Below, in pieces: positions 1 through 64,000 of a stretch of DNA of 64,000 nt. Both the position numbers and the translations under genes were made by a program. Origin of the DNA: an uncultured virus (IMG/VR IMGVR_UViG_3300030060_003974) (lineage: Duplodnaviria > Heunggongvirae > Uroviricota > Caudoviricetes); the IMG/VR virus record IMGVR_UViG_3300030060_003974, positions 1 to 64,000 of that record; one strand, 5' to 3'. The notes below the pieces were generated by a model. The model did no database searches, was not told the origin of the DNA, and saw nothing but the letters and a program-made list of their open reading frames with translations. Numbering within the stretch: position 1 is the stretch's first letter; every line of letters begins with the position of its first letter.

Positions 1-226
1 CACAGATTGCCTCGAGTAGATTGTCATCATAGTAGTACACATCCTCAAGTATGCTTGTTTTACCACTCATATCATCAGTAAAAATATAGACATCATAACT
101 GTCTGCAGTTTCCTGTGAATGAATCATATAATCTAGTCCACTAAAATCACTTGTAGTGATTTCTAGTCGTAGATGTTCGTTAACAAATTGCTTGAATGTT
201 AATACATTTAACTCGTGATTTTTCAT
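1..226 (-). CDS. Early hypothetical protein, 3'-truncated by window edge (MKNHELNVLTFKQFVNEHLRLEITT...)
   Basis: Hand-translated open frame from ATG at 226 to the window start; preceded by the ACTATCAAATTATG leader shared with other early genes. Confidence 0.75.
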   Translation of the reverse strand, partial: MKNHELNVLTFKQFVNEHLRLEITTSDFSGLDYMIHSQETADSYDVYIFTDDMSGKTSILEDVYYYDDNLLEAIC

Positions 227-248
227 AATTTGATAGTTTATTGTGATT

Positions 249-347
249 ATTATAAGACACCTCTCAGATAGTTTCGTTGCTATCACTAATCGAGCCTATT
301 CACTCTCTTCAAGGTGTTTCGGATTTTGAATCCTCATCAGTTATAAT
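249..347 (-). ncRNA. Type I hammerhead ribozyme HHR-1
   Basis: Minus strand: AUUAUAA CUGAUGA GGAUU-CAA-AAUCC GAA ACACCU-(49 nt)-AGGUGU C UUAUAAU; intact core, three stems, GUC site (cut after 256). Confidence 0.93.
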
Positions 348-349
348 GG

Positions 350-550
350 TTAAGCATTGTTAATCGCACCCTCATAAGAGGTTAGATTATTAGATTCCAT
401 TTCTAGTATTGTTAGCTTTGCAACCCTGATACACATTGAATATTCTGCAGGAGAAATTGATGTGTTATTGTCAAACATTTTGTTAGCTACATTCATAGCT
501 ATTTTCATATCGTTTTCAGGTTCAATACTAATAGTTTTTACTGTACTCAT
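350..550 (-). CDS. Early hypothetical protein (66 aa)
   Basis: ORF track; flanked by HHR-2 and HHR-1; ACTATCAATTATG leader. Confidence 0.8.
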   Translation of the reverse strand: MSTVKTISIEPENDMKIAMNVANKMFDNNTSISPAEYSMCIRVAKLTILEMESNNLTSYEGAINNA

Positions 551-569
551 AATTGATAGTTTTTATTGT

Positions 570-669
570 GATTAATGACTACCAACCAAAGTGGGATACC
601 GACTTACCGACTAGTGCGTTATGGTTGATAGTTTCGTAGGTGTTTAAACCTTTACTCATCAGATTAATC
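570..669 (-). ncRNA. Type I hammerhead ribozyme HHR-2
   Basis: Minus strand: GAUUAAU CUGAUGA GU(AA)AGGU-UUAAAC-ACCUAC GAA ACUAUCAACCA-(33 nt)-UGGUUGGUAGU C AUUAAUC; 11-bp stem III with a U.G wobble that pairs only on the - strand; cut after 577. Confidence 0.92.
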
Positions 670-673
670 TTGA

Positions 674-736
674 TTAGATGAACACAACCTCAAATTCATT
701 TGAGATGTCTTCTAGAGCAATTTCATAGCTTTCCAT
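674..736 (-). CDS. Possible 20-aa acidic micro-ORF (MESYEIALEDISNEFEVVFI)
   Basis: Hand-translated; starts 1 nt after the stop of 738..1088 and ends just before HHR-2. Confidence 0.4.
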   Translation of the reverse strand: MESYEIALEDISNEFEVVFI

Positions 737-737
737 A

Positions 738-1088
738 TTAGTAGTTTTTGTGATTAATAATGTATTTGTTTAATTTGTATTTATTAGATGAATCTAGCAT
801 CATAAAGAATTCATAAAAGATGGTTGTTCCTGTTAAGGTCAACACTTGCGAATATTCATCATTTGTGATGGTTGGACTCACGTTTTTGTAACGCTTAATT
901 AACACTCTTTGCGTTGTTTTTAGCTTACTCATCAAGACATCCCATTTGTCATATAAATGGTCTCTCAAAGTAGGATTGTCTGCCCAAACTAATCTAATAA
1001 AATCATACTCAAAATTGTTCGCATAAACATTGAATTTGTTTATATGGTCAACTGAATTAGCAACTATATTACTATAAGTAGTTTTCAT
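738..1088 (-). CDS. Early hypothetical protein (116 aa), first gene after the leftward promoter
   Basis: ORF track; AT-rich leader. Confidence 0.8.
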   Translation of the reverse strand: MKTTYSNIVANSVDHINKFNVYANNFEYDFIRLVWADNPTLRDHLYDKWDVLMSKLKTTQRVLIKRYKNVSPTITNDEYSQVLTLTGTTIFYEFFMMLDSSNKYKLNKYIINHKNY

Positions 1089-1127
1089 AATATTTAAATT
1101 TAATTGTGATTAATGACTATCAAAACA

Positions 1128-1224
1128 AGTATTACAGGCACTGCATTCATCCTGAGATTATAGTGGTATGCGAGGTAGCCCACTTGTAGTTCATAACGCT
1201 ACGTAATTTTTATGCAGTAATACT
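1128..1224 (-). ncRNA. Structured 5' leader of the early transcript (multi-stem, unassigned)
   Basis: Closing stem AGUAUUAC/GUAAUACU and ACUGCAU/AUGCAGU enclosing hairpins GUAG..CUAC and AGUGG..CCACU; lies right after promoter 1246-1253. Confidence 0.45.
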
Positions 1225-1245
1225 CGGTATGTCAAAGAACAGGTG

Positions 1246-1253
1246 CAAATATA
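1246..1253 (-). promoter_or_regulatory. Bacteroidota-type -7 promoter element (TATATTTG) driving the leftward early operon
   Basis: Matches TAnnTTTG on the - strand upstream of the first leftward gene. Confidence 0.65.
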
Positions 1254-1669
1254 GTATATAAGTAGCATAATTCTATAACAACTTACTGACAATGTGTCTA
1301 CTTTCTTCTGCATATTTGTCACACTTTTAATGTTTTCTTTATCAATGACTTAAGTGTCAACACTACAATATAGTTTGTTTAGCAATGTAAGGTATCGTGG
1401 AGGTGTTATCCCTTTGCTATTGATGTGCAAAGGTACTTCGTAATTTAAACTTCGTTAAACGTAAGCTATGTGGGGTTACGTGGGATGGTCATTTTGGGGG
1501 AAGGTCAAAATAAAAAACCTAAAAAAATGCAGAAAAAATTTTCAGAATCAAGATTCGAAACAAAAAAAATATGACTTTCTATTATAGGGGGTGCAACGTA
1601 AGACGACATATAACCCTCAACCTCTAGATATCTAATATTTTTTTATTACCTTTACAAAAAAATAAAACT

Positions 1670-1849
1670 ATGGATGGACTAATTGTAAAAAACGGAAGAC
1701 TAATCAATGAGAGACGACCTGGTGAGTCTGGTATAGCAATGGCGGCTAGAATAAAGCGTGCTGTTACAAATGATCGTGAAATAAATAAAATAGCTGAAGG
1801 AATTCAGTTAGCAGAAAATAAAAAGAAATTTAACCAACTAGAGTTTTAA
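1670..1849 (+). CDS. Hypothetical protein (59 aa, MDGLIVKNGRLINERRPG...)
   Basis: Hand-translated; preceded by promoter-like TACCTTTA (1647-1654), followed by a terminator. Confidence 0.7.
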   Translation: MDGLIVKNGRLINERRPGESGIAMAARIKRAVTNDREINKIAEGIQLAENKKKFNQLEF

Positions 1850-1880
1850 GTTTCCCATTTGTGTGTTTTGATTAGTAGTG

Positions 1881-1915
1881 AGAAGAGTATCTATTCAGGT
1901 ACTCTTTTCTTTTTT
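1881..1915 (+). terminator. Intrinsic terminator
   Basis: AGAAGAGTATCT-ATTC-AGGTACTCTTTT hairpin plus T-run. Confidence 0.7.
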
Positions 1916-1922
1916 AACATAC

Positions 1923-2098
1923 TATGTTAATTTTATGTTGATTTTAAAATTACTTAAGTTATTGATATTTATATATTTAAATACTATTTATGTTAATATG
2001 TTAAAAATTATATATAAAAAAATAATATAAAAAAAAATTACAGTGCTAAAGTTTTATAAGCCTAGTAATATTTATAAAAAAATCAACATATCAACATA
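1923..2098. repeat. AT-rich region with ATGTTRA iteron-like repeats (four direct, plus two inverted TCAACAT at about 2083-2097); candidate origin/operator
   Basis: Repeats seen directly; 1923-2004 is colinear with 55220-55299. Confidence 0.55.
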
Positions 2099-2118
2099 TT
2101 ACTTTTCATTTTAATTTA

Positions 2119-2126
2119 TATATTTG
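2119..2126 (+). promoter_or_regulatory. TAnnTTTG promoter element upstream of groEL
   Basis: TATATTTG 22 nt before the ATG. Confidence 0.6.
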
Positions 2127-2148
2127 TACTAATCTAATACAATAAAAT

Positions 2149-3789
2149 ATGCAAACAGACTCAGGATACATTCCTAAAAACCTAGACTTTGAAGAACACG
2201 CAAGAGAAAAATTAATAAACGGAATTACTGCAATTTCTAAAGCAGTTAAGAGTACGCTAGGCCCACGAGGCAGAACAGTACTAATAGAGTCTCCACAACA
2301 TACTAACGGAATAACGGTAACTAAAGACGGGGTTACAGTCGCAAGGTCAGTTGCTTTACTTGATCCAGTTGAAAACTTAGCAATACAAATGATGCAGGAA
2401 GCTGCGAGTCGTACTGCAACTTCGGCTGGTGATGGTACAACTACCGCTATTGTTTTGACTGAAGCTTTAGTAAAAGCTGGACAAACCCATATTAAAGCCA
2501 AAAATAATGTGACCGAAGTTATTAAGCATGTTAATAGGTTGTCGGCTGAGATTATTAATGACCTTAAAAAAAATAGTAAAAAAGTTTCTAAATCAAAACT
2601 TGGTGCAGTTGCAGCTATTTCAGCAAACAACGATAAGGAGCTGGGAAGTATTATTGCTGATGCTTATAAGCAAGTTGGGTCAGATGGAATTGTTACAGTT
2701 GAAAAATCAATGACAGCTGAAACTTACGCAGAGGTTACTAACGGTATTAAAGTAGATAGAGGATATACTTCACCACTCTTTATTAATAACCAAAAGAAAG
2801 ATGAATGTATTTTAGAAGGAGTAAGAGTTTTAGTTTGTGACCAGGAGATTACTAATGTATTACAAATTGAGAATATTTTAAAACCAATAATAAATAAAGG
2901 TGATAAACTTTTAATTATAGCTGAGTGTAATTCTAATGTTGTAAACACACTTGCTGCCAATGTAGTTCGTAATGGTTTAAAGTTCTGTAATATCACACCT
3001 CCATCATTTGGTTATAAAACCCATGAACTAATGCAGGATATTGCTTTATCAGTTGGTGCAAAATACTTTTCTGAAAAGACTGGTGATGACTTATCACTTA
3101 TGCAGTTTAGTGATTTAGGTTATGCTGATAAAATAATTATAGGAAAAGACAGTTCGGTGTTAATTAAAAACCAAGAGATGACTGAGGAAATAAAAGAAAG
3201 AATTAGTCAGCTTAGAGAACAGCAAGAAAATACCACACACTTAGGAGATAGAAAGTTTATTAATGAACGTATTGCTAGTTTAGCAGGTTCTATCGGTTGT
3301 ATTTATGTAGGAGGTAATAGTGATGTAGAGCAAAAAGAAAAATTTGACCGAGTCGATGACTCGGTATGCGCTGTGCGCAGCGCCTTGCAAGAAGGAATCT
3401 TACCAGGCGGGGGACTAGCTTTACTTAAATTATCTGAGCAACTACAATCAAAAGACGCTAATGATGACGAAAAGGTTGCTGTTAAAATATTGAAAGACGC
3501 ATTAACAACCCCATGCAAACAAATATTAATAAACGCAGGAATAGATTATAAAGAAATAATTAGAAATCTTTCAGTAACTCAAACCCACACCCTTAAAGGT
3601 AAGGCAGGAATGTCGTATGGGTATGATGTGAAAAATCAAAAATACGGTGATATGTATACTATGGGGGTTATTGATCCTCTAAAAGTTACAAAGAATGCTT
3701 TAATAAATGCAGTATCTGTAGCAACAACTATATTAAGTACTAATGCAATTATAACCCATAAGAGATTAAATGAAGAAAAGAAAGCTTAA
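2149..3789 (+). CDS. groEL: Phage-encoded chaperonin GroEL (Cpn60)
   Basis: 546 aa; STLGPRGR, VTKDGVTVA, AGDGTTTA, EGILPGGG, GVIDP motifs; no GGM tail. Confidence 0.97.
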   Translation: MQTDSGYIPKNLDFEEHAREKLINGITAISKAVKSTLGPRGRTVLIESPQHTNGITVTKDGVTVARSVALLDPVENLAIQMMQEAASRTATSAGDGTTTAIVLTEALVKAGQTHIKAKNNVTEVIKHVNRLSAEIINDLKKNSKKVSKSKLGAVAAISANNDKELGSIIADAYKQVGSDGIVTVEKSMTAETYAEVTNGIKVDRGYTSPLFINNQKKDECILEGVRVLVCDQEITNVLQIENILKPIINKGDKLLIIAECNSNVVNTLAANVVRNGLKFCNITPPSFGYKTHELMQDIALSVGAKYFSEKTGDDLSLMQFSDLGYADKIIIGKDSSVLIKNQEMTEEIKERISQLREQQENTTHLGDRKFINERIASLAGSIGCIYVGGNSDVEQKEKFDRVDDSVCAVRSALQEGILPGGGLALLKLSEQLQSKDANDDEKVAVKILKDALTTPCKQILINAGIDYKEIIRNLSVTQTHTLKGKAGMSYGYDVKNQKYGDMYTMGVIDPLKVTKNALINAVSVATTILSTNAIITHKRLNEEKKA

Positions 3790-3901
3790 TTCAAAAAACC
3801 CAAAGTACGCACCTAAAGAAGAAAAGAAAATAGAAACTATTAGGAGAGAACTAATAGCGAACAAAGGCAAAGTAAAAGTTTACGCTGTCTTTAAAGATTA
3901 A
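3770..3901 (+). CDS. Small basic hypothetical protein (43 aa)
   Basis: Hand-translated MKKRKLNSKNPKY...; fills the gap after groEL. Confidence 0.55.
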   Translation: MKKRKLNSKNPKYAPKEEKKIETIRRELIANKGKVKVYAVFKD

Positions 3902-3916
3902 TTTAAATTAAATATA

Positions 3917-4111
3917 ATGCCAATAAATAACGAAATATTTGACTCTTATAGATTAGAAGTAAAAAAAATTCACAACGCTATAAGATTATTAGCTAGACAA
4001 GGATACACTGTAATAGACTTAGAAGGTCAAGTCATTACTAAATGGAATGTAGAAAGCGGGAATTACCCCAACATAACATACAATAGAACACCTAAACAAC
4101 TAGATCACTAA
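3917..4111 (+). CDS. Hypothetical protein (64 aa)
   Basis: ORF track; TAATG coupling to groES. Confidence 0.7.
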   Translation: MPINNEIFDSYRLEVKKIHNAIRLLARQGYTVIDLEGQVITKWNVESGNYPNITYNRTPKQLDH

Positions 4112-4368
4112 TGCAACCAATCGGAAAGTACATAGCAGTTAAACCTATAGAAGAAGAAATAAAAACTGATTCAGGGTTATTGTTATCTTCAAAAGAAGCT
4201 AAAGACTTTAGATATAAAAAAGGATCAGTAATAAAACCTGGCAGTGAAGTTACTGTAATAAAAGCTGATGATATTATATACTATGATAAAAACGCTGGAC
4301 ACTCTATGCTTTTAGATAATGAGTCTATGACTATTATTCAAGAGCGAGATGTCGTTGTAGTTGTATAA
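4111..4368 (+). CDS. groES: Co-chaperonin GroES (Cpn10)
   Basis: MQPIGKYIAVKP..KTDSGLLL mobile loop; IIQERDVV C-terminus; next to groEL. Confidence 0.9.
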   Translation: MQPIGKYIAVKPIEEEIKTDSGLLLSSKEAKDFRYKKGSVIKPGSEVTVIKADDIIYYDKNAGHSMLLDNESMTIIQERDVVVVV

Positions 4369-4378
4369 ATAAATTTAA

Positions 4379-4386
4379 TATCTTTG
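4379..4386 (+). promoter_or_regulatory. TAnnTTTG promoter element, probably leaderless transcript
   Basis: TATCTTTG 4 nt before ATG 4391. Confidence 0.6.
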
Positions 4387-4390
4387 TAAG

Positions 4391-4918
4391 ATGCCTACAA
4401 AGAAAAAACCTAAAACTAAAGTCACTCGTGGTAAAGTAACACGTAGACAAGCTAGACGCTCTAGAGGTAAAGAGGTCTTGCTTCCAGATACTAGGACAAA
4501 AGCTCAAAAACAAAAAGACGCTAAAAGAGTAGCAGCTAAAACTAAAGTTTCTACTAAAACTACAAACTACAGTGTTACCAGAACTAAATCTAAAAAAGGC
4601 AAAACTAAAGTTAGATCAGGCAGTCAGTTTAGAACTAAAAGCAATCAAGACAGTAAATATTCTAGAAGTAAAAGCTCAGGAACAACAACTACCAATACCA
4701 GAGGAAAACAAACTTATCGTAAAAAATATTTTAGAAGAGATAAAGAGACAGGTAAAGAAATAGCTACTAGAACCAGAACAAACAAAAGAGGTACGACTAG
4801 GTACACTACAGTTACAGGCCCTAAAGCTTATAAGAAGTATTCTAAGTGGGAAAAGCAAGATAATAAAAAAGCAACAAGACAAGTAAAAAGAATTAAAAGA
4901 AGAACTAGAAAGACTTAA
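4391..4918 (+). CDS. Very Lys/Arg/Thr-rich protein (175 aa), putative nucleic-acid-binding
   Basis: ORF track; composition; own promoter. Confidence 0.75.
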   Translation: MPTKKKPKTKVTRGKVTRRQARRSRGKEVLLPDTRTKAQKQKDAKRVAAKTKVSTKTTNYSVTRTKSKKGKTKVRSGSQFRTKSNQDSKYSRSKSSGTTTTNTRGKQTYRKKYFRRDKETGKEIATRTRTNKRGTTRYTTVTGPKAYKKYSKWEKQDNKKATRQVKRIKRRTRKT

Positions 4919-5351
4919 TCTCTTCGTTTAATTTTTTAATATAGTTCCTATAAACCTTATCCATATACGAAGCATCACTCTTAAATAAAGGATTAGTTCT
5001 ATGATCTTCCCCAAACTCTTCGCCATTTAATTTCTTGTATATGGTATTAACTAATCGTTTACCTTTATACGTCAGTTCGTATAAAGTGGTCTCCTTAGCC
5101 TTACCCTTTCTCCATACATGTATCCAACCATCCTTTAGTAGTTTATCAAAACGATTGACATCCCATGACATTAATTCTTGGAATTCATTAAACTTTGTTT
5201 TATTAAAGACATCCTCACTATAAAGAAACAGCATCATATCTATATCAGGAGTTCCAATCTTGTATTTAGCTTTAACCCAGTACTTTATAATTCTCCAGTA
5301 TTTTAAGTAATCGTGTGTGGGAACTTTTCTGTCGTAATTTGGTCTTCTCAA
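4905..5351 (-). CDS. Putative winged-helix (MarR-like) transcription regulator
   Basis: FDKLLKDGWIHV...TLYELTYKGKRLV resembles a wHTH recognition helix plus wing; only credible - strand gene in the late region; TTG start uncertain. Confidence 0.6.
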   Translation of the reverse strand: MRRPNYDRKVPTHDYLKYWRIIKYWVKAKYKIGTPDIDMMLFLYSEDVFNKTKFNEFQELMSWDVNRFDKLLKDGWIHVWRKGKAKETTLYELTYKGKRLVNTIYKKLNGEEFGEDHRTNPLFKSDASYMDKVYRNYIKKLNEEIKSF

Positions 5352-5402
5352 AAGTATTTAATTAAATTGTTATCTTTGTGTAAATATAAAAATAAAAAAG
5401 CC

Positions 5403-5894
5403 ATGCCTGTAAAAAAACTAGTAAAGAAAATAAAATCAGCTGTAGCAAGAAGAAGAAGACCTGGAGTAGTCTCTAAGGTTAAAAAAGTTGTTAAAGGAAA
5501 AGACGGAAAGTCTAAAGTTAAAACAACTAGATCTACAGGAGTTACAAATAGTACAAGAAGTAGATATCGTACTTCCAATATGACCGACAAAGGTGTTGAT
5601 ATGACACGTAAACCAAAAGCAACTGTAACTAAAGACAACAGAAAAGGGACAGGTTATAGAAAGAAAACGGTTACTTTAGACAGAACGAAAGCTAGAAGCA
5701 GAAAAGACCTTGTAGGAAAAATTACCAAAACTAAAAGGAACATAGTGACTGGTAAAAAGAAGACTACAACGAAAAATGTTACAGCTAAAAAAGCTAGAAG
5801 AGTTTTAAAAAGAATGAACAGAAAAACCAACAGGATGATTAAGACTGCAGAAAGAAAAGGTAAAAGACAAAAAAGAAGATTAGAACTTAAATAA
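5403..5894 (+). CDS. Very Lys/Arg-rich protein (163 aa)
   Basis: Start moved to ATG 5403, downstream of TATCTTTG at 5371-5378. Confidence 0.75.
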   Translation: MPVKKLVKKIKSAVARRRRPGVVSKVKKVVKGKDGKSKVKTTRSTGVTNSTRSRYRTSNMTDKGVDMTRKPKATVTKDNRKGTGYRKKTVTLDRTKARSRKDLVGKITKTKRNIVTGKKKTTTKNVTAKKARRVLKRMNRKTNRMIKTAERKGKRQKRRLELK

Positions 5895-5902
5895 TAAAAA
5901 TT

Positions 5903-6064
5903 ATGCCAACAGTAAAATATAAATGTGGAGACACAGGTAAAATGAAAAAAAAGCAATTCCCTTACAATGCAGTAGGGAAAGCTCAAGCAGCTGAATTTGC
6001 CAAGACTATGAAAGGATCAATTAAAAACAATCCAGGTTATGGTATGGAGAAAAAAATGGGATAA
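5903..6064 (+). CDS. Small basic protein (53 aa, MPTVKYKCGDTG...)
   Basis: Hand-translated; TAATG coupling to the next gene. Confidence 0.65.
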   Translation: MPTVKYKCGDTGKMKKKQFPYNAVGKAQAAEFAKTMKGSIKNNPGYGMEKKMG

Positions 6065-6252
6065 TGGCAGTAAAAAAAAAGAAAAAAGCAATAGCCAGAA
6101 AGAAAAAAGCAATAGGTGTCGCTAAAGATATGTTAAAGGGTAAGGTTAAAAAACCTTTACTTGTTTCAAGAAACCAAATTAAAAGAGACATTAAAAGAAA
6201 AACTAAGGCTATCGCAAGAAAAAGGAGAAAACTTAGTTCAAAAAAGAGATAA
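6064..6252 (+). CDS. Lys/Arg-rich small protein (62 aa)
   Basis: ORF track; KAIARKK repeated. Confidence 0.7.
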   Translation: MAVKKKKKAIARKKKAIGVAKDMLKGKVKKPLLVSRNQIKRDIKRKTKAIARKRRKLSSKKR

Positions 6253-6302
6253 AATAAATCTTTATCTTTGTTAATTAATTACTAACTAATAAATTTTTAA
6301 AA

Positions 6303-6503
6303 ATGAAAAAGCAAGGTTATAACGCTAGACTTGATGAGTCACTAGGCGGAAGACATAAAGGAAAACATTCTCAGTCTATGAAAGACAGAAGAGATGAAAG
6401 TAAAGCTATGTCTAAAAAAATGTATGGTCACTCTTATGGAGCTGACAAAGGAATGTCTTATAGACATACATCTTCTTGGAAAACTCACGATCATCTTAAG
6501 TAA
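6303..6503 (+). CDS. Small basic protein (66 aa)
   Basis: ORF track; TATCTTTG at 6263-6270. Confidence 0.75.
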   Translation: MKKQGYNARLDESLGGRHKGKHSQSMKDRRDESKAMSKKMYGHSYGADKGMSYRHTSSWKTHDHLK

Positions 6504-6703
6504 TGGCTGGTCGTACTAAAAAAGAAAAGTTTCCTGAGATAAAAAAGTCTAGACAAGGCGCATTTACGTCTTGGGCTAAGAAAAATGGATTCAAAGATGC
6601 GTGTAGTGCTGCGTCAGCTGTCATGAAGAATACAAAAAAGTATTCTGAAAAGGTGGTTAAGATGGCAAACTACGCAAATAACTTTGGATGTAAAATGAAA
6701 TAA
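6503..6703 (+). CDS. Small basic protein (66 aa)
   Basis: ORF track; translational coupling. Confidence 0.75.
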   Translation: MAGRTKKEKFPEIKKSRQGAFTSWAKKNGFKDACSAASAVMKNTKKYSEKVVKMANYANNFGCKMK

Positions 6704-6720
6704 TAATTAAATTAAATTTT

Positions 6721-6984
6721 ATGGCTAAAAAGAAATTAACAGTTAAGAAAAAAAGTGTTGTCTCTAAAAAAGCGGTGAAAAAAAAGGTTGAAGAGCCTAA
6801 AAAAGTAGAAAAATCTGTAGTTAAAAAAGCTGATGAAGTACCAACTGAGGTAACTATGGAGAAAAAAGTTTGTCATGTTGCTTATGTTCCGCCAAAAAGA
6901 CTATGGTCGGACAAAAGACACCATCCAAACCCAGATGATCACCGATTTGACAGCAATCCTTTCTTAGGAGTAGAAGAAAAATAA
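6721..6984 (+). CDS. Lys-rich protein (87 aa)
   Basis: ORF track. Confidence 0.7.
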   Translation: MAKKKLTVKKKSVVSKKAVKKKVEEPKKVEKSVVKKADEVPTEVTMEKKVCHVAYVPPKRLWSDKRHHPNPDDHRFDSNPFLGVEEK

Positions 6985-6989
6985 AAATT

Positions 6990-7133
6990 ATGGGAAAAAT
7001 ATTAGTAAAATTAGGCTTGTGGCTACAAAAAGCTTGGTGTAAATTATTATGCAAGTGGAACTGGTTAATATCTAAACTAATTGTAGACGTTAAAGAGTGT
7101 CCTGTAGCACAATGCATGTGTAAGAAAAAATGA
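6990..7133 (+). CDS. Small Trp/Cys-rich amphipathic protein (47 aa)
   Basis: Hand-translated MGKILVKLGLWLQKAWCKLLCKWNW...CPVAQCMCKKK; ATGA overlap with the next gene. Confidence 0.6.
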   Translation: MGKILVKLGLWLQKAWCKLLCKWNWLISKLIVDVKECPVAQCMCKKK

Positions 7134-7300
7134 AAAGAACTAAAGTAAAATCAAAAGGCTTTGGCGACACAGTTGAAAAGGTTGCAAAGGCAATCGGAGC
7201 TGATAAAGTAGCTAAAGCTTATGAAAAAGCCACGGGTAATGACTGTGGTTGTGGAAAAAGACGGGATACATTAAATCGAGTTTTTCCATATGACAGATAA
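7130..7300 (+). CDS. Small protein (56 aa) with GFGDTVEK...DCGC motif
   Basis: Hand-translated; coupled to the previous ORF. Confidence 0.65.
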   Translation: MKRTKVKSKGFGDTVEKVAKAIGADKVAKAYEKATGNDCGCGKRRDTLNRVFPYDR

Positions 7301-7330
7301 AGAGAATTTTTAACCCTCAATAATAAAAAA

Positions 7331-7864
7331 ATGGCATATCCAAAAATAACCGTAAACACGGGCAAAGCATTATCACTAATCGCTAGTGATACAATTCCAA
7401 TTCCTTACGTAGACTCAATACAATTAGTAGGAACAACCTCAGCTACTACTGCAAACAAGCTAGTTGCTGTAGGATCTGATTTTTCTAACGTAACAGTTGG
7501 TGATATTGTGTATAACACTACAGACAACACTTCAACTACTGTTACTGCAGTAGACACCTCTACAATACTTTCTGTTGCAGACGATATATTTACTTCACCT
7601 GAAGACTTTATAGTATTTCAAGCAGGGCCTGTTTTTGAAAGAAGAACAAATTCGGCATCTGGATGTTTATTGTATGTAGGAAGCAGCGAAGGAACTATGG
7701 ATGTAGCAAAATCATTCGTAGATGTAAAAGTAAAAACAGTAGCTGGAAGTATAGTTACCTTTAGTAATTTTCCTGTAGGAGATTACCTACCATTACAAGT
7801 AGTACAGTTATATGCTACAGGTACAGACGCAGCTGCAGATAATAATTGTTTAGCAATCTGGTAA
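7331..7864 (+). CDS. Putative virion structural/decoration protein (177 aa)
   Basis: Thr/Ser/Val-rich beta composition; contains a ~65-aa module shared with two tail proteins. Confidence 0.6.
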   Translation: MAYPKITVNTGKALSLIASDTIPIPYVDSIQLVGTTSATTANKLVAVGSDFSNVTVGDIVYNTTDNTSTTVTAVDTSTILSVADDIFTSPEDFIVFQAGPVFERRTNSASGCLLYVGSSEGTMDVAKSFVDVKVKTVAGSIVTFSNFPVGDYLPLQVVQLYATGTDAAADNNCLAIW

Positions 7865-7865
7865 T

Positions 7866-8150
7866 ATGGCGCAGCAAATAGGAGAAGATACAAAAGTCAC
7901 ACTTGATTTAAAAACTATATCCATGATTATTGGATTTACAGTTTCTTTATGTAGTATGTATTTTGTATTACAGGCGGATATAGCAAAAGCAATGGAGCTG
8001 CCAGCACCAGAAGTTACTAAAACAGAATTTACTTATAAGGATCAAATAATACGAGACGCTATTATGACGACTCAAGAAGATGTAAAAGAAATGAAAGCTA
8101 CTCTTGAAAAACTAGATGAACGTATATTTGAGTTAACAAATGAAAGATGA
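7866..8150 (+). CDS. Single-TM membrane protein with coiled-coil C-terminus
   Basis: Hydrophobic ISMIIGFTVSLCSMYFVL, then heptad pattern. Confidence 0.7.
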   Translation: MAQQIGEDTKVTLDLKTISMIIGFTVSLCSMYFVLQADIAKAMELPAPEVTKTEFTYKDQIIRDAIMTTQEDVKEMKATLEKLDERIFELTNER

Positions 8151-8485
8151 GATTATGTATACTAATATTATTTTTAATCCCAACCTTAACTTTTGCTCAA
8201 TCTTATAAAGACGGTATAGTTGTAGTTCAGTATTCAGCTGACTTTGTAAAAGCCAACGAAATAGATATTAGCAAGTTAGAAGGCGCAGACCTTTTACGTC
8301 TAGCTATGTCTGAACATCCCAAAATTTTTGAAAAAGAAGAAATAAAATTTCTACCCACTGTTTGTTTATATCATAATCGTAAACTAATTTTAAAGGTAGA
8401 AAGCGATATATCATTAAAGCTTCCAGAAGGCTCTATTGATAAAATACAAAAACATATTAATAAAATAGTAAAAAGTAAATTTTAA
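8147..8485 (+). CDS. Exported thioredoxin-like-fold protein lacking CxxC
   Basis: Signal peptide ending TFA-Q; EEIKFLPTVCLY cis-Pro-loop-like motif. Confidence 0.55.
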   Translation: MRLCILILFLIPTLTFAQSYKDGIVVVQYSADFVKANEIDISKLEGADLLRLAMSEHPKIFEKEEIKFLPTVCLYHNRKLILKVESDISLKLPEGSIDKIQKHINKIVKSKF

Positions 8486-8487
8486 AT

Positions 8488-9768
8488 ATGAATAGAAAAA
8501 AAATAACCGAGAAGTTTGCATTAGACGCTATCCTATATATTATAGTAATTTATATAATAGGATTTTTAACTTTTAGTGCGCAGGCTCAAGTAGTACAAGA
8601 GCCTACAAAAAAAGAAGTAAGAAAATTAAAAAAAGGATTTAATAAAGAAAATATTTTTGACAAAGTATACAAAGACCTTTTAAAATATGGAACTTTTTAT
8701 ATTGCAGGTGACGCTAGCAATCCTTATCAAAAACAATCTATCGACTATGTTGTTAGAACTAATCCTAGCGGAAACCTTTATGATGTTCCAGTGGTTCAAG
8801 ACGCAACCGAATATCATGAGTTTGATTATAGGTATGGATTTGGAATAAGACGTATAGCTCGTTTTGATTATGAAAATAAAGAAAAAGCATACTATGATGG
8901 TACAGAAAAAAACGTAGCGCTGTCTTCTCCAACAGCTGCATTTAGTGGGTTTGAATACCTGTTTCATTGGGAAAAAGAAAGAGAGCGAGGTGAGGTGTTT
9001 GAAAACCACCGTTACTTTCTTAGGCATACGGGTAAGCATCACATTGTTAAGGTCGAATCAAGGGCTGAAGGAAATGTAGGTTTTGAATATAATTCAGCTG
9101 AAGTCAGAGGGAGATTACCTATAGGGAAAAAGTTTAGTATATCAGCTGGAGTAATAGCAAGAACTCATGATCAGGCTTTTGGCTACAATCCTGTAGAGAT
9201 ATGGCTAAACGAAACTGATGAAGATGGTTACGCATTAAACCCATGGTACACTTTAGGTTTTGAATATGGGTATGATGATATAGCTTACAATCAAACTGAC
9301 CAATATGGTAACGAGGTCTTTGATTGGTACTGGATAGATGAGCAGGGTGAAATAGTGGCACATACGGATTTAGAATTTCGTGAGACAGTTTTTGCTGACT
9401 TAATGAACAGATACAACAGAGAGCAGTGGGATTTATTAGATGCTTTTGCAGAAGTAGCTCCTATTGTGGGAGCTGATTGGTACAGCTATACTGACAAAGC
9501 TTGGGTTCATGCTTACGCTAATTACATATTACCTTACCATAAGTATTTTAAGGGAGATGAGGATTTTAGTTATTTAAACAGAAACAATTGGGGATTAGGA
9601 GGCTTAAGGCAAGACTCAAAGCTAGAACAATGGGATGACTATCAGTTTGGTTTAATACTAGGCTGGAACATTACTTCAAAATTAGGTATATTTGTAGAAG
9701 GAGAATATACAAAGTTTTGGGATGCTGAAATATTTAAATCAACTATAGGACTGAATATTGAATTATGA
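8488..9768 (+). CDS. Exported aromatic-rich protein, putative outer-membrane beta-barrel (426 aa)
   Basis: Signal/TM segment ending AQA-Q; alternating amphipathic strands near the C-terminus (LGIFVEGEYTKFW, STIGLNIEL). Confidence 0.55.
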   Translation: MNRKKITEKFALDAILYIIVIYIIGFLTFSAQAQVVQEPTKKEVRKLKKGFNKENIFDKVYKDLLKYGTFYIAGDASNPYQKQSIDYVVRTNPSGNLYDVPVVQDATEYHEFDYRYGFGIRRIARFDYENKEKAYYDGTEKNVALSSPTAAFSGFEYLFHWEKERERGEVFENHRYFLRHTGKHHIVKVESRAEGNVGFEYNSAEVRGRLPIGKKFSISAGVIARTHDQAFGYNPVEIWLNETDEDGYALNPWYTLGFEYGYDDIAYNQTDQYGNEVFDWYWIDEQGEIVAHTDLEFRETVFADLMNRYNREQWDLLDAFAEVAPIVGADWYSYTDKAWVHAYANYILPYHKYFKGDEDFSYLNRNNWGLGGLRQDSKLEQWDDYQFGLILGWNITSKLGIFVEGEYTKFWDAEIFKSTIGLNIEL

Positions 9769-10223
9769 AGATAAGCGATCATATAACATATGCGGAAGCT
9801 ATTCATTCAAATACAGCTAAGAGAAAAGGAATAGATAATACACCTAATCCAACTCAAGTTGAAAACATGAAGTTGACAGCTGAGAAAGTGTTTGAACCAC
9901 TAAGAAGATGGGTGGGCGGCCCTATAAAAGTTAACTCTTTTTTCAGGTCTCCTGTTTTAAATGAAGCGATTGGAGGAGTTAGTTCCAGTCAGCACTGTAA
10001 AGGTCAGGCAATTGATATTGACGATGTATATGGATATAAAAGCAATGCCGAAATGTTTACATATATTAAAGAAATGTGTGACTTTGATCAGCTCATATGG
10101 GAATTTGGGACAGACATGAATCCTAATTGGATACATGTTTCATACGTTTCAAAAGAAGATAATAGAGGAAGATGTTTAAAGGCTTATAAAGAAGATGGTA
10201 AGACAAAATATAAAATGATATAA
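9765..10223 (+). CDS. Endolysin, peptidase M15A-type Zn peptidase
   Basis: NSFFRS..LN..IGG..SSQHCKGQAIDI...WIHVSY motifs. Confidence 0.88.
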   Translation: MKISDHITYAEAIHSNTAKRKGIDNTPNPTQVENMKLTAEKVFEPLRRWVGGPIKVNSFFRSPVLNEAIGGVSSSQHCKGQAIDIDDVYGYKSNAEMFTYIKEMCDFDQLIWEFGTDMNPNWIHVSYVSKEDNRGRCLKAYKEDGKTKYKMI

Positions 10224-10381
10224 TGGCTAAAAAAGGAAGAACAAAAAAGAAAGGTAGTAAAATATGTCCAGCTGGAATAGCTTGGGCTAAAAGAACATTT
10301 GACACTTACCCTAGTGCTTATGCTAATATGGCTGCAAGTAAATATTGTAAAGACCCTAATTACGCTAAAAAAAGTAAGTAA
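10223..10381 (+). CDS. Small basic protein (52 aa) with YPSAYAN motif
   Basis: Hand-translated; TAATG coupling. Confidence 0.7.
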   Translation: MAKKGRTKKKGSKICPAGIAWAKRTFDTYPSAYANMAASKYCKDPNYAKKSK

Positions 10382-10400
10382 ATAAATAAATAAATAAATC

Positions 10401-10649
10401 ATGGCAAAAAAAAGAAAAAAGAAACTTAAACCGACCGTAGGTTCAACAAGATTTACTGAGGCAAGAAAGAGAAATGTAAAAGTCAAACCAGTAAATAAAA
10501 AAGCAGCAGCTAAAAGAAAGGCTATCATCTCTAAAGTTAGAAAAGCTGGTGAAGCTAAAGTAAGTGCATCTGTAAAAGCAAGAAATAAACGTATAGGAGG
10601 AAGAAGCGTGAGGATAAATCAAAACACCATGCGTAGAAGAAATAGATAA
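10401..10649 (+). CDS. Arg/Lys-rich protein (82 aa)
   Basis: ORF track. Confidence 0.7.
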   Translation: MAKKRKKKLKPTVGSTRFTEARKRNVKVKPVNKKAAAKRKAIISKVRKAGEAKVSASVKARNKRIGGRSVRINQNTMRRRNR

Positions 10650-10891
10650 TGGCAGGAGCGTTAAAAAAGTGGCGGGATCAAGATTGGGTTCGTATTGGTA
10701 GTGATGGAAAAATCAAAGGAAAATGCGGTACTTCAAAAGATAAAAAAAATCCTGATAGGTGTTTGCCTAGGTCAAAAGCAAATAGCTTATCAAGAAGACA
10801 ATTAGCTGCCACTGCACGCAAAAAGAAAAAAGCGGGAGCAAAAGGTAAAACTGTAGTTAGCAACACTAGAGCTGCAAAAGTAAAATCATAA
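10649..10891 (+). CDS. Basic phage protein (80 aa; LKKW..QDWV...CLP motif)
   Basis: ORF track; coupled at both ends. Confidence 0.75.
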   Translation: MAGALKKWRDQDWVRIGSDGKIKGKCGTSKDKKNPDRCLPRSKANSLSRRQLAATARKKKKAGAKGKTVVSNTRAAKVKS

Positions 10892-11169
10892 TGGCAATAA
10901 GAAGAACAACAGGTAGAGGGGGTAATTATAGGTCGACTAAGTCTGGCGCTGGAATGACTAAAAAAGGTGTGGCTGCATACAGAAGAGCAAACCCTGGGTC
11001 TAAGTTGAAAACTGCAGTTACAGGCAAAGTAAAACCAGGAAGTAAAAGAGCTAAAAGAAGAAAATCTTATTGCGCAAGAAGTTTAGGGCAATTAAAAAGA
11101 AGTAGTGCTAAAACAAGAAATAATCCTAATTCTAGAATTAGACAAGCTAGAAGAAGATGGAAATGTTAA
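10891..11169 (+). CDS. Basic phage protein, DUF6321-like
   Basis: GMTKKGVAAYRRANPGSKLKTAV...RRKSYCARS...RRRWKC motif (family recalled, not searched). Confidence 0.7.
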   Translation: MAIRRTTGRGGNYRSTKSGAGMTKKGVAAYRRANPGSKLKTAVTGKVKPGSKRAKRRKSYCARSLGQLKRSSAKTRNNPNSRIRQARRRWKC

Positions 11170-11170
11170 T

Positions 11171-11581
11171 ATGAAAGATATATTATTAAAAATATTTGGA
11201 GGTTCAGCTGGAGAAGTCACTAATAGACTTTCTAATGTGGTGGATAAATTTGTAAGAACAAAAGATGAAAAAGCCGCTTTTGAAAAAGAGATGACGCAAA
11301 TATTAATTGAAGCTGAAGCAGCTATGCAAAAAAACGTAACTGATAGATGGAAAGCAGACATGGCATCTGATAACAAACTTTCAAAATCAGTAAGGCCTTT
11401 AGTTTTAATTTTTGTTATTGTCTGTACTATGGTGCTAATTTTTATTGACTCAGGATTTATTAACTTTGCAGTTGAAGAAAAATGGTCAGATTTACTTCAA
11501 ATGCTTCTTATTACAATTGTTGCAGCATACTTCGGAGGAAGGTCTTATGAAAAAGGTAAATCGATAAAAGGTAAAAAATAA
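11171..11581 (+). CDS. Putative holin (GTA 3TM-holin-like)
   Basis: RWKADMASD..LSKSVRP, two hydrophobic segments, AYFGGRSYEK; start moved to ATG 11171. Confidence 0.7.
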   Translation: MKDILLKIFGGSAGEVTNRLSNVVDKFVRTKDEKAAFEKEMTQILIEAEAAMQKNVTDRWKADMASDNKLSKSVRPLVLIFVIVCTMVLIFIDSGFINFAVEEKWSDLLQMLLITIVAAYFGGRSYEKGKSIKGKK

Positions 11582-11586
11582 ATTAA

Positions 11587-12327
11587 ATGGCAAGAATAAG
11601 TACCTACGAAAAAGATTTAAATATAAATCCAGATGATAAATGGATTGGTACAGATGCCGATTTTCTAGACGCTACCAAAAACTTTACAGCTGGAGCTGTA
11701 GCCACATGGATTGCGCAGTTTAATTACGTAGACAATCCCTTCCCAAGATACACATATAAAGATATGACCATACCAGCTAATATAGCCGCTGGTAGAGAGT
11801 GCGGAACAATTACTCAAGATCCAGCAGTAGCTGGAGTTATTCCTTTTTCAACTCTTACAGATTTTATGCTAAGCATTTATCAAAAAAACAGATGTACTGT
11901 AGATATATCAGGTTACTATACTGCGCCTTTAGTGGGGTCAACAGTTATAATAACTAAATGTACAGACATGTCAACATGGGGTATTTTTACTTGGGCAGCC
12001 GCTCAAGTTGACCCTTTAGAAACAAGCTTTTTCGATATTCAAGTTACTTATATTGCAGGTAATGGAGGCTTCGAAAATGATCAAGATTATTTTATATCTT
12101 TGTTGGACTATGGAACTAATGTTCCTGGCGATAAAAATCACGTTGCAACTTTAACGCCTGCAGCGTCAACTTTTAACGTAAACCACGGTCTTAATAAATT
12201 TTCATCAGTCACAATAGTTGACCCAAATGAAGAAATAGTTGAGGCTCATGTAGATTACACTAGCGCTAACTCTGTAACCATAACGTTTTCAGAAGTAGTA
12301 AACAATTATAAGGCGTTTTTTAATTAA
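11587..12327 (+). CDS. Virion/tail-fibre-associated protein
   Basis: C-terminal VNHGLNKFSSVTIVD module similar to the end of 12346..14886. Confidence 0.6.
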   Translation: MARISTYEKDLNINPDDKWIGTDADFLDATKNFTAGAVATWIAQFNYVDNPFPRYTYKDMTIPANIAAGRECGTITQDPAVAGVIPFSTLTDFMLSIYQKNRCTVDISGYYTAPLVGSTVIITKCTDMSTWGIFTWAAAQVDPLETSFFDIQVTYIAGNGGFENDQDYFISLLDYGTNVPGDKNHVATLTPAASTFNVNHGLNKFSSVTIVDPNEEIVEAHVDYTSANSVTITFSEVVNNYKAFFN

Positions 12328-12345
12328 TAAAAGAAAAAAAATATT

Positions 12346-14886
12346 ATGGCAGAAATTAATTATTATGCAGATATTGACTTAAATAATGGTCAGGTAAAGA
12401 ATTTTAAAGTAGACAACTCTACTTCTTTTCCAAGTATAGCTGGTGTAGGTCAACTACGATACGATACAGGTAACTCAGTATTAAAGTATCATACAGGTGG
12501 TGGAACATGGGTAACTATTGGAACAAGTACAGGTGGAGTAACAACTTTTACAAACACAAACAATGGAACATTCGTAGCTTACGGAACTGCAAACGCAGCA
12601 GCATCAGGAGGGGTAAATATTGGAGATGTTGACTTAACAGCAACTGGGACTCCAAGTGCTACTACATTCCTTAGAGGTGATAATGTGTGGGCAACCCCAG
12701 CGGGTGCGTATACGTCTTGGACGTTAGCAGGCGACTCTGGTTCGAGTCAAGCAATCGCAGATGGTAATACAGCTACTTTTGCGGGAGGCACAGGTATAAC
12801 AACCGCAGCTTCAGCAACCGACACCTTAACTATAACAAACAGCCTTCCGTTTAATAATATTGGAACTGCTGGTGATTCTGGTTCATCAACCATTACCAAT
12901 ACAGATACAATTACAATAGCAGGTGGTACAGGTATTACAACAGCCGATAATGGTTCGGGAACAATAACTATTACAGCTTCAGGAAGTGGAACAATGTCTT
13001 CTTGGACATTAAGTGGAGACAGTGGTTCAAGCCAAACTATTAGTGATGGTAATACAGTAGATATTGCTGGAGGTACAGGTGTGAATACAGCTGCTTCATC
13101 TACAGATACACTTACTGTTAATATTGATATGGTTGGAGCTGACAACTATATTGAAGTTAACGCAGCTGCCGCTATAGCATCTGGTGACTTCTTAGCGTTT
13201 AGTGATATTAACGACTCTAACACAGTAAAGAAAATTACATTCGCTAACTTATTTAGTGGTTATATGCAAGGCTTCTTTATAGACGCTGACACAAATGGTG
13301 GTGCGGTAACAGCAACTAATAACTACATGGATATTGCTGGAGGTACTGCAATAAGCACAGCATGGACAGGAGTTGGCTCAGGCCCTCAAATTCAAACTGT
13401 AACTGTAAATCACAATACTTTCGGATCTGCAGGAACATATACATACCCTTCTTCAGTAACAACTAATTCAACTGGTCACATCACAGCGATTACAAGCGGT
13501 TCAGCTCCTGGCACAATGTCAAGCTGGACATTGGCTGGAGATAGTGGTTCGTCACAATCAATAACAAACGGTAACACAGCTACATTTATTGGTGGTACGG
13601 GTATTACTACAGCTGCATCAGCAACTGATGATTTAACAATTACAAACTCTTTACCATTTAATAGCATAACATTAGCTGCTACAACTGGAAGTAATTCAAC
13701 AATAGTTAACTCTGGAACTATAACTATTGCTGCAGGATCAAACATTTCTACAACAAATAATGGTAGTGGTCAAGTAACAATAGCGTATACAGGCGGTACA
13801 GGTTCAATGTCTTCATTTACTTTAGCTGGCGACTCAGGTTCGGCTCAAACAATAAGTAACGGAGATACGCTTACGGTTGCTGGATCTGTAGGAATTGACA
13901 CGGTAGCTTCGGCAACTGATACTGTAGAAGTTAATTTAGATTTATCTGAACTACAAACAGTAACAACTGTTGACCCAGCTGCAGATTTCTTAGTAGGTGT
14001 AGACGGATCGCAAAACGAAAAAATATTATACCAAAATGTACACTTAGACCAATGGGGTGATGCAGAAGCAGATGTAGACTTTGGCGGTAATAAATTATTA
14101 GATGTTGCAACTGGTACAGCTGGAACTGACGGTGTTAATTTAGCGCAAGTACAGTCTATTGCAGCAGGAGTAGGAGTCTTCCAAGGTGGTTATAACGCAA
14201 TAAATAACACTCCAGCATTAACAGGAGGTAGTAACATCGCTTTGGATCAAGGGGATTATTATGCTGTAACAGATTCTAATCAATCTTCTTTCTTAGGAAC
14301 TGTAGTAGAAGTAGGAGATTTAATATTTGCGAACAATGCTATTTCAGCGAGTTCGACTCCAAGTGCTTCTGACTATACGATAGTTCAATCGGGACAAAGT
14401 ATTGCAGGGTCTGGAGCTACAGATGGAGCAACCGTAAAAGGTATTGCTGGATTTGACAACGCAAACTTTACAGTAACTGGAAACGGATGGGTTTCATTAA
14501 ATAATCAAGGAACAAACGGAAACTACGGTTCTGCCTCAGAAACTGTAACGCTTGCAGTTAATGCAGACGGTATTATAACCTCAGCTTCAGAGCAAAGTAT
14601 AGCTATCACATCAGGACAGGTTACAAACTTCTGTACAGATGTTGAAACTTGTGTTAACTCAGCATTCTTCTATCAAGTAACCTTTGGTAATGCAAGTGAT
14701 ACTGATTATGCTATATCTCATGGATTCAATACTACGGATGTTATGTGTCAAATTTATGATGTTTCTTCTGGAGACACTATTTACGCTGAAGTGGAAAGAA
14801 CAAATGCCACAACCGTAACCGTAAGAAGTAATTCTGCACCTGGAACAAATGCTTGGAGAATTTTAGTAACTAATGTTTCTGGATAA
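12346..14886 (+). CDS. Tail fibre / spike protein with internal repeats (846 aa)
   Basis: G/S/T-rich; repeated SSWTLAGDSGSSQxIxxGNTATFxGGTGITT units. Confidence 0.8.
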   Translation: MAEINYYADIDLNNGQVKNFKVDNSTSFPSIAGVGQLRYDTGNSVLKYHTGGGTWVTIGTSTGGVTTFTNTNNGTFVAYGTANAAASGGVNIGDVDLTATGTPSATTFLRGDNVWATPAGAYTSWTLAGDSGSSQAIADGNTATFAGGTGITTAASATDTLTITNSLPFNNIGTAGDSGSSTITNTDTITIAGGTGITTADNGSGTITITASGSGTMSSWTLSGDSGSSQTISDGNTVDIAGGTGVNTAASSTDTLTVNIDMVGADNYIEVNAAAAIASGDFLAFSDINDSNTVKKITFANLFSGYMQGFFIDADTNGGAVTATNNYMDIAGGTAISTAWTGVGSGPQIQTVTVNHNTFGSAGTYTYPSSVTTNSTGHITAITSGSAPGTMSSWTLAGDSGSSQSITNGNTATFIGGTGITTAASATDDLTITNSLPFNSITLAATTGSNSTIVNSGTITIAAGSNISTTNNGSGQVTIAYTGGTGSMSSFTLAGDSGSAQTISNGDTLTVAGSVGIDTVASATDTVEVNLDLSELQTVTTVDPAADFLVGVDGSQNEKILYQNVHLDQWGDAEADVDFGGNKLLDVATGTAGTDGVNLAQVQSIAAGVGVFQGGYNAINNTPALTGGSNIALDQGDYYAVTDSNQSSFLGTVVEVGDLIFANNAISASSTPSASDYTIVQSGQSIAGSGATDGATVKGIAGFDNANFTVTGNGWVSLNNQGTNGNYGSASETVTLAVNADGIITSASEQSIAITSGQVTNFCTDVETCVNSAFFYQVTFGNASDTDYAISHGFNTTDVMCQIYDVSSGDTIYAEVERTNATTVTVRSNSAPGTNAWRILVTNVSG

Positions 14887-14912
14887 GAAATATTAAATTA
14901 TATTTGTAACAT

Positions 14913-16892
14913 ATGGCAACTACCAATTATTATAATGATTTAGTTGTTACAGGAGCGGCGACTTTTTCGGACACTGTAACAGCATCTAATGGTAGTCTAA
15001 TACTAGGAGGAACAGGGCGTATACAAGGTGTTGATAGTATTATCGCTGGTACAGACGCTGTTAATAAAACTTACGTAGACAATGCCATCTCAGGTGTGCC
15101 TCAAGGCACAGTTACTGGAACGGGTAGTGCAAATACAGTAGCAAAGTTTACTTCAAGTACAGCTATAGGAGATGGCCCAATAACATTCTCAACTAATGAT
15201 TCAACCTTTGCAGGTACTATAACAGTAACCAATGGTACACACATAGGTCTTACTATTGTAGGTTCGGGTACTAGCCATACACAAGGTGCTATTGCTCTTA
15301 AAAGTTCAACTTCAGATACTCCAGAGGCTAGAGGTCAAGGCGTGTTTATGTTTAACGAAGGTGATGATTCTACTTGGTATACAGGTACTCAATACCAAGA
15401 TGCTGATACGTGGATGTTAGGTAGAGTTGCGGGAACATCTTTAGATACTGCTGCTGCTACAACTGGAAATGCAGTGATAGAAGTTAGTAATAACGGAGCA
15501 GTAAAATTATCTACTATTGCTGCAGTTGGTACTGATACTGATAAGTTTTTGATGTCTAACAATGGTACAATAGCGTTTGCAACTGGTGCAGAGGTATTAT
15601 CTTTTATAGGTGCTGGAACAGGAAGTGGATCAATGTCTTCTTGGGATATAGATACTGCTCTTGGTACAGCCTCAACAGTTTCTAATGGAGATGAAGTAAC
15701 CCTTACAAGTAGCGCTAATAATCTTAGTATAAATAATTCAGGGTTAACTGTAACTCTTGATTTAGCATCTAGTATATCCGTAACTGATGTAATTACCTGT
15801 GGCTCTGATATGACTGTGGGTGATGAATTAACCGTAGACACTATTAATAATGACACAAATGCTGGAACTAAGTTTTTAGTTCATGCCTCTGGTGATAAAA
15901 TAAAATATCGTACAGCTGCAGAAGTATTAAGCGACATAGGCGCTGGAACAGGTTCTGGCACAATGTCATCTTGGACGCTTGCGGGAGATTCTGGTACTAC
16001 TGCAATTAGTAATGGCAACACAGCTACAATAGCGGGAGGAACAAATATAACCACTTCTGAAAGCGCTGGCACTGTTACTATAAATAATGGGATTACTAAT
16101 AATAATCAATTAACTAATGGCGCAGGATACACAACTAATACAGGAACAGTAACGGGTACTGGAGTATCAGGAAGAGTAACATATTGGAACGGAACTAGCT
16201 CAGTAACATCTGACTCGGACTTAACATTTAATGGAAGCGATTTAACTATTGGGGGAGACTTATCTGTCAATGGCGGTGATATATCAACTAATCAAGTAAA
16301 AACAATTAGTAACGCAGCCTCTCAAGCCACATTAAAAATAGGAGATATTGACGGTAATGATGATATTACTCAAATAGACTTTATGGCTCAAGCAAATACA
16401 AACATGAGTTTAGGTGATGACTCGATACAATTTAATAGCTCAGCTATAAACCTCCCTTCTGGATCTTCAACACTTAAGAACGGGTACGGTACACATAAAG
16501 AGTATGAGTTACCACCTATGACTAATTATCAAGCAAACGGTGAAACAATTTCTCTATATTCGACAAGTGTAACTGCAGGAAAAATTTATTCTTTGAGTAA
16601 TGCTTTTGCGGGGTGGGAACAAACTGACGCTGATGATGACAACACTACAAATATGCTAGGTATGGCCCTTGGAACTTCTTCAGGAAGTGGAATGTTATTA
16701 CGAGGAGTTATAAGATGGCCATCCCATGGATTTACTGCGGGAAGACCTTTATATGTTTCAAACACTCCAGGTGCTTTTACGTCAACAGCACCAACAGGTG
16801 CTTCTGATTATGTTAGAGTCATAGGTTATGTAATAGACAGTAGTCGTATATTTTTCTGCCCTGATAATACTTGGGTTCAACGCCCAGCTTAA
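14913..16892 (+). CDS. Tail fibre protein 2 (659 aa)
   Basis: Same MSSWTLAGDSG repeat; DAVNKTYVD fibre motif; TATATTTG at 14899-14906. Confidence 0.8.
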   Translation: MATTNYYNDLVVTGAATFSDTVTASNGSLILGGTGRIQGVDSIIAGTDAVNKTYVDNAISGVPQGTVTGTGSANTVAKFTSSTAIGDGPITFSTNDSTFAGTITVTNGTHIGLTIVGSGTSHTQGAIALKSSTSDTPEARGQGVFMFNEGDDSTWYTGTQYQDADTWMLGRVAGTSLDTAAATTGNAVIEVSNNGAVKLSTIAAVGTDTDKFLMSNNGTIAFATGAEVLSFIGAGTGSGSMSSWDIDTALGTASTVSNGDEVTLTSSANNLSINNSGLTVTLDLASSISVTDVITCGSDMTVGDELTVDTINNDTNAGTKFLVHASGDKIKYRTAAEVLSDIGAGTGSGTMSSWTLAGDSGTTAISNGNTATIAGGTNITTSESAGTVTINNGITNNNQLTNGAGYTTNTGTVTGTGVSGRVTYWNGTSSVTSDSDLTFNGSDLTIGGDLSVNGGDISTNQVKTISNAASQATLKIGDIDGNDDITQIDFMAQANTNMSLGDDSIQFNSSAINLPSGSSTLKNGYGTHKEYELPPMTNYQANGETISLYSTSVTAGKIYSLSNAFAGWEQTDADDDNTTNMLGMALGTSSGSGMLLRGVIRWPSHGFTAGRPLYVSNTPGAFTSTAPTGASDYVRVIGYVIDSSRIFFCPDNTWVQRPA

Positions 16893-16902
16893 TTAATTTA
16901 CT

Positions 16903-17592
16903 ATGCCAACAATAAACGCTTCGAAATATGGTTATTTGGTGCAATCTTCTACTACAAGTTTTATTGCTCTAAGGAATGCCACAACAGCTTTACAAGTAAA
17001 TAACCAACCTACAGGTAACAAAATTGCCGCAAGATTTCGTTACTTAACAGGAAGTAAAGGAAGTGAATGGCAAATGCATAGGTCTTATTGGGCTTTCGAT
17101 GTATCAGCATATCAATCAGGATACACAATAACCGACCTTGAAGTAAAGTTTGATCCAACAAATTCTACTACAACCAACTTTCCTATTGCAATAATAAAAT
17201 CAACAGCACAAGGCAATGCTAATTCTAATTTAGTTTCTGGTGATTGGGATAGCTTAGATTTTAACACTTTATATTCTGACAATAGCTCATCTAATTACTG
17301 GCCAGACACAAATAACGTAAGCACTATTGAATTAAACTCTACAGCTATTAGCGCATTTAGCACAGGATACCTAAAGCTATGTGTAGTTTGGTGGTTTGAC
17401 TATACAGGAACAGGAGGGCTTGTTTCCCCTACAACTATTAACGCATATCAAAATACGACTTATGTACCGAGACTTGAGTTTACTGCAACAGCTACTGGAT
17501 ATGGTAATAGCGTAATAGGAGTAGCCTCTGAAAATATTGGTAGCATAATAGGAGTATCCACTGCAGATATTGATAAAGTAATAGGCGTGTAG
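16903..17592 (+). CDS. Putative fibre-tip / carbohydrate-binding virion protein
   Basis: Beta-rich; PRLEFT; C-terminal short repeats SVIGV/SIIGV/KVIGV. Confidence 0.55.
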   Translation: MPTINASKYGYLVQSSTTSFIALRNATTALQVNNQPTGNKIAARFRYLTGSKGSEWQMHRSYWAFDVSAYQSGYTITDLEVKFDPTNSTTTNFPIAIIKSTAQGNANSNLVSGDWDSLDFNTLYSDNSSSNYWPDTNNVSTIELNSTAISAFSTGYLKLCVVWWFDYTGTGGLVSPTTINAYQNTTYVPRLEFTATATGYGNSVIGVASENIGSIIGVSTADIDKVIGV

Positions 17593-17645
17593 TAATTCAA
17601 AAAAATTAACTATCTTTGTTTTACTAATTAATAAAATATAATATA

Positions 17646-17909
17646 ATGAAAAATTTAACTCAAGAAGAATTAAAATCAGTACAAGACATTCACAACCAAT
17701 ACACTAAGGCTAAAATAGACTTAGGGGATCATGTCTTACAAAGAAGATCGTTGTTAGAAAACATCGATAGATTAAAAGAAGAATTTGCTGTAGTAGAAAA
17801 AAAATTAATTACAAAGTACGGTAAAGATTCTGTTATTGATTTAGTTTCAGGAGAAGTAAGATCAGCTGAAGAAGCAGACAAAGTAAAAGAAAACTTAACA
17901 AAAGCCTAA
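17646..17909 (+). CDS. Coiled-coil hypothetical protein
   Basis: ORF track; TATCTTTG at 17611-17618. Confidence 0.75.
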   Translation: MKNLTQEELKSVQDIHNQYTKAKIDLGDHVLQRRSLLENIDRLKEEFAVVEKKLITKYGKDSVIDLVSGEVRSAEEADKVKENLTKA

Positions 17910-18430
17910 TGTCAAAAATAAGTAACCAATCCGCATATCCTGCCTTAAATAATCCTCACTTAGATGACTATTTAGTTATCACGGATTATGATAATAAATT
18001 AAAAACAAAAACTGTTACTTTAAATACAGTTAAAAATTTATTTCAGGTAAGTTATAATGATGTTACTATTGAGGTTAGTGCAGCTGAAATGAAAGCTTTA
18101 TTAGGTTCTCCAAAAACTTTAATCGCTGCGCCAGGTGCAGGTAAAGTATTAGAAGTGTTTAGTATTTTTGTATACCTAGATGCAGGAACAACTGCTTTTG
18201 ACTTCGGAGACCCTGTTCAAGTTTTACAAGGAGTAGCGCAATGGGCGAATATACCAACCTCACTTTTAAATAATGTAGTGGACGATGCAGGTCATTTTCA
18301 AAAAGACGTTGTATCATGTCCTATAAATACTGCGATTACATTGCAAGCTCAAAATTCAAACGCAACTGTAGGAAACGGTGTTGTAAAAATTAATATCCGC
18401 TACAGAACATTAGATTTACAAACATTCTAA
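17909..18430 (+). CDS. Putative virion structural protein
   Basis: ORF track; N-terminus resembles 11587..12327 (MSKIS..Y / MARISTY). Confidence 0.65.
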   Translation: MSKISNQSAYPALNNPHLDDYLVITDYDNKLKTKTVTLNTVKNLFQVSYNDVTIEVSAAEMKALLGSPKTLIAAPGAGKVLEVFSIFVYLDAGTTAFDFGDPVQVLQGVAQWANIPTSLLNNVVDDAGHFQKDVVSCPINTAITLQAQNSNATVGNGVVKINIRYRTLDLQTF

Positions 18431-18431
18431 A

Positions 18432-18656
18432 ATGGTTATTAGAAAAATTTCTATCGGTGCTGATTATAAATCAGGCGCAATGCATTATATAGTTGGTCAA
18501 GAAGTTTTAGGAGGAAGTTATAAAATTCATTTAATACAACATGATGAGAAGGGTCAATCTTATCAAATCTGGGTTGATAAAAAATCAGAGATATTATTAT
18601 GGAAAGAGTTTAAAACCACCTTACCTATTTCGCTTGAGTATAATATAAATTTCTAA
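18432..18656 (+). CDS. Hypothetical protein (74 aa)
   Basis: ORF track; coupled to the next gene. Confidence 0.75.
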   Translation: MVIRKISIGADYKSGAMHYIVGQEVLGGSYKIHLIQHDEKGQSYQIWVDKKSEILLWKEFKTTLPISLEYNINF

Positions 18657-19225
18657 TGAAATCTCCCCATTCATTTATTGTTAAACCTATTGGTAACAGA
18701 AGGTATGATAATATAAAAAAAATTGGAAACATAGATTTTATAACTAGTACCTCAGAAGAGGATTACACAGTATCTAATAGATATGCAAAAGTTGTAGAAA
18801 CACCAATAAATTACAAGGGAGAAGTTAAAAAAGGAGACACACTTTTAGTACACCACAACGTCTTTAAATTTTATAATGACATGTATGGTAAAAGAAAAAG
18901 CGGTAAAAGTTTTTTTAAAGAAGATTTGTTCTTTATTGATCCTGATCAGTTTTTTTTGTTTAAAAGAGCTGACAAGTGGCATGGGTATGGTAAATATTGT
19001 TTTGTAAAACCTGGGAAGGTAAGAGATAGTTTTTTAAAAAAATCAGGAACTGTTGAGCCTTTAATCGGAACTTTAATTCACTCTAATGCTCAACTAAAAA
19101 AGAAAGGATTGAAAGAAGGGGATGTAGTTTCTTATCAACCAGATTCTGAATATGCATTCAAGGTAGATGGAGAGACTTTATACAGGATGTTTACTAACAA
19201 TATAACTCTTAAATTAAATGGATAG
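18656..19225 (+). CDS. Tandem GroES-like domain protein (189 aa)
   Basis: Two repeats: FIVKP..AKVVETP..VKKGDTLLV and CFVKP..GTLIHS..LKEGDVVSY..FKVDGETLYRM. Confidence 0.6.
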   Translation: MKSPHSFIVKPIGNRRYDNIKKIGNIDFITSTSEEDYTVSNRYAKVVETPINYKGEVKKGDTLLVHHNVFKFYNDMYGKRKSGKSFFKEDLFFIDPDQFFLFKRADKWHGYGKYCFVKPGKVRDSFLKKSGTVEPLIGTLIHSNAQLKKKGLKEGDVVSYQPDSEYAFKVDGETLYRMFTNNITLKLNG

Positions 19226-19493
19226 TAAAAGTATAAAACTACAAATTATAAGCGCAGGGGAACAAGCTGTAAGCCAACTTATTAAAGTTGCAAAGGAAGA
19301 TATAATTAAATATGACAAAGATGATGAGTTGGCGGCAGACAGATTAAAGAACGCTGCAGCAACCAAAAAACTAGCTATATTTGATGCTTTTGAAATTTTA
19401 CAAAGAATTGAAGAAGAAAAAGATTTATTGAATGGAGTAGACAAAACAACAACTAACACCCCTAAAGGATTTGCAGAATCAAGATCAAAATAA
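19218..19493 (+). CDS. Putative terminase small subunit
   Basis: Small helical protein overlapping the start of terL. Confidence 0.5.
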   Translation: MDSKSIKLQIISAGEQAVSQLIKVAKEDIIKYDKDDELAADRLKNAAATKKLAIFDAFEILQRIEEEKDLLNGVDKTTTNTPKGFAESRSK

Positions 19494-21711
19494 ATTATAT
19501 CGATTAGCAAACAAACAAGTTCCTAAGTCTGTTATAGCTACAAAGAATAGAGCTAAAAGCTGGCAGTATGGGTATAATGAAAAATACAACATTGTTGTTA
19601 TATCTAAAAACGGAACTATAGGAGATATATATAATATTAATAACCTACTTATTGCACTTCCCGCAACACCTAAATTAAAATCTGAAAAAAAGAAAAAAGA
19701 CCAGTACTGGGAATCTTTTATTGTACCTAAAGAAATAAAAAAACTACAAACCATATTTCACTGGCATCAAACACCACCTCATTTTAAATCTAAATGGGTA
19801 GACTTTATAGAGAAAGAATTTGATAAAAGAGAGCAAGGACATTGGTTTTTAAACAACGGAACGCCTACATATGTAACAGGAACACATTATATGTATTTGC
19901 AGTGGACAAAAATAGACGTTGGGCATCCAGATTTTAGAGAAGCAAATAGAATTTTTTATTTGTTCTGGGAGGCGTGTAAGGCGGATGTAAGAAGTTTTGG
20001 TATGTGTTATTTAAAAATAAGACGTTCAGGCTTTTCATTTATGAGTTCTTGCGAAGGAGTGAATCAAGCAACAATAACGAAAGATGCACGTGTCGGTATC
20101 CTTTCTAAAACAGGAGCTGATGCAAAAAAAATGTTTACTGATAAAGTTGTTCCTATTTCTAATAATTACCCATTCTTTTTTAAACCTATTCAGGATGGTA
20201 TGGATAAACCAAAAACTGAATTAGCTTATCGTGTACCTGCTTCTAAGATTACTAAAAAGAATATGTATGTTACTGATGAAAAAGACTTAGAGGGTTTAGA
20301 TACAACTATAGATTGGAAAAATACTTCAGACAACTCTTATGACGGTGAAAAATTACAATACCTTTTACATGATGAAAGTGGTAAATGGGAAAGACCAGAA
20401 AATATATTAAACAACTGGCGTGTTACTAAAACATGTTTACGTTTAGGTAGTAAGATTATAGGTAAATGCATGATGGGTTCTACCTCTAACGCTTTAGATA
20501 AAGGAGGCGCAAACTTTAAAAAACTTTACGAAGATTCAGACTGTTTAAAAAGAAATCAAAATGGTCAGACTAAATCTGGATTATATAATTTATTTATACC
20601 GATGGAATGGAATTTCGAAGGGTATATAGATAAATATGGAATGCCTGTTTTATATACACCTACAGAACCAATCGAAGGTATCGATGGAGAAATGATAAAA
20701 ATAGGAGCAATAGATTATTGGAAGAACGAAGTAGAGTCTTTATCTCAAGACGCAGATGCTTTAAATGAATTTTACAGACAGTTTCCTCGAACTGAATCTC
20801 ATGCTTTTAGAGATGAAAGCAAACAATCTTTGTTTAATTTAACAAAAATTTATCAGCAAATTGATTATAACGACTCTTTAATAAAAGAGCATTTTATTAC
20901 TCAAGGATCATTTCATTGGCGTGATGGGGTTAAAGATTCTACGGTTGTGTGGAGTCCGAACAGAAATGGAAGATTTTTTGTAACTTGGCTACCAAGAAAA
21001 GATTTACAGAATAGAGTAGTAAATAGAAATGGAAGAAAGTATCCTGGCAATGAACATTTAGGATCTTTCGGATGTGACTCTTACGATATTTCTGGGGTGG
21101 TTGTAGGGAAAGGTTCTAACGGATCTTTACATGGTATGACTAAATTTAGTATGGAAGAAACACCTAACAATCATTTCTTTTTAGAATATATAGCTAGACC
21201 ACAAACTGCGGAGATATTTTTTGAAGAAGTTTTAATGGCCTGCGTCTTTTATGGTATGCCAATATTAGCTGAAAATAACAAACCCCGTTTGTTGTATCAT
21301 TTTAAAAATCGTGGCTATAGAGGATTTTGTATGAATAGAGTAGATAAAAAATTAAGTAAATTGTCAAAAACTGAACGTGAACTAGGAGGTATTCCTAATT
21401 CATCGGAAGACGTAAAACAATCACATGCTTCAGCCATTGAGTCATATATAGAAAAACATATAGGGCTTGATTTAACTGGAGAATATAGAGACAAAGAAGA
21501 AATGGGGGAGTTATATTTTCAAAGAACTTTAGAGGACTGGGCTAAATTCGATATAAGTAATCGAACTAAATTTGACGCATCAATTAGCTCTGGATTAGCT
21601 ATAATGGCTAATCAGAAGCACTTATATACACCGACTAAAGAAAAATCAAAAATAAGCGTTAACTTTGCACGATACAACAACTCAAGCTCTTACAGTCAAT
21701 TAATAAAGTAA
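19471..21711 (+). CDS. terL: Terminase large subunit
   Basis: Walker A-like KIRRSGFS, Walker B LLHDESGK, MGSTSN coupling motif, RNase H-like FGCDSYD, AENN, FDASISSG. Confidence 0.92.
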   Translation: MQNQDQNKLYRLANKQVPKSVIATKNRAKSWQYGYNEKYNIVVISKNGTIGDIYNINNLLIALPATPKLKSEKKKKDQYWESFIVPKEIKKLQTIFHWHQTPPHFKSKWVDFIEKEFDKREQGHWFLNNGTPTYVTGTHYMYLQWTKIDVGHPDFREANRIFYLFWEACKADVRSFGMCYLKIRRSGFSFMSSCEGVNQATITKDARVGILSKTGADAKKMFTDKVVPISNNYPFFFKPIQDGMDKPKTELAYRVPASKITKKNMYVTDEKDLEGLDTTIDWKNTSDNSYDGEKLQYLLHDESGKWERPENILNNWRVTKTCLRLGSKIIGKCMMGSTSNALDKGGANFKKLYEDSDCLKRNQNGQTKSGLYNLFIPMEWNFEGYIDKYGMPVLYTPTEPIEGIDGEMIKIGAIDYWKNEVESLSQDADALNEFYRQFPRTESHAFRDESKQSLFNLTKIYQQIDYNDSLIKEHFITQGSFHWRDGVKDSTVVWSPNRNGRFFVTWLPRKDLQNRVVNRNGRKYPGNEHLGSFGCDSYDISGVVVGKGSNGSLHGMTKFSMEETPNNHFFLEYIARPQTAEIFFEEVLMACVFYGMPILAENNKPRLLYHFKNRGYRGFCMNRVDKKLSKLSKTERELGGIPNSSEDVKQSHASAIESYIEKHIGLDLTGEYRDKEEMGELYFQRTLEDWAKFDISNRTKFDASISSGLAIMANQKHLYTPTKEKSKISVNFARYNNSSSYSQLIK

Positions 21712-24147
21712 ATGAAAGAAGTAAAAATAAATATTAAGTCCGCTGTATTTCCAGATCAATTCGCATCCGATGCACAGAAAAAAACAGAAGAATTTGGATT
21801 ACAGGTAGGGCAAGCTATACAATACGAGTGGTTTAGAAAAGACGGTGGGAGCTGTAGGTTTTATGACCAATGGACTGCTTTTAATAGATTAAGATTATAC
21901 TCTAGAGGAGAGCAATCTATAGCAAAATACAAAAACGAATTAGCTGTAGATGGAGACTTAAGTTACTTAAATTTAGACTGGACTCCTATTTCTGTAATTC
22001 CTAAGTTTGTAGACATTGTTGTGAACGGAATGTCTGACAGGTTGTTTAAAGTAAAAGCGTATGCTCAAGACGCTATGTCTGCAGAAAAAAGAAACAAGTT
22101 TCAAAACATGATTGAAGGACAAATGATTGCTCGTCCTTTACTAAGTCAAATAACACAAGATTTTGGTGTGGATGTGTTTAGCGTACCTGAAGAAACATTA
22201 CCTGCTGATGATCAAGAGCTGGAGCTTTACATGAATTTGAAATACAAACCAGCTATTGAAATTGCTGAAGAAGAAGCGATAAATACTTTATTGGCTGAAA
22301 ATCATTACGAGGATTTGAGAAAAAGAGTTGACTTAGACTTAATGGTGTTAGGTGTAGGTATGACTAAACATCAGTTTTTATTAGGACAAGGGGTAACTCT
22401 GGATTATGTAGACCCAGCCAATGTAGTGTATAGCTACACAGAAGATCCTTATTTTAAAGATTGTTTTTATTGGGGGGAAATTAAAACTATTCCAATAACA
22501 GAGTTGGTAAAAATTGACCCAGATATCACCAACGAAGAAATGCAGGAAATTTCAAAATACAGTCAGTCGTGGTATGATTATTTTAATGTAGCGCAGATGT
22601 ATGAAAACAGTATGTTTGCAAAAGACACCTGTACCTTATTATATTTTAATTACAAAACCACAAACACTTTTGTATATAAAAAGAAAGAAATAAGTGAAGG
22701 GGTATATAAGACGGTAGAAAAAGACGATCAATTTAATCCACCTGAAGATATGATGTCTGAAGGAAAATTTGAAAAAGTAGAAAAGAAGATTGACGTATGG
22801 TATGAGGGTATTATGGTTATGGGAACTAACATAATATTAAAATGGGAAATGATGGAGAATATGGTTAGGCCAAATTCTGCAAATCAATACGCATTACCTA
22901 ATTATGTTGCTTGCGCTCCTAGAATGTATAAAGGAAATATAGAATCATTAGTAAGAAGAATGATTCCTTTTGCTGACTTGATACAAATGACTCATTTAAA
23001 AATTCAACAAGTAGTAGCAAGAGTTGTGCCAGATGGTGTGTTTATAGATGCGGATGGTCTTAATGAGGTTGATCTAGGAACAGGAAACGCTTATAATCCC
23101 GAAGATGCTTTAAGATTGTATTTTCAAACTGGTAGTGTTGTAGGAAGAAGTTACACGCAGGATGGTGAGTTTAATAACGCTAGAATTCCTATTTCTCAAT
23201 TAACATCAAATAGCGGTCAAAGTAAAATGCAAATGTTAATAGGAAACTATAATCATTATTTAGATATGATTAGACAAGTGACTGGCTTAAACGAAGCAAG
23301 AGATGGGTCTACTCCAGATCCTAATTCATTAGTTGGGGTTCAAAAATTAGCTGCACTAAATTCAAACACTGCTACTAGACATATATTACAATCTAGCTTA
23401 TATATTACTAAAACATTAGCCGAAGCTTTAGCTATTAGAACTGCAGATATTTTAGAGTATTCTGATTTTAAAGATGAGTTTGCTATGCAAATAGGAAAAT
23501 ATAATGTTGCAATTATAGAAGAAATTAAAAATTTATATCTACACGATTTTGGAATATTTATAGAGATGTCTCCAGATGAAGAAGAAAAAGCATTATTAGA
23601 ACAAAATATACAAATGGCGTTATCTCAAAAAGATATTAGCTTAGAAGACGCTATTGATATAAGAGAAATACATAATCTAAAAATGGCTAATCAATTGCTA
23701 AAAGTTAAAAGAAAAGCTAAACAAGAGGCTGAGCAACAACAACAAATGCAGCAACAACAAATGCAGGCTCAAATGCAAATGCAGCAACAACAGGCCGCAG
23801 CTCAGGCAGAAATGCAAAGAACTCAAATGGAGTTGGAAGGTAAAATGCAATTAAAGCAAGCTGAGATTAGTATGGAAATAGAAAAACAGAAAAATGAAGC
23901 TACATTAAAATCTCAATTAATGGCGGAAGAGTTTCAGTATAACATGCAAATTAGAGGAATGGAGCAATCACAAATAGATGCTCGTGAACAAAACAGAGAA
24001 AAAGCGAAAGATAAAAGGATTAATCAACAATCTACGAATCAATCAAAAATGATTGAACAAAGAAAAAGAAACACTCCTTCTATAAATTTTGAGTCTAACG
24101 AGGACAGTTTAGATGGATTTGATTTAGCTGAATTCGACCCACGATAG
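21712..24147 (+). CDS. Portal protein
   Basis: 811 aa directly after terL; helical, with Q-rich coiled-coil C-terminus typical of podovirus portals. Confidence 0.85.
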   Translation: MKEVKINIKSAVFPDQFASDAQKKTEEFGLQVGQAIQYEWFRKDGGSCRFYDQWTAFNRLRLYSRGEQSIAKYKNELAVDGDLSYLNLDWTPISVIPKFVDIVVNGMSDRLFKVKAYAQDAMSAEKRNKFQNMIEGQMIARPLLSQITQDFGVDVFSVPEETLPADDQELELYMNLKYKPAIEIAEEEAINTLLAENHYEDLRKRVDLDLMVLGVGMTKHQFLLGQGVTLDYVDPANVVYSYTEDPYFKDCFYWGEIKTIPITELVKIDPDITNEEMQEISKYSQSWYDYFNVAQMYENSMFAKDTCTLLYFNYKTTNTFVYKKKEISEGVYKTVEKDDQFNPPEDMMSEGKFEKVEKKIDVWYEGIMVMGTNIILKWEMMENMVRPNSANQYALPNYVACAPRMYKGNIESLVRRMIPFADLIQMTHLKIQQVVARVVPDGVFIDADGLNEVDLGTGNAYNPEDALRLYFQTGSVVGRSYTQDGEFNNARIPISQLTSNSGQSKMQMLIGNYNHYLDMIRQVTGLNEARDGSTPDPNSLVGVQKLAALNSNTATRHILQSSLYITKTLAEALAIRTADILEYSDFKDEFAMQIGKYNVAIIEEIKNLYLHDFGIFIEMSPDEEEKALLEQNIQMALSQKDISLEDAIDIREIHNLKMANQLLKVKRKAKQEAEQQQQMQQQQMQAQMQMQQQQAAAQAEMQRTQMELEGKMQLKQAEISMEIEKQKNEATLKSQLMAEEFQYNMQIRGMEQSQIDAREQNREKAKDKRINQQSTNQSKMIEQRKRNTPSINFESNEDSLDGFDLAEFDPR

Positions 24148-24196
24148 CTTAAATTTATATTAAATTAAGTATTAACTTTGTAAAAAATTAAATAAA

Positions 24197-25303
24197 ATGG
24201 AATTAAAAGTAAAAGAAGTAAAATTCGAAGAAGAAAAATCTGCTCAAGAAATTGAGGCACAATTATTAGATGATCACGCAAAAAAGCAAGAAGCTCAAGA
24301 AGTTACAGATGAGCCGAAAGCTGAAGAAAAAGAAAATGTTTCGACTGTAAAAGAAGAAACACCTGCTCCCGTGTCAGAGCTAAGTGACACAGATGTTCTT
24401 TCATATATTAAGAAGAGATATGATAAAGACATAAATTCAGTGGATGAATTGTTTGCTCAACAAAAAGAAAACGAGCCATTACCTGAAGATGTTGCAGCAT
24501 ATTTCAAATATAAAAAGGATACTGGACGTGGTATCGAAGACTTTTATAAATTACAAAAAGACTACGATAACATGGATGGTGACCAACTGTTAGCTGATTA
24601 TTATGGCGCTACCGAAGAAGGTTTAGACGCTATAGATATTCAAGATATGATGGAGGATAAATTTAATTTTGATGAAGAGTTAGATGATCCTAAAGATATT
24701 AAGAAAGTTAAATTAGCTAAAAAACGAGAACTTGCGAAAGCAAAGAAGTTTTTTAATGAACAGAAAGATAAATATAAAGCTCCTCTTGAGTCAAGTGGGG
24801 GTGGGTTATCTGATGAACAAGAAAAAAATCTTAATGCTTATAAAAGTTATATAGAGGAATCTAAATCAGTTGAAGAGGCAAATTCCAAAAGATATGACCA
24901 TTTCTTACAAAAAACAGAAACTGTTTTTAACGATGAGTTTAAAGGTTTTAAATTCGATATCGGAGAGAAATCAATATCTTTTAAGCCTGGTACAGCACAA
25001 GAATTAAAAAGCAAACAATCTGATGTAAACATCTTTTTAGAAAAGTTTATGAAAGATGGTTTGATAGCTGACGCAGAAGGATACCATAGGTCTCTTTCAA
25101 TAGCGATGAACCCAGACAAATTTGCAAAGTTTTTCTACGAGCAAGGAGTTGCCGCAACCGTAGATAATGTTGCTAAGAAATCTAAAAACATTAATATGGA
25201 TGTAAGACAAGCTCCAAAGACTTTATCGAAAGATGGGTTAAAAATTAGAGCGGTAGGAGATACTTCAACAGGTAAAGGACTCAAAATTAGAAGTATTAAA
25301 TAA
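24197..25303 (+). CDS. Capsid scaffolding protein
   Basis: Acidic N-terminus, basic C-terminus, between portal and capsid; TAACTTTG at 24173-24180. Confidence 0.75.
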   Translation: MELKVKEVKFEEEKSAQEIEAQLLDDHAKKQEAQEVTDEPKAEEKENVSTVKEETPAPVSELSDTDVLSYIKKRYDKDINSVDELFAQQKENEPLPEDVAAYFKYKKDTGRGIEDFYKLQKDYDNMDGDQLLADYYGATEEGLDAIDIQDMMEDKFNFDEELDDPKDIKKVKLAKKRELAKAKKFFNEQKDKYKAPLESSGGGLSDEQEKNLNAYKSYIEESKSVEEANSKRYDHFLQKTETVFNDEFKGFKFDIGEKSISFKPGTAQELKSKQSDVNIFLEKFMKDGLIADAEGYHRSLSIAMNPDKFAKFFYEQGVAATVDNVAKKSKNINMDVRQAPKTLSKDGLKIRAVGDTSTGKGLKIRSIK

Positions 25304-25328
25304 ATTATTAAAATAAAAAAAAGTAATT

Positions 25329-26765
25329 ATGTCAGTATTATTAAACCCAAATTTTCAATTACAGCCCTCTGCACAGAGAACTGTGTTGCAATCTAACTAC
25401 ATAACAGACTTTAATTTCTTGAATCAGTATTTACCAGATACATATGAAAAAGAATTTGAGCGTTATGGAAATAGATCAGTAGCATCTTTCTTAAGACAAG
25501 TAGGAGCTGAAATGCCAACTAATTCAGATTTGATTAAGTGGGCAGAACAAGGTAGATTACACGTTAAATATACAAATGTAAACGCAGACAACTTAGCAGC
25601 ACAAGGTGCAGCAGCTGCTGACTTTACAGTTAACGATGTATTAAACCCTGCGACTAACGCAGCCGCAAACATTTCAGGACAAATCGCAATCAGAATTGGT
25701 CAAACAATTATGATTTCTGATAACACTCCTGGATCAACATTAAGTAACAAAGCAGTTGTAACAGCAGTAAACTATGCTACAGGAGTAGTAACAGTTGCAT
25801 TCTATGAGGCAGGTGGTCAGACAATGGCACAAAACTCTACTGTAACTATTTTTGTTTACGGTTCTGAATTTAAAAAAGGAACTGATACAATGGCTGAATC
25901 ATTAACTTCAGATGATTTCATTTTCCAAAATTCACCAATCATTATCAAAGACAAGTATAGAGTTGCTGGTTCTGATATGGCGCAAATTGGATGGATTGAA
26001 ATTTCAGGAGAAGATGGAGCAAACGGATACTTATGGTATCTAAAGTCAGAGCATGACACTAGACTGAGATTTGAAGATTACCTAGAAACAGCAATGGTGG
26101 AAGCAGTTCCAGCAGCAGTTGGTTCTGGTGCAATCGCAGCTGGTGGTGATGTCGGAGACAAAGGTTCTGATGGAATCTTCTATGTTGTTGAGCAAAGAGG
26201 TAATGTGTGGGGTGGAGGAAACCCTGTAACACTTGGCGGATTTGATTCAATGATTCAGAGATTAGACAAGCAAGGAGCTATTGAAGAAAATGTACTATTT
26301 GTAAATAGATCATTCTCATTTGATATAGATGATATGTTAGCAGCACAAAACTCTTACGGAGCTGGTGGTACTTCATACGGTCTATTTGACAATGATGCAG
26401 ATATGGCTTTAAATCTTGGATTTACAGGATTCAGAAGAGGTTATGACTTCTACAAGTCAGACTGGAAATATCTTAACGATGCAACTATGAGAGGTGATTT
26501 AGTTGGTGGAGCAGTTAATGGACTATTAGTTCCAGCTGGTTCAACTACTGTATATGACCAAATCTTAGGTAAAAACGCTAAGAGACCATTCTTACATGTA
26601 CGTTATAGAGCTTCTGAAACAGAAGACAGAAGATATAAAACTTGGATTACTGGTTCAGCTGGTGGTGCATCATCTTCTAACTTTGACAGAATGGATGTTA
26701 ACTTCCTTTCTGAAAGAGCTGTATGTACTTTAGGTGCAAACAACTTCTTCTTATTCAAGCAATAA
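25329..26765 (+). CDS. Major capsid protein
   Basis: 478 aa after the scaffold; IKWAEQG motif; strongly biased codons; followed by a terminator. Confidence 0.85.
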   Translation: MSVLLNPNFQLQPSAQRTVLQSNYITDFNFLNQYLPDTYEKEFERYGNRSVASFLRQVGAEMPTNSDLIKWAEQGRLHVKYTNVNADNLAAQGAAAADFTVNDVLNPATNAAANISGQIAIRIGQTIMISDNTPGSTLSNKAVVTAVNYATGVVTVAFYEAGGQTMAQNSTVTIFVYGSEFKKGTDTMAESLTSDDFIFQNSPIIIKDKYRVAGSDMAQIGWIEISGEDGANGYLWYLKSEHDTRLRFEDYLETAMVEAVPAAVGSGAIAAGGDVGDKGSDGIFYVVEQRGNVWGGGNPVTLGGFDSMIQRLDKQGAIEENVLFVNRSFSFDIDDMLAAQNSYGAGGTSYGLFDNDADMALNLGFTGFRRGYDFYKSDWKYLNDATMRGDLVGGAVNGLLVPAGSTTVYDQILGKNAKRPFLHVRYRASETEDRRYKTWITGSAGGASSSNFDRMDVNFLSERAVCTLGANNFFLFKQ

Positions 26766-26778
26766 GATAAGCTAACCA

Positions 26779-26818
26779 AATATTAAGGGGGGTGTAATAC
26801 CCCCCTAATATTTATTTT
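26779..26818 (+). terminator. Intrinsic terminator after the major capsid gene
   Basis: AATATTAAGGGGGGT-GTAAT-ACCCCCCTAATATT hairpin. Confidence 0.75.
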
Positions 26819-26842
26819 AAAATTTAATTAAATTATATTACA

Positions 26843-27592
26843 ATGAAAAAAACAAATAAATTTGTCGCTAAGACATACAAATTAAAAAGTCACGCTACAC
26901 CTCTTTCTTATATGTTAGCGTCACGAAATTCAACAAGATTTCCTTTATTACATTTTGATGAAGAACAAGGAATTAACAGGCCTTTGCGTTATGCAAGAAA
27001 TCAAAAATCTCCATTTGAAGATGAGCAAGATGGTAATGCTATATTAGAACCAATAGTTTTTGAAGATGGTTTTTTACATGTTCCAAAAGAAAACCAAATA
27101 CTACAAAAATTCTTGCATTATCATCCACAAAAGGATAAGGTGTTTACTGAAGTAGATAAAAATAAAGATGCAAGCGAACAAGTAGAATGGATGGATTTTG
27201 TTCTAGAAGCTCAAATTCAAGCAAGGGAATTATCAGTATCTAAATTAGCTAGTCTTGGTAGAGTTATGTTTGGACAAAAGGCTGACAAAATGACTACAGC
27301 TGAGTTAAAAAGAGACATGCTTGTATACGCTCAAAGTGACCCGCAAGATTTTTTAGATACTTTAAATGATCCTATGATTCAGGTTCAAGATGAAGTGGTT
27401 CAATTTGTAAGCGCAGGATTATTAAGAATTAACAATAATAAAGTTAATTTTAATTTACCAAGCAATAAGAAAAAATTAATGACAGTTCCTTTTGGCGAGG
27501 ATGCTCATTATATTTTAGCTTCTTATATGCAAAGTGATGATGGTTTAGAAATTTATAAGTTGTTAAAAAAACACCTCAAGAAAGCTGAGTAA
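26843..27592 (+). CDS. Hypothetical protein (249 aa), head-tail region
   Basis: ORF track. Confidence 0.75.
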   Translation: MKKTNKFVAKTYKLKSHATPLSYMLASRNSTRFPLLHFDEEQGINRPLRYARNQKSPFEDEQDGNAILEPIVFEDGFLHVPKENQILQKFLHYHPQKDKVFTEVDKNKDASEQVEWMDFVLEAQIQARELSVSKLASLGRVMFGQKADKMTTAELKRDMLVYAQSDPQDFLDTLNDPMIQVQDEVVQFVSAGLLRINNNKVNFNLPSNKKKLMTVPFGEDAHYILASYMQSDDGLEIYKLLKKHLKKAE

Positions 27593-27645
27593 TATTTAGT
27601 ATCTTTACAGCTAAAATAATTATTAACCCATTAAAATTTTTAACT

Positions 27646-27975
27646 ATGGTAAAATATCTAAAATTTAGAGTAAGTGACGCTGATTATTTAATTCCTATTC
27701 AAAATATGTTGGGAATTGAAGTAGGCGCTAACACTAAGGTAAACATTCTTTCAAGTGCAGTAGGTCACAGAGCTACTGGCGTGTCTGAAGTATTAGGATA
27801 CGAAATCACTGCTAGTACAGCAAGTGATGCGGCTAAGACTAAAGAGCAACTTAATAGCATCGTGGATGCTATGGAGCAAGCTCTAAGTACAAGCTGGCAA
27901 AGTCCGTATTTTGAATTGAAGCCTAAGTACCCTATAACAGGTGTCGCTCAAATCGAAGTAGAGTGGTCTGCATAA
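27646..27975 (+). CDS. Hypothetical protein (109 aa)
   Basis: ORF track; promoter-like TATCTTTA at 27600-27607 and its own terminator. Confidence 0.75.
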   Translation: MVKYLKFRVSDADYLIPIQNMLGIEVGANTKVNILSSAVGHRATGVSEVLGYEITASTASDAAKTKEQLNSIVDAMEQALSTSWQSPYFELKPKYPITGVAQIEVEWSA

Positions 27976-27995
27976 GACAACTTAACTAAAAAGAG

Positions 27996-28029
27996 AAAGA
28001 GGCTTAAAAAATTAGGCCTCTTTTTTTTT
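27996..28029 (+). terminator. Intrinsic terminator
   Basis: AAAGAGGCTT..AGGCCTC followed by a T9 run. Confidence 0.75.
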
Positions 28030-28058
28030 GCGTATATTTGTAAAAATAATTATACACT

Positions 28059-29036
28059 ATGCCAGCAAATATTAATGAGGTAAGAAACACTGTTTTAGCT
28101 ATTGCCAATAAAAATAATTATGGCTACATATCTCCACAAGATTTTAACTTGTATGCTAAACAAGCACAAATGGATATGTTCGAAGATTATTTTTATCAAT
28201 TTAATAATTGGAAAAATAAACAAAACGCCAGAATATCAGGTACTGGGTATGCTGATATAGTTAAAGGATTAGTTGAAGTAATAGATTCATTTTCTGTAGA
28301 AGCTTTTTTAGTTCAAACTTTAGCTAATACATATCAATTACCAGCTGATTATTATTTAATTAACAAGATTTTTTATTACCCTAAAGTGCTTTCTAGCGGA
28401 ACAAACACTACGGTAACAGCATTTAAATTAACAGACTCGGCTGCAAGTTTTTCAAATTTAACCTCACCATACACTCCGCCTATTTCAAGCTTAATAGTTA
28501 ACACAACTACTTTAGGTCAGGCGTTTGTAACAAATGTAGACAACCCATCTGTACTGTCTATTAGCGGAAACATTATGAATTTAAATGATAGTTATGTTAT
28601 TTATGATAACACAAAAATTACAGAAGTAGAGAGAGTTAGTCAAAATAAAATATTTTATTTAACTAGCTCCCCACTAACCGCTCCTTCTGCCCAGTTTCCA
28701 GCTTACGTTCTAGACGGAAACACTGTGACTGTATACCCTACAGTATTAGGGCCTAATGTGGGGAGCAACATATTTAGTCAATGGACTGCTTCTAGTATAA
28801 TGTGTCAGTATGTAAGATACCCTCTTACGCCACAGTGGACGTATGTAACATTAACTGGAGGTGAGCCTTTATTTGACAACACTTCAGCTAGTTTTCAGGA
28901 ATTTGAATTGCCTGACTCAGACGAGCCAGCGCTAATTGCTAGAATTTGTCAGTATGTAGGTATAGAAATTAGAGAAGCTGATGTATATAATTTTGGAGAA
29001 AAAGAATTAATAGAAGAAACACAAACAACAACATAA
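28059..29036 (+). CDS. Tail adaptor / ring protein
   Basis: TYQLPADY, VTVYP, QYVRYP motifs of podovirus adaptor/ring proteins; TATATTTG at 28033-28040. Confidence 0.6.
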   Translation: MPANINEVRNTVLAIANKNNYGYISPQDFNLYAKQAQMDMFEDYFYQFNNWKNKQNARISGTGYADIVKGLVEVIDSFSVEAFLVQTLANTYQLPADYYLINKIFYYPKVLSSGTNTTVTAFKLTDSAASFSNLTSPYTPPISSLIVNTTTLGQAFVTNVDNPSVLSISGNIMNLNDSYVIYDNTKITEVERVSQNKIFYLTSSPLTAPSAQFPAYVLDGNTVTVYPTVLGPNVGSNIFSQWTASSIMCQYVRYPLTPQWTYVTLTGGEPLFDNTSASFQEFELPDSDEPALIARICQYVGIEIREADVYNFGEKELIEETQTTT

Positions 29037-29037
29037 C

Positions 29038-29961
29038 ATGGCATATATAAATGATTATCAATATTACGAGAACGGAGGAAATCTTCCTGCAGATGCTAAT
29101 TGGGGTTCGTATCAATATGTGTCGTTGGAAGAGGTCGTTAATAACTTCATGTTAATGTACACTGGTAACAATGAATTATTAAATAATGTTGAAAGATATC
29201 AGGTTTTGTTTTATGCAAAAAGAGGAATACAAGAGCTGAACTATGATGCTATGAAAGAGATTAAAATCTTAGAGTTAGATGTGTGTAATTCTTTAAGATT
29301 TGTTCTTCCTCAAGACTATGTAAACTGGGTTAGAATATCTATATATAAAAACCAGGTGTTACTACCTTTATCTGAAAACATACAAACACTTTGGAGTGGT
29401 GCGTATTTACAAGACAACAATTGTAACATTCTATTTGATCAAGACGGTAATGTGTTAAAACCACAGCATTCTTCTTTAGATATGGATAGAATAACTGGAA
29501 CGAAAAAAAGTATTTATCTTAATGAAGACAGTCCGTTCAATCAGCAACTAGGCTACAACGTAGATGGATACTGGTATTTTGATTATGCAATTGGAGCAAG
29601 GTTTGGATTAAATACAGAAACCGCTAATCAAAACCCAACATTTAGCATCGATAAAAAAGCTGGTGTTATCAATTTTAGCTCAGGGACATTAAATGAATTA
29701 GTTATTTTAGAATATGTATCAGATGGTATGGAGAGTGGTAATAATGCAAACATAGAAGTAAATAAACTTTTTGAAGATTATTTATATGCATATATTAGAT
29801 ATTCTCTGTTAAACGGAAGATTAGGAGTGCAAGAATACATAGTAAATAGAGCAAGAAAAGACAAGTCTTCTCTATTAAGAAATGCAAAAATAAGATTAAG
29901 TAATATACACCCTGGAAGACTCTTACAAAACTTAAGAGGTCAGGCTAAATGGATAAAGTAA
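29038..29961 (+). CDS. Tail adaptor / ring protein 2
   Basis: FVLPQDYVNWVRI, VILEYVSDG motifs; position before the nozzle gene. Confidence 0.6.
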   Translation: MAYINDYQYYENGGNLPADANWGSYQYVSLEEVVNNFMLMYTGNNELLNNVERYQVLFYAKRGIQELNYDAMKEIKILELDVCNSLRFVLPQDYVNWVRISIYKNQVLLPLSENIQTLWSGAYLQDNNCNILFDQDGNVLKPQHSSLDMDRITGTKKSIYLNEDSPFNQQLGYNVDGYWYFDYAIGARFGLNTETANQNPTFSIDKKAGVINFSSGTLNELVILEYVSDGMESGNNANIEVNKLFEDYLYAYIRYSLLNGRLGVQEYIVNRARKDKSSLLRNAKIRLSNIHPGRLLQNLRGQAKWIK

Positions 29962-29962
29962 T

Positions 29963-32900
29963 ATGGCTTTAATAAGCACAAATTTTGTACAAGGTAAGAT
30001 GAATAAGAGCGTTGATGAGCGCCTTATTCCTGAGGGTCAGTATATTGACGCTATGAATGTGCGTTTAGGGTCTACTGAAACCACTGAAATAGGTGCTGTA
30101 GAAAACTCTAGAGGTAATACTCAGCTAACTAATATTTCTGATTTAGGAGGTAACCCAAGATGTATTGGAGCTTATGATGATGGTATAAGCGAAACTATGT
30201 ATTGGTTTATTACATCTGACACAACAGATATGATTGTGTCTTACCATACCCCTACACAAGTAACTACTAAACATGTAGTTTCTGTAAGTGTATTAAATTT
30301 TAATTCTCAGTATTTAGTAACAGGTGTAAACTTAATAGAAGACTTGTTGTTTTTTACAGACGATTTTAACCCACCTAGAAAGATAAATATAAACAGGAAT
30401 TACCCTGAACCAAGTGGAAGTCCTTTAGTAGATAATATTACACCTGAAGATTTAAACGTAATACTAAAACCGCCAGGATACGAGCCTTTAGACAACTTAC
30501 CAGCGCCTGATGTTAGTTTATTAAATATTCCAGGAGAAGAAAATTATATTGAAGATAGGTTTGTATCTTTTGGTTACAGATATAGATATCAAGATAAAGA
30601 ATATAGCGCTACATCTTTATTTACAGTTCCTGCTTTTCAACCAGGCACTTTTAGTTTAGACCCTAATAATTATAATAACAGAGGAATGGTAAACAACTTT
30701 AACTCTGCTAATGTAACTTTTGATACAGGGCCTTCAAGAGTAATTGAAATTGATGTGTTATATAAACTAACTACCTCTACTACTATTTATGTAATAGAAA
30801 GATTTGTTAAAGAAGATTTAGGGTGGGGTGATAACACTAACCAAACAATTTTATTTACTAACAGTAAAATATATACAACTTTAGGATCAGACGAACTATT
30901 AAGATTGTATGATAATGTTCCACGTCTAGCAAAAGCACAAACCATTATGGCTAACCGTTTGGTGTACGGAAATAATGTGGACGGATATAATATAGCAAAT
31001 TCAGCTGGACAAACACTTTCTCAAAATTTTAACACTAGCTTAGTAAGCACTGAGCTTTCTTTAACTGAAGGCCCAAGCCCATCTTTTAACACATCCGTTT
31101 CTGGTAACGCCAACTCAATTGATTATGATATAAACCCAAACAGTCTAAACTTTACATATGCTAATAGTACAGTTACTTTTGACTTATCAGACTTTGTAGC
31201 TAATGTTCCAGCTGGCCTTCCAAATAAACTTTTAAAAGGAACTCAGCTTAACTTTAATTTTAATGTTGAAAGTTACACATGGCAATCAACCTCAACTGAT
31301 GTAACAGGAACTACAGTTACCACCTGTACAGCAGCGGGTGCGCCTATAGCAGACTGTTCTTGTTTTCCTACATGGAGCGGAACAGACTCTCCTTTTGATA
31401 TATCTTTTACTTTTAGATTAAACCAAGACTACACTTCTGTTTTTGATATGGTGAATAGTTCTGAGTTTCAAGCACAAGTAGGAACTCAGTTAAATCTTAA
31501 TATGACTGCAATCTCAGCGTGTGGAACTGCTAATCAAGGAACATCTATGGCTGATAACTTTAATTGTTCTGTGGCTATACCAACTGTATGTGCATATACA
31601 AAATTTAATAGTAGTATAAATTCTGCCGCCCAACAAGGTTTTAGGTTAACTACAACACCAGGAAGCAATCAGTTCTCATTGCAATTAATTGCAATGAATT
31701 CACGATTTGTAGATGGAGGAGGAATTACTCATAATGTGTATGAATACTTTAGGTTTGTAAACGCTAGTTTTTTCTATATTAGCGACCAAAACACTTCAAG
31801 CCTACATAGTAATAGAGATTATGAAACAGGTATTGTTTATCTTGATGATTACGGAAGAGCGTCTACAGTTTTAGTTTCTTTATTTAACACTGTATTTGTT
31901 CCACCAGCTCAGTCTATTGATAAAAATCAAATACAAGTAACTGTACCTGCTTTTGACCAGCCTCCATACTGGGCTAACTCATATAAATTTGTAGTAAAAC
32001 CAAGCTCGACAACTTACGAAACTATTTTTGTAAACTTCTTTTATGTTGACCCGCTTACTAATATTACTTATTTTAAATTAGAAGGTGATAATATAAATAA
32101 AGTAAGAACAGGACAAACCTTAATTGTAAAGAAAGATACTAACGGGCCGACAACACAAGAAATTAAAGTAACCGTATTAGATACGTCAGCTCAAGGAAGA
32201 AACTTTTTAAACTCCGACCCTACAACCCCTACACCAGCAACATTTGTTCAATTAGCTGGGTATTATATGCAGTTAAAAGCTATTAACTTTTCAGCTGCCG
32301 CACAAGATGGTGATGTAATAGAAACTTGGCCTACTAAAAGTGCAGGTCAAATACAAACAGGGGTTTTTCCTTGTTCAGGTGGTTATGATTGGATTGGTAC
32401 AAGATCAAGACAAAATATAGCGTCTGTTAATTACAATAGATGGATGTATAGACTGGCTCAGTTTGACGACTTGAATAACCCTGATTATAACAATATGAGT
32501 AATATTGATTTACCTGCAGGGTCAGTAGTGCAAATTAAAATTGAAAACAAAAGAAATGAAAGAGGAAGTAAGTGTGAAGGGTTGGAATATATATATGACA
32601 AACAATATGTTGTGTCGCAAGACTATGCTTCTTTTAGCGCTTGGTGGTTTGGTGACAACATCGCTATTGATACAGGAGATGTAATCGCTGGTAACTTAAC
32701 AAACACTTTTAATAATACTGCAACTATACCTCCTTGTAAATCTGACATCCCAGACCCTCCTGGATTTGGACAAACACAATATCATTTTATAAAAGACTCA
32801 AACGGTATTGAATATTTTGCAATTGCAGTTGCTATCCCAGCCTGTGCAGGATCTGTATTTGCAACCGTAAGAGACTCAATATCTTCAATGGAGCTTGTAG

Positions 32901-35089
32901 TGTACAGAGCAGATAATGCAATTATATTCGAAACTGAACCAGCTGATGCTGACCCAGACTTGTTTTATGATTCGTCAGAAAAATATCCAGTTGTTCACGG
33001 AACTCAAAGAGCTTATCACGCAACAGGCCCTGTAAAAGCTAACTCAACAACGACTAGCGCTTCAGCTAATAAATTAATTGACAGTACAGCAAGTTTTATT
33101 GGGGTAGTTGCTGTAGGTGATTACGTATATAATACCACTACAGCTGGAACTCCCAATACAGCTTTAGTTACAGCGATAGATAGCGGCACTCAATTATCTT
33201 TAGATGCTAATATTTTTATTTCAGGTGCTGAAAACTACACAATAATAAGACCTTATGCGGGTAACACAAATCAAAACAACACAACTAATGCCGAAATAGT
33301 ATTGCCTTTTATGAATTGCTATACATTTGGAAATGGAGTTGAAAGTTTTAAAATAAAAGACGCTTTAGATGGAAGGTCTTTTAGTTTAGGAGAAAGAGTT
33401 TTAGCTGTATCAAACGCTGATTATAAAGAGGCGGATAGATTTGCAGGACTAACATATAGTGGATTATATAGTGGAACAAATAATTTAAATAATTTAAATG
33501 AGTTTAATTTAGGTCTAGCTAATTTTAAAGACTGCGAAACTTCATTTGGCCCTATACAGTATTTACACGCAAGAAAGACAGATATACTTACTCTTCAAGA
33601 AGACAGAATAACATATGTTTATGCGGGTAAAAACATACTAACAGATGCAGTTGGTGGAGGCTTAGTTACCTCAGTACCTGAGGTTTTAGGTGAGCAAATC
33701 GCAAGAATAGAAGAATATGGAATTAGTTTTAATCCAGAAAGTTTTGCTTCATTTGGTTATGACATGTACTTTACAGATACTAAGCGTGGAGCTGTTCTTC
33801 AGTTAAGCGGATCAAGCGCCTCTAACGATGTATTAAATGTGATTTCAGAACAAGGAATGCGTTCATGGTTTAGGGATCAGTTTTACGCACAACTTTTAAC
33901 TCAAAAAATAGGAGGTTACGACCCTTATATGCAAGAATATGTGTTAAACAGCAACACTATAGAAGTTCCTTTTGAAGCACCTAAAGTTCCTTGCGGTCAA
34001 GTATTAACTCAATCAAGCAGAACCACACCTTATGAATACACAGTGGATTCAGGGAACGTAATTGGCACGGTAGCTATTAATTTAACTGTTGCTGGAGGAA
34101 GTGGAGATGTACAATTAACAGCGGTTTGGAACGGTATTAGTTTCCCTAATGCGCCTGTAGGCCCTGGGACGTATAACTTTACAGTTAATAAAACAGCTAA
34201 TTCTCCTAGCGATATAATCGTAACAGTTACTCCTTCAAGCACAGCAACCTACACAGTCGAAGTTAAATGCCCTCCACCTGTTTATATTACTGTAACTCAA
34301 GTGGTAGTAACCACAGCTCAGGATGTTGGAAAATATATTCACGCAGAATATTACTGGTCAAATAACGTAGTAACAAGCCCTATCTCAAGTTCAATGGTTA
34401 CTTTCGGAAGCAGCACCACAACAGCTTCACTTTTCTATTCTCAAACAGGAGTGCGTTCTGTAGGTGTTTTCCCTTATGATGGGGTAAATTTAATTTTAAG
34501 AAGCAATAAAATTAATTTTGACGACTTTGATTTTGATTCTGCAAGTAATAAGTTTAGATGGTTAAGCACAAACACGGTTTATCAAAACACACCAACTGAC
34601 ATCCAAACATTACTTACTGGAAGTAATAATATTACACCTATAACTAACCCGCAAACTGGTTTATACCAAGCGCAAGTAACTGGAGCTAGTATACCAGCTA
34701 ATCAAACTCAATTATATTTGGTGTATGATTTAAGAGAAGTAACAGCTCAAAAACTTTGTTATAGCGCAGTAAGTGCAGCAGAAGCTTGTTGTGATTGTTT
34801 AAGTACAGGTGATGGATGTACAGCTGACCCAGCGTGTTGTTTTGGGTGTACGTCTTTTGCGGCATCGCAATTAAGATACACTCCAGCTGATGCGTGTGTT
34901 GCGCCAGATGGATCAAATCTTTATCATTCAGGAACTGGTACTTACCCAATAATTGGTGATATCGTATATTCTTCTACTACTTGTGATAGTGGATCACATG
35001 TAGCTCAAGGATATTATAAAGTAAAAGTAGAAAACACAGTAATAGAAGTAGGAGTTCAAGGATTAGTAATTAGTAAAACAACATGTTAA
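29963..35089 (+). CDS. Tail nozzle / stabilisation protein (1708 aa) with inserted domains
   Basis: GKMNKSVDERLIPEGQYIDAMN N-terminus, NRLVYGN, EYGISFNPESF, GMRSWF motifs; Cys-rich C-terminus. Confidence 0.7.
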   Translation: MALISTNFVQGKMNKSVDERLIPEGQYIDAMNVRLGSTETTEIGAVENSRGNTQLTNISDLGGNPRCIGAYDDGISETMYWFITSDTTDMIVSYHTPTQVTTKHVVSVSVLNFNSQYLVTGVNLIEDLLFFTDDFNPPRKININRNYPEPSGSPLVDNITPEDLNVILKPPGYEPLDNLPAPDVSLLNIPGEENYIEDRFVSFGYRYRYQDKEYSATSLFTVPAFQPGTFSLDPNNYNNRGMVNNFNSANVTFDTGPSRVIEIDVLYKLTTSTTIYVIERFVKEDLGWGDNTNQTILFTNSKIYTTLGSDELLRLYDNVPRLAKAQTIMANRLVYGNNVDGYNIANSAGQTLSQNFNTSLVSTELSLTEGPSPSFNTSVSGNANSIDYDINPNSLNFTYANSTVTFDLSDFVANVPAGLPNKLLKGTQLNFNFNVESYTWQSTSTDVTGTTVTTCTAAGAPIADCSCFPTWSGTDSPFDISFTFRLNQDYTSVFDMVNSSEFQAQVGTQLNLNMTAISACGTANQGTSMADNFNCSVAIPTVCAYTKFNSSINSAAQQGFRLTTTPGSNQFSLQLIAMNSRFVDGGGITHNVYEYFRFVNASFFYISDQNTSSLHSNRDYETGIVYLDDYGRASTVLVSLFNTVFVPPAQSIDKNQIQVTVPAFDQPPYWANSYKFVVKPSSTTYETIFVNFFYVDPLTNITYFKLEGDNINKVRTGQTLIVKKDTNGPTTQEIKVTVLDTSAQGRNFLNSDPTTPTPATFVQLAGYYMQLKAINFSAAAQDGDVIETWPTKSAGQIQTGVFPCSGGYDWIGTRSRQNIASVNYNRWMYRLAQFDDLNNPDYNNMSNIDLPAGSVVQIKIENKRNERGSKCEGLEYIYDKQYVVSQDYASFSAWWFGDNIAIDTGDVIAGNLTNTFNNTATIPPCKSDIPDPPGFGQTQYHFIKDSNGIEYFAIAVAIPACAGSVFATVRDSISSMELVVYRADNAIIFETEPADADPDLFYDSSEKYPVVHGTQRAYHATGPVKANSTTTSASANKLIDSTASFIGVVAVGDYVYNTTTAGTPNTALVTAIDSGTQLSLDANIFISGAENYTIIRPYAGNTNQNNTTNAEIVLPFMNCYTFGNGVESFKIKDALDGRSFSLGERVLAVSNADYKEADRFAGLTYSGLYSGTNNLNNLNEFNLGLANFKDCETSFGPIQYLHARKTDILTLQEDRITYVYAGKNILTDAVGGGLVTSVPEVLGEQIARIEEYGISFNPESFASFGYDMYFTDTKRGAVLQLSGSSASNDVLNVISEQGMRSWFRDQFYAQLLTQKIGGYDPYMQEYVLNSNTIEVPFEAPKVPCGQVLTQSSRTTPYEYTVDSGNVIGTVAINLTVAGGSGDVQLTAVWNGISFPNAPVGPGTYNFTVNKTANSPSDIIVTVTPSSTATYTVEVKCPPPVYITVTQVVVTTAQDVGKYIHAEYYWSNNVVTSPISSSMVTFGSSTTTASLFYSQTGVRSVGVFPYDGVNLILRSNKINFDDFDFDSASNKFRWLSTNTVYQNTPTDIQTLLTGSNNITPITNPQTGLYQAQVTGASIPANQTQLYLVYDLREVTAQKLCYSAVSAAEACCDCLSTGDGCTADPACCFGCTSFAASQLRYTPADACVAPDGSNLYHSGTGTYPIIGDIVYSSTTCDSGSHVAQGYYKVKVENTVIEVGVQGLVISKTTC

Positions 35090-35092
35090 GTT

Positions 35093-36085
35093 ATGGCAGG
35101 ATGTATAGGAACATATTATTATGATGGTACGAGTTTTTCCAGCTCGACATCAATTTATACCAACGCTTCACTATCAACAGTAGCAGCGGATGGATGGTAT
35201 AGTTTAAATGGAATAAGTAGGGAAATGGTTGGAGGTGTGTTACAAGGCCCACTCGCCTGTGTCACATGTGCTTCTCCATGTACTGTAACACCGTCAGCAA
35301 ACAGTTCTGGTAGGGGTCAGTTTAAAGCAACAATCGATTTAGGTACAGCTACAGGAGCTGTTATATTAAAGTTTAGACCACAGGGTATTCCTGATAAATT
35401 AACCTGGACTTATGACAGTACAACTGCATCGGAATACTCTTCACCAGCTTATGGTTATTTACAAGGCTTAATAGGTCAAATTGCAGCTGCAGGATTGACA
35501 TCTTGCGATAGTAATTTAGGTTTAGGAAGTGGTCTTGACAATGCAACTGGAAGTAATGGAGGGTCTTATCCAAACACTCCTGTTTATAATTGGGATGCTG
35601 GAAGTAATTCTTTTGTAGCTTCAGGCCAAACAACAACATTAGGCCCTTATACTAATCAAGCCGCAGGAGGTGTAGATTTTACAGCCAACCCCCCAGCAGC
35701 TTCAAATGGTTGGGTATTTATGGTAGTACCAAAACCGAATGCAACACCAACTCAAATGTTAATAGATGTTGAAGCTCCTTGTAATGGTACAGCGTGGAGT
35801 ATGCAAAGCTCTTGTCCAGCGGCTTTAACTGGAAACTCTACATTTACCGTAGCAAAAGCTTCTGCAACTTTAGCATGTGCTGAAACCACTAGAGCAACAA
35901 CTTTATATAATGTGCCAGTTAACGGAACTGCAGGTGTACCAGGACTGTACGACTGGGTATTTACTGATCCTAATGGAGTCACTCCAGCATTAGGGTTTTA
36001 TTCAAGCGGCCCTCAAGGGACAGGCGCACCATGGATAGAAGTAGGAACAGATGGAGTAGTAGTAGCAACAGGAACTTGTCCGTAA
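35093..36085 (+). CDS. Gly/Thr/Cys-rich tail-associated protein
   Basis: C-terminus (IEVGTDGVVVATGTC) resembles the end of the nozzle protein (IEVGVQGLVISKTTC). Confidence 0.6.
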   Translation: MAGCIGTYYYDGTSFSSSTSIYTNASLSTVAADGWYSLNGISREMVGGVLQGPLACVTCASPCTVTPSANSSGRGQFKATIDLGTATGAVILKFRPQGIPDKLTWTYDSTTASEYSSPAYGYLQGLIGQIAAAGLTSCDSNLGLGSGLDNATGSNGGSYPNTPVYNWDAGSNSFVASGQTTTLGPYTNQAAGGVDFTANPPAASNGWVFMVVPKPNATPTQMLIDVEAPCNGTAWSMQSSCPAALTGNSTFTVAKASATLACAETTRATTLYNVPVNGTAGVPGLYDWVFTDPNGVTPALGFYSSGPQGTGAPWIEVGTDGVVVATGTCP

Positions 36086-36095
36086 AAAATTAATT

Positions 36096-36884
36096 ATGTC
36101 AGGAACATCAATACCAACTTGTCCAACGCTATCTTATAGCGGGCCTCCAGTAAATGGATGGCCATCTTTTTATTCCTTTTGTCCTGATTGGATGCAAGGG
36201 ATGAATAACTTTTTTTACAGTTTTAAAGCTGGGCAATTATATAGACATAATACCAATAATGCTAGAAATACTTATTACGGAGTGTTTAGTCCTTCAACAA
36301 TTACAGGTGTATTTAATGCTGAATCTCAAACAATAAAACTGTTTAAAACAATGTCTTTGGAGTCTAATGCTTCTTGGGCAGCCACTGAATTATTTACAGA
36401 TTTAAGCACAGGATCAATGCTTAATACATATTTTGAAGAAAAAGAAGGAGAGTGGTTTTCTTTTATTAGAGCCAATGCAGGAACTATAAATTGGAATATG
36501 CGTTCAGCAAATGGTATAGGAAATAACAATGCAGTGTCAGGGCCTTTAGCAGCTACAGTAATAGGTTTTGCTGCGCCAAATTCACCAGGCTTTATAATAT
36601 CTGTAGGAGATAACGCTTATTATAATAACGGAGGTGTACCTGTACTTATAGGGCCTGTAACCGCAATAAATAACAGTAACACAGTTAACCAATCAACTAT
36701 AACAGTAGATGGTTCAGGTAATGCGCAACCACCTATAGGCTCATTTATAATGTATATTAAAAATGCTGTAGCTGAATCACATGGAGCTAGGGGTTATTAT
36801 ATGCAATTTACAATTTCAAACTCTTTAACTACGCCTGTTGAATTATTTGCTGTAGGTAGTAGTGTGATGAAAAGTTATCCATAG
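36096..36884 (+). CDS. Tail protein resembling a split-off C-terminal nozzle segment
   Basis: GWPSFYSF.PDWM, KLFKTMSLES, EKEGEWF, GARGYY motifs. Confidence 0.5.
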   Translation: MSGTSIPTCPTLSYSGPPVNGWPSFYSFCPDWMQGMNNFFYSFKAGQLYRHNTNNARNTYYGVFSPSTITGVFNAESQTIKLFKTMSLESNASWAATELFTDLSTGSMLNTYFEEKEGEWFSFIRANAGTINWNMRSANGIGNNNAVSGPLAATVIGFAAPNSPGFIISVGDNAYYNNGGVPVLIGPVTAINNSNTVNQSTITVDGSGNAQPPIGSFIMYIKNAVAESHGARGYYMQFTISNSLTTPVELFAVGSSVMKSYP

Positions 36885-36905
36885 ATTTTTATTATCTTTG
36901 CGTAA

Positions 36906-37316
36906 ATGGATTTATATATTAGAGTATTAAAAGAAGGAGATTACGAAAATATATTAGTAGATTGGTGGAAAGATTGGCGATGGACTCCTCCTTCAAAAGA
37001 ATTTTTACCTGATGATGGTAAGGGTGGGTATATAGTTTATGACGGTGAAGTGCCTGTATGCGCAGGATTTATGTATCTTACAAACTCAAAAGTAGTGTGG
37101 TGTGATTGGATAGTTTCTAATTTTCACTATAAAGATAAAGACAAAAGAAAAGAGGCTATTTATTTATTAATAGCAACTATAAGCCAAATGGCAAAAGATT
37201 TAGAAAAAAAATATGTTTATGCTTTGTTAAAAAATCAACCTTTAATAAACGCATACAAACAGCTAGGGTATCAAGAAGGAAGTACTTATACTCAAGAAAT
37301 GATAAAAATATTATAA
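36906..37316 (+). CDS. GNAT-fold acetyltransferase-like protein
   Basis: Size, position before the ejection genes, AYKQLGY motif; TATCTTTG at 36893-36900. Confidence 0.55.
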   Translation: MDLYIRVLKEGDYENILVDWWKDWRWTPPSKEFLPDDGKGGYIVYDGEVPVCAGFMYLTNSKVVWCDWIVSNFHYKDKDKRKEAIYLLIATISQMAKDLEKKYVYALLKNQPLINAYKQLGYQEGSTYTQEMIKIL

Positions 37317-37317
37317 T

Positions 37318-38121
37318 ATGGCAGCAGTAACATCAGCAATAGTAGGGGTAGCTTCAGGAGCTTTCGGTGCTTATCAGTCGTTTTCTCAAGCGGCAGCAGC
37401 AAAATCAGCTGCAGCTAAAGCCGCTAAAGATTCAAAAAAATTAATGGCGGAAGCAAAGATTATGGCTGAGAAAAATTATTTCGAAGGATTAAATGTTCCT
37501 ATGGATGCATATGAAAGACAAAGAGAAGAAAATTTAGTAGCTGGACAACAAGCTATTTCAGCATTACAAGAAGGGGATCAAAGAGCTTTAGCTGGAGGAG
37601 TAGGAGCAGTAAATCAAGCACAATCAGTGGCTTCAGAAAAATTAAGAGGAGACTTAGGTCAAGCATTATATGATAATGAAAAAATGAAAGCTGAAGAACG
37701 TAAGTCTATTAATGAAAACTTAATAGCAGCAAATGTTGGTGAGGCTAAAGATTTAAGAGCTGAAGCAGATTATCAAGAAAAAGCTAGAAAACAATCTATG
37801 CTGTCGGGAGTTACTTCGGCTTTAGGAGCTGTAAGTTCTGCAGCAGATCTAGTTCCTTTATATGGTAAGAGTCAGTCTTCTAAAAGAGCGGAAGGTATTT
37901 ATAAAGCAAACGAAAAAGCATTTAAAGAAAGAGGTATAGGTTCAGCAAGAGCGCAAAGATTATTATCTAATTTAGATAAAAATCAATTAAAAGATTTATC
38001 TAAAGAGGGCGCTATGTTTGATTTTGACACTATTTTTGGTAAAGGTAGAAAAAATGCTGCTGGAACAATGACGTTGTACGATGGAGACATAGGATTCTAT
38101 GATGATCCTTCAGACGATTAA
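37318..38121 (+). CDS. Internal virion / ejection protein 1
   Basis: Ala/Gly-rich hydrophobic N-terminus; helical Q/A-rich body. Confidence 0.7.
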   Translation: MAAVTSAIVGVASGAFGAYQSFSQAAAAKSAAAKAAKDSKKLMAEAKIMAEKNYFEGLNVPMDAYERQREENLVAGQQAISALQEGDQRALAGGVGAVNQAQSVASEKLRGDLGQALYDNEKMKAEERKSINENLIAANVGEAKDLRAEADYQEKARKQSMLSGVTSALGAVSSAADLVPLYGKSQSSKRAEGIYKANEKAFKERGIGSARAQRLLSNLDKNQLKDLSKEGAMFDFDTIFGKGRKNAAGTMTLYDGDIGFYDDPSDD

Positions 38122-38130
38122 AATAAAAAT

Positions 38131-40296
38131 ATGGCTAATTTAAAAGATAAAAATTTCTGGTCAGTCAGAGGTGAAAAAAGTGTAGCGGATACACAAATAG
38201 ACTGGAGTACAGTATCTAAAGATATAACTACAACTTTAGAAACAATTCGTGATGAAAGAGCTTCAGCCAAACAAGCTATAGAAGATTCTACCAATGAGAT
38301 GATGAAAGAGTTGATGAAAGGTGAAGACATCAACAACGCTACATTATCTACAGCATTAATTGACGGAGGGCAGAGTGGAGCTGACGCTTTACAAGTTCAA
38401 TTTGACTTACTGAAAAAAGGTTTAATAAAGCCAAAAGATTATAAAATCTTTATGCAGAAACAACAGAACGCATATACTAACCTTAAAAATGTTGTTACTA
38501 ACTGGGATGCGTGGGATACTAAATCTAAAGAAAGATTAGCTATCGACCCTGCTACTGGGCTTCAACTTGCCTCACAACTAGAACAAGATTTTAACATAAG
38601 TACTTCAGCTTTTGGAAACATGGAAAACGTAAAGTTTATACCAACTGAAGATGGGGGTATGGAGGCTGTTAGGTTTATATACGATGAAGATACAAAACAA
38701 TACGTAATGCCTGATAGGGACACGAACCCTGAAAACTTTATGAATCCTAATGTTATTGGTGCAAGACAAAGATTTGAAATGAATACCACTGACATTACGA
38801 CTTCAATGAAAAAACAAACTGACGCTTTAGGTACATTTTTAAGAGAAGAGCAAATACGTTCTGGTAGAATATTTCAATCTGTAGAAGACTTTAAAGATTC
38901 TCCTAGTTATTTAACAGCAAAAGAAGACGCTATAAAAGCATTATCTACTACTGATTTACAGAAAGCCAATATAGCTGGTCAAATGGGTTATAGGTTTGCA
39001 ATGAGTGAAGCTCAAAAAACCAAAATGATTAGCGAAGGAGTAGACGCAAGTAAAATTATTATGTATTCTTCTAACGATGGAAGGCCTAATTTTAAAGATG
39101 ATGCATTTGATAATGTGGGTATAGAAGAGTTTTTAGGAAATAGATTTGATTCTCAATTAACAGATACATTAAAATTAGAAAAAGGTATCGACCCAATAAA
39201 GCCAACATCTACTGAAACTCAATTAGAAGAACTAGATAAGCTAAAAGGTACAACCATAAAAGATTACAACAAAATATTGACTTCAGACAACTTACCAGAT
39301 GTTCAAGCAAGTTTAGAAGGATTAATAGAAAGTCATAACCAAGGAGTAACAGATAGTGGAAAAGGAAAAACTATTGTTGGATACAACTTAACTGATTCAG
39401 AAATCATATTTAAGTATTCTGATGGTAGTTCAAGTGATCCTATTGAAAGAGTAGACCTTGGGCCTGATGGAGAATTAGGAACAGATGACGATACAGATGT
39501 CGATATTCAGTCGCAAATATATGCTATAAGTGAAGCTCTTACGCCAGATGTGTTTAGGAACTCTACAGAAGTAAGTGATTGGATTAGTGAAAATAATTTT
39601 GAAGTAGGAGAGCAAAGAAGAATAACTAGCGAACAAGCGGATGCTATATTTGTTTCAGAAGACGATAATGATAAAAAGATTGTGCAAGAAGCCAAAGAGA
39701 GATTACAAAATAGAGATGAAAACCCGATTCAAAATCCTACATCTGATCAGATTAAAAAAGAAATTATGAGGTTTGGAAAAGATGCCTATGAAGTAGACCT
39801 TGGAGGTACTGAACCATTTACTATGGATGACGCAACAGGAAGTGCGGATGATTTCTCTGGAGGTATAGTTACACCTAATGAAGACACCATAATGAATATG
39901 ACCGCTGGAATCAATGAGAATCTTGGAGATATAAACGCTTCACTATTACAAGCTGTTAACAGTATGTTCCCGCAAGAGATGATAGACTACATGAATGATA
40001 ATGGCTTCCCTATATCCATAAGTTTGAGTGAAGAAGGTTATTCTGATAAAGATGCTAATCAAATAAAAGACGGAAATGTAGATATAGTTATAACAATAGG
40101 TGATGAAGAGTATAGAATTACACAGGAAGATGCGAAAGAAAAATACGCTAGTGATGACATATCTAATGTTCCTTTTTATTCTATAATGAAAGACATAGAA
40201 AAAACTATTGTTAGAAATACTTATAACAAAGTAAACAAAAAAAGAGGGAAGAAAACTCAAAAAGGTAACATAGGTGGAAAACCTAAAGGATATTAA
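38131..40296 (+). CDS. Internal virion / ejection protein 2 (721 aa)
   Basis: Position and size; helical and acidic. Confidence 0.6.
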   Translation: MANLKDKNFWSVRGEKSVADTQIDWSTVSKDITTTLETIRDERASAKQAIEDSTNEMMKELMKGEDINNATLSTALIDGGQSGADALQVQFDLLKKGLIKPKDYKIFMQKQQNAYTNLKNVVTNWDAWDTKSKERLAIDPATGLQLASQLEQDFNISTSAFGNMENVKFIPTEDGGMEAVRFIYDEDTKQYVMPDRDTNPENFMNPNVIGARQRFEMNTTDITTSMKKQTDALGTFLREEQIRSGRIFQSVEDFKDSPSYLTAKEDAIKALSTTDLQKANIAGQMGYRFAMSEAQKTKMISEGVDASKIIMYSSNDGRPNFKDDAFDNVGIEEFLGNRFDSQLTDTLKLEKGIDPIKPTSTETQLEELDKLKGTTIKDYNKILTSDNLPDVQASLEGLIESHNQGVTDSGKGKTIVGYNLTDSEIIFKYSDGSSSDPIERVDLGPDGELGTDDDTDVDIQSQIYAISEALTPDVFRNSTEVSDWISENNFEVGEQRRITSEQADAIFVSEDDNDKKIVQEAKERLQNRDENPIQNPTSDQIKKEIMRFGKDAYEVDLGGTEPFTMDDATGSADDFSGGIVTPNEDTIMNMTAGINENLGDINASLLQAVNSMFPQEMIDYMNDNGFPISISLSEEGYSDKDANQIKDGNVDIVITIGDEEYRITQEDAKEKYASDDISNVPFYSIMKDIEKTIVRNTYNKVNKKRGKKTQKGNIGGKPKGY

Positions 40297-40298
40297 TT

Positions 40299-43200
40299 AT
40301 GGAGGAAAGATTAAAAAAGCTGTATGAAAATGCTTTAAAGTATTTCGATTTACCAGAGTATGAGCAGTTTGCTGTAGACATGCAAGATGCTGAAAAAATG
40401 GAGAGACTTAGAGATAATATGGTAGAGCATTATGATATGCCGCCCATAGAACAAATGCTCCAAGATTTTGGGGTTGAAAAAAAAAATCCCGATGGCGTTC
40501 CTGTCGTACCTGGTGGGCCTGGTTCACCAGACGCTCCATCAAATTTCAATCCAGATCAGGAAGATACGGAATCTCCTACCACACCCCAAGAAACACCACC
40601 TTCATCGGATACTGGAAGCGAAGAAATAATTGAAGAAGAAGTTATTCCTGTTGAAGAGGAAGCTCCAGTGGAAGAAGTGGAAGAAGAAGGTCTGTTTGAT
40701 ACTATCACTATAGATAATGTCGGAGAAGCTCCTGTAATAGCAGGAGGTTTTAACCCGCAAGGAGAGCGATTAACTGCAATAGAAAAATATTTAGGCTATA
40801 ACGATGTAACTGATTTTTTTGGAGACATGTATCGTGCTTCTGAAGTAGGTGCAGCACAAGCTGACGCTGTTGATGAGTACATGGCTTTAGCAACTAAATC
40901 AGCTGAAAATGTTACCGCTAGCGATATAGAAGATTACTTAAGAGTTTTGGAAAAACTTGAGAATCAGCCTGAATCTAAAGAAATGGAACAGTTTAGAAGA
41001 GTCTCTGCAGCTAACGGAGGTGGGTTTATGGGTATGATGGTCGGTCTAATGCAAAACTTTTCTATTGCTCCAGCTGTAATGATACAATCTATTCGAAGTA
41101 TGATGAATGCTTATTCACTAGCTACAGGAGGTGTAAGTGCAGTAGCGGTAGGAAAAGCTTCGGCAGCAGCCAGTGCTGGTTTAGCTTCAGCAGCCGCTTC
41201 ATGGACAGGGCCTGGTGCGGCAGCCGCAGGTGCTTTAGGGGGATTAATAGGTGGAACTGCAGGAGCTATCGGAGGATTTATTGGAGGAGCAACAACTGCT
41301 TTAGAAGGCGCACTATCTTTTGGAGAATTTTTTAAAGAAGAAATGGAAAGGCAAGACCTTCCAATAAACGCTGAGAGTGTTAGAGAAATTTTAAACCAGC
41401 CAGCCACTATGTCTAGAGTTAGAAACAGAGCTTTAGCTAGAGGTTTTACTATTGGTGGAGTAGAAGCGTTGACATTTGGCTTATCAAAAGGTGCGGTTAC
41501 AGGAATAGCAAAAGTAGGAACACAAGGAGTAAAAACAGGAATATTAAAAGGAACTATAAAAGGAACTAAAGCAATTCAAGCTAGTAATATTTCGGCTGGA
41601 ATTGCAGCTTATACTATAGAAGCAGGAGGTGGTTCATTAGGTGAGGTGTTAGGTAGAGTGGCGGCAGACCAAGAAATGGATGAAATAGATATCTTTTTAG
41701 AAGGTATTGCTGGAACATCTACAGCGCCAATATCTTTAGCATCAGGTTTATTAAAAGTTCCTAAATATAAAATTAATGGTCAACTGGCTACTCAAGCTGA
41801 CATAGATGCTTTAGTTAAAAAAGTAGAAGATGGAGGGATGACAATGGAAGAATTAGCCTCTCCTGAGTTAAACATTGAGGTTTTTAATGATCCTGCTAGG
41901 AAAAAAATTATTACTGACGCAAGGTCATATGCAAAACTAGGATTAGAGTTAGACCCTAACATTACAGAGTTTGCTGATAAGAAATTAGCTATAGATTTAG
42001 AGTACAAGAAAAGAGCAATTAAAAATCCAGATTTAGAAACATCAAAAGAAACTATTAAAAAAATTGATAAAGTATTAAAAGCTATATCAAATAAATACAA
42101 CGGAACATTAGATGCGGAAGCAAAAGCAGAATTAATAAAAGAAGGTGTGGAAAATCCCACCCCAGAACAAATAAAAGAAAAATCAGATGCCATTTTTAAG
42201 CAAGTCACAGAGAGCGTGGATGTACAAAAACTTACCACAGGTCGCAGCAAAGTGGGAAAGAGAGACGAATCCGAACAAGAAACTACCGAACAAGGTCAGG
42301 AAAAGACCGAAGCTGAAGTTGCCGAGACAGAGAAGACGGAAGTAACAGATCAAGATGCTATAGACGCATTGAACGAAGAAGGTATTACCGACCCTACAGA
42401 CAAACAAGTAACCGACAAGAAACAATCTTTACAAGTAGAAGTCGATAAACTAGAAGAGCAAAAAGAACCAGCCATGCAGCGTAATGAGTCTACAGAAACT
42501 GAGACCACTACTAAGGATGGTTCTAAAATTAAAGTTGCAGTAGAAAAGGTTATGGATAATTTATTTAATTATCAAGGAAAACCTATAACAAATAAAGTAG
42601 CAAGAGTAGCTTATAATAAAACAGTTAATATAGCAAAAAGAGCAGCTAAAGCTGTAAAAAAGATACTTCCTGAGACTAAAATAGTTTTAGTTGAAGACCC
42701 TGATACTTTTACATTACTTACAGGTAAACCAGATGCTGCGGGTGAATATTCCGTAGCTGACAATACAATATATATTAACACCTCAAAGGCCACTACAGCC
42801 ACTATAGCTCACGAAGTAGGGCATGCTGCATTTATACAAGCTCTTAAAAAAAGTGAAAAAAATATTACTGGAGTAACAACTAGAATGTTTGAGTCTTTAA
42901 GAAAGTCTAAAGCTTTAGATAAAATTAGCGTAACCTATACAGATGTTAGAACAGGTAAAAAAGTTAAGGAAAGTTTACAGGATTATTTAAATAAGTTCGC
43001 TGAACAATACGAATCTAATTTACAAAATGAAGAAAAATTAATGGAAGCTATAGGTTTTTTAGCTGGTAACTTTTCAAGGTTAGATATAAAAGAACAGGGT
43101 ACTGTAAGAAAGTTTGTAAACAAAATTCTTAAAGCTTTAAAATTAGATAGATTTGTAAACGAAGTAACTAAAACAGATAAACAAATTGTGCAATTTATGA

Positions 43201-46200
43201 ATGCTATTGCAGGAAAAGTTGCATCAGGTACTGAGTTGACTACAGAGGACTTATCTATATTAAAAGAAATAGAAAAAGAAGTGGCTGCTGAAGAAAAATC
43301 TGCTCCTAAAAAGAAAGCACCTAAAAAGAAAGCACCTAAAAAGAAAGTGCCTAAGAAGAAAGCACCATCCAAAAAAACTCCTAAGCCAAAGGCAAAACCA
43401 AAAGCTACTACTAAAAAAGCAGTAAGAGGACAGCAAGAGGAAGAGGCGGTTGTCGAAAAACCAACACAAACTGAATTACAGTTTGAGGAAGATTTGTCTG
43501 AAACAGGAACAGCTGCTGTAGGAAACCCTACAGAAATAGCTAATCCAGAACAAGAGCTGCAGAATAAGATTAATGATATTGAAATAGAAAGAGATGGAGA
43601 TATTGAAATGGTACAAGAAGAAATAAGTTCAGTAAAGATAGATTTAAAAAATGATTTAAAAAAACCTGGCCTTACTAAAATTGAAAAATTAGAACTTAGA
43701 GAAGATGCAAAAGCAACTCTTGATGACCTTAAATTTGATATAAGTGAAATAAAAGCTGAGGCTAGAAAAGCAATAACTCAAGCCAAAAAAGACGCAAAGA
43801 AAGGAATAAGCGATAGAAGTCAAATAAACTTCAAACAAAGCTATGATATGTCATTAGTAAAACCATCAGATAAAATAGACATAAACTCTCTTATAAAAGA
43901 TATACAAAATAAAAAACAGAAAGTTTGGTTCTGGACAGCCGATCAGCTTGGTGCAGGTATGGTAGACGGGCAGATGATGGATGCTGGCCCGAGCTATGCT
44001 TTACAGCCAGAAAACAGAGAAAAAGGTATTATATGGGCTGCTTCAAAGTCCCCTAAATTAATTAATGACAAAATAAAAGAATCAGATTATATTTTTATAA
44101 TGAGTGGTTCTCCAACAAAATCTCAACTGTTTAATAAAAAAGTATATGATGCTTTTGTAAATAAACTAGGAGACTTCAATGTATTTAAAAAAGAAGTACT
44201 TGGTATGAAAAAAGTAGTTGGAGTTGTTAAGAATATTTTAAACAAACATGAGGGGTGGGCTTCATTAAGAAGAAGCCCTGAAAGAAAGGCTTTTTTAAAT
44301 GCTCTAGTAAATCAATTTGATAAAAAAGGTACAGAATTAAAATTACTTTTAGAAAAACAAAATGCTGTAATAGATTTAAATAAATTTAGAGATGGCTTCT
44401 ATAAGGCAAACAACTTTGGCATGAATGATATTATGCTAGTTTTAAAACCAACTAAAGCTGGTGGTCAGTCTCAACATTCTACTTATGGTACTGATATTTT
44501 AGGAGAGGTAGTAGGTGTTCCTGACAGAAAAGTAAACGCATTCAATATAATGCCTGCAGAACTAAGAGCTAAATATGAAAGACCATTAACTTTATCGGAA
44601 CAATCTCAAGCTGTAGCTCCTTATGGTATTGGTGTAAGAGATGTGGAGTTAACTGAAAGACAGCAAAAAAACTTTGCAAGGTTTATTGATAACTACCAAA
44701 TTAATGAAAGAGGATTTATGCCATCTACGGTATTTGACGTAGGAAGATTAAAAAGAGAAGCAAAGGAATTTGGATATGGTGTAAGAGTCGCAAGATACAG
44801 AGAGGGGTATAGAGCTGGAGAAATATCTGGGTATTACTTAACTAAAGGTGGTAAATTCTTTAATCCTCGTGCTAGATATCAAATGATAGATTCTAACAAT
44901 CCTATTGAGGTTGTTGTTGATGCTAGAAAAAACAAAATATCAGACGCAGCTATAAAAATAAAGCTTAGAGCAGATGGGTTAACCACCTCTCAAATAGCTG
45001 CAGCTTTAGAAAACGCTGAACTTTTTGCAGACATAAGCACTCAAGTGCCTTCAGCCTTTTTAATTTTAGGTGATAAGGTTGGAAGAAAAGTATATAAACG
45101 TGTAGTTGACTTTGTACAAAAAACAAATATAGAAAACGCTAAAAAGAAATACAGAATAAGCGATGCAGAAATGGCTGCTATAGCTGATAAAAAAGAAAAG
45201 GCGTTAAGAAAAAAAGCTAAATTAAAATCTCCTGATACAATTAAAGATGAGATAGCTGACTTTACAGCAAGGATGAAAAAGAAAAATCCAAAGCTTACTC
45301 AAGATGAATTGAATGAGTTGGCTGTAAAAAAAGCTAATGATATAAATAGAGTAGAAGAGAAGAAGCTTAATACAGTTAACAAAGCCATGAGAAAGTTTCG
45401 TGAAGACCAGGTTAAAAGAAATAACTCTAAACCAGCTAAACTAACAAAGGCAGAAATTATTGATCAAGCCATAGAGGTTTTACAAACTGACCCTGCTTAC
45501 ATAGATGCTGCAGGTAAAGTAGAAGGTAAGTCAGACTTACAAAGTCTAATGGTGGATCAGCTAATTGTGGCGCTGTCTACCAAAGCTGCGCTTGATACTA
45601 ACACCAAGGTTGAACAAGCTAAACAAAGAATAAAAAAACAAACTAAAGGTAAGGTTAAGATAAACACTAAGAAAGATTTATTTTATACACAAACTCAGTT
45701 AATTAATTTAATTAAGAAAACCATACCAGCTGCTCAGTTTAACAAGAAGCAAGTTAAAGACCTTATGGCTAAGGTAAGAGATTTAGTGAAGCCAGGGATA
45801 AATGTAGAACAAATATTTGACGAGGTTGTTGCTGAAATAAACACTATCAATAGTAAAATTTTACAACAAGAAATGACTGGTATACTAACTAAAAAGTATG
45901 AGAGTAAAAGTGGTGGTGTAACTAAAGCAAAACAGATAATAGGTGATGTAGCGGCTAGAATCAAAAACATACTTAAAAACTCTTTAGTAGAAGAAAATAA
46001 AAACTTAGACCTAGCTGAATTAGACAACCAGGTGACTAAGAAAAATGCTCAGCTTCAAGATAGGATGAATGAATTAGAGGCTGAAATAAAAGGTACTCCA
46101 GAAAACGTTGAGGAGCTTGTAAACGAGATGGCTGATATACAATTAGCTATGATGATTAACAGCACTTTAACTTTAGAAGACAGCTCTACAGCTAAAGTAC

Positions 46201-48965
46201 AAGAGTTAAGCGCTATATTACAAAACTTAGATGAGTTGCTAATAGATGGTAATACACAATTAAAACTTGCTAAACAAGCTCAGTATCAAGCCCATCTTGA
46301 AAATATCAATGCGGCATATGAAGCTATTACAGGGGAGAAATTAGATTTAGGTATAAAAGAAAACATAGAAAAGGCTAAGAAAAAAATTGCTGAGACTAAA
46401 ACACAGAAAGAACAAAATGCTTCTAAGATATTTTTACTTAGTAGAATGATGAGTACAATAGCTTCAGGGTTAAGCTACTTCCGTGATGCTACTTCAGGTC
46501 TTTCATTATTGATGGAGAAAATTGATGTACTTCCTGGTGAATTGTTTGGTGGGGTGATGCAAGATTTAGTGTACGAAAAAATAAACGAATCTAGTTATGC
46601 TTTTAAACAGTTTCAGATTGATAATCAAAAAATGTTAGAAGACAAAGCTATTGAATTATTTGTAGACCCTAGGTTCTTAGGTATCAAGAAACCCTCATTT
46701 ATAAAAAGAAGACAGGCTCGTAACGCTTTGCGAGACATGAATATTCCTGCTAATAAAAAAGGAGGGTTACTAGGTAGGGCTGGAAGGAAACTAAGATCTA
46801 TGTTTACTAGAGCGGGTGCAAAAGAAATTTATACCACTTTTACTAAAGGAGTTAGAAGAGATGCTGATGGTAACCCTATATTTAGAGACCAAGCTGCTGT
46901 TGACCAGGCGTTAGCTGATTATAAAAATGCTACAGGATTTTTTAACAGACTGCGTAAGAAAGCCATACTAAGAGGGGTGATGGATAAAAACGTAATTGAT
47001 TTAAGTGATGGACAAACTTATTATTTATACAATCAATACAAAGACCCTCGTAATCATATAAATTTTGAAAACTCTCCAGATATTGGGAAGGATCATGCTC
47101 GTATTATGCAACAGCTTGAGGAGTCTATGTCAGATGAATTAAAAGCTTGGGCTGACTGGCAAGTGAATGAGCTTTATCCTTTTCTATATACAAGATATAA
47201 CAGAGTGTTTAAGAAATTATACCACACTAATTTAAACTGGAATAGATACTATGCAGGTAGATTATATTTAGATGGAGTAGAAAGAGATGCTGTAAACTTA
47301 ACAGGTAAACCTAATATTTATAAAAAAGATGGTGTTACAAGCGCATCTATGTTTGATAGAGTCCACCATAATAATGCTATTGAACTAGCAAATGGTAATG
47401 ATGTGTTGTCTACATACTTGACTGATATGGATTGGTTTGCTGCTTACGGAGAAAGTATAAACGAAATTAGTAAGATGTTTGGTAATTCAGTTATAGCTGG
47501 CGCAATAAAAGCTAAAGAAGGAAAATTCTTTTACGATACTGTTATTAAAATTATAGATGAAATAGCAGGTAGAGGAATACAAGCTTCAGGAGCAAATAAA
47601 TTTATTAACGTAACAAATAACTTCTTCTTAACTACACGATTAGCTTTAACACCAATTCTTGCAATAAAACAATTATTATCTACGGTAACGTATGTAGGAG
47701 ATATTGGTGTAGTAAACTGGTTAAAATACGCAGGTATGATGACAGCAAACACTCTAACTTTTGGAAAGTTCGGTAAAGGTTTTGCGGGAGCTGCAAAAGA
47801 AATATTTGCAAACTCACCGTACATGAAAGACAGATACAGTGCAGGATTCCAAAGAACACTAGAGGCTTATGATGGAACAAAAGAAACAAGATTAGTAGGA
47901 TCGAGTGGTCAATCGTATCTACAGTTTGTTATGGACTTTAACTTATTTTTCTCAAAGCTGGGTGATGCTGGAGCGATATTCTTAGGTGGTATTCCTAACT
48001 ATTTGTACTTTAAAGAACAGGCTCGTAAGACTAACCCTGATGCTACAGAACAAGAAATTATTGATATTGCAATAAAGCAGTTTCAAAGAAACACTAAAAA
48101 TACTCAGCAGTCTTCAGACCTTCAAGATAAAGATATTTACCAAATGGGAGGTAGCGCCTTAAGGTATTTAAATATGTTTAAAACATCTCCTAAACAATAT
48201 TTAAGAAACTCTATGTATTCACAGATACAATTAGGTAGAAAAATTGGAGCTGCAACCAAAGCAATATTCCAAGGTAAAAATCCCTTAACAGCGATGAGTC
48301 AAGCAGGAAAAGGAACATTTGCAGAAAACTTAAGAAACTGGTTCTTATACCACGTTACAATGCCTGTTAGTTTCCAGTACGTAAGTATGGGATTGCCTGG
48401 TTTATTAAAGCCAGAGTTTGATGATGAAGATATTAATGATTTAGCTAGAGCTGCTGTATTAGGTAATGTAAATGCTGTATTTATTTTAGGTGACTTAATT
48501 AAAGCAGCTACAGATTTAACGATAGGAGGAAAAAGATATGGTGAAGATGCAGGTATCAATTTACCTATCTATGAGCTGTATGAAAACTTTGGTAAAAACT
48601 ATGTAAAAATGATAACTGTAAAAGACCCTCAATTAAAATATTTCTATGCTGTAAAAGCTTTTGCTGGTATAGGAGACATGGTAGGTCTTCCAGGATCAAA
48701 AGGAGTTCAACTGTTCCATCATTTAGATAAAATAAGTAATGGACGAATAAGTAATAATGAAAAGTTAATGAGAGCTTTAGGATTTAGCGAGTATATAGTA
48801 AAGCAAAGTTTCCCACAAGAAGAAAAACCACCTGTAGGGTTAACTAACAAAGAAAAAAGAGAGTGGAAAATAAAACAAGAACGAAAGAAAAGTGGTAAAG
48901 GCCCAGTCTTAACTAATAGGGAAAAAAGAGAAAAGAAAATGAGAGAAAAAAAGAAAAGAAAATAA
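40299..48965 (+). CDS. Giant ejection / polyvalent protein (2888 aa) with zincin-like HExxH motif
   Basis: Gly/Ala membrane-like segment; TIYIN..TIAHEVGHA at 42810-42824; PKKKA repeats; long helical C-terminus. Confidence 0.75.
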   Translation: MEERLKKLYENALKYFDLPEYEQFAVDMQDAEKMERLRDNMVEHYDMPPIEQMLQDFGVEKKNPDGVPVVPGGPGSPDAPSNFNPDQEDTESPTTPQETPPSSDTGSEEIIEEEVIPVEEEAPVEEVEEEGLFDTITIDNVGEAPVIAGGFNPQGERLTAIEKYLGYNDVTDFFGDMYRASEVGAAQADAVDEYMALATKSAENVTASDIEDYLRVLEKLENQPESKEMEQFRRVSAANGGGFMGMMVGLMQNFSIAPAVMIQSIRSMMNAYSLATGGVSAVAVGKASAAASAGLASAAASWTGPGAAAAGALGGLIGGTAGAIGGFIGGATTALEGALSFGEFFKEEMERQDLPINAESVREILNQPATMSRVRNRALARGFTIGGVEALTFGLSKGAVTGIAKVGTQGVKTGILKGTIKGTKAIQASNISAGIAAYTIEAGGGSLGEVLGRVAADQEMDEIDIFLEGIAGTSTAPISLASGLLKVPKYKINGQLATQADIDALVKKVEDGGMTMEELASPELNIEVFNDPARKKIITDARSYAKLGLELDPNITEFADKKLAIDLEYKKRAIKNPDLETSKETIKKIDKVLKAISNKYNGTLDAEAKAELIKEGVENPTPEQIKEKSDAIFKQVTESVDVQKLTTGRSKVGKRDESEQETTEQGQEKTEAEVAETEKTEVTDQDAIDALNEEGITDPTDKQVTDKKQSLQVEVDKLEEQKEPAMQRNESTETETTTKDGSKIKVAVEKVMDNLFNYQGKPITNKVARVAYNKTVNIAKRAAKAVKKILPETKIVLVEDPDTFTLLTGKPDAAGEYSVADNTIYINTSKATTATIAHEVGHAAFIQALKKSEKNITGVTTRMFESLRKSKALDKISVTYTDVRTGKKVKESLQDYLNKFAEQYESNLQNEEKLMEAIGFLAGNFSRLDIKEQGTVRKFVNKILKALKLDRFVNEVTKTDKQIVQFMNAIAGKVASGTELTTEDLSILKEIEKEVAAEEKSAPKKKAPKKKAPKKKVPKKKAPSKKTPKPKAKPKATTKKAVRGQQEEEAVVEKPTQTELQFEEDLSETGTAAVGNPTEIANPEQELQNKINDIEIERDGDIEMVQEEISSVKIDLKNDLKKPGLTKIEKLELREDAKATLDDLKFDISEIKAEARKAITQAKKDAKKGISDRSQINFKQSYDMSLVKPSDKIDINSLIKDIQNKKQKVWFWTADQLGAGMVDGQMMDAGPSYALQPENREKGIIWAASKSPKLINDKIKESDYIFIMSGSPTKSQLFNKKVYDAFVNKLGDFNVFKKEVLGMKKVVGVVKNILNKHEGWASLRRSPERKAFLNALVNQFDKKGTELKLLLEKQNAVIDLNKFRDGFYKANNFGMNDIMLVLKPTKAGGQSQHSTYGTDILGEVVGVPDRKVNAFNIMPAELRAKYERPLTLSEQSQAVAPYGIGVRDVELTERQQKNFARFIDNYQINERGFMPSTVFDVGRLKREAKEFGYGVRVARYREGYRAGEISGYYLTKGGKFFNPRARYQMIDSNNPIEVVVDARKNKISDAAIKIKLRADGLTTSQIAAALENAELFADISTQVPSAFLILGDKVGRKVYKRVVDFVQKTNIENAKKKYRISDAEMAAIADKKEKALRKKAKLKSPDTIKDEIADFTARMKKKNPKLTQDELNELAVKKANDINRVEEKKLNTVNKAMRKFREDQVKRNNSKPAKLTKAEIIDQAIEVLQTDPAYIDAAGKVEGKSDLQSLMVDQLIVALSTKAALDTNTKVEQAKQRIKKQTKGKVKINTKKDLFYTQTQLINLIKKTIPAAQFNKKQVKDLMAKVRDLVKPGINVEQIFDEVVAEINTINSKILQQEMTGILTKKYESKSGGVTKAKQIIGDVAARIKNILKNSLVEENKNLDLAELDNQVTKKNAQLQDRMNELEAEIKGTPENVEELVNEMADIQLAMMINSTLTLEDSSTAKVQELSAILQNLDELLIDGNTQLKLAKQAQYQAHLENINAAYEAITGEKLDLGIKENIEKAKKKIAETKTQKEQNASKIFLLSRMMSTIASGLSYFRDATSGLSLLMEKIDVLPGELFGGVMQDLVYEKINESSYAFKQFQIDNQKMLEDKAIELFVDPRFLGIKKPSFIKRRQARNALRDMNIPANKKGGLLGRAGRKLRSMFTRAGAKEIYTTFTKGVRRDADGNPIFRDQAAVDQALADYKNATGFFNRLRKKAILRGVMDKNVIDLSDGQTYYLYNQYKDPRNHINFENSPDIGKDHARIMQQLEESMSDELKAWADWQVNELYPFLYTRYNRVFKKLYHTNLNWNRYYAGRLYLDGVERDAVNLTGKPNIYKKDGVTSASMFDRVHHNNAIELANGNDVLSTYLTDMDWFAAYGESINEISKMFGNSVIAGAIKAKEGKFFYDTVIKIIDEIAGRGIQASGANKFINVTNNFFLTTRLALTPILAIKQLLSTVTYVGDIGVVNWLKYAGMMTANTLTFGKFGKGFAGAAKEIFANSPYMKDRYSAGFQRTLEAYDGTKETRLVGSSGQSYLQFVMDFNLFFSKLGDAGAIFLGGIPNYLYFKEQARKTNPDATEQEIIDIAIKQFQRNTKNTQQSSDLQDKDIYQMGGSALRYLNMFKTSPKQYLRNSMYSQIQLGRKIGAATKAIFQGKNPLTAMSQAGKGTFAENLRNWFLYHVTMPVSFQYVSMGLPGLLKPEFDDEDINDLARAAVLGNVNAVFILGDLIKAATDLTIGGKRYGEDAGINLPIYELYENFGKNYVKMITVKDPQLKYFYAVKAFAGIGDMVGLPGSKGVQLFHHLDKISNGRISNNEKLMRALGFSEYIVKQSFPQEEKPPVGLTNKEKREWKIKQERKKSGKGPVLTNREKREKKMREKKKRK
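43305..43367 (+). repeat. 15-bp tandem repeat (about 4 copies) encoding PKKKA
   Basis: cctaaaaagaaagca units seen directly. Confidence 0.8.
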
Positions 48966-49213
48966 TGTCACAGTTTGATGAGCATAAATGTATGGATCAA
49001 AGCTATCAGGTAATTACTGGTAGAAAATCTTTTGAAGACCTTTTAGAAGAAGAGGAAGATGTGGCTCTTATGTTTAATCCTACCCGACCAATTATAGTAA
49101 TGGTAGATGATATCTACGACATACTAATAGATTACTTCGCCTCAATTGAGGAGTATGAAAAATGTCAAGAAATTTTAGATATAAAAAATTTAGCAAAGGC
49201 GATTCAAGAGTGA
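48965..49213 (+). CDS. Acidic hypothetical protein (82 aa)
   Basis: ORF track; EEYEKCQEI motif; coupled to the giant gene. Confidence 0.7.
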   Translation: MSQFDEHKCMDQSYQVITGRKSFEDLLEEEEDVALMFNPTRPIIVMVDDIYDILIDYFASIEEYEKCQEILDIKNLAKAIQE

Positions 49214-49368
49214 AATATTCTAGGCCTTCTTACTTTGATGAGGTCTATCGAAGCTATTGATCTGTTACGCATATATTGCTCTATAGACTTATCAATGTCA
49301 TCAGTTCTTAATTCTACAGAATCTTTAGTCCCATCTGTCAAAGTATATTTTACTAGGTAAGTTTTCAT
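49204..49368 (-). CDS. Hypothetical protein (54 aa, MKTYLVKYTLTDG...)
   Basis: Hand-translated; ATG directly follows the stop of 49369..50460. Confidence 0.6.
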   Translation of the reverse strand: MKTYLVKYTLTDGTKDSVELRTDDIDKSIEQYMRNRSIASIDLIKVRRPRIFHS

Positions 49369-50460
49369 TTAAAAATAATGTGTTAGTCTAGCGACTTGAC
49401 CAGTGGTTTTTTCGTGTATAAAACCCTCGCAAGCTAAAGGTGCGCCAGTGTAACCTTTTCTTGAATGCCAGCTATCTGCTGAAGAAGGAGATCTCATATA
49501 CTCTACAGTCACTCCTATAAAATCTTTTCCGTCTCTCCATTTGTGTTTTATTTTATGATGCAAATGATGTAAGTACCAATACCTATGGGTAGTTAATGCC
49601 CAGTCTTTCGGGTTTTCTTGAGCCATTAATAACGGGAGGTTATCCATCTTCGCTCCATCCCCATGCTCTATCCCAAGCAAATTAGTTCCATAAGAATAAT
49701 ACTTTCGATGAGAAACACTGATGTCAAACTTTACATCTTTAGCTTTTCTAAACCAGCTTTTTAAAGTATGAGCTAAATGAAAACCTGATTGGTAATCGTG
49801 ATTACTCATACTATGAACTACATCTACAGGCCCTATCTTTCTTAACATTTCCACACACTTTACATAAAGCATTAAAGCTATCTCATAATGCTCCCACCAT
49901 TTACCATCAGTATCTTGATAAGTTCCTTTAGTAGTAGTAGAGTAAACATTGTCAATATGTAAAATATCGTTTCCTATGCAGAATAAAACACGATCTATAT
50001 CAAACCCTTTAGATTTTTCAATCAACCCTGTAACACCCTCTAAAACTCTTTTAACAGCAGTTTCACAATCATATTTCTGATTTGTCTCTATCTCGTTTGC
50101 ATATTTCCCAATATGTACATCAGCAGGGTTTATAACCAACAGGTGTGATCCTTTTTTTCTTTTTATGGTTGGGTAGTCTGGAGAATAGTCAGCTACAAAC
50201 TTATTAACTTTAGCAAACAACTGCTGTTCATCTAGCCCGATATTCTCTTTGGTTACAATAGAAAATCTATATTCGCCACTCCCACTCTGCCAGTGTTTAA
50301 CACTTACGACATCCTTTTTATCTATACCTCTTTCATCTAGATGTAGATCAAGAGCTGTGTTGTTGTTTATATTATCTAGATTTGTGGCTCTTTTTTGTAG
50401 AATATAATCTACCTCTTCGTGAGACAGCCTTAGTCTTTTACCGTAATTTTTAGATTTCAT
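49369..50460 (-). CDS. Calcineurin-like metallophosphoesterase
   Basis: DVHIG, GNDILH, SNHD, EHGD, HHLHH motifs. Confidence 0.85.
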   Translation of the reverse strand: MKSKNYGKRLRLSHEEVDYILQKRATNLDNINNNTALDLHLDERGIDKKDVVSVKHWQSGSGEYRFSIVTKENIGLDEQQLFAKVNKFVADYSPDYPTIKRKKGSHLLVINPADVHIGKYANEIETNQKYDCETAVKRVLEGVTGLIEKSKGFDIDRVLFCIGNDILHIDNVYSTTTKGTYQDTDGKWWEHYEIALMLYVKCVEMLRKIGPVDVVHSMSNHDYQSGFHLAHTLKSWFRKAKDVKFDISVSHRKYYSYGTNLLGIEHGDGAKMDNLPLLMAQENPKDWALTTHRYWYLHHLHHKIKHKWRDGKDFIGVTVEYMRSPSSADSWHSRKGYTGAPLACEGFIHEKTTGQVARLTHYF

Positions 50461-50641
50461 CAGATAGAGATTGAATTAAGTCAGCAAGAACTTTAATTAA
50501 ATTTTGTGCCTTCTTCCTTGCTTCCTCATGCTCTCTATCCATTAAGTCTTCGTAGATATCATTTCCAAAGTCGTGAATACTATTAGACACGAAGTTAATG
50601 TGGCTAATGGTATTAACGTCATCTCTGGAAACTCTAGACAT
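50450..50641 (-). CDS. Hypothetical protein (63 aa)
   Basis: ORF track; overlaps neighbours in operon fashion. Confidence 0.65.
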   Translation of the reverse strand: MSRVSRDDVNTISHINFVSNSIHDFGNDIYEDLMDREHEEARKKAQNLIKVLADLIQSLSDEI

Positions 50642-51056
50642 TTATTTTTTCTTGGATAGCTTTTATATTATTAGATAGTTCTTGTACTTGTAAATTTAGT
50701 AATTTATTTTGTTTAACCAAATTATTCACGGTGTTTTTAAGTAACACAGGATTTAGCTCAATGTATTCTTGACAGTCCATTTTCCATACTTGCATGGCTT
50801 TAGAATAGTTTCTGTTAAGGTTTTTATCTACTTCAACTTCATTTTTAAAATTTCTTAACGCAGACATTACAGTAACATGATTCATACCGAATTGTTTTCC
50901 GATGAATTGATAAGTCATTCCTAACTCTTGTCTTAAAATAGCGTAACAAATAGCTCTAGCTTGAATAAATTCTGTTTTACGACATCTTAGAGAAGGATCT
51001 ACTCCTAATATATCTTTAACTATTCCCTTTAAGGCGTTGGTCTTTGCAATATTCAT
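50634..51056 (-). CDS. DnaA domain IV-like helix-turn-helix DNA-binding protein
   Basis: RKTEFIQARAICYAILRQELGMTYQFIGKQFGMNHVTVMSALR resembles the DnaA C-terminal signature. Confidence 0.7.
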   Translation of the reverse strand: MNIAKTNALKGIVKDILGVDPSLRCRKTEFIQARAICYAILRQELGMTYQFIGKQFGMNHVTVMSALRNFKNEVEVDKNLNRNYSKAMQVWKMDCQEYIELNPVLLKNTVNNLVKQNKLLNLQVQELSNNIKAIQEKINV

Positions 51057-51372
51057 TTGATTTTATATATAAATTTAAATTCATTAAGTCTAAATATTCA
51101 TCCATAGAAATTATTTCTATGTCAGAAAGAATTGGGTTGTCTCCTAAAGGTCTTACAAGTTCTAATGCAAAAGCCACTGGCTTATTATTATACATAACCA
51201 ACCCGCCTACTACATAAGAAACTAAGTTACTGCTAGGAATATACCTGAGATTCTTTTCGATAAACTCAGCTATTCTTACACTTAACGGAAACTCTATGTC
51301 TTGTAGGTTTTCAATAAAGAAATCATCTATATCGTACTTCCTAACCTCTGTATATTTCGGTTTTACATCCAT
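51016..51372 (-). CDS. Hypothetical protein (118 aa)
   Basis: ORF track. Confidence 0.65.
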   Translation of the reverse strand: MDVKPKYTEVRKYDIDDFFIENLQDIEFPLSVRIAEFIEKNLRYIPSSNLVSYVVGGLVMYNNKPVAFALELVRPLGDNPILSDIEIISMDEYLDLMNLNLYIKSNEYCKDQRLKGNS

Positions 51373-51580
51373 GATCTCTAAGTTGTTTTAATCTAAATTC
51401 TTGAAGCCGAGAAACTTTACCACCCGATGTTTTGCATTCACTAAACAAAACATCTGCGTCAGGTGGTATAGCTAATAAATCGGGAATACCGTTCTTATTA
51501 GTCTTAATGAGTTTAATAACAAAATACCCCTCGCTTTCCAACTCTTTTATTCTCTTGCTTTGTATTCTTTGTTCTGTCAT
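51341..51580 (-). CDS. VRR-NUC-like PD-(D/E)xK nuclease
   Basis: TEQRIQ..GIPDLL..FSECKT..GKVSRLQ; TAGATTTG promoter element at 51587-51594. Confidence 0.8.
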   Translation of the reverse strand: MTEQRIQSKRIKELESEGYFVIKLIKTNKNGIPDLLAIPPDADVLFSECKTSGGKVSRLQEFRLKQLRDHGCKTEIYRG

Positions 51581-51583
51581 TTA

Positions 51584-52831
51584 CTACAAATCTAACAAAT
51601 CTCTTTTAAAATGATTAAGAGTGTAGTCCTTTTTCTTTAACACAGCCTTGTATATTTTATACTCAATACCACCTTCAGAAAACACCCAATAAATTTTATT
51701 ATACTTTCTCTCTTTAGTAGTCATCCTATCTCTTGATTGCCAATAAGATGTAGCGCTGAAATCAATATTGTAATAAACTAAAGCTTCAGCATTACGTAAG
51801 CTTATACCTTCCCTACCACTTACAATTTGTAATGCAATATTCTTGTTGGTATGGTCAAAAGTGTAAAGATCAGTACACACACTATCTCCAAATATTTTCT
51901 TAATAGCATTCAGCTCTTCCTTAAATTTGTAAAATATAGCTATCTTTTTAGTACCAAATTGTTTTCTAATAAAATTAGCTTTATTATAATTTAAAACAGT
52001 AGAGTTTCCAGACTCAAACTTTACAGTACCTGAATATAATTGATGTAGCTTCATCATAAGTTTTACTGCAGTGTCAGCCAAGACAACCTCTTCCTTACCC
52101 TCAACAACCAAGTTTTTCTTTAACAACCTAATCACATCAGCAGTGTATTTATCTATAGGAACAGTAAGTATTTCTTCATTAGTCTTAGTAATGAATCCCG
52201 CATCCTTTTGAGAATAATTAATAGTATAGGGTTTCATCTTTCGTAATATTTCCTCTCTACCACGTGAGTAATCATTTACCATTAAACTGCTCAACTTTTT
52301 TTGAAACACATCAACATATCTTTTACAAAAAGAATAAAAGTTTTTATGTTCTGCAAAAGGATTCATAGGTATACCATAAACCTGATGATACATTTGACTG
52401 TAAGACTCAGGAGTAGGTGTACCACTCATTAGAATAACATAAGCGTTACGTGATATACGAAGTAATTCTTTAACATCCTTTGCTCTTTTACTAGGCTTAG
52501 GAAATGCACCCAAACCATGTGCTTCATCTATAATTACTGCATCCCATAAAATCACAGGTAGTTTATGCATAGACTCATAATTAATAACGTGTAAATCAAA
52601 AGATGGTTTTAATAAATCGTAATCAGCCTCAATGCTTGAGATAGCTTTTTTCTTTGTAAGAAACAAAACCTTTGGGGTTTTTTGAGAATGATTTAGAATC
52701 CTATGACATAAACCCATTGAGGTTAAAGTCTTTCCTGTTCTAACTTCCATAGCTAGATACAGAAACTTATATTTTTGTAACACCTGTAACCCTTGTGTTA
52801 TAATTAACTTTTGATAATCTCTAAATTCCAT
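51584..52831 (-). CDS. SF2 (SNF2-like) helicase
   Basis: RDYQ, RTGKT, IIDEAH, MSGTP, EGISL, QSRDR motifs; start moved to ATG 52831. Confidence 0.88.
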   Translation of the reverse strand: MEFRDYQKLIITQGLQVLQKYKFLYLAMEVRTGKTLTSMGLCHRILNHSQKTPKVLFLTKKKAISSIEADYDLLKPSFDLHVINYESMHKLPVILWDAVIIDEAHGLGAFPKPSKRAKDVKELLRISRNAYVILMSGTPTPESYSQMYHQVYGIPMNPFAEHKNFYSFCKRYVDVFQKKLSSLMVNDYSRGREEILRKMKPYTINYSQKDAGFITKTNEEILTVPIDKYTADVIRLLKKNLVVEGKEEVVLADTAVKLMMKLHQLYSGTVKFESGNSTVLNYNKANFIRKQFGTKKIAIFYKFKEELNAIKKIFGDSVCTDLYTFDHTNKNIALQIVSGREGISLRNAEALVYYNIDFSATSYWQSRDRMTTKERKYNKIYWVFSEGGIEYKIYKAVLKKKDYTLNHFKRDLLDL

Positions 52832-55214
52832 CTTCGTATTTTTTATTTTCAAAATGAATCCACTTACCAATCATATCTCTACCTATTGAAACTTTTAACG
52901 TATCTTTATAGATTGCATAAGAATTTAACCATTTATTAAATTTAGTTCTGGAGATAGTAAATTTAGATTTAGGTGCGTAGTCAGGATATTCATTTATAAA
53001 GTCATTATATAAATCGGACATATAAATTCTTTTATCCATTATAAACTTCTCGCTTTCAGTATTATTAATTATACCAAGCCATTCTAAAAAGTCGTGACTT
53101 GTTTCTGCAGATAACTTTCTAATCCTTAGGTTAACAAACTCACTTTTCATTAAACCATTCATTAAGTAAAGCTGAAGGTTGTTAATCATATAATTATCAA
53201 ACTGACACCACTCATCATCATCCCACTCTCCAAACATCATTTTTCCAAATTCAACTAGAGGGGTAAAATCTTTATTGTAATGTTGTGTTAATTCTAACTC
53301 CCATTTTCTTCTTTCAAAACTAGCACCCTTACCTCTTATAGCGTAGTTGGTAGTAATAGCAACTTTAGGGCTTTTGCTAAAAGGAATTTTAATTGCATCT
53401 TTATTTTTCTTTTCTAAAGTTAGACCCTCAGTTACTACACTAAATAATCTTTCAAAGTCAAATGCTTTTTTTACATCATCGAAACATAGTATTTGTGTAT
53501 CAGCAGAAACTAATTGATAAGCAAAACTCTTTTCAAAATTAAAAGATTTACCATCAATAACCACTAACTTTTTCATATGAGATAGTCCGTTCATAAACAA
53601 TCCTTTTCCTGTACCACCTTCAGGGTTTTCAGATATTACCTCATCATTTAAAATAGTAGCGGGACTGTAAGATAAATTTTTCCATCCATGTAGTAAGTAT
53701 CCTATAGTGGAACGCATAGAGTTTATACGACTTTCATTCTCGCCACAAATGTTAGAAATAAATACTTTGTAATCACACTCCTTAGGTTTGCATAAAGTAA
53801 AAGTCCTGTCTATAACATGATCCTTCCACACATAACCACCCAAATCTATGTAATCAATCATAGTAACTTTGTCTTGTGTAATTTTTACTGCACTGTTTTT
53901 GTAATATAAATAAGCAGTATCTTTATCGTCCTCTATAAAATAAACATCTATAGATGCTAAAAGGGTTAGAAACTCCTCTCTAAAATACCTTGTGTGTTCA
54001 GCAAAATAATTATAGACACTGAAGTCATCAATACCTAAAAGATAAGAAAGTATAAAGTCTTTAATTTCTTTTTCACTTGTGTGGTCTATTAAGTTATTAG
54101 TAACCTTAACAAATATATAACTCTTACTACCCTCTGGGTTAAATTTATAAAAACCATTCTCTTCTAAAAAGTTTTTAAATAAAATGTGTACAATTTTAAT
54201 TGTCCCTTTTTCGTTCTTAGTCCAAAATTTATGATTCGCTTGTTCTTCTTCAAGCCTGTTAATCACATTGTCTGCTATACCGACCTCAATCTTGGACTCT
54301 TCTAACTGAGATCTAATTTCTTTTTTTGATACTCCTCTTTTAAGTTTTTCTTTTACTTCATTGATTTTATCTTCATCCTGATAATATTTTGTACCGAAGT
54401 TTTGTTTATGAGAATAAGCAGACTGAATTGTTCTACGTACTTCATTGGAAGGAAAATCCCGTGATGCAAATCTATTCATTACATACTCAGCTAGGTTTTG
54501 ATTTACACCAAAGTCATTAAAAGCTGAGGCTAATATATAAACATTATTGTTTCGTTCCCCCTCTATCATACCGTATTTTCTAGTCCACCATTTAAGTAGG
54601 ATGTCAACTATTTTATTTTCATCAGTAATTGGAATGGTAGGTATATCTACGTGTTTAGTTATCTGCTCATACTCCTGTTCTTCTATATCTTCCCATACAC
54701 TTGCTAGTGTGTTTATATGGATTAGTGGGTCATAAGACTCATAACAAACTCTAGATAAATTTTTAGAGGTTTTGTCAAAGTGTGGAGAATCAAAATGTTT
54801 TTGTAAAGCAAGAAAGTATCCTTTATGATTAGCTATATCCTCAGGTATACGAATTAAAGCCTTTAATCCTTCCCCACTTGGACTTATAAATACCGAGTAT
54901 ACATACTTGCTTTTAGATAGTCTTTCTTTTTCTTGTAGTAATTCTTTGTTAGACTTATAACCATCAAAGTCTAAGCATATTATACCACTGTGGGTGTTTA
55001 AAGAGTTGTCGTTTCTTTTTGTAAATTGACCACTAAAACATATAGCGGGTAAAGATTGTTTAAGTAAATTACGTTTGGTCTTATCCTTTTCTTGTCGGAT
55101 TTTCTTTACTAAATCCTTAGATTTACCCTCCTGAATTCTATTTAAAACAACAGCAATATCTACAAAAAAGGGCTGTGAAGTCTCTTTTATGTTTTGAAAT
55201 ATGGTAATTTTCAT
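52821..55214 (-). CDS. Primase-helicase (BT4734/VirE N-terminal-like primase domain, PriCT-like region, P-loop helicase)
   Basis: LKQSLPAICFSG, CLDFD, FISPSGEGLK, SRVCYESYDP, GERNN, GGTGKG, CFDD motifs. Confidence 0.82.
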   Translation of the reverse strand: MKITIFQNIKETSQPFFVDIAVVLNRIQEGKSKDLVKKIRQEKDKTKRNLLKQSLPAICFSGQFTKRNDNSLNTHSGIICLDFDGYKSNKELLQEKERLSKSKYVYSVFISPSGEGLKALIRIPEDIANHKGYFLALQKHFDSPHFDKTSKNLSRVCYESYDPLIHINTLASVWEDIEEQEYEQITKHVDIPTIPITDENKIVDILLKWWTRKYGMIEGERNNNVYILASAFNDFGVNQNLAEYVMNRFASRDFPSNEVRRTIQSAYSHKQNFGTKYYQDEDKINEVKEKLKRGVSKKEIRSQLEESKIEVGIADNVINRLEEEQANHKFWTKNEKGTIKIVHILFKNFLEENGFYKFNPEGSKSYIFVKVTNNLIDHTSEKEIKDFILSYLLGIDDFSVYNYFAEHTRYFREEFLTLLASIDVYFIEDDKDTAYLYYKNSAVKITQDKVTMIDYIDLGGYVWKDHVIDRTFTLCKPKECDYKVFISNICGENESRINSMRSTIGYLLHGWKNLSYSPATILNDEVISENPEGGTGKGLFMNGLSHMKKLVVIDGKSFNFEKSFAYQLVSADTQILCFDDVKKAFDFERLFSVVTEGLTLEKKNKDAIKIPFSKSPKVAITTNYAIRGKGASFERRKWELELTQHYNKDFTPLVEFGKMMFGEWDDDEWCQFDNYMINNLQLYLMNGLMKSEFVNLRIRKLSAETSHDFLEWLGIINNTESEKFIMDKRIYMSDLYNDFINEYPDYAPKSKFTISRTKFNKWLNSYAIYKDTLKVSIGRDMIGKWIHFENKKYEDGI

Positions 55215-55219
55215 AAGAT

Positions 55220-55299
55220 TATGTTGAATTTATGTTGATTTTGTGTTTTGTAAGTTCCTCATTATCAATATTTAACTAATATTTATGTTGAAATGTTAA
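55220..55299. repeat. Second copy of the ATGTTRA repeat element, abutting the primase-helicase start
   Basis: Colinear with 1923-2004: TATGTTRAWTTTATGTTGATTTT..TAAGTT..ATATTTAA..TATTTATGTTRAWATGTTAA. Confidence 0.6.
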
Positions 55300-55340
55300 T
55301 AATGACTACATAATGTGAAGGTAAGTAATTTAAGTCAAAT

Positions 55341-55375
55341 AAAAAAGGACAGGGGAGAAAAACTCCCCCACCCTT
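55341..55375 (-). terminator. Intrinsic terminator
   Basis: Minus strand GGGGAG-TTTTT-CTCCCC hairpin followed shortly by T6. Confidence 0.65.
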
Positions 55376-55398
55376 ATATAACCTACCTTAGATTATGG

Positions 55399-55656
55399 CT
55401 AGAAAGGTAAGTCTGGCTCAGCTTGTGGTTCAGCTTCTTCCTTTTTCGCCTCAGGCTTCCAAGTGTCCACTGCAACATAATGCGTTTTACCATACTGATC
55501 AGCCTCTCTTTTCTTCTGAACGATTAGCTTTACATACTTCTTACCATTGTATTCGAACATGTGTTCCTGTGGTAAATCTGATAAACATAAACTACAAGCG
55601 ACTTGGTCTCCATCAAATTTGGAAACCCCGCTACCTACATAGATTTTTTCTGACAT
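55399..55656 (-). CDS. Putative single-stranded DNA-binding protein
   Basis: Acidic tail ending DLPF; position in the recombination module. Confidence 0.65.
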   Translation of the reverse strand: MSEKIYVGSGVSKFDGDQVACSLCLSDLPQEHMFEYNGKKYVKLIVQKKREADQYGKTHYVAVDTWKPEAKKEEAEPQAEPDLPF

Positions 55657-55820
55657 AATTTATTTATTTTAATGTTTTGTTCCATATGATTAATTGTAGA
55701 TATGATGATATCATCCTTATCTTGTCTACTATTACAGGACATTGGAACTTGAATCCACATAATAGAATTGCTTGGTGTTTTTTTTGGTATCCAAGACCAA
55801 AGTTTATTAAAGATTTTCAT
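55635..55820 (-). CDS. Hypothetical protein
   Basis: ORF track; start moved to ATG 55820. Confidence 0.5.
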   Translation of the reverse strand: MKIFNKLWSWIPKKTPSNSIMWIQVPMSCNSRQDKDDIIISTINHMEQNIKINKLCQKKSM

Positions 55821-56550
55821 AATGAATGTATTGATTAATATCTTCATTTGCATTTTCTGAAAAGAATCTATTATATACAATCACTGCTTCAGCAACCTTT
55901 TGTTGACCACTAGCTAAAAATATTTCAGTCGGCTCATATATACCTAAGTTGTGTGTTTGTTTATCAACTACATAAAAATGTAGAGGTTTATCAAACAACA
56001 TTTGATATATATATGCCTGACTGTCATATCCAAAAGCACGAGCCTTTTTAGGAAACTGAGAAAGCGAACTTGTTGTCTTCAGATCAATTAATATATTCTC
56101 TGAAACAATATCTGCTTTACCTTTCCAATTTAAACCCATATGATTACCTATGTTAGCAACCTCAAACTCATTACCCTCTCTATATATATCCTCAAAAAAG
56201 GTAAGGTTTTGCTTCATTGCATCTGCACATTTATTTAAATTATCTACCTCACTCTGTAACAATAGAATATCCTCTTTACTTTCGTAAACAGTTTCTTTGT
56301 AGACCTTAGTAGTACGTGTTGATGCATCAACTATTTCGTATTGATTTAGTTTTTCAGGCTCAAGCATAAGGGTGTGAAAATAACTACCCTCAAGCATTGC
56401 TTTAGTTTTTTCAACAGTCTGATGAAAATCCTTTGGGTTATCTCTCAATGTTTTTATGTCGGAGTTTGATAACCATTTTTTTCCAAAGTCGCCATAATAA
56501 CGACTGTCATCCTTCAACATATTAAGGATGTCTGTTTTGTTTAACTCCAT
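55807..56550 (-). CDS. RecE/ExoVIII-like (DUF3799) PD-(D/E)xK exonuclease
   Basis: LSNSDIK, GSYFHTLMLEP, KGKADIV, IDLKTT, YDSQAYIY motifs. Confidence 0.82.
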   Translation of the reverse strand: MELNKTDILNMLKDDSRYYGDFGKKWLSNSDIKTLRDNPKDFHQTVEKTKAMLEGSYFHTLMLEPEKLNQYEIVDASTRTTKVYKETVYESKEDILLLQSEVDNLNKCADAMKQNLTFFEDIYREGNEFEVANIGNHMGLNWKGKADIVSENILIDLKTTSSLSQFPKKARAFGYDSQAYIYQMLFDKPLHFYVVDKQTHNLGIYEPTEIFLASGQQKVAEAVIVYNRFFSENANEDINQYIHYENL

Positions 56551-56551
56551 A

Positions 56552-57097
56552 TTAAGAAAGTTTAGCTAGTTCCTTTTTAACAGATGCTTTTATACTGTAT
56601 TTAGTTTCTAACTGTGGAATTATTTTAGCTAGACCTAACGCTTTGTTCTTCGCTATATAACTTAATACGTTATACCAATTTTCATCCCCTATGTCTAATA
56701 CAATCTTTTTTTGTTGAGTTTTGATTGTAGATTTTTTAGGGCTTGGCTTGGATTGATTAGCTATTGCGTTTTCAACTTCGTTAGCTGAGGCAACAGATGT
56801 GTCAATACCAATACCAAAATTCCCTAATGCTCTACCCCACGCTGATGTTTCGCAATTTTCAACGTAAGATGTTTTGTTAATGAAGGTACTCCCTTTTTCT
56901 TCCTCAGCCATACCCGTTGCTATGACTCTACCATCTTCATTTATAATAGATGCGAGGATTAGGATTGATTTGTCAGTTTTCTCCAACACTTCTGATGTTA
57001 AAGAAAATTTAGGATATGTTTTTCTAAAATAGATTAACCTTTCGTTAACCTCAACATACTCCTTACCTTTGATGTTTACTGTTTTTAATTTTCCCAT
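56552..57097 (-). CDS. Putative single-strand annealing recombinase (Rad52/Sak-like)
   Basis: KGKEYVEVNER..ENCETSAWGRAL..GIG; adjacent to exonuclease and SSB. Confidence 0.55.
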   Translation of the reverse strand: MGKLKTVNIKGKEYVEVNERLIYFRKTYPKFSLTSEVLEKTDKSILILASIINEDGRVIATGMAEEEKGSTFINKTSYVENCETSAWGRALGNFGIGIDTSVASANEVENAIANQSKPSPKKSTIKTQQKKIVLDIGDENWYNVLSYIAKNKALGLAKIIPQLETKYSIKASVKKELAKLS

Positions 57098-57102
57098 TTG
57101 AT

Positions 57103-57504
57103 TTATTTTAATTTAATTAATTTGATTTTGTGTTTTGAGTATCTATTTAAAATACCCTCTCTTCTTGTTTTTAAATTCTGAATGTGCTTGTCGTTTTTAC
57201 GTGTGTTAACCTCAACTTTCATCTTGTTTTCAATCAGATCAAGTTTATGTAAGCAATTATTCATTGCAGTTATAACGCATCCACGTTTCCACCCATTATT
57301 AAAAAAAACTTCATACTCGGTTTCGGTTAACTCCTGAAAGTAATCTCCACCTTTAGAACAATTAAGTATTTCTATATAGTCGGTAAACTTTTGCAACTTA
57401 ACTCCCATATTTAAAAACGACTCTCCTCTACTCATAGTACAATAAATAGAAGATTTGTCTTCCTGTGCTTGTTCAAATATTTCTTGTAAACTATACTGCT
57501 TCAT
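57103..57504 (-). CDS. Hypothetical protein (133 aa)
   Basis: ORF track. Confidence 0.7.
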   Translation of the reverse strand: MKQYSLQEIFEQAQEDKSSIYCTMSRGESFLNMGVKLQKFTDYIEILNCSKGGDYFQELTETEYEVFFNNGWKRGCVITAMNNCLHKLDLIENKMKVEVNTRKNDKHIQNLKTRREGILNRYSKHKIKLIKLK

Positions 57505-57787
57505 TAATTGATTCTATAATATTTTTATAATCCTTATCGTTATCAATTGTCTGCTTTGCTTTTTTATATCCGTGAATGATGGTAGTGATGTGAACATCAA
57601 GACCAGCTTCAGACATAAATCTTTTTATATAAGCAACACGTATAGGTCTTTCCATGCATAAGTAGTAAAGCATTTGTCTTGCATCTACTTTTTCTTGTTT
57701 CCTACTTTTGTCAAACATTTCATCTAAACTTAAATGAAACTGTTTTGATATAGCAGTAGCGTAGCTATTAAATATTTCTTTTTTCAT
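57491..57787 (-). CDS. Second DnaA domain IV-like HTH protein
   Basis: KSRKQEKVDARQMLYYLC...HITTIIHGYKK. Confidence 0.7.
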   Translation of the reverse strand: MKKEIFNSYATAISKQFHLSLDEMFDKSRKQEKVDARQMLYYLCMERPIRVAYIKRFMSEAGLDVHITTIIHGYKKAKQTIDNDKDYKNIIESINEAV

Positions 57788-58023
57788 TATTTCTTTTTTT
57801 CGTTTAATCTCTCTATTTCAAATTCTAAATGTGCAATCGCCTTACGTAAATCCTCGACAGGAGTTTGATGTTTCCTAGAACTACGTAAGCAGTAAGTAAC
57901 TGCAGTTCCGATATTGTAAGTGCAATCAAAATCACTAACAACATATCGTGCTTGATAATTTCTTTTTTTATTTGTACCTACATAATAATGTGGTACTCTT
58001 CCATCTGTGGAATTTATACTCAT
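57787..58023 (-). CDS. DUF3310-like protein
   Basis: PHYY, YNIGTAVTYCLRS..K..EDLRKAIAHLEFEI; start moved to ATG 58023. Confidence 0.7.
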   Translation of the reverse strand: MSINSTDGRVPHYYVGTNKKRNYQARYVVSDFDCTYNIGTAVTYCLRSSRKHQTPVEDLRKAIAHLEFEIERLNEKKK

Positions 58024-58027
58024 TCTT

Positions 58028-58231
58028 TTATTTTTTAAATTTATATTTCGACATATCATTATTGATAATCGTTTTTGGATTTGCTTTAGGTGGGAGTGGC
58101 TCAATAAATCTTTTTTTATATTCTATTTTACCACTGTATTTAAAGTAGTTATTTAAATCAACAAACACGTTTTGGTGGTGCTGATCTAATAATTTTTTCT
58201 GATATAATTCTTTTATAAGATGTGTAGGCAT
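58028..58231 (-). CDS. Hypothetical protein (67 aa)
   Basis: ORF track. Confidence 0.6.
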   Translation of the reverse strand: MPTHLIKELYQKKLLDQHHQNVFVDLNNYFKYSGKIEYKKRFIEPLPPKANPKTIINNDMSKYKFKK

Positions 58232-58361
58232 TGATTAGTATTTAAGAGAATATCAGGGGGGACAAAAACATTTAATATTATGGGTTTCTTACACCCTTAA
58301 GATTATTGGCTATTATTAACCTAAACCCCCCTGTATATCCACATTATGAAAACACACGTAG

Positions 58362-58369
58362 CAAAACTA
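58362..58369 (-). promoter_or_regulatory. TAnnTTTG promoter element (TAGTTTTG) upstream of the replication operon
   Basis: Consensus match in an intergenic region. Confidence 0.45.
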
Positions 58370-58374
58370 TATAA

Positions 58375-58521
58375 TTACTTTTGAATATGCAAGTTATTAT
58401 TTGACTTATTTTTAAGCATTGCATAATGCTCTATTGTTAATTGTTGTAGCCATCTTATGTAGTCATAATTTGGCTTGTCTTTTAACTTTTCTTTTAAAAT
58501 AAGTTTCTCTAATTCATTCAT
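58375..58521 (-). CDS. Hypothetical protein (48 aa, MNELEKLILKEK...)
   Basis: Hand-translated; starts 2 nt after the previous stop. Confidence 0.55.
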   Translation of the reverse strand: MNELEKLILKEKLKDKPNYDYIRWLQQLTIEHYAMLKNKSNNNLHIQK

Positions 58522-58523
58522 AA

Positions 58524-59324
58524 TTATCCAAATATTATTGGTTGATTTCCTTTTCTATCTTTATGACAGTGATACTCAAACACTTCTTTAAGTGTCTTCC
58601 CATAGTATTCGTTTAAACTATAGCATTCATACCACCCCTCTTCATATGTATCACAAGCATTGGTGTGTTCTGTGCGTAGGTAAGATACTTCACATAAAAA
58701 CTTGTACCCCTCTTCATATTCTACTACTTTGGTTTCGTGATTGTATACTCCAGACATTTCTTTAATGACTCCTCTGTCGTTAATAGCAAACTCTTTAGAA
58801 TCATCCCAATGTGGCTCTTCATACTGTCCACCACCAATAAACTCTCCATCTTCATACTCCATCCATCCACCCCATCCTGATTCCTCTTCATAAAAATAAG
58901 AAAATCCTTTAACAAGTTTTGCAAACTCTAAGATTAACTCTTCATCAAGTGGACTCCAAGCAGTAGTAAAGACATAGGTTTTGGTGTCTTCGTGAAATTC
59001 GTTGTCATAGCAACCCCACTTTGTACCCCAATTATCTAACGCCCAAGCATACCAATTATCAACTCCATATTTGGATTTGAATTTATTAGACATTTCTAAG
59101 GTTATCCCTGTGTTCCATATTCTCTCGCCTGACTCTCTTTTCTTCTCTTGATCCTGATATTCCTTTTCAGAAATAATAGTAGCTGGAGAGCTGGTGTGGT
59201 TTAACTCTTTAGGCATTGGATAAAGGTATTCAGCTAAACCTCTTTCTAGTTTTGCAATTTTTTTAAGTAGTTTGCAATCTTCTTTACTGTCCAATTGAAT
59301 TGAACAAAAAACGTGATTAGGCAT
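58524..59324 (-). CDS. YubB/DUF1281/Api92-like ferredoxin-fold protein
   Basis: MPNH, WYAWALDNWGTKW, FTTAWSP, YEEESG motifs. Confidence 0.7.
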   Translation of the reverse strand: MPNHVFCSIQLDSKEDCKLLKKIAKLERGLAEYLYPMPKELNHTSSPATIISEKEYQDQEKKRESGERIWNTGITLEMSNKFKSKYGVDNWYAWALDNWGTKWGCYDNEFHEDTKTYVFTTAWSPLDEELILEFAKLVKGFSYFYEEESGWGGWMEYEDGEFIGGGQYEEPHWDDSKEFAINDRGVIKEMSGVYNHETKVVEYEEGYKFLCEVSYLRTEHTNACDTYEEGWYECYSLNEYYGKTLKEVFEYHCHKDRKGNQPIIFG

Positions 59325-59353
59325 AATATTATATTTAAATTAAACTTCGATTC

Positions 59354-59406
59354 GTTATCTACCACGAAAAGCCCGACACATTTACGTGCCGAGCTATTCG
59401 CAGAAC
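59354..59406 (-). ncRNA. Long intergenic hairpin (motif B, copy 1): terminator/attenuator or RNase III-type site
   Basis: Minus strand UCUGCGAAUAGCUCGGCAC-GUAAAU-GUGUCGGGCUUUUCGUGGUA with G.U pairs. Confidence 0.55.
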
Positions 59407-59503
59407 AAACCACAATTATAAACATTTACTCAATACTATCAATATGAATGTTATTACTACTCCTAAAAAAGAATAGAATGTTGCTTTTGCTTTATCTTCG
59501 TAT

Positions 59504-59845
59504 TTACTCATCTTCTTGCATTTTATCTGCGTACTTACACGCAGAGTTATAAATATTTCTATCGTACTCTTGTACAAAGTCAACAAAGTAATTCATCCAT
59601 TCGTACAGTCCTGTATTCATAAAGCTATCCATCTCTCTTACTTCAATATCATCCTCATACTTCAATCCATTGATAGAATTTACAACATACTTGTCAGGTG
59701 CGATTAAGTCGCACAATTGTTGGATTTGACATACATCATCTTCTGCCTCCCAACCTTTACCAAATTGTAAGTCAGCAATTTTTTCTAAATTGTTTGCCGA
59801 CACAAAACTATATGTAGACATATAGCGTTCAGTTTTTATTCTCAT
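59504..59845 (-). CDS. Early hypothetical protein (113 aa)
   Basis: ORF track. Confidence 0.75.
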   Translation of the reverse strand: MRIKTERYMSTYSFVSANNLEKIADLQFGKGWEAEDDVCQIQQLCDLIAPDKYVVNSINGLKYEDDIEVREMDSFMNTGLYEWMNYFVDFVQEYDRNIYNSACKYADKMQEDE

Positions 59846-59856
59846 AATTTTAAATT

Positions 59857-60042
59857 TTAATAGTTGTCCATTCCTAAAAAGAGGGTGATGCTTGAATCAC
59901 CCCCATCCTCCCACACTTCTATAATGTCGAGGATGTTGTCTCTATCAGGAATATTTGCTTTAGTTAAGTTCGCCACAGGCAGAATCTCAGCATCCTGAAA
60001 TTCACAATCCTGTAGCATTTTTACTAGTTCTTTTACTTTCAT
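59857..60042 (-). CDS. Early hypothetical protein (61 aa)
   Basis: ORF track; MKVKELVKMLQ start. Confidence 0.75.
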   Translation of the reverse strand: MKVKELVKMLQDCEFQDAEILPVANLTKANIPDRDNILDIIEVWEDGGDSSITLFLGMDNY

Positions 60043-60224
60043 AATTTTAAATGTTTAGGGTCGTAATTTTTACCATCTTGATATTCGAGGATTGCATAAA
60101 CATCTGCTTTGTTATCATAAGCAAACTTCATTGCCTCTTTTTTAGTTTCAAATTCATAGTCATTCTCTATGTAATCTCCACTCTCTGTGTACTCTCGTAA
60201 TTCTACTATATAATTCATATTCAT
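60039..60224 (-). CDS. Early hypothetical protein (61 aa)
   Basis: ORF track; FETKKEA motif. Confidence 0.75.
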   Translation of the reverse strand: MNMNYIVELREYTESGDYIENDYEFETKKEAMKFAYDNKADVYAILEYQDGKNYDPKHLKL

Positions 60225-60231
60225 ATGTTTT

Positions 60232-60329
60232 GGTTAATAAGGAAGATGATACGACATATAATCATCTATTACATTGTTGGTTTCTCCTAACAACAACCTT
60301 TTCGGATATTGAATCCTCATCAGTTAACC
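60232..60329 (-). ncRNA. Type I hammerhead ribozyme HHR-7 (branched stem III, UUA site)
   Basis: GGUUAA CUGAUGA GGAU-UCAAU-AUCC GAA AAGG-(two hairpins)-CCUU A UUAACC; cut after 60238. Confidence 0.87.
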
Positions 60330-60979
60330 TCTATTGATTTAATTATTTCCTCGCATAGCTGAGGTGGTATCTTGCTTCTCTCGTGATTACCTTTTAGTCC
60401 CTGTGTACCTGTTTGGCTTCCTCTTGGTGCTGGTGTATGACACGAGTCCCCATTCTTACACATTGGTCGTGGAGTCCATCCCATATCGTTAGTCCAAATG
60501 TCAGTAGGTTTCATTCTTGAGTCGCCATATTGACAATAGGTAACAGTTTCTCTTCTGTGTTTCATATCCTCCCAATGAGGTGCTTTTCTCATTTTACCTC
60601 TTGGGTTTTCTACGTACCACAATAGCTTTGGATTCTTGTCTAGATAATCAGAAATGATTCCTAATGTTTTCTCGAAGATTTTTAAGCCGATCATCTCAGG
60701 ATCACGAGGGGTAAAATTCTCTCCTGACACCCATTTCTTACCTATACAGGCAACAGAAAAATCAGTACAGGGTGGAGATGCCCAAATGACATCAGGAATC
60801 CACAACTCATCTAACTCTCCTACATTCATTTCATTCATACGATAGTCCCAATCCATAATATCGCCCACCCAATTTGTATTGGGATAAGCTACATTATCAA
60901 CAGAGAATACCTCGTGACCACGTTGCTCGGCAACTTTGCCTACACTACGTGAACCACTAAATAGTTCTAGTATTTTCAT
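60320..60979 (-). CDS. C5 cytosine DNA methyltransferase
   Basis: LELFSG (motif I), ASPPC (IV), VENP (VI); stop codon lies in the HHR-7 core. Confidence 0.85.
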   Translation of the reverse strand: MKILELFSGSRSVGKVAEQRGHEVFSVDNVAYPNTNWVGDIMDWDYRMNEMNVGELDELWIPDVIWASPPCTDFSVACIGKKWVSGENFTPRDPEMIGLKIFEKTLGIISDYLDKNPKLLWYVENPRGKMRKAPHWEDMKHRRETVTYCQYGDSRMKPTDIWTNDMGWTPRPMCKNGDSCHTPAPRGSQTGTQGLKGNHERSKIPPQLCEEIIKSIEVN

Positions 60980-60992
60980 AATTGTTGGTTTT

Positions 60993-61072
60993 GATTAAGA
61001 CACAAGAGTAATAAGCTACCANNNNNNNNNNCACCTCTTGTGTTTCGGACATCAAGTCCTCATCAGTTAATC
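60993..61072 (-). ncRNA. Type I hammerhead ribozyme HHR-6
   Basis: GAUUAA CUGAUGA GGAC-UUGAU-GUCC GAA ACACAAGAG-(loop with N gap)-CUCUUGUGU C UUAAUC; cut after 60999. Confidence 0.9.
61022..61031. other. Assembly gap (10 N) inside the stem III loop of HHR-6
   Basis: Run of n characters. Confidence 0.99.
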
Positions 61073-61309
61073 TGTTTTGTATTTATCAACTAAATTTTCT
61101 AATGCATATATGTATTTAAATATATGGTCGCTTTTGTTTAGTTCATCTTGATACGCTTGGCTAAAAACGTATATCTCTTCTGCATCTAACTCTACTGACA
61201 AATGGCGTTCATTAAAATCAGTGAATTCAGGCTCATATATATACTCTAAAATTTTGTTAGATAAATGAATCATTTGTTCCTCTTGAAAAGGAGTAAGTTT
61301 GTTTTTCAT
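61067..61309 (-). CDS. Early hypothetical protein (80 aa)
   Basis: ORF track; TAA stop is part of stem I of HHR-6. Confidence 0.75.
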   Translation of the reverse strand: MKNKLTPFQEEQMIHLSNKILEYIYEPEFTDFNERHLSVELDAEEIYVFSQAYQDELNKSDHIFKYIYALENLVDKYKTD

Positions 61310-61590
61310 AATTTAATTGTTTTATATTCATCTAGATATTTGTCCCACAAAACGCTACCTGTTCTAATTAAATGTTTATTCGTTTCTGATAATCCATCAA
61401 TCGAAAATCCATCTACAGACAGGATAAAGTTTGTGTCTTTGGTTTTGTATTCTTTCATAATCAATTTGATACAGTAAGATACATAATCTAAATCTAATTC
61501 TCTGTCATAAGGTACTATGTCAATGAAATCAGATTTTCCAAATCCAGAATCTATTTGAATGTTATTATTACTATTAATTTTTTCTTTCAT
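61306..61590 (-). CDS. Early hypothetical protein (94 aa)
   Basis: ORF track; ACTATCAAATTATG leader. Confidence 0.75.
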   Translation of the reverse strand: MKEKINSNNNIQIDSGFGKSDFIDIVPYDRELDLDYVSYCIKLIMKEYKTKDTNFILSVDGFSIDGLSETNKHLIRTGSVLWDKYLDEYKTIKL

Positions 61591-61608
61591 AATTTGATAG
61601 TGTTATTG

Positions 61609-61671
61609 GTTTGTACCACCAAAACCCCAACACGTTTTACTGTGTTGAGGTAAGGGCAGATAATCACAAAC
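61609..61671 (-). ncRNA. Long intergenic hairpin (motif B, copy 2)
   Basis: Minus strand GUUUGU..UCUGCCCUUACCUCAACAC-AGUAAAAC-GUGUUGGGGUUUUGGUGGU-ACAAAC. Confidence 0.55.
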
Positions 61672-61675
61672 TAAA

Positions 61676-61921
61676 TCAGGATGCGTTTAAGGGCGATTCT
61701 ATATTGTACTCGCCATCCATAATAATTGCATCAATAATTTCTTCTTCATAATTGTATAGGACATCAGTGACATCATCTCCATTGAGAATCATTTTATCTA
61801 TTGTAATCTCCTCAATAGGTGGGGAATCATAACTTCCTGACTCAACGTAGTGTTCGTAATAAACTTCTACTACATTGTTTTCGGACAGTTCCCAATCGAA
61901 TTGTAATTTAGTAGCTTTCAT
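61676..61921 (-). CDS. Early acidic hypothetical protein (81 aa)
   Basis: ORF track. Confidence 0.75.
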   Translation of the reverse strand: MKATKLQFDWELSENNVVEVYYEHYVESGSYDSPPIEEITIDKMILNGDDVTDVLYNYEEEIIDAIIMDGEYNIESPLNAS

Positions 61922-61923
61922 AA

Positions 61924-62178
61924 TTATAATGTTGGTATTGTTTCATAACCTTTGATTGTAGTGAACAACGCACCACCATCATTACCCTCATCATCCATAG
62001 ATGAATAGAGCCAAAACTTCTCGCCTTTTTTGTTTTCCATTAACATACATAAAGGAGATTTGTACCACATCATGTCTTCTACTACTTCTTCAGACATATA
62101 CTCGACTTTAATTATCTTACATCCTAAAAGATGTTTCTTTGCTAAATCAGTCCAACGTGTTTCTGTGTTTGTATTCAT
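61924..62178 (-). CDS. Early hypothetical protein (84 aa)
   Basis: ORF track; DDEGNDGGAL motif. Confidence 0.78.
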   Translation of the reverse strand: MNTNTETRWTDLAKKHLLGCKIIKVEYMSEEVVEDMMWYKSPLCMLMENKKGEKFWLYSSMDDEGNDGGALFTTIKGYETIPTL

Positions 62179-62199
62179 TTTTGATAGTATTATAGGTTT

Positions 62200-62254
62200 G
62201 TAAATGACACCTACATTGTAGGTGTTTCGGATATTTAATCCTCATCAGATTTAC
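62200..62254 (-). ncRNA. Type I hammerhead ribozyme HHR-5 (minimal)
   Basis: GUAAAU CUGAUGA GGAU-UAAAU-AUCC GAA ACACCUAC-AAU-GUAGGUGU C AUUUAC; cut after 62206. Confidence 0.95.
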
Positions 62255-62405
62255 TTTCTCTTAGATTTTCTCTTGCGATTGCATTCTCTTTTGCTCGACA
62301 ATATACACTGTAGTGATTTTCACGTACATAATCCATAAAGTCAGTATAAAAAAGAATATCATCTTCTAAATTTAAGAGGTCTGTTGTCCATAGTTTTGTT
62401 TTCAT
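62235..62405 (-). pseudogene. Probable small gene with a 1-nt frameshift near its start (or sequencing error)
   Basis: The ATG at 62405 is out of frame with a ~55-codon frame (TKLWTTDLLNLEDD...KSDED*); one extra A gives MKTKLW... Confidence 0.4.
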
Positions 62406-62815
62406 TTCTTAAAGGTTTTAATAAAGTTATTTACTGTATCATCAAATTTAATTTGATAATCATAATCTCGCATTTGTATACGAATTTTGTTGTCACTATT
62501 TGCATAAACAAAATATGTATATTCTTCCCAACAGTCATTGCTATTAGGTAGATTAACATAAATATTTCCACGTGGATTATCGTTTTTTAACGCACATAAT
62601 GTTAGAGCAGTTAACTCTTCCATCCCATTGGCGTATTTCACTGAGGCAGATGCTTCATTATGAATAACTCCATTGGTCAACGTAAATTGTTGCAGAATCT
62701 CTGCTAATTCAACTCCGTGTGCATCAGGATAACCATCATAGTGTCTATACATAGTTAATAAAGTAGAAGAACCTCTTCCACCATTTTCGAAATGTGTTAA
62801 ACTTCGTGTTCCCAT
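62402..62815 (-). CDS. Early phage protein (MGTRS...YRHYDGYP motif)
   Basis: ORF track; recognisable conserved-looking N-terminal motif. Confidence 0.8.
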   Translation of the reverse strand: MGTRSLTHFENGGRGSSTLLTMYRHYDGYPDAHGVELAEILQQFTLTNGVIHNEASASVKYANGMEELTALTLCALKNDNPRGNIYVNLPNSNDCWEEYTYFVYANSDNKIRIQMRDYDYQIKFDDTVNNFIKTFKK

Positions 62816-62833
62816 AATTGATAGTTTTTATGT

Positions 62834-62892
62834 ATTATAAGACACCTGTGTTTGACAGGCGTTTCGGATTTTAAATCCTCATCAGTTATAAT
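62834..62892 (-). ncRNA. Type I hammerhead ribozyme HHR-4
   Basis: AUUAUAA CUGAUGA GGAUU-UAA-AAUCC GAA ACGCCUGU-CAAAC-ACAGGUGU C UUAUAAU; G.U wobble valid only on the - strand; cut after 62841. Confidence 0.95.
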
Positions 62893-63200
62893 TGAAATTG
62901 TCTAAGAAAATATCTGTACAGGTTTTTGACTCCTACTATTCTATTCTTCCACTGAGCATCTTGTGTTTTGTAAGTTCTAGTGGTTGTGTCATAGAAGACA
63001 TTTCCTGAACAATACCATTGATGAAAATGGTATCTTCTAAGATTAGATTTATTCGGTTTACCTTTTAAATCGTATTCAGCGATTTTATCTTCAGTTAATT
63101 TATCTTTAACCTCTTGTAAACTCCACTTGTATCCATCCTCTTCAAAAAACTCTTGATAGAATCGAAGAAACTTGATACTGTAATTGAATTGATTGTACAT
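62886..63200 (-). CDS. Early hypothetical protein (104 aa)
   Basis: ORF track; TAA stop abuts the HHR-4 core. Confidence 0.78.
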   Translation of the reverse strand: MYNQFNYSIKFLRFYQEFFEEDGYKWSLQEVKDKLTEDKIAEYDLKGKPNKSNLRRYHFHQWYCSGNVFYDTTTRTYKTQDAQWKNRIVGVKNLYRYFLRQFQL

Positions 63201-63213
63201 AATTGATAGTTTT

Positions 63214-63269
63214 GATTAGGACACCTGTTCGCACAGGTGTTTCGGATACTGAATCCTCATCAGCTAATC
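63214..63269 (-). ncRNA. Type I hammerhead ribozyme HHR-3
   Basis: GAUUAG CUGAUGA GGAU-UCAGU-AUCC GAA ACACCUGU-GCGA-ACAGGUGU C CUAAUC; GNRA tetraloop on the - strand; cut after 63220. Confidence 0.95.
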
Positions 63270-63385
63270 TCAATGTAGAAAATCCACATTCCAACATAAA
63301 ATATCAACCCTAGAAAAACTAGGAAGAATAATTCATAGAAGAAATTGATTGGGTCTTCTTTGATAGATTTAAAAAATTCTCTCAT
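63260..63385 (-). CDS. Small single-TM membrane protein (41 aa)
   Basis: Hand-translated MREFFKSIKEDPINFFYELFFLVFLGLIFYVGMWIFYIEIS; TGA stop lies in the HHR-3 core. Confidence 0.7.
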   Translation of the reverse strand: MREFFKSIKEDPINFFYELFFLVFLGLIFYVGMWIFYIEIS

Positions 63386-63403
63386 AATTAATTGTTTTAG
63401 TTA

Positions 63404-63796
63404 TTAAAATTTGATTGTCCCTTTACTGTTAACCTCATTGTAATGAGAATCCTTAAACTCTTCTACAAGGAATTCTCTATCTTCATCACTCAAGATGTTA
63501 TGCCAGATGAATTCAAACTTCCTGTCGTGAATCGTATCGTGATAGTGATGATGCTCATACAATTTGTCATATCGTTCAACCTCTCTTTTATGTCTAGCTT
63601 CAACTGTCTCTACACGTTGCAGTGCTTCATCCAATTGAATCTGTCTATTTTTGGCTAAACTTGTCCATTGTAAAAGTCCATAGAGCATCTCAATTTTTGA
63701 GGTTTTAAGTGCCTCTTGGACATCTTCCTCAGTATGCTGAGGAAAGTGTCTTAAGAGCATCTCTTTGTCAATAATAATATCAGTATTTATTTTCAT
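63404..63796 (-). CDS. Early hypothetical protein (130 aa)
   Basis: ORF track. Confidence 0.75.
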   Translation of the reverse strand: MKINTDIIIDKEMLLRHFPQHTEEDVQEALKTSKIEMLYGLLQWTSLAKNRQIQLDEALQRVETVEARHKREVERYDKLYEHHHYHDTIHDRKFEFIWHNILSDEDREFLVEEFKDSHYNEVNSKGTIKF

Positions 63797-63812
63797 AATT
63801 TGTTAATTAGAT

Positions 63813-63999
63813 TCAGTGCTTTTTTAATTGTTTTCGCAGTATATTGTGCGTTCTGAAAGTGGAAATAATCTTCGCCAATATTGGCTAGAAATTCTAGATT
63901 CCATTTAACAACATCTAAAGCATTTTTAGAATCGGTTCTTGTGTAACCCTTACTGCACTTTGCAGTAGGTTTTGATGTGTTGATGACTGTGCTTTTAGA
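63813..63999 (-). CDS. Early hypothetical protein, 5'-truncated by window edge
   Basis: Hand-translated open frame SKSTVINTSKP...AKTIKKH*. Confidence 0.6.
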
Positions 64000-64000
64000 C

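What the first reader, a model, noticed from the sequence alone, without database searches (positions are those of the whole stretch)
570..1123. Orphan hammerhead cleavage-site half that HHR-2 could cut across a whole gene
Seen: at 1108-1123 the - strand reads UUGAUAGU-C-AUUAAUC, 26 nt before ATG 1088, the same spacing as at HHR-2, but with no CUGAUGA core upstream. It is fully complementary to both arms of the HHR-2 catalytic strand (GAUUAAU...GAA ACUAUCAA). Over these 8 bp of stem III it is Watson-Crick where HHR-2's own substrate has a wobble. Inference: one catalytic strand may serve two sites, folding first as a type III-like hammerhead whose stem I loop (~440 nt) holds ORF 738..1088, then as the local type I. 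The alternative is a decayed duplicate.
Basis: partly seen in the sequence, partly recalled or inferred. Interest (0 to 1): 0.75.

Follow-up and report, generated by a model that had tools for sequence, protein, structure and literature searches.

The report
Coreless hammerhead cut site matching HHR-2
At the head of a marine phage operon sits a conserved hammerhead "target half" with no ribozyme core of its own; it matches the core of the next hammerhead one gene downstream, so one RNA enzyme may cut at two places, though no cut has been shown.

Summary
On the - strand, 1123..1108 reads UUGAUAGUC|AUUAAUC, 26 nt before ATG 1088. It pairs 8 + 7 bp with the arms of the HHR-2 catalytic strand (669..622). 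No local core exists (motif scan, Rfam, own covariance model). The genome holds only two sites matching these arms at >=6 + >=6 bp: this one and HHR-2's own.

The site is not a decaying leftover. All 13 HHR-2 orthologue loci with enough upstream DNA (7 distinct sequences, about 5 lineages) keep a coreless matching site 112-705 nt upstream of the core. Neutral divergence between the main clades is near saturation. GAUAGU is invariant in the orphan, whereas the local substrates carry wobbles. None of these relatives has a complete hammerhead there.

Best reading (about 0.5): a second, distal substrate of HHR-2. This is a discontinuous type III-like hammerhead whose stem I loop holds one or two translated ORFs, and it would trim the 5' UTR.

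Caveats:
- There is no RNA evidence.
- The stem I covariation travels as one recombination package, because a module breakpoint lies at the site.
- Folding energies are indecisive.

Rivals: a retained leader or junction element, or an upstream competitor that regulates HHR-2. Earlier unchecked notes of this scan describe shared-enzyme hammerhead half-sites in other marine phages.

The parts
1206..1235 (-). Promoter-like site (TTGACA, 18 nt, AAAAAT) that would start the operon transcript near 1199
   Evidence: Best consensus match in 500..2200 at 10 of 12, although the number of such sites in the region is no higher than in shuffles. TTGACAT is kept in relatives L018, L013, L037 and L055. The transcription start is inferred.
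1116..1199 (-). 5' UTR piece, about 85 nt, that a cut at the orphan site would release; its last 8 nt (1123..1116) are the orphan's stem III strand
   Evidence: Homologous in all 6 compared relatives, with conserved blocks GGGCNACCU and CUCARGAUGAAWGCAGU (the latter not kept in L016). No consensus secondary structure (RNAalifold 0.0).
1108..1123 (-). Orphan hammerhead substrate half-site UUGAUAGU-C-AUUAAUC; the predicted scissile bond lies between 1115 and 1114
   Evidence: No own core. Conserved in 13 of 13 orthologue loci.
1089..1114 (-). 26-nt leader of the first cistron; its first 17 nt are the same as the leader that follows HHR-2
738..1088 (-). ORF of 116 aa inside the would-be stem I loop; no known family
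   Evidence: 0 PHROG families. Relatives carry other genes or none at this position.
674..736 (-). Conserved 20-codon mini-ORF (MESYEIALEDISNEFEVVFI); its stop lies 11 nt before C3 of HHR-2
   Evidence: Present directly 5' of the core in all 7 distinct relatives at 20-27 aa. Differences between window and L018 are synonymous.
622..669 (-). HHR-2 catalytic strand: stem I 5' arm GAUUAAU (669..663), CUGAUGA, stem II and GAAA (662..632), stem III 5' arm (632..622)
   Evidence: The isolated 111-nt RNA has the three-way junction as its minimum-energy fold. Own family model gives 50.6 bits, E 2e-13.
570..588 (-). HHR-2's own (local) substrate: stem III 3' arm 588..578, C17 = 577, stem I 3' arm 576..570
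   Evidence: 11 + 7 bp with one G.U wobble.
350..550 (-). ORF of 66 aa after HHR-2; in relatives L013 and L037 its homologue sits between the orphan site and HHR-2 instead

Best explanation
The orphan is a functional second substrate site of the HHR-2 hammerhead.

Proposed mechanism (inferred):
- The operon transcript starts near 1199.
- When the HHR-2 catalytic strand (669..622) is made, it can pair with the upstream site. Stem III forms as UUGAUAGU/ACUAUCAA and stem I as AUUAAUC/GAUUAAU.
- This gives a discontinuous, type III-like hammerhead. Its stem I is closed by a 438-nt loop that carries ORF 738..1088 and the mini-ORF.
- Cleavage after C1115 would remove an approximately 85-nt 5' UTR piece. 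The first cistron would then carry the same 5'-hydroxyl leader (AUUAAUCAC...) that the local type I fold of HHR-2 gives the next cistron after C577.

Shown:
- the sequence complementarity;
- the absence of a local core;
- conservation of the arrangement in relatives.

Inferred:
- that the pairing forms in vivo;
- that the site is cut;
- the order of the two cuts;
- the benefit, namely uniform, possibly stabilised or better translated 5' ends.

The site most likely arose as a copy of the 3' half of an HHR-2-like ribozyme.
For: (1) Fit to the enzyme strand.
- The site pairs 8 + 7 contiguous Watson-Crick bp, has a GUC triplet, and sits on the same strand and transcript.
- It is one of only 2 such sites in the genome, against 0.3 expected.
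- Only HHR-2 among the 9 cores matches it.

(2) No local catalyst.
- The motif scan finds none.
- Rfam finds none at gathering score or at E<=10.
- The covariance model R1 finds nothing at 1076..1338(-) at E<=10. The same model detects HHR-2 (50.6 bits) and HHR-1, which has a different stem II (17.8 bits).
- In 6 relatives there are no hits upstream of HHR-2 at the orphan at E<=1.

(3) Conservation.
- Of 78 loci sharing HHR-2's stem II, 15 are orthologues by their arms.
- 13 of the 13 orthologues with enough upstream DNA have a coreless site with >=6 + >=6 bp. The other 2 are cut off by contig ends.
- Distances to C3 are 112, 112, 313, 320, 393, 453 and 705 nt. The intervening genes differ between relatives.

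(4) Specificity.
- Among 122 cores with a local site, in all loci fetched up to that call except L001-L008 (the window's own record), coreless matching sites gave 20 rows.
- 18 of these rows are HHR-2 orthologues. The other 2 are one weak 6 + 6 match 2 kb away in L025/L026.

(5) Selection.
- The flanking 59-aa gene is only 54-58% identical between the window clade and the L016/L037 clades. Third-position identity is 14 of 31 and 20 of 33.
- Despite this, GAUAGU, the triplet (H17 never G, 7 of 7) and the arm complementarity are kept.
- The orphan hexamer is Watson-Crick in 7 of 7 sequences. The local substrates have drifted to GGUAGU and GGUGGU wobbles. This argues against passive homogenisation from the local copy.

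(6) Other partners ruled out.
- The only conserved complement of GAUAGU is the HHR-2 arm.
- The 5' UTR has no consensus fold.
- The L016/L055 leaders listed lack ACUAUC.

(7) Feasibility.
- The same catalytic module is used in true type III topology in L017 and L040.
- The family fold covaries strongly: 97.6% of cells are paired, 11 of 17 pairs change on both sides, and 0 of 500 shuffles reach the observed covariation score, paired-cell share or count of both-side-changed cells (24-27 of 500 reach the two measures that count pairs or pair types).
- Forced orphan-fold and forced local-fold energies are within about 3 kcal/mol in 4 of 7 sequences.
- A mammalian discontinuous hammerhead with a several-hundred-nt insert is active (passages of review PMC6765202).
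Against: - No RNA evidence exists. No RNA run holds the stretch and nothing from RNA contigs laid on it, so this is uninformative.
- The orphan helix (6-8 bp, long-range) competes with a 7-13 bp intramolecular local stem III.
- In minimum-energy folds of the full or truncated transcripts, the orphan-enzyme pairs appear in only 1 of 7 truncated cases (7 of 13 pairs in L037) and in 0 of 7 full cases.
- The forced orphan fold is 5-10 kcal/mol worse than the forced local fold in L099, L018 and L013.
- There is no independent covariation. The 6 stem III pairs never vary.
- The stem I change (AUUAAUC to ACUUAAU) is shared by the local leader and travels with the core as one module. L055 is 93% like L037 upstream of the site but 95% like L016 downstream of it.
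- At stem III position 8, the local strand and the enzyme co-vary but the orphan does not follow.
- In the L037/L016/L055 clades the conserved block extends 5' (AUCACUCG) beyond what pairs in the active fold. There the predicted best duplex with the enzyme strand is an inactive one that covers part of the core.
- More distant relatives, found through the flanking 59-aa gene, have neither an HHR-2 type ribozyme nor an orphan at the first gene.
Confidence: 0.5

Rival explanations
1. Retained junction or leader element that is never cut. The site is the 3' half of a former complete hammerhead, or of a duplicated HHR-2. Its front half was replaced by the promoter and 5' UTR. It persists because the leader is needed for translation of the first cistron, and because the conserved sequence serves as the homology at which gene modules recombine.
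For: - Homology with the HHR-2 3' half runs beyond the pairing region, from about -15 to +17.
- Leaders after every hammerhead in the operon share a family resemblance.
- A recombination breakpoint maps at the site.
- The genes between the orphan and HHR-2 differ between relatives.
- An earlier unchecked note of this scan (e1-6084152) read coreless hammerhead halves in a soil phage as ribosome-binding leaders at cassette junctions.
Against: - A leader role explains the 3' side, not the invariant GAUAGU plus a non-G nucleotide 5' of the cut. Other leaders in the operon are preceded by quite different sequences, such as AGGUGUC and CUUGUGUC.
- GAUAGU is kept at near-saturated divergence.
- The orphan stays Watson-Crick where the local copy has drifted, so it is not being copied from the local site.
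- If the enzyme arm pairs with the site at all, the result is a complete hammerhead.
Confidence: 0.25
2. Upstream competitor that regulates HHR-2. The site is transcribed first. It captures the stem I arm, and either the stem III arm or part of the core, of the HHR-2 catalytic strand. This would delay or gate the local cut at 577, perhaps depending on ribosomes on the leader or the mini-ORF.
For: - In L037, L016 and L055 the best predicted duplex of the orphan segment with the enzyme strand pairs stem I plus ACUCG with UGAGU of the core. That is an inactive arrangement. Its energy is -8.8 to -8.9 kcal/mol, against -8.5 to -9.0 for the local strand offered in trans.
- The block AUCACUCG is identical in these three clades.
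- The mini-ORF stop lies 1-11 nt before C3 in all relatives, so translation could remodel the enzyme strand.
- Engineered ribozymes can be tuned by upstream competing sequences (preprint 10.1101/739326, seen only as a search listing and the start of its abstract).
Against: - The window clade lacks the ACUCG block. There the predicted duplex is the active stems I + III arrangement, which should cleave rather than merely block.
- A pure decoy would be safest with G at position 17, yet H17 is C or A in 7 of 7 sequences.
Confidence: 0.15
3. The site is processed, but by something else: an unrecognised local ribozyme formed by the conserved 5' UTR, or a host or phage RNase that recognises the conserved sequence.
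For: The 5' UTR has conserved blocks (GGGCNACCU, CUCARGAUGAAWGCAGU) of unknown role. 'UAAUCU(CAG)GAUGA' resembles a hammerhead front half with a 3-nt insertion.
Against: - There is no Rfam family at E<=10.
- There is no consensus structure.
- The GAUGA block is not kept in L016, although the site is.
- The resemblance to the HHR-2 front half is no better than shuffles: 254 of 500 reach the same score.
- There is no stem I or GAAA partner locally.
Confidence: 0.05

Closest known systems
Clustered hammerhead ribozymes flanking single genes or short gene blocks in (pro)phage polycistronic RNAs (Perreault et al. 2011, PMC3088659; passages read)
   Same: An operon of small phage genes is punctuated by hammerheads just upstream of start codons. 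Nine cores lie on one strand here. The proposed role is processing of a long transcript.
   Different: In the passages I read, every cut site has its own complete ribozyme. Here one site has none and matches the core of the next ribozyme. Those authors considered spliced or circular products and report not detecting them.
Discontinuous hammerhead in mammalian Clec2 3' UTRs (Martick et al. 2008; known to me through passages of review PMC6765202, and a mention in PMC3088659; the paper itself was not read)
   Same: Substrate and enzyme strands are separated by several hundred nt, and the ribozyme forms only when the flanks come together. This is the same topology as orphan plus HHR-2 (stem I closed by a long insert).
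   Different: - The host is a phage, not a mammal.
- The insert carries translated ORFs.
- The insert length varies from 112 to 705 nt among relatives.
- The same enzyme strand also has an adjacent, stronger substrate.
Type III hammerheads built on the same catalytic module (L017, L040)
   Same: They have an identical stem II sequence and a type III order of strands.
   Different: Their stem I is a short local hairpin, and they have a single substrate.
Earlier unchecked notes of this scan on other marine phages: one hammerhead enzyme strand with 8-10 coreless substrate halves (e1-6308480, e1-6200247, e1-6314658)
   Same: They describe coreless target halves in front of genes that match a single enzyme strand in the same operon.
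   Different: Those notes describe one enzyme serving many downstream sites. Here most genes have complete ribozymes, and the single coreless site lies upstream of its enzyme. I did not examine those genomes.

Membership tests
Hammerhead ribozyme (HHR-2 as a complete type I member) | Conserved core CUGANGA ... GAAA and an NUH cleavage triplet | tested here: met
   CUGAUGA at 662..656, GAAA at 635..632, GUC with C17 = 577.
Hammerhead ribozyme (HHR-2 as a complete type I member) | Three helices around the core, supported by covariation | tested here: met
   The isolated RNA's minimum-energy fold is the three-way junction. In 25 distinct family members, 97.6% of cells are paired and 11 of 17 pairs change on both sides. 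The covariation score is 0.582 against 0.146 in shuffles, reached by 0 of 500. The 78 loci show 30 distinct arm combinations.
Hammerhead ribozyme (HHR-2 as a complete type I member) | Score at or above the gathering threshold of an Rfam hammerhead model | tested here: not met
   No Rfam match in the window at gathering score. No hammerhead family at E<=10 in 1..4000. The only hit is RAGATH-1-hammerhead at 26.0 bits, against a threshold of 56.3, at 62836-62913. The long stem III inserts and this stem II are apparently not covered by the curated models.
Hammerhead ribozyme (HHR-2 as a complete type I member) | Self-cleavage giving 2',3'-cyclic phosphate and 5'-OH ends | not testable with these tools
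   No RNA run holds the stretch.
Discontinuous (type III-like) hammerhead formed by the orphan site and the HHR-2 strand | Substrate strand with an NUH triplet that pairs with both arms of a distant enzyme strand on the same RNA | tested here: met
   8 + 7 bp in the window. 6-8 + 7 bp in all 7 distinct relatives, the 7th stem I pair being a G.U wobble in L016 and L055. H17 is C or A in all 7.
Discontinuous (type III-like) hammerhead formed by the orphan site and the HHR-2 strand | No catalytic core of its own next to the substrate | tested here: met
Discontinuous (type III-like) hammerhead formed by the orphan site and the HHR-2 strand | Independent compensatory changes between substrate and enzyme arms | tested here: inconclusive
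   Stem III pairs never vary. Three stem I pairs change on both sides between clades, but they change together with the local leader and inside one recombination module.
Discontinuous (type III-like) hammerhead formed by the orphan site and the HHR-2 strand | Core-dependent cleavage at the distal site | not testable with these tools
   This needs transcription and cleavage mapping.
   No motif. No R1 hit at E<=10 in the window or at E<=1 in 6 relatives. The nearest look-alike, CUCAGGAUGAA, is not significant.

The most novel reading that the evidence does not exclude
Suppose both the orphan and the local site are cut. The released RNA (HO-AUUAAUC ... ORF116, mini-ORF, HHR-2 ... GUC>p) would have ends that fit the HHR-2 active site exactly, because the sequence 3' of both cuts is the same. 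The ribozyme's reverse reaction, or a cellular RtcB-type ligase, could then close this RNA into a circular mRNA. Alternatively it could join the 5' UTR piece to the downstream message. Either outcome would be a ribozyme-made excision or circularisation of a swappable gene cassette in a DNA phage. Variable cassette content between two identical half-sites in relatives fits this idea. Nothing tests it.
Probability: 0.08. Interest if true: 0.9.

Novelty: new variant of a known kind. Interest (0 to 1): 0.65.

Why it matters
- What hammerhead arrays do in phages is still open (review PMC6765202, passages).
- A natural hammerhead strand that serves two sites, one of them across whole translated genes, would be new in three ways. 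It would be the first discontinuous hammerhead outside mammals. It would show that phage hammerheads can act beyond their own hairpin. It would give a simple, testable system of 700 nt and two cuts.
- That system could be used to ask why phages give each cistron a ribozyme-made 5'-OH leader.
- The finding also shows that motif or covariance-model scans for complete ribozymes undercount cut sites.

Tried and rejected
- RNA evidence. No RNA holder was listed for 300-1300. Three metatranscriptome runs from samples whose DNA holds the phage laid 0 contigs. This is uninformative.
- Rfam. Nothing at gathering score, and nothing relevant at E<=10.
- A scan of viral contigs with a 14-nt orphan block returned more than 109 stretches. 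Of the 80 loci read, 5 had any core downstream, and only one (L158, the same contig as L016) was genuine. The pattern was too short.
- A 23-nt 5' UTR pattern found only the L009 contig.
- Protein searches with ORF116 and ORF66 brought only 2 and 1 relatives.
- The genome-contig scan gave 2 hits, neither of them orthologous.
- Alignment A1, from orphan to local site, misplaced the orphan of L016 and L055. I made the pair table by script instead.
- Alignment A2 misaligned three window hammerheads and was replaced by A3.
- The idea that the 5' UTR is a structured RNA was rejected: there is no consensus fold.
- One CAGG/CCUG to CAAG/CUUG double change between the window and L018 is not kept in L013 or the other clades.
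- The idea that the 5' UTR is the decayed enzyme half is not significant.
- The idea that GAUAGU acts against the ACUAUCAA leader motif was rejected as a general role. The L016 and L055 leaders listed lack that motif but keep the site.
- L065, L072 and L067 looked like distant-substrate cases. They are ordinary local or tandem ribozymes.
- Minimum-energy and forced folds of 290-877-nt transcripts do not decide between the two folds.
- Place and sequence look-ups in the scan's notes for this genome gave nothing.
- Literature. The searches, and the passages read, turned up no description of a hammerhead strand shared by an upstream coreless site and a local site. This is a limited search, not proof of absence. 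Supplements were not opened.

Full report
**Context.** The window is bases 1-64000 of a 64,683-bp virus record that CheckV rates as complete.
- A long - strand operon of small genes begins at a promoter-like site at 1235..1206. It runs through position 1 and continues from the record's end down to about 59400.
- The operon carries 9 CUGAUGA...GAAAC cores, all on this strand. Most lie 20-30 nt before a start codon, and each is followed by a related A-rich leader.
- The phage also encodes GroEL and GroES.
- Hammerhead arrays flanking phage genes have been known since Perreault et al. 2011 (PMC3088659; passages).

**The observation.**
- The - strand 1123..1108 reads UUGAUAGU-C-AUUAAUC.
- The site lies 26 nt before ATG 1088, the same spacing as between C577 and ATG 550.
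- There is no core nearby.
- It pairs 8 + 7 Watson-Crick bp with the arms of the HHR-2 catalytic strand, GAUUAAU-CUGAUGA-stem II-GAAA-CUAUCAA. HHR-2's own substrate pairs 11 + 7 with one G.U wobble.
- Only these two sites in the genome match the arms at >=6 + >=6 bp. Simulated genomes average 0.3.
- None of the other 8 cores matches the orphan.
- HHR-2 alone folds as a three-way junction.

**The family is a genuine hammerhead.**
- I found 78 loci (9 viral, 69 metagenomic) that share HHR-2's unusual stem II.
- 74 have a local type I site, 2 are type III, and 2 have an interrupted stem III seen by eye.
- The loci show 30 different arm combinations.
- On 25 distinct compact members, 97.6% of cells pair and 11 of 17 pairs change on both sides. 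No shuffle out of 500 reaches the observed covariation score.
- Rfam does not detect these RNAs, so membership rests on the motif and the covariation, not on a curated model.

**No local ribozyme at the orphan.**
- A covariance model built from the family (R1) scores HHR-2 at 50.6 bits. It also finds HHR-1, with a different stem II and a 46-nt insert, at E about 9e-4.
- It gives nothing on the - strand between 1076 and 1338 at E<=10.
- In 6 relatives all hits lie at or downstream of HHR-2. The one exception is a weak 19.5-bit match inside the ORF of L099.
- The 5' UTR has no consensus fold.
- Its 'UAAUCU(CAG)GAUGA' resemblance to a hammerhead front half is no better than chance: 254 of 500 shuffles reach the same score.

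**Relatives.**
- Fifteen of the 78 loci are HHR-2 orthologues by their arms. Two are cut off by contig ends.
- The other 13 all carry a coreless upstream site matching their own enzyme strand. They give 7 distinct sequences in about five lineages.
- The distance from the site to C3 is 112, 112, 313, 320, 393, 453 or 705 nt.
- The content between the site and the core varies:
  - only a 26-codon mini-ORF;
  - a homologue of the window's ORF66 plus the mini-ORF;
  - a 98-, 116- or 200-aa ORF plus the mini-ORF.
- Across all loci fetched up to that call (the window's own L001-L008 left out), coreless matching sites are essentially confined to this family: 18 of 20 rows among 122 cores.
- More distant relatives, reached through the flanking 59-aa gene, have other first hammerheads and no orphan.

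**Is the site under selection?**
- The 59-aa gene next door is 54-58% identical between the window clade and the L016/L037 clades. Third-position identity is 14 of 31 and 20 of 33, which is close to saturation.
- The 150 nt upstream of the site are only 63-66% identical between these clades.
- Yet GAUAGU, a non-G nucleotide 17, and a 3' arm complementary to the resident enzyme are present in all 7 sequences.
- The orphan hexamer is never wobbled. The local substrates have drifted to GGUAGU and GGUGGU. So the orphan is not simply being overwritten from the local copy. A short long-range helix would also tolerate wobbles less well.
- The only conserved complement of GAUAGU is the HHR-2 stem III arm. 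A local hairpin partner is not conserved. The ACUAUCAA leader motif is absent from the L016/L055 leaders listed.

**Limits of the evidence.**
- The stem I 'covariation' (AUUAAUC/GAUUAAU against ACUUAAU/GUUAAGU) is not independent. The local leader changes identically.
- L055 is a mosaic. It is 93% identical to L037 upstream of the site, and 95% identical to L016 in the 75 nt before the core (28 of 30 in the leader just downstream of the site). A recombination breakpoint therefore lies at the orphan, and the leader, mini-ORF and core move as one package.
- The homology between the orphan and the HHR-2 3' half extends beyond the pairing region. The site therefore began as a copy.
- Energy models do not decide the question.
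  - Forced orphan-fold and forced local-fold energies are within about 3 kcal/mol in 4 of 7 transcripts. They favour the local fold by 5-10 kcal/mol in the other 3.
  - Neither fold is the predicted minimum.
- In the L037/L016/L055 clades the conserved block extends to AUCACUCG. There the best predicted bimolecular duplex is an inactive one covering part of the core. This keeps a 'competitor' role alive.
- No RNA data exist for this phage.

**Mechanism proposed.**
- The site is transcribed first. When the enzyme strand appears, 112-705 nt later, it can close a type III-like hammerhead across the intervening ORFs and cut after C1115.
- The local substrate, made 60-95 nt later, then forms the more stable type I fold and is cut after C577.
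- Both cistrons would then start with the same 5'-OH leader.
- The precedent for such a topology is the Clec2 discontinuous hammerhead (review PMC6765202, passages).
- Using one enzyme strand for an upstream coreless site as well as a local one did not appear in the papers I searched and read in part.
- Earlier unchecked notes of this scan describe shared-enzyme half-sites in other marine phages. I did not test them.

**Verdict.**
- I rate the distal-substrate reading at about 0.5. The alternatives are a non-cleaved junction or leader element at 0.25, a competitor that regulates HHR-2 at 0.15, and other processing at 0.05.
- If true, this is a new variant of a known kind.

Noticed in passing
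window 674-736 (-): A 20-codon mini-ORF (MESYEIALEDISNEFEVVFI) overlaps the stop of ORF116 (TAATATG) and ends 11 nt before C3 of HHR-2. A 20-27-codon homologue sits directly 5' of the core in all 7 distinct relatives. The two differences between the window and L018 are synonymous. A terminating ribosome would cover the catalytic strand.
   Followed up: partly
window 61591-61685 (-): A gene junction with the usual ACACUAUCAAAUUAUG leader but no hammerhead core. It folds as a long irregular hairpin (-25.9 kcal/mol, z -2.6). No Rfam match at E<=10. It may be another kind of processing element.
   Followed up: partly
window - strand leaders before ATGs at 550, 226, 63200, 62815, 62178, 61590, and before ATGs at 64560 and 64041 of the same record, outside the window: The motif ACUAUCAA sits immediately upstream of many start codons. 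The stem III 3' strand of HHR-2 (UUGGUAGU) and the orphan (UUGAUAGU) are complementary to it. Uncut RNA could therefore mask the start region of ORF66. The motif is absent from the L016/L055 leaders examined.
   Followed up: partly
L037, L055, L016: L055 is a mosaic. It is 141 of 151 identical to L037 upstream of the orphan, and 71 of 75 identical to L016 in the 75 nt before the core (28 of 30 in the leader just downstream of the site). A module breakpoint therefore falls at the half-site.
   Followed up: yes
L017 and L040: The same stem II sequence as HHR-2 is used in compact type III hammerheads. The catalytic module is therefore shared between topologies in marine phages.
   Followed up: partly
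L099:1220-1283 (+); window 886-940 (-): A CUGAUGAG-containing stretch inside the ORF (codons for Leu-Met-Ser) gives a weak hit to the family model: 19.5 bits in L099 and 5.2 bits in the window, where an extra U breaks the core. This is probably chance.
   Followed up: no
window 610-604 (-): An internal ACUAGUC lies in the large stem III loop of HHR-2. The covariance model prefers it as the cut site because it cannot span the long loop. Its stem I pairing is poor, so 577 remains the likely site.
   Followed up: partly
window 61021-61030: A run of 10 N lies inside the stem III loop of the hammerhead whose core is at 61042-61066.
   Followed up: no
window 60224-60330 (-): The hammerhead with core at 60280-60323 would cut after UUA rather than GUC. 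It has a long, branched stem III.
   Followed up: no
window 2149-3789 (+) and 4111-4368 (+): Phage-encoded GroEL (PHROG 5725, E 4e-138) and GroES (E 3e-14), transcribed divergently from the hammerhead operon.
   Followed up: partly
window 1240-1650: The whole 580-bp divergent intergenic region is 86% identical to L022 and 71% identical to L021. This is far more conserved than ORF116, which is 50% identical at the amino-acid level. Its function is unknown.
   Followed up: no

What the first reader, a model, noticed from the sequence alone, without database searches (positions are those of the whole stretch)
60232..63269. Array of hammerhead ribozymes punctuating the phage early operon (five here, two more at 249-669)
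Seen: a recurring + strand string (TTTCGGA..TCCTCATCAG) reads on the - (coding) strand as the full hammerhead core CUGAUGA-stem II-GAAA-stem III-NUH-stem I. Copies lie at 60232-60329, 60993-61072, 62200-62254, 62834-62892 and 63214-63269, plus 249-347 and 570-669. Stem sequences differ but stay paired (stem I AUUAUAA, GAUUAAU, GAUUAG, GUAAAU, GAUUAA, GGUUAA), and G.U wobbles and a GCGA tetraloop work only on the coding strand. Every copy sits at a gene junction and would cut 13-29 nt before the next ATG. I found none in the ~48 kb late region. Established: type I hammerheads self-cleave after NUH, leaving 5'-OH and 2',3'-cyclic phosphate ends; T7 cuts its early transcript with host RNase III. 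Inference: this phage cuts its early polycistronic RNA into separate mRNAs without a host nuclease, each with a short A-rich leader and a 5'-OH end that 5'-monophosphate-stimulated nucleases handle poorly. Isolated hammerheads in phages are known; such a regular per-junction array is not familiar to me, though novelty is unverified.
Basis: partly seen in the sequence, partly recalled or inferred. Interest (0 to 1): 0.95.

Follow-up and report, generated by a model that had tools for sequence, protein, structure and literature searches.

The report
Hammerhead ribozyme array in phage operon
Eight genuine-looking self-cutting hammerhead RNAs separate the small early genes of an uncultured marine phage, a clean and large example of an arrangement already described for phages in 2011.

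Summary
A strict type I hammerhead descriptor finds all 7 claimed copies at the stated coordinates and cut sites, all on the minus (coding) strand. 200 shuffles gave a mean of 0.025 hits. An eighth locus lies just outside the window, at genome 64055-64158. No Rfam model reaches its threshold, so membership rests on the intact core, the NUH site, three helices with compensatory changes, and conservation at the same gene junctions in related phage contigs.

The copies do not sit at every junction. They bound units of 1-4 genes, and one junction has a conserved terminator-like hairpin instead.

The novelty claim fails. Perreault et al. 2011 (PMC3088659) described clustered hammerheads flanking genes in prophages and proposed the same transcript-processing role. 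IMG/VR contigs hold arrays of up to 13, and this scan has logged many such arrays on other DNA.

No RNA data exist for this phage, so cleavage is inferred.

Verdict: real, a new member of a known kind, of modest interest.

The parts
570..669 (-). Hammerhead 1 (type I). Stem I is GAUUAAU (7 bp). Stem II is an unusual 20-nt form with an AA bulge. Stem III is extended (53 nt). The site is GUC, cut after 577. It lies between a very short ORF and the 66-aa gene that starts at 550.
   Evidence: Descriptor. The MFE fold gives the three-stem hammerhead shape. The same stem I and stem II occur at the same junction in L026, L063, L019 and L044.
249..347 (-). Hammerhead 2. Stem I is AUUAUAA (7 bp). Stem III is 59 nt with a 43-nt insert. 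The site is GUC, cut after 256, 29 nt before the ATG at 226.
   Evidence: A second copy without the insert lies at the other contig end, genome 64638-64583. The ortholog in L026 has a 17-nt stem III.
63214..63269 (-). Hammerhead 4. Stem I is GAUUAG. Stem III is 7 bp with a GCGA loop. The site is GUC, cut after 63220, with a 19-nt leader to the ATG at 63200. (Hammerhead 3 is at genome 64158-64055, outside the window.)
   Evidence: R1 score 78.6 bits. The orthologs in L026 and L063 have a different but still paired stem III. A metagenome variant at 63230 turns the loop from GCGA to GCAA, which keeps GNRA.
62834..62892 (-). Hammerhead 5. Stem I is AUUAUAA. Stem III contains a G.U pair. The cut is after 62841, with a 25-nt leader to the ATG at 62815.
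   Evidence: R1 score 78.9 bits. This is the only element with any Rfam match: RAGATH-1-hammerhead at 26 bits, below the 56.3-bit gathering score. The preceding 104-aa gene together with this element is absent from L026 and L063.
62200..62254 (-). Hammerhead 6. Stem I is GUAAAU. The cut is after 62206, with a 27-nt leader to the ATG at 62178.
   Evidence: 76.5 bits. Orthologs lie at the same junction in L026, L063, L038 and L061. The L038 copy carries a 59-nt stem III.
60993..61072 (-). Hammerhead 7. Stem I is GAUUAA. Stem II is GGACU..GUCC. Stem III is 42 nt and holds the window's run of 10 N in its loop. The cut is after 60999, with a 19-nt leader to the DNA methyltransferase gene.
   Evidence: The orthologs in L026, L063 and L038 have stem II GGAUU..AUCC, a compensatory C-G to U-A change.
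60232..60329 (-). Hammerhead 8, the weakest. Stem I is GGUUAA. The site is UUA. Only 3 bp close a branched 60-nt stem III. The cut is after 60238, with a 13-nt leader to the ATG at 60224.
   Evidence: The MFE fold is not the hammerhead fold. L061 has the same element at the same junction with a UUC site and a stem III that is 100% identical over 60 nt. The element and its 61-aa gene are absent from L026, L063 and L038.
61621..61650 (-). Terminator-like hairpin: 9 bp, an 8-nt loop, then UUUU. It occupies the one long junction of the array that has no hammerhead.
   Evidence: Read. It is invariant in L026 and L063. The consensus terminator scan did not list it.
59504..64000 (-). The part of the minus-strand early module inside the window. 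It holds about 17 tightly packed small genes, mostly without any family match, and a DNA methyltransferase at 60979-60320 flanked by hammerheads 7 and 8.
   Evidence: ORF maps. Pfam gave no matches in this part. PHROGs matched the methyltransferase to phrog_757 at 1e-31.
1..1088 (-). Start of the same module: genes 1088-738, 550-350 and 226-1. The last continues at the far end of the contig.
1089..1330 (-). Conserved non-coding region upstream of the first gene, the likely early promoter and 5' leader. Its last part repeats the 3' end of hammerhead 1 without a 5' half.
   Evidence: It is 92% identical to L063, while the gene downstream is only about 50% identical in protein. No hammerhead or Rfam match lies here. 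The promoter assignment is inference.

Best explanation
These are eight type I hammerhead self-cleaving ribozymes encoded on the coding strand of the phage's early operon, which consists of small genes.

Each element begins at or just after the stop codon of one gene; the stop lies in the 5' strand of stem I or in the TGA of CUGAUGA. Each ends 13-29 nt before the next start codon. As the long early transcript is made, each element folds and cuts itself after GUC (UUA in one copy). This divides the RNA into units of 1-4 genes.

Each upstream product keeps the stem II and stem III hairpins and a 2',3'-cyclic phosphate at its 3' end. Each downstream product starts with a 5'-OH, six or seven A/U-rich bases of the weak stem I, and a short A-rich leader.

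Shown: the motifs, their placement, their conservation and their covariation. Inferred: that one long transcript exists, that cutting occurs in the cell, and that it serves to give each unit its own stability and translation without a host nuclease.
For: - All 13 core positions, the G10.1-C11.1 pair, the A15.1-U16.1 pair and an NUH site are intact in 8 of 8 loci.
- The window holds 7 hits against 0.025 expected by chance, all on the coding strand.
- On 116 distinct related hammerheads, 99.8% of cells are paired and 16 of 16 pairs show changes on both sides. With partners slid by 1-3 columns, only 22-43% of cells are paired. That alignment was fitted to the model.
- Independent of that fit, orthologous junctions in L026, L063, L038 and L061 keep the core and stem I but change stems II and III in a compensatory way.
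- In 175 distinct hammerheads from 106 sources, no source has copies on both strands. Stem I is exactly 6 bp in 154. An ORF of at least 30 aa starts within 200 nt of the cut in 172, mostly 15-34 nt after it. A long open frame ends within 45 nt before the core, or in it, in 148.
- Position 7 beyond stem I is A opposite A in 149 of 153, and the stem II loop keeps U..A..U. This pattern fits a constrained tertiary contact.
- Perreault et al. 2011 showed efficient cleavage of comparable triple arrangements in vitro and in E. coli (PMC3088659, passages).
Against: - There is no RNA evidence. No RNA run holds this phage, and two metatranscriptome contig sets from matching samples laid nothing.
- No Rfam hammerhead family reaches its gathering score. 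RF00163 gives no match at all.
- No loop II to flank pseudoknot signal was found: 3.26 and 3.17 observed against 3.23 and 3.26 for permuted loops. Fast cutting at physiological Mg2+ is therefore unproven.
- Stem I is A/U-rich and is absent from the MFE fold of 4 of the 8 copies folded.
- The 60329 copy prefers another fold.
- No promoter could be placed, so a single transcript is assumed from gene packing.
- Hammerheads were found in only 8 of 33 contigs that share the methyltransferase. They are absent from the GenBank relative MW202828.1, so they are dispensable for this phage type.
Confidence: 0.72

Rival explanations
1. The elements matter mainly as portable junction modules. The stretch of about 30 nt shared by all copies (core, stem II and the start of stem III), together with the common leader, gives homology for recombination. 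Through it, early accessory-gene cassettes are gained, lost and reshuffled, and RNA cutting is secondary. This reading does not exclude cleavage.
For: - Own versus L026 and L063: a 104-aa gene plus its hammerhead is present only here, with the joint inside or next to a hammerhead.
- L063 lacks the 66-aa gene plus one hammerhead.
- Hammerhead 8 plus its 61-aa gene is present here and in L061 but not in L026, L063 or L038.
- Two stem III inserts recur at different junctions in different phages: the 347 insert at the GUAAAU junction of L038, and the L026-183 insert at the GUAAAU junction of L061.
- Gene order between hammerheads differs in L061/L019, L044 and L066.
Against: - Not all differences end at hammerheads. 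The 94-aa gene 61590-61306 is missing from L026 with no hammerhead at either edge.
- Protein identity to L026 varies as much within units (74% against 41%) as between them.
- No statistical test was made.
- A recombination role would not explain strict conservation of the catalytic core, the NUH site and the pairing.
Confidence: 0.12
2. Cleavage is conditional. Either a ribosome terminating in stem I or the core prevents folding, which would couple cutting to translation of the upstream gene, or the long stem III inserts act as binding or sensor domains.
For: - The upstream stop codon lies in stem I or in the core in most copies. The commonest offsets from the core are -3 (29 copies) and +1 (22 copies) of 148.
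- Stem III is 40 nt or longer in 24 of 175 copies.
- The 60-nt stem III of hammerhead 8 is 100% identical in L061, although the neighbouring proteins are 82-90% identical.
- Perreault et al. 2011 raise regulated cleavage as a possibility.
Against: - The inserts are not conserved between junctions as a class and match no Rfam family.
- The same locus exists with and without the 43-nt insert, so the insert is dispensable.
- Most copies have a minimal stem III.
Confidence: 0.08
3. The elements no longer cut. They act only as structured 3' ends or as protein or nuclease sites, like simple punctuation hairpins, or they are selfish relics.
For: - The relative MW202828.1 has no hammerhead. It carries a 16-nt palindromic hairpin at the same kind of position, between a stop codon and a leader of about 20 nt.
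- One junction here uses a plain hairpin.
- No cleavage data exist.
Against: A hairpin role would not hold 13 unpaired core bases and the NUH site invariant across 8 loci here and 175 distinct copies elsewhere, while the helices vary freely.
Confidence: 0.06

Closest known systems
Clustered hammerhead ribozymes flanking genes in prophages (Perreault et al. 2011, PLoS Comput Biol, PMC3088659: Clostridium scindens, Azorhizobium caulinodans, Agrobacterium tumefaciens)
   Same: Several hammerheads lie in one orientation between single genes or short blocks of phage genes of varying identity, including an anti-restriction gene (ardA there, a DNA methyltransferase here). The proposed role is the same: processing a long phage transcript into shorter mRNAs.
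   Different: The tested cases there were triple arrangements in prophages. Here 8 loci lie within about 6 kb of the early module of a 64.7-kb phage genome that shows no integrase in the parts I annotated. All are type I, with a very uniform build: a 6-bp stem I closed by G-C, an A opposite A beyond it, a 4-bp stem II and a 5-nt loop. I could not see that paper's figures or dataset, so the largest array it shows is unknown to me.
Type I hammerhead ribozyme (Rfam RF00163) and RAGATH-1 hammerhead (RF03152)
   Same: The same catalytic core, the same order of helices with stem I open, and an NUH cleavage site.
   Different: RF00163 gives no match at all. RF03152 scores 26 bits against a gathering score of 56.3, on one copy only. 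This subclass has no internal loop in stem I and no detectable pseudoknot.
RNase III processing of the phage T7 early transcript (recalled textbook knowledge, not checked in a call)
   Same: An early polycistronic phage RNA is cut at intergenic structured sites into separate mRNAs that keep a 3' hairpin.
   Different: T7 depends on a host enzyme and on hairpins of about 20 bp or more. Here the RNA would cut itself and leave 5'-OH and cyclic-phosphate ends.
Repeated 16-nt palindromic hairpin in the related phage record MW202828.1 (seen here; I know of no publication)
   Same: It occupies the same position, just after a stop codon and about 20-30 nt before the next ATG of the small early genes, and it has a similar leader ending in ACUAUCAUG.
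   Different: It is a plain hairpin of 6-7 bp with no catalytic core. Any cutting there would need a protein.

Membership tests
Hammerhead ribozyme, type I | Conserved core: CUGAUGA between stems I and II, and GAAA between stems II and III | tested here: met
   Exact in 8 of 8 loci: 7 in the window and 1 plus a duplicate in the contig tail.
Hammerhead ribozyme, type I | Cleavage triplet NUH (H is not G), with U16.1 paired to A15.1 and N paired into stem III | tested here: met
   GUC in 7 loci and UUA in the 60329 copy. The L061 ortholog of the latter has UUC.
Hammerhead ribozyme, type I | Three helices around the core, supported by compensatory changes | tested here: met
   99.8% of 1785 cells are paired and 16 of 16 pairs change on both sides; slid controls give 22-43% (on a model-fitted alignment). 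Orthologous junctions show paired changes in stems II and III.
Hammerhead ribozyme, type I | Topology: stems II and III closed by loops, stem I open | tested here: met
   True of all copies. No type II or type III arrangement occurs in the genome.
Hammerhead ribozyme, type I | Tertiary contact between stem I and stem II, needed for fast cleavage at low Mg2+ | tested here: inconclusive
   Complementarity between loop II and the flanks is no greater than for permuted loops. However, stem I is exactly 6 bp in 154 of 175 copies, A lies opposite A beyond it in 149 of 153, and the loop II positions U5, A7 and U9 are nearly fixed.
Hammerhead ribozyme, type I | Match to the curated Rfam model at its gathering score | tested here: not met
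   There are 0 matches at gathering score. RF00163 gives no match even at E of 10 or less. Only RF03152 matches, at 26 of 56.3 bits, on one copy. This is a criterion of the library, not a defining property of the RNA class.
Hammerhead ribozyme, type I | Site-specific self-cleavage giving 2',3'-cyclic phosphate and 5'-OH ends | not testable with these tools
   No RNA run holds the phage, and contigs cannot show ends.
Clustered phage hammerheads (Perreault et al. 2011) | Several hammerheads in one orientation flanking single genes or short gene blocks of a phage | tested here: met
   Eight loci on the coding strand bound units of 1-4 genes. The paper's wording was read.

The most novel reading that the evidence does not exclude
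The hammerhead together with its fixed leader is a portable junction cassette with two jobs. It cuts the RNA. Its near-identical core, stem II and leader sequence also act as the recombination homology by which this phage group gains, loses and reshuffles early accessory genes and swaps stem III domains between junctions. In this it would be loosely analogous to attC sites of integrons.

Because the upstream stop codon sits inside stem I or the core, cutting may also be gated by translation of the upstream gene.
Probability: 0.2. Interest if true: 0.55.

Novelty: new member of a known kind. Interest (0 to 1): 0.3.

Why it matters
The biological role of bacterial and phage hammerheads is still described as largely elusive (review PMC6765202, passages).

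This phage group offers a tidy natural comparison:
- close relatives with the same genes and 2 to 8 hammerheads in the stretches held;
- the same locus with and without a 43-nt stem III insert;
- one junction with a terminator-like hairpin;
- a more distant relative that uses a plain palindromic hairpin at the same positions.

That set could be used to test what self-cleavage adds over a simple hairpin, in mRNA stability, translation of the next gene or independence from host RNases. The very uniform build of these type I hammerheads also gives a well-defined subclass that the current Rfam models miss. It does not change what is known in kind.

Tried and rejected
- Rfam at gathering score and at permissive E-values, over the whole window and over the 3.1-kb array alone, gave no usable hammerhead match. 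RF00163 run over the whole genome gave none either.
- blastn of the 5-kb early region against GenBank phages gave no match.
- RNA evidence: no RNA holder is listed for the stretch. Two metatranscriptome contig sets from samples that hold the phage DNA laid nothing. Contigs could not have shown ends in any case.
- A loop II to flank pseudoknot: no signal above permuted controls.
- Type II and type III hammerheads anywhere in the genome: none.
- A Bacteroidota-type promoter pattern gave 3 matches against 5.3 expected, none on the minus strand upstream of the operon. The sigma-70 and terminator consensus scan was at chance level. The transcription start therefore remains unplaced.
- A ninth, degenerate hammerhead in the conserved leader at 1089-1330, suggested because it repeats the 3' end of hammerhead 1: no core, no model hit.
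- Stem III inserts as a repeated mobile element: they occur only in close relatives and nowhere else in the genome or loci.
- The paper PMC4509812 (Weinberg et al. 2015) is not held. Literature searches for larger phage arrays or an early-gene role returned nothing beyond Perreault 2011 and the 2019 review.


Full report
**Observation**

Read on the minus strand, the window shows at each claimed place the full type I hammerhead layout: stem I, CUGAUGA, a stem II hairpin, GAAA, a stem III hairpin, UH, and the return strand of stem I. A descriptor that asks for exactly this layout, with at least 3 bp per stem, finds 7 of the 7 claimed copies. Across 200 dinucleotide-preserving shuffles of the window the same descriptor gave a mean of 0.025 hits and never more than one.

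**Extent**

The window is the first 64,000 bases of a single 64,683-base viral contig. The remaining 683 bases hold an eighth hammerhead at genome 64158-64055 and a second copy of the 347-249 element at 64638-64583. The two contig ends overlap imperfectly, with 336 of 346 aligned bases identical. The main difference is a 43-nt insert in stem III of the 347 copy. These are therefore two versions of one locus, and the genome has eight hammerhead loci.

I built a covariance model from four short copies (A2, R1) and ran it without filters. It recovers the known copies and nothing else in the window; the next best hit has E about 0.9. A separate descriptor for type II and type III layouts found none in the genome.

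**Rfam**

No family reaches its gathering score. At permissive thresholds only the 62892 copy gives a match, to RAGATH-1-hammerhead at 26 bits against 56.3. RF00163 finds nothing in the genome. Family membership therefore rests on defining features and not on the curated models.

**Anatomy**

- All eight loci keep the 13 core bases, a G-C first pair in stem II, the A15.1-U16.1 pair, and GUC (UUA in the 60329 copy) at the site.
- Stem I is 6-7 bp and A/U-rich. It appears in the MFE fold of only half the copies, while stems II and III are always predicted.
- Folding energy does not tell the strands apart. The strand is set by the core and by G.U pairs.
- Stem III ranges from 16 to 66 nt.
- The 60329 copy is the weakest. 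Three base pairs close a branched stem III, and its MFE fold is a different structure.

**Context**

The plus strand from 2149 to 49213 encodes a GroEL-type chaperonin, terminase, portal and structural proteins. The minus strand runs from 1088 down through position 1, round the contig end, and on to 49369.

- It begins with about 20 small genes, almost all without a family match. The exception is a DNA methyltransferase, which is flanked by two hammerheads.
- It continues with a nucleotide-kinase-like protein, DnaA-like HTH proteins, an exonuclease, a primase-helicase, a helicase and a repair exonuclease.
- All hammerheads lie in the first stretch of about 6 kb of small genes. Calling this stretch 'early' is inference from that layout.

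The elements do not sit at every junction. They bound units of 1-4 genes whose members overlap or abut. One 85-nt junction instead holds a 9-bp hairpin followed by UUUU, which is invariant in two relatives. The upstream stop codon lies in or next to stem I, and the next ATG follows the cut by 13-29 nt. Four leaders in the window carry an exact 13-nt motif that ends in the start codon.

**Relatives**

An IMG/VR scan for the core plus the common stem II pattern gave 107 stretches.

- *Covariation.* R1 found 199 matches in the 72 loci I gave it; I omitted overlapping pieces of the same contig and the short unflanked loci. On the 150 best matches (116 distinct), 99.8% of cells are paired and all 16 pairs show changes on both sides. 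With partners slid by 1-3 columns, only 22-43% of cells pair. That alignment was fitted to the model.
- *Synteny, a check independent of that fit.* L026, L063, L038, L061/L019, L044 and L066 encode homologues of this phage's early proteins and GroEL. They carry hammerheads at the same junctions with the same stem I. Stem III is rewritten but still paired, and stem II shows G-C to A-U and C-G to U-A double changes.
- *Array size elsewhere.* L021 has 13 matches, L068 has 10, L059 has 9 and L040 has 8, each on one strand.
- *Common build.* In 175 distinct hammerheads from 106 of 107 sources, no source has copies on both strands. Stem I is exactly 6 bp in 154. An ORF of at least 30 aa starts within 200 nt of the cut in 172. 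A long frame ends just before or in the core in 148. Beyond stem I, A faces A in 149 of 153, and three loop II positions are nearly fixed. This set was seeded by one stem II pattern, so it describes a subclass and not all phage hammerheads.

**Patchiness**

In a set of relatives chosen through the methyltransferase, and so not chosen by ribozyme, hammerheads on the gene strand were found in 8 of 33 loci. These include all loci at 77% identity or more that were not cut at an edge.

The nearest GenBank record is MW202828.1, with GroEL 56% and primase 65% identical. It has no hammerhead in 15 kb of its equivalent module. It does have 14 copies of a 16-nt palindromic hairpin, 8 of them in intergenic gaps just after a stop codon and about 20-30 nt before the next ATG. 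Different RNA elements thus occupy the same punctuation position in related phages.

The more distant primase matches are to phages of Flavobacterium, Maribacter, Polaribacter and Bacteroides. DNA holders of this sequence are marine metagenomes.

**Mechanism**

The best reading is co-transcriptional self-cleavage that divides the early RNA into units. Each unit would end in the stem II and stem III hairpins with a cyclic phosphate, and each would start with a 5'-OH and a short unstructured A-rich leader once the weak stem I falls apart.

The sequence features are shown. The single transcript, cleavage in the cell and the benefit are inferred. No RNA run holds this phage, and the two metatranscriptome contig sets laid nothing. 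The one variant seen inside an element in another metagenome changes a GCGA loop to GCAA, which keeps the GNRA form.

The rival readings are:
- a recombination-module role, supported by three cassette differences that end at hammerheads and by stem III inserts shared between different junctions, but weakened by differences that end elsewhere;
- conditional cleavage;
- a structure-only role.

**Comparison with the literature**

Perreault et al. [quoted passage not shown] A 2019 review (PMC6765202, passages) repeats the idea and calls the biological roles largely elusive. cyPhyRNA-seq detected self-cleavage of three type II hammerheads near phage-like genes in D. vulgaris RNA (PMC8782182, passages).

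My searches found no paper on larger arrays or on this phage group. Weinberg et al. 2015 is not held.

This scan's own earlier notes list many hammerhead arrays of 6-16 copies in phage early operons on other DNA, all filed under the 2011 description. None concerns this genome or sequence.

**Verdict**

This is a genuine, well-conserved array of eight type I hammerheads in the early module of an uncultured marine GroEL-encoding phage. It is a new member of a known kind. Its value lies in the natural comparison set around it and in defining a uniform type I subclass that Rfam misses, not in a new principle.

Noticed in passing
L108 (MW202828.1 42000-57000), e.g. 2542, 2809, 3597, 3887, 5654, 6930, 7875: The related freshwater phage record has no hammerheads. 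It has 14 copies of a perfect 16-nt palindromic hairpin (6 bp, loop UUAA). Eight of them lie in intergenic gaps, just after a stop codon and about 20-30 nt before the next ATG of its small early genes. Others lie inside annotated CDSs. Function unknown.
   Followed up: partly
window 1-392 and genome 64335-64683 (L001): The two contig ends overlap imperfectly: 336 of 346 aligned bases are identical, with a 43-nt and two 3-nt indels. The contig looks like a circular or permuted genome closed across two strain variants. The 43-nt indel is the stem III insert of the 347 hammerhead.
   Followed up: yes
window 1089-1330, minus strand: The non-coding region before the first early gene is 92% identical to L063, although the gene after it is only about 50% identical in protein. 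It ends with a copy of the last 19 nt of hammerhead 1 (cut site, stem I return strand and start of the leader) but has no core or 5' half. It is a possible promoter and leader, or a remnant of recombination at a hammerhead.
   Followed up: partly
window 548-560, 62176-62188, 62813-62825, 63198-63210 (minus strand): A 13-nt leader motif ending in the start codon (ACTATCAAWWATG) occurs exactly four times, each time after a hammerhead. Near-copies follow the terminator-like hairpin and the other hammerheads, and MW202828.1 leaders end in a similar ACTATCATG. It may be a translation-initiation signal of these phages.
   Followed up: partly
window 61022-61031: A run of 10 N lies inside the stem III loop of the 61072 hammerhead. 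It does not affect the call. I did not try to read it from other data.
   Followed up: no
window 60240-60299 and L061 4278-4337: The branched 60-nt stem III of hammerhead 8 is 100% identical in a relative whose flanking proteins are 82-90% identical, while the stem II loop and the cleavage base differ. The reason for this unusually strong conservation is unknown.
   Followed up: partly
window 2149-3786, plus strand: A full-length GroEL-type chaperonin gene (Pfam Cpn60_TCP1, 4e-66) lies divergent from the early module. Homologues of 77-83% identity occur in the related IMG/VR contigs, and one of 56% in MW202828.1.
   Followed up: partly
window 63230: One marine metagenome contig carries C>T on the plus strand here. 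This changes the stem III tetraloop of the 63269 hammerhead from GCGA to GCAA.
   Followed up: no
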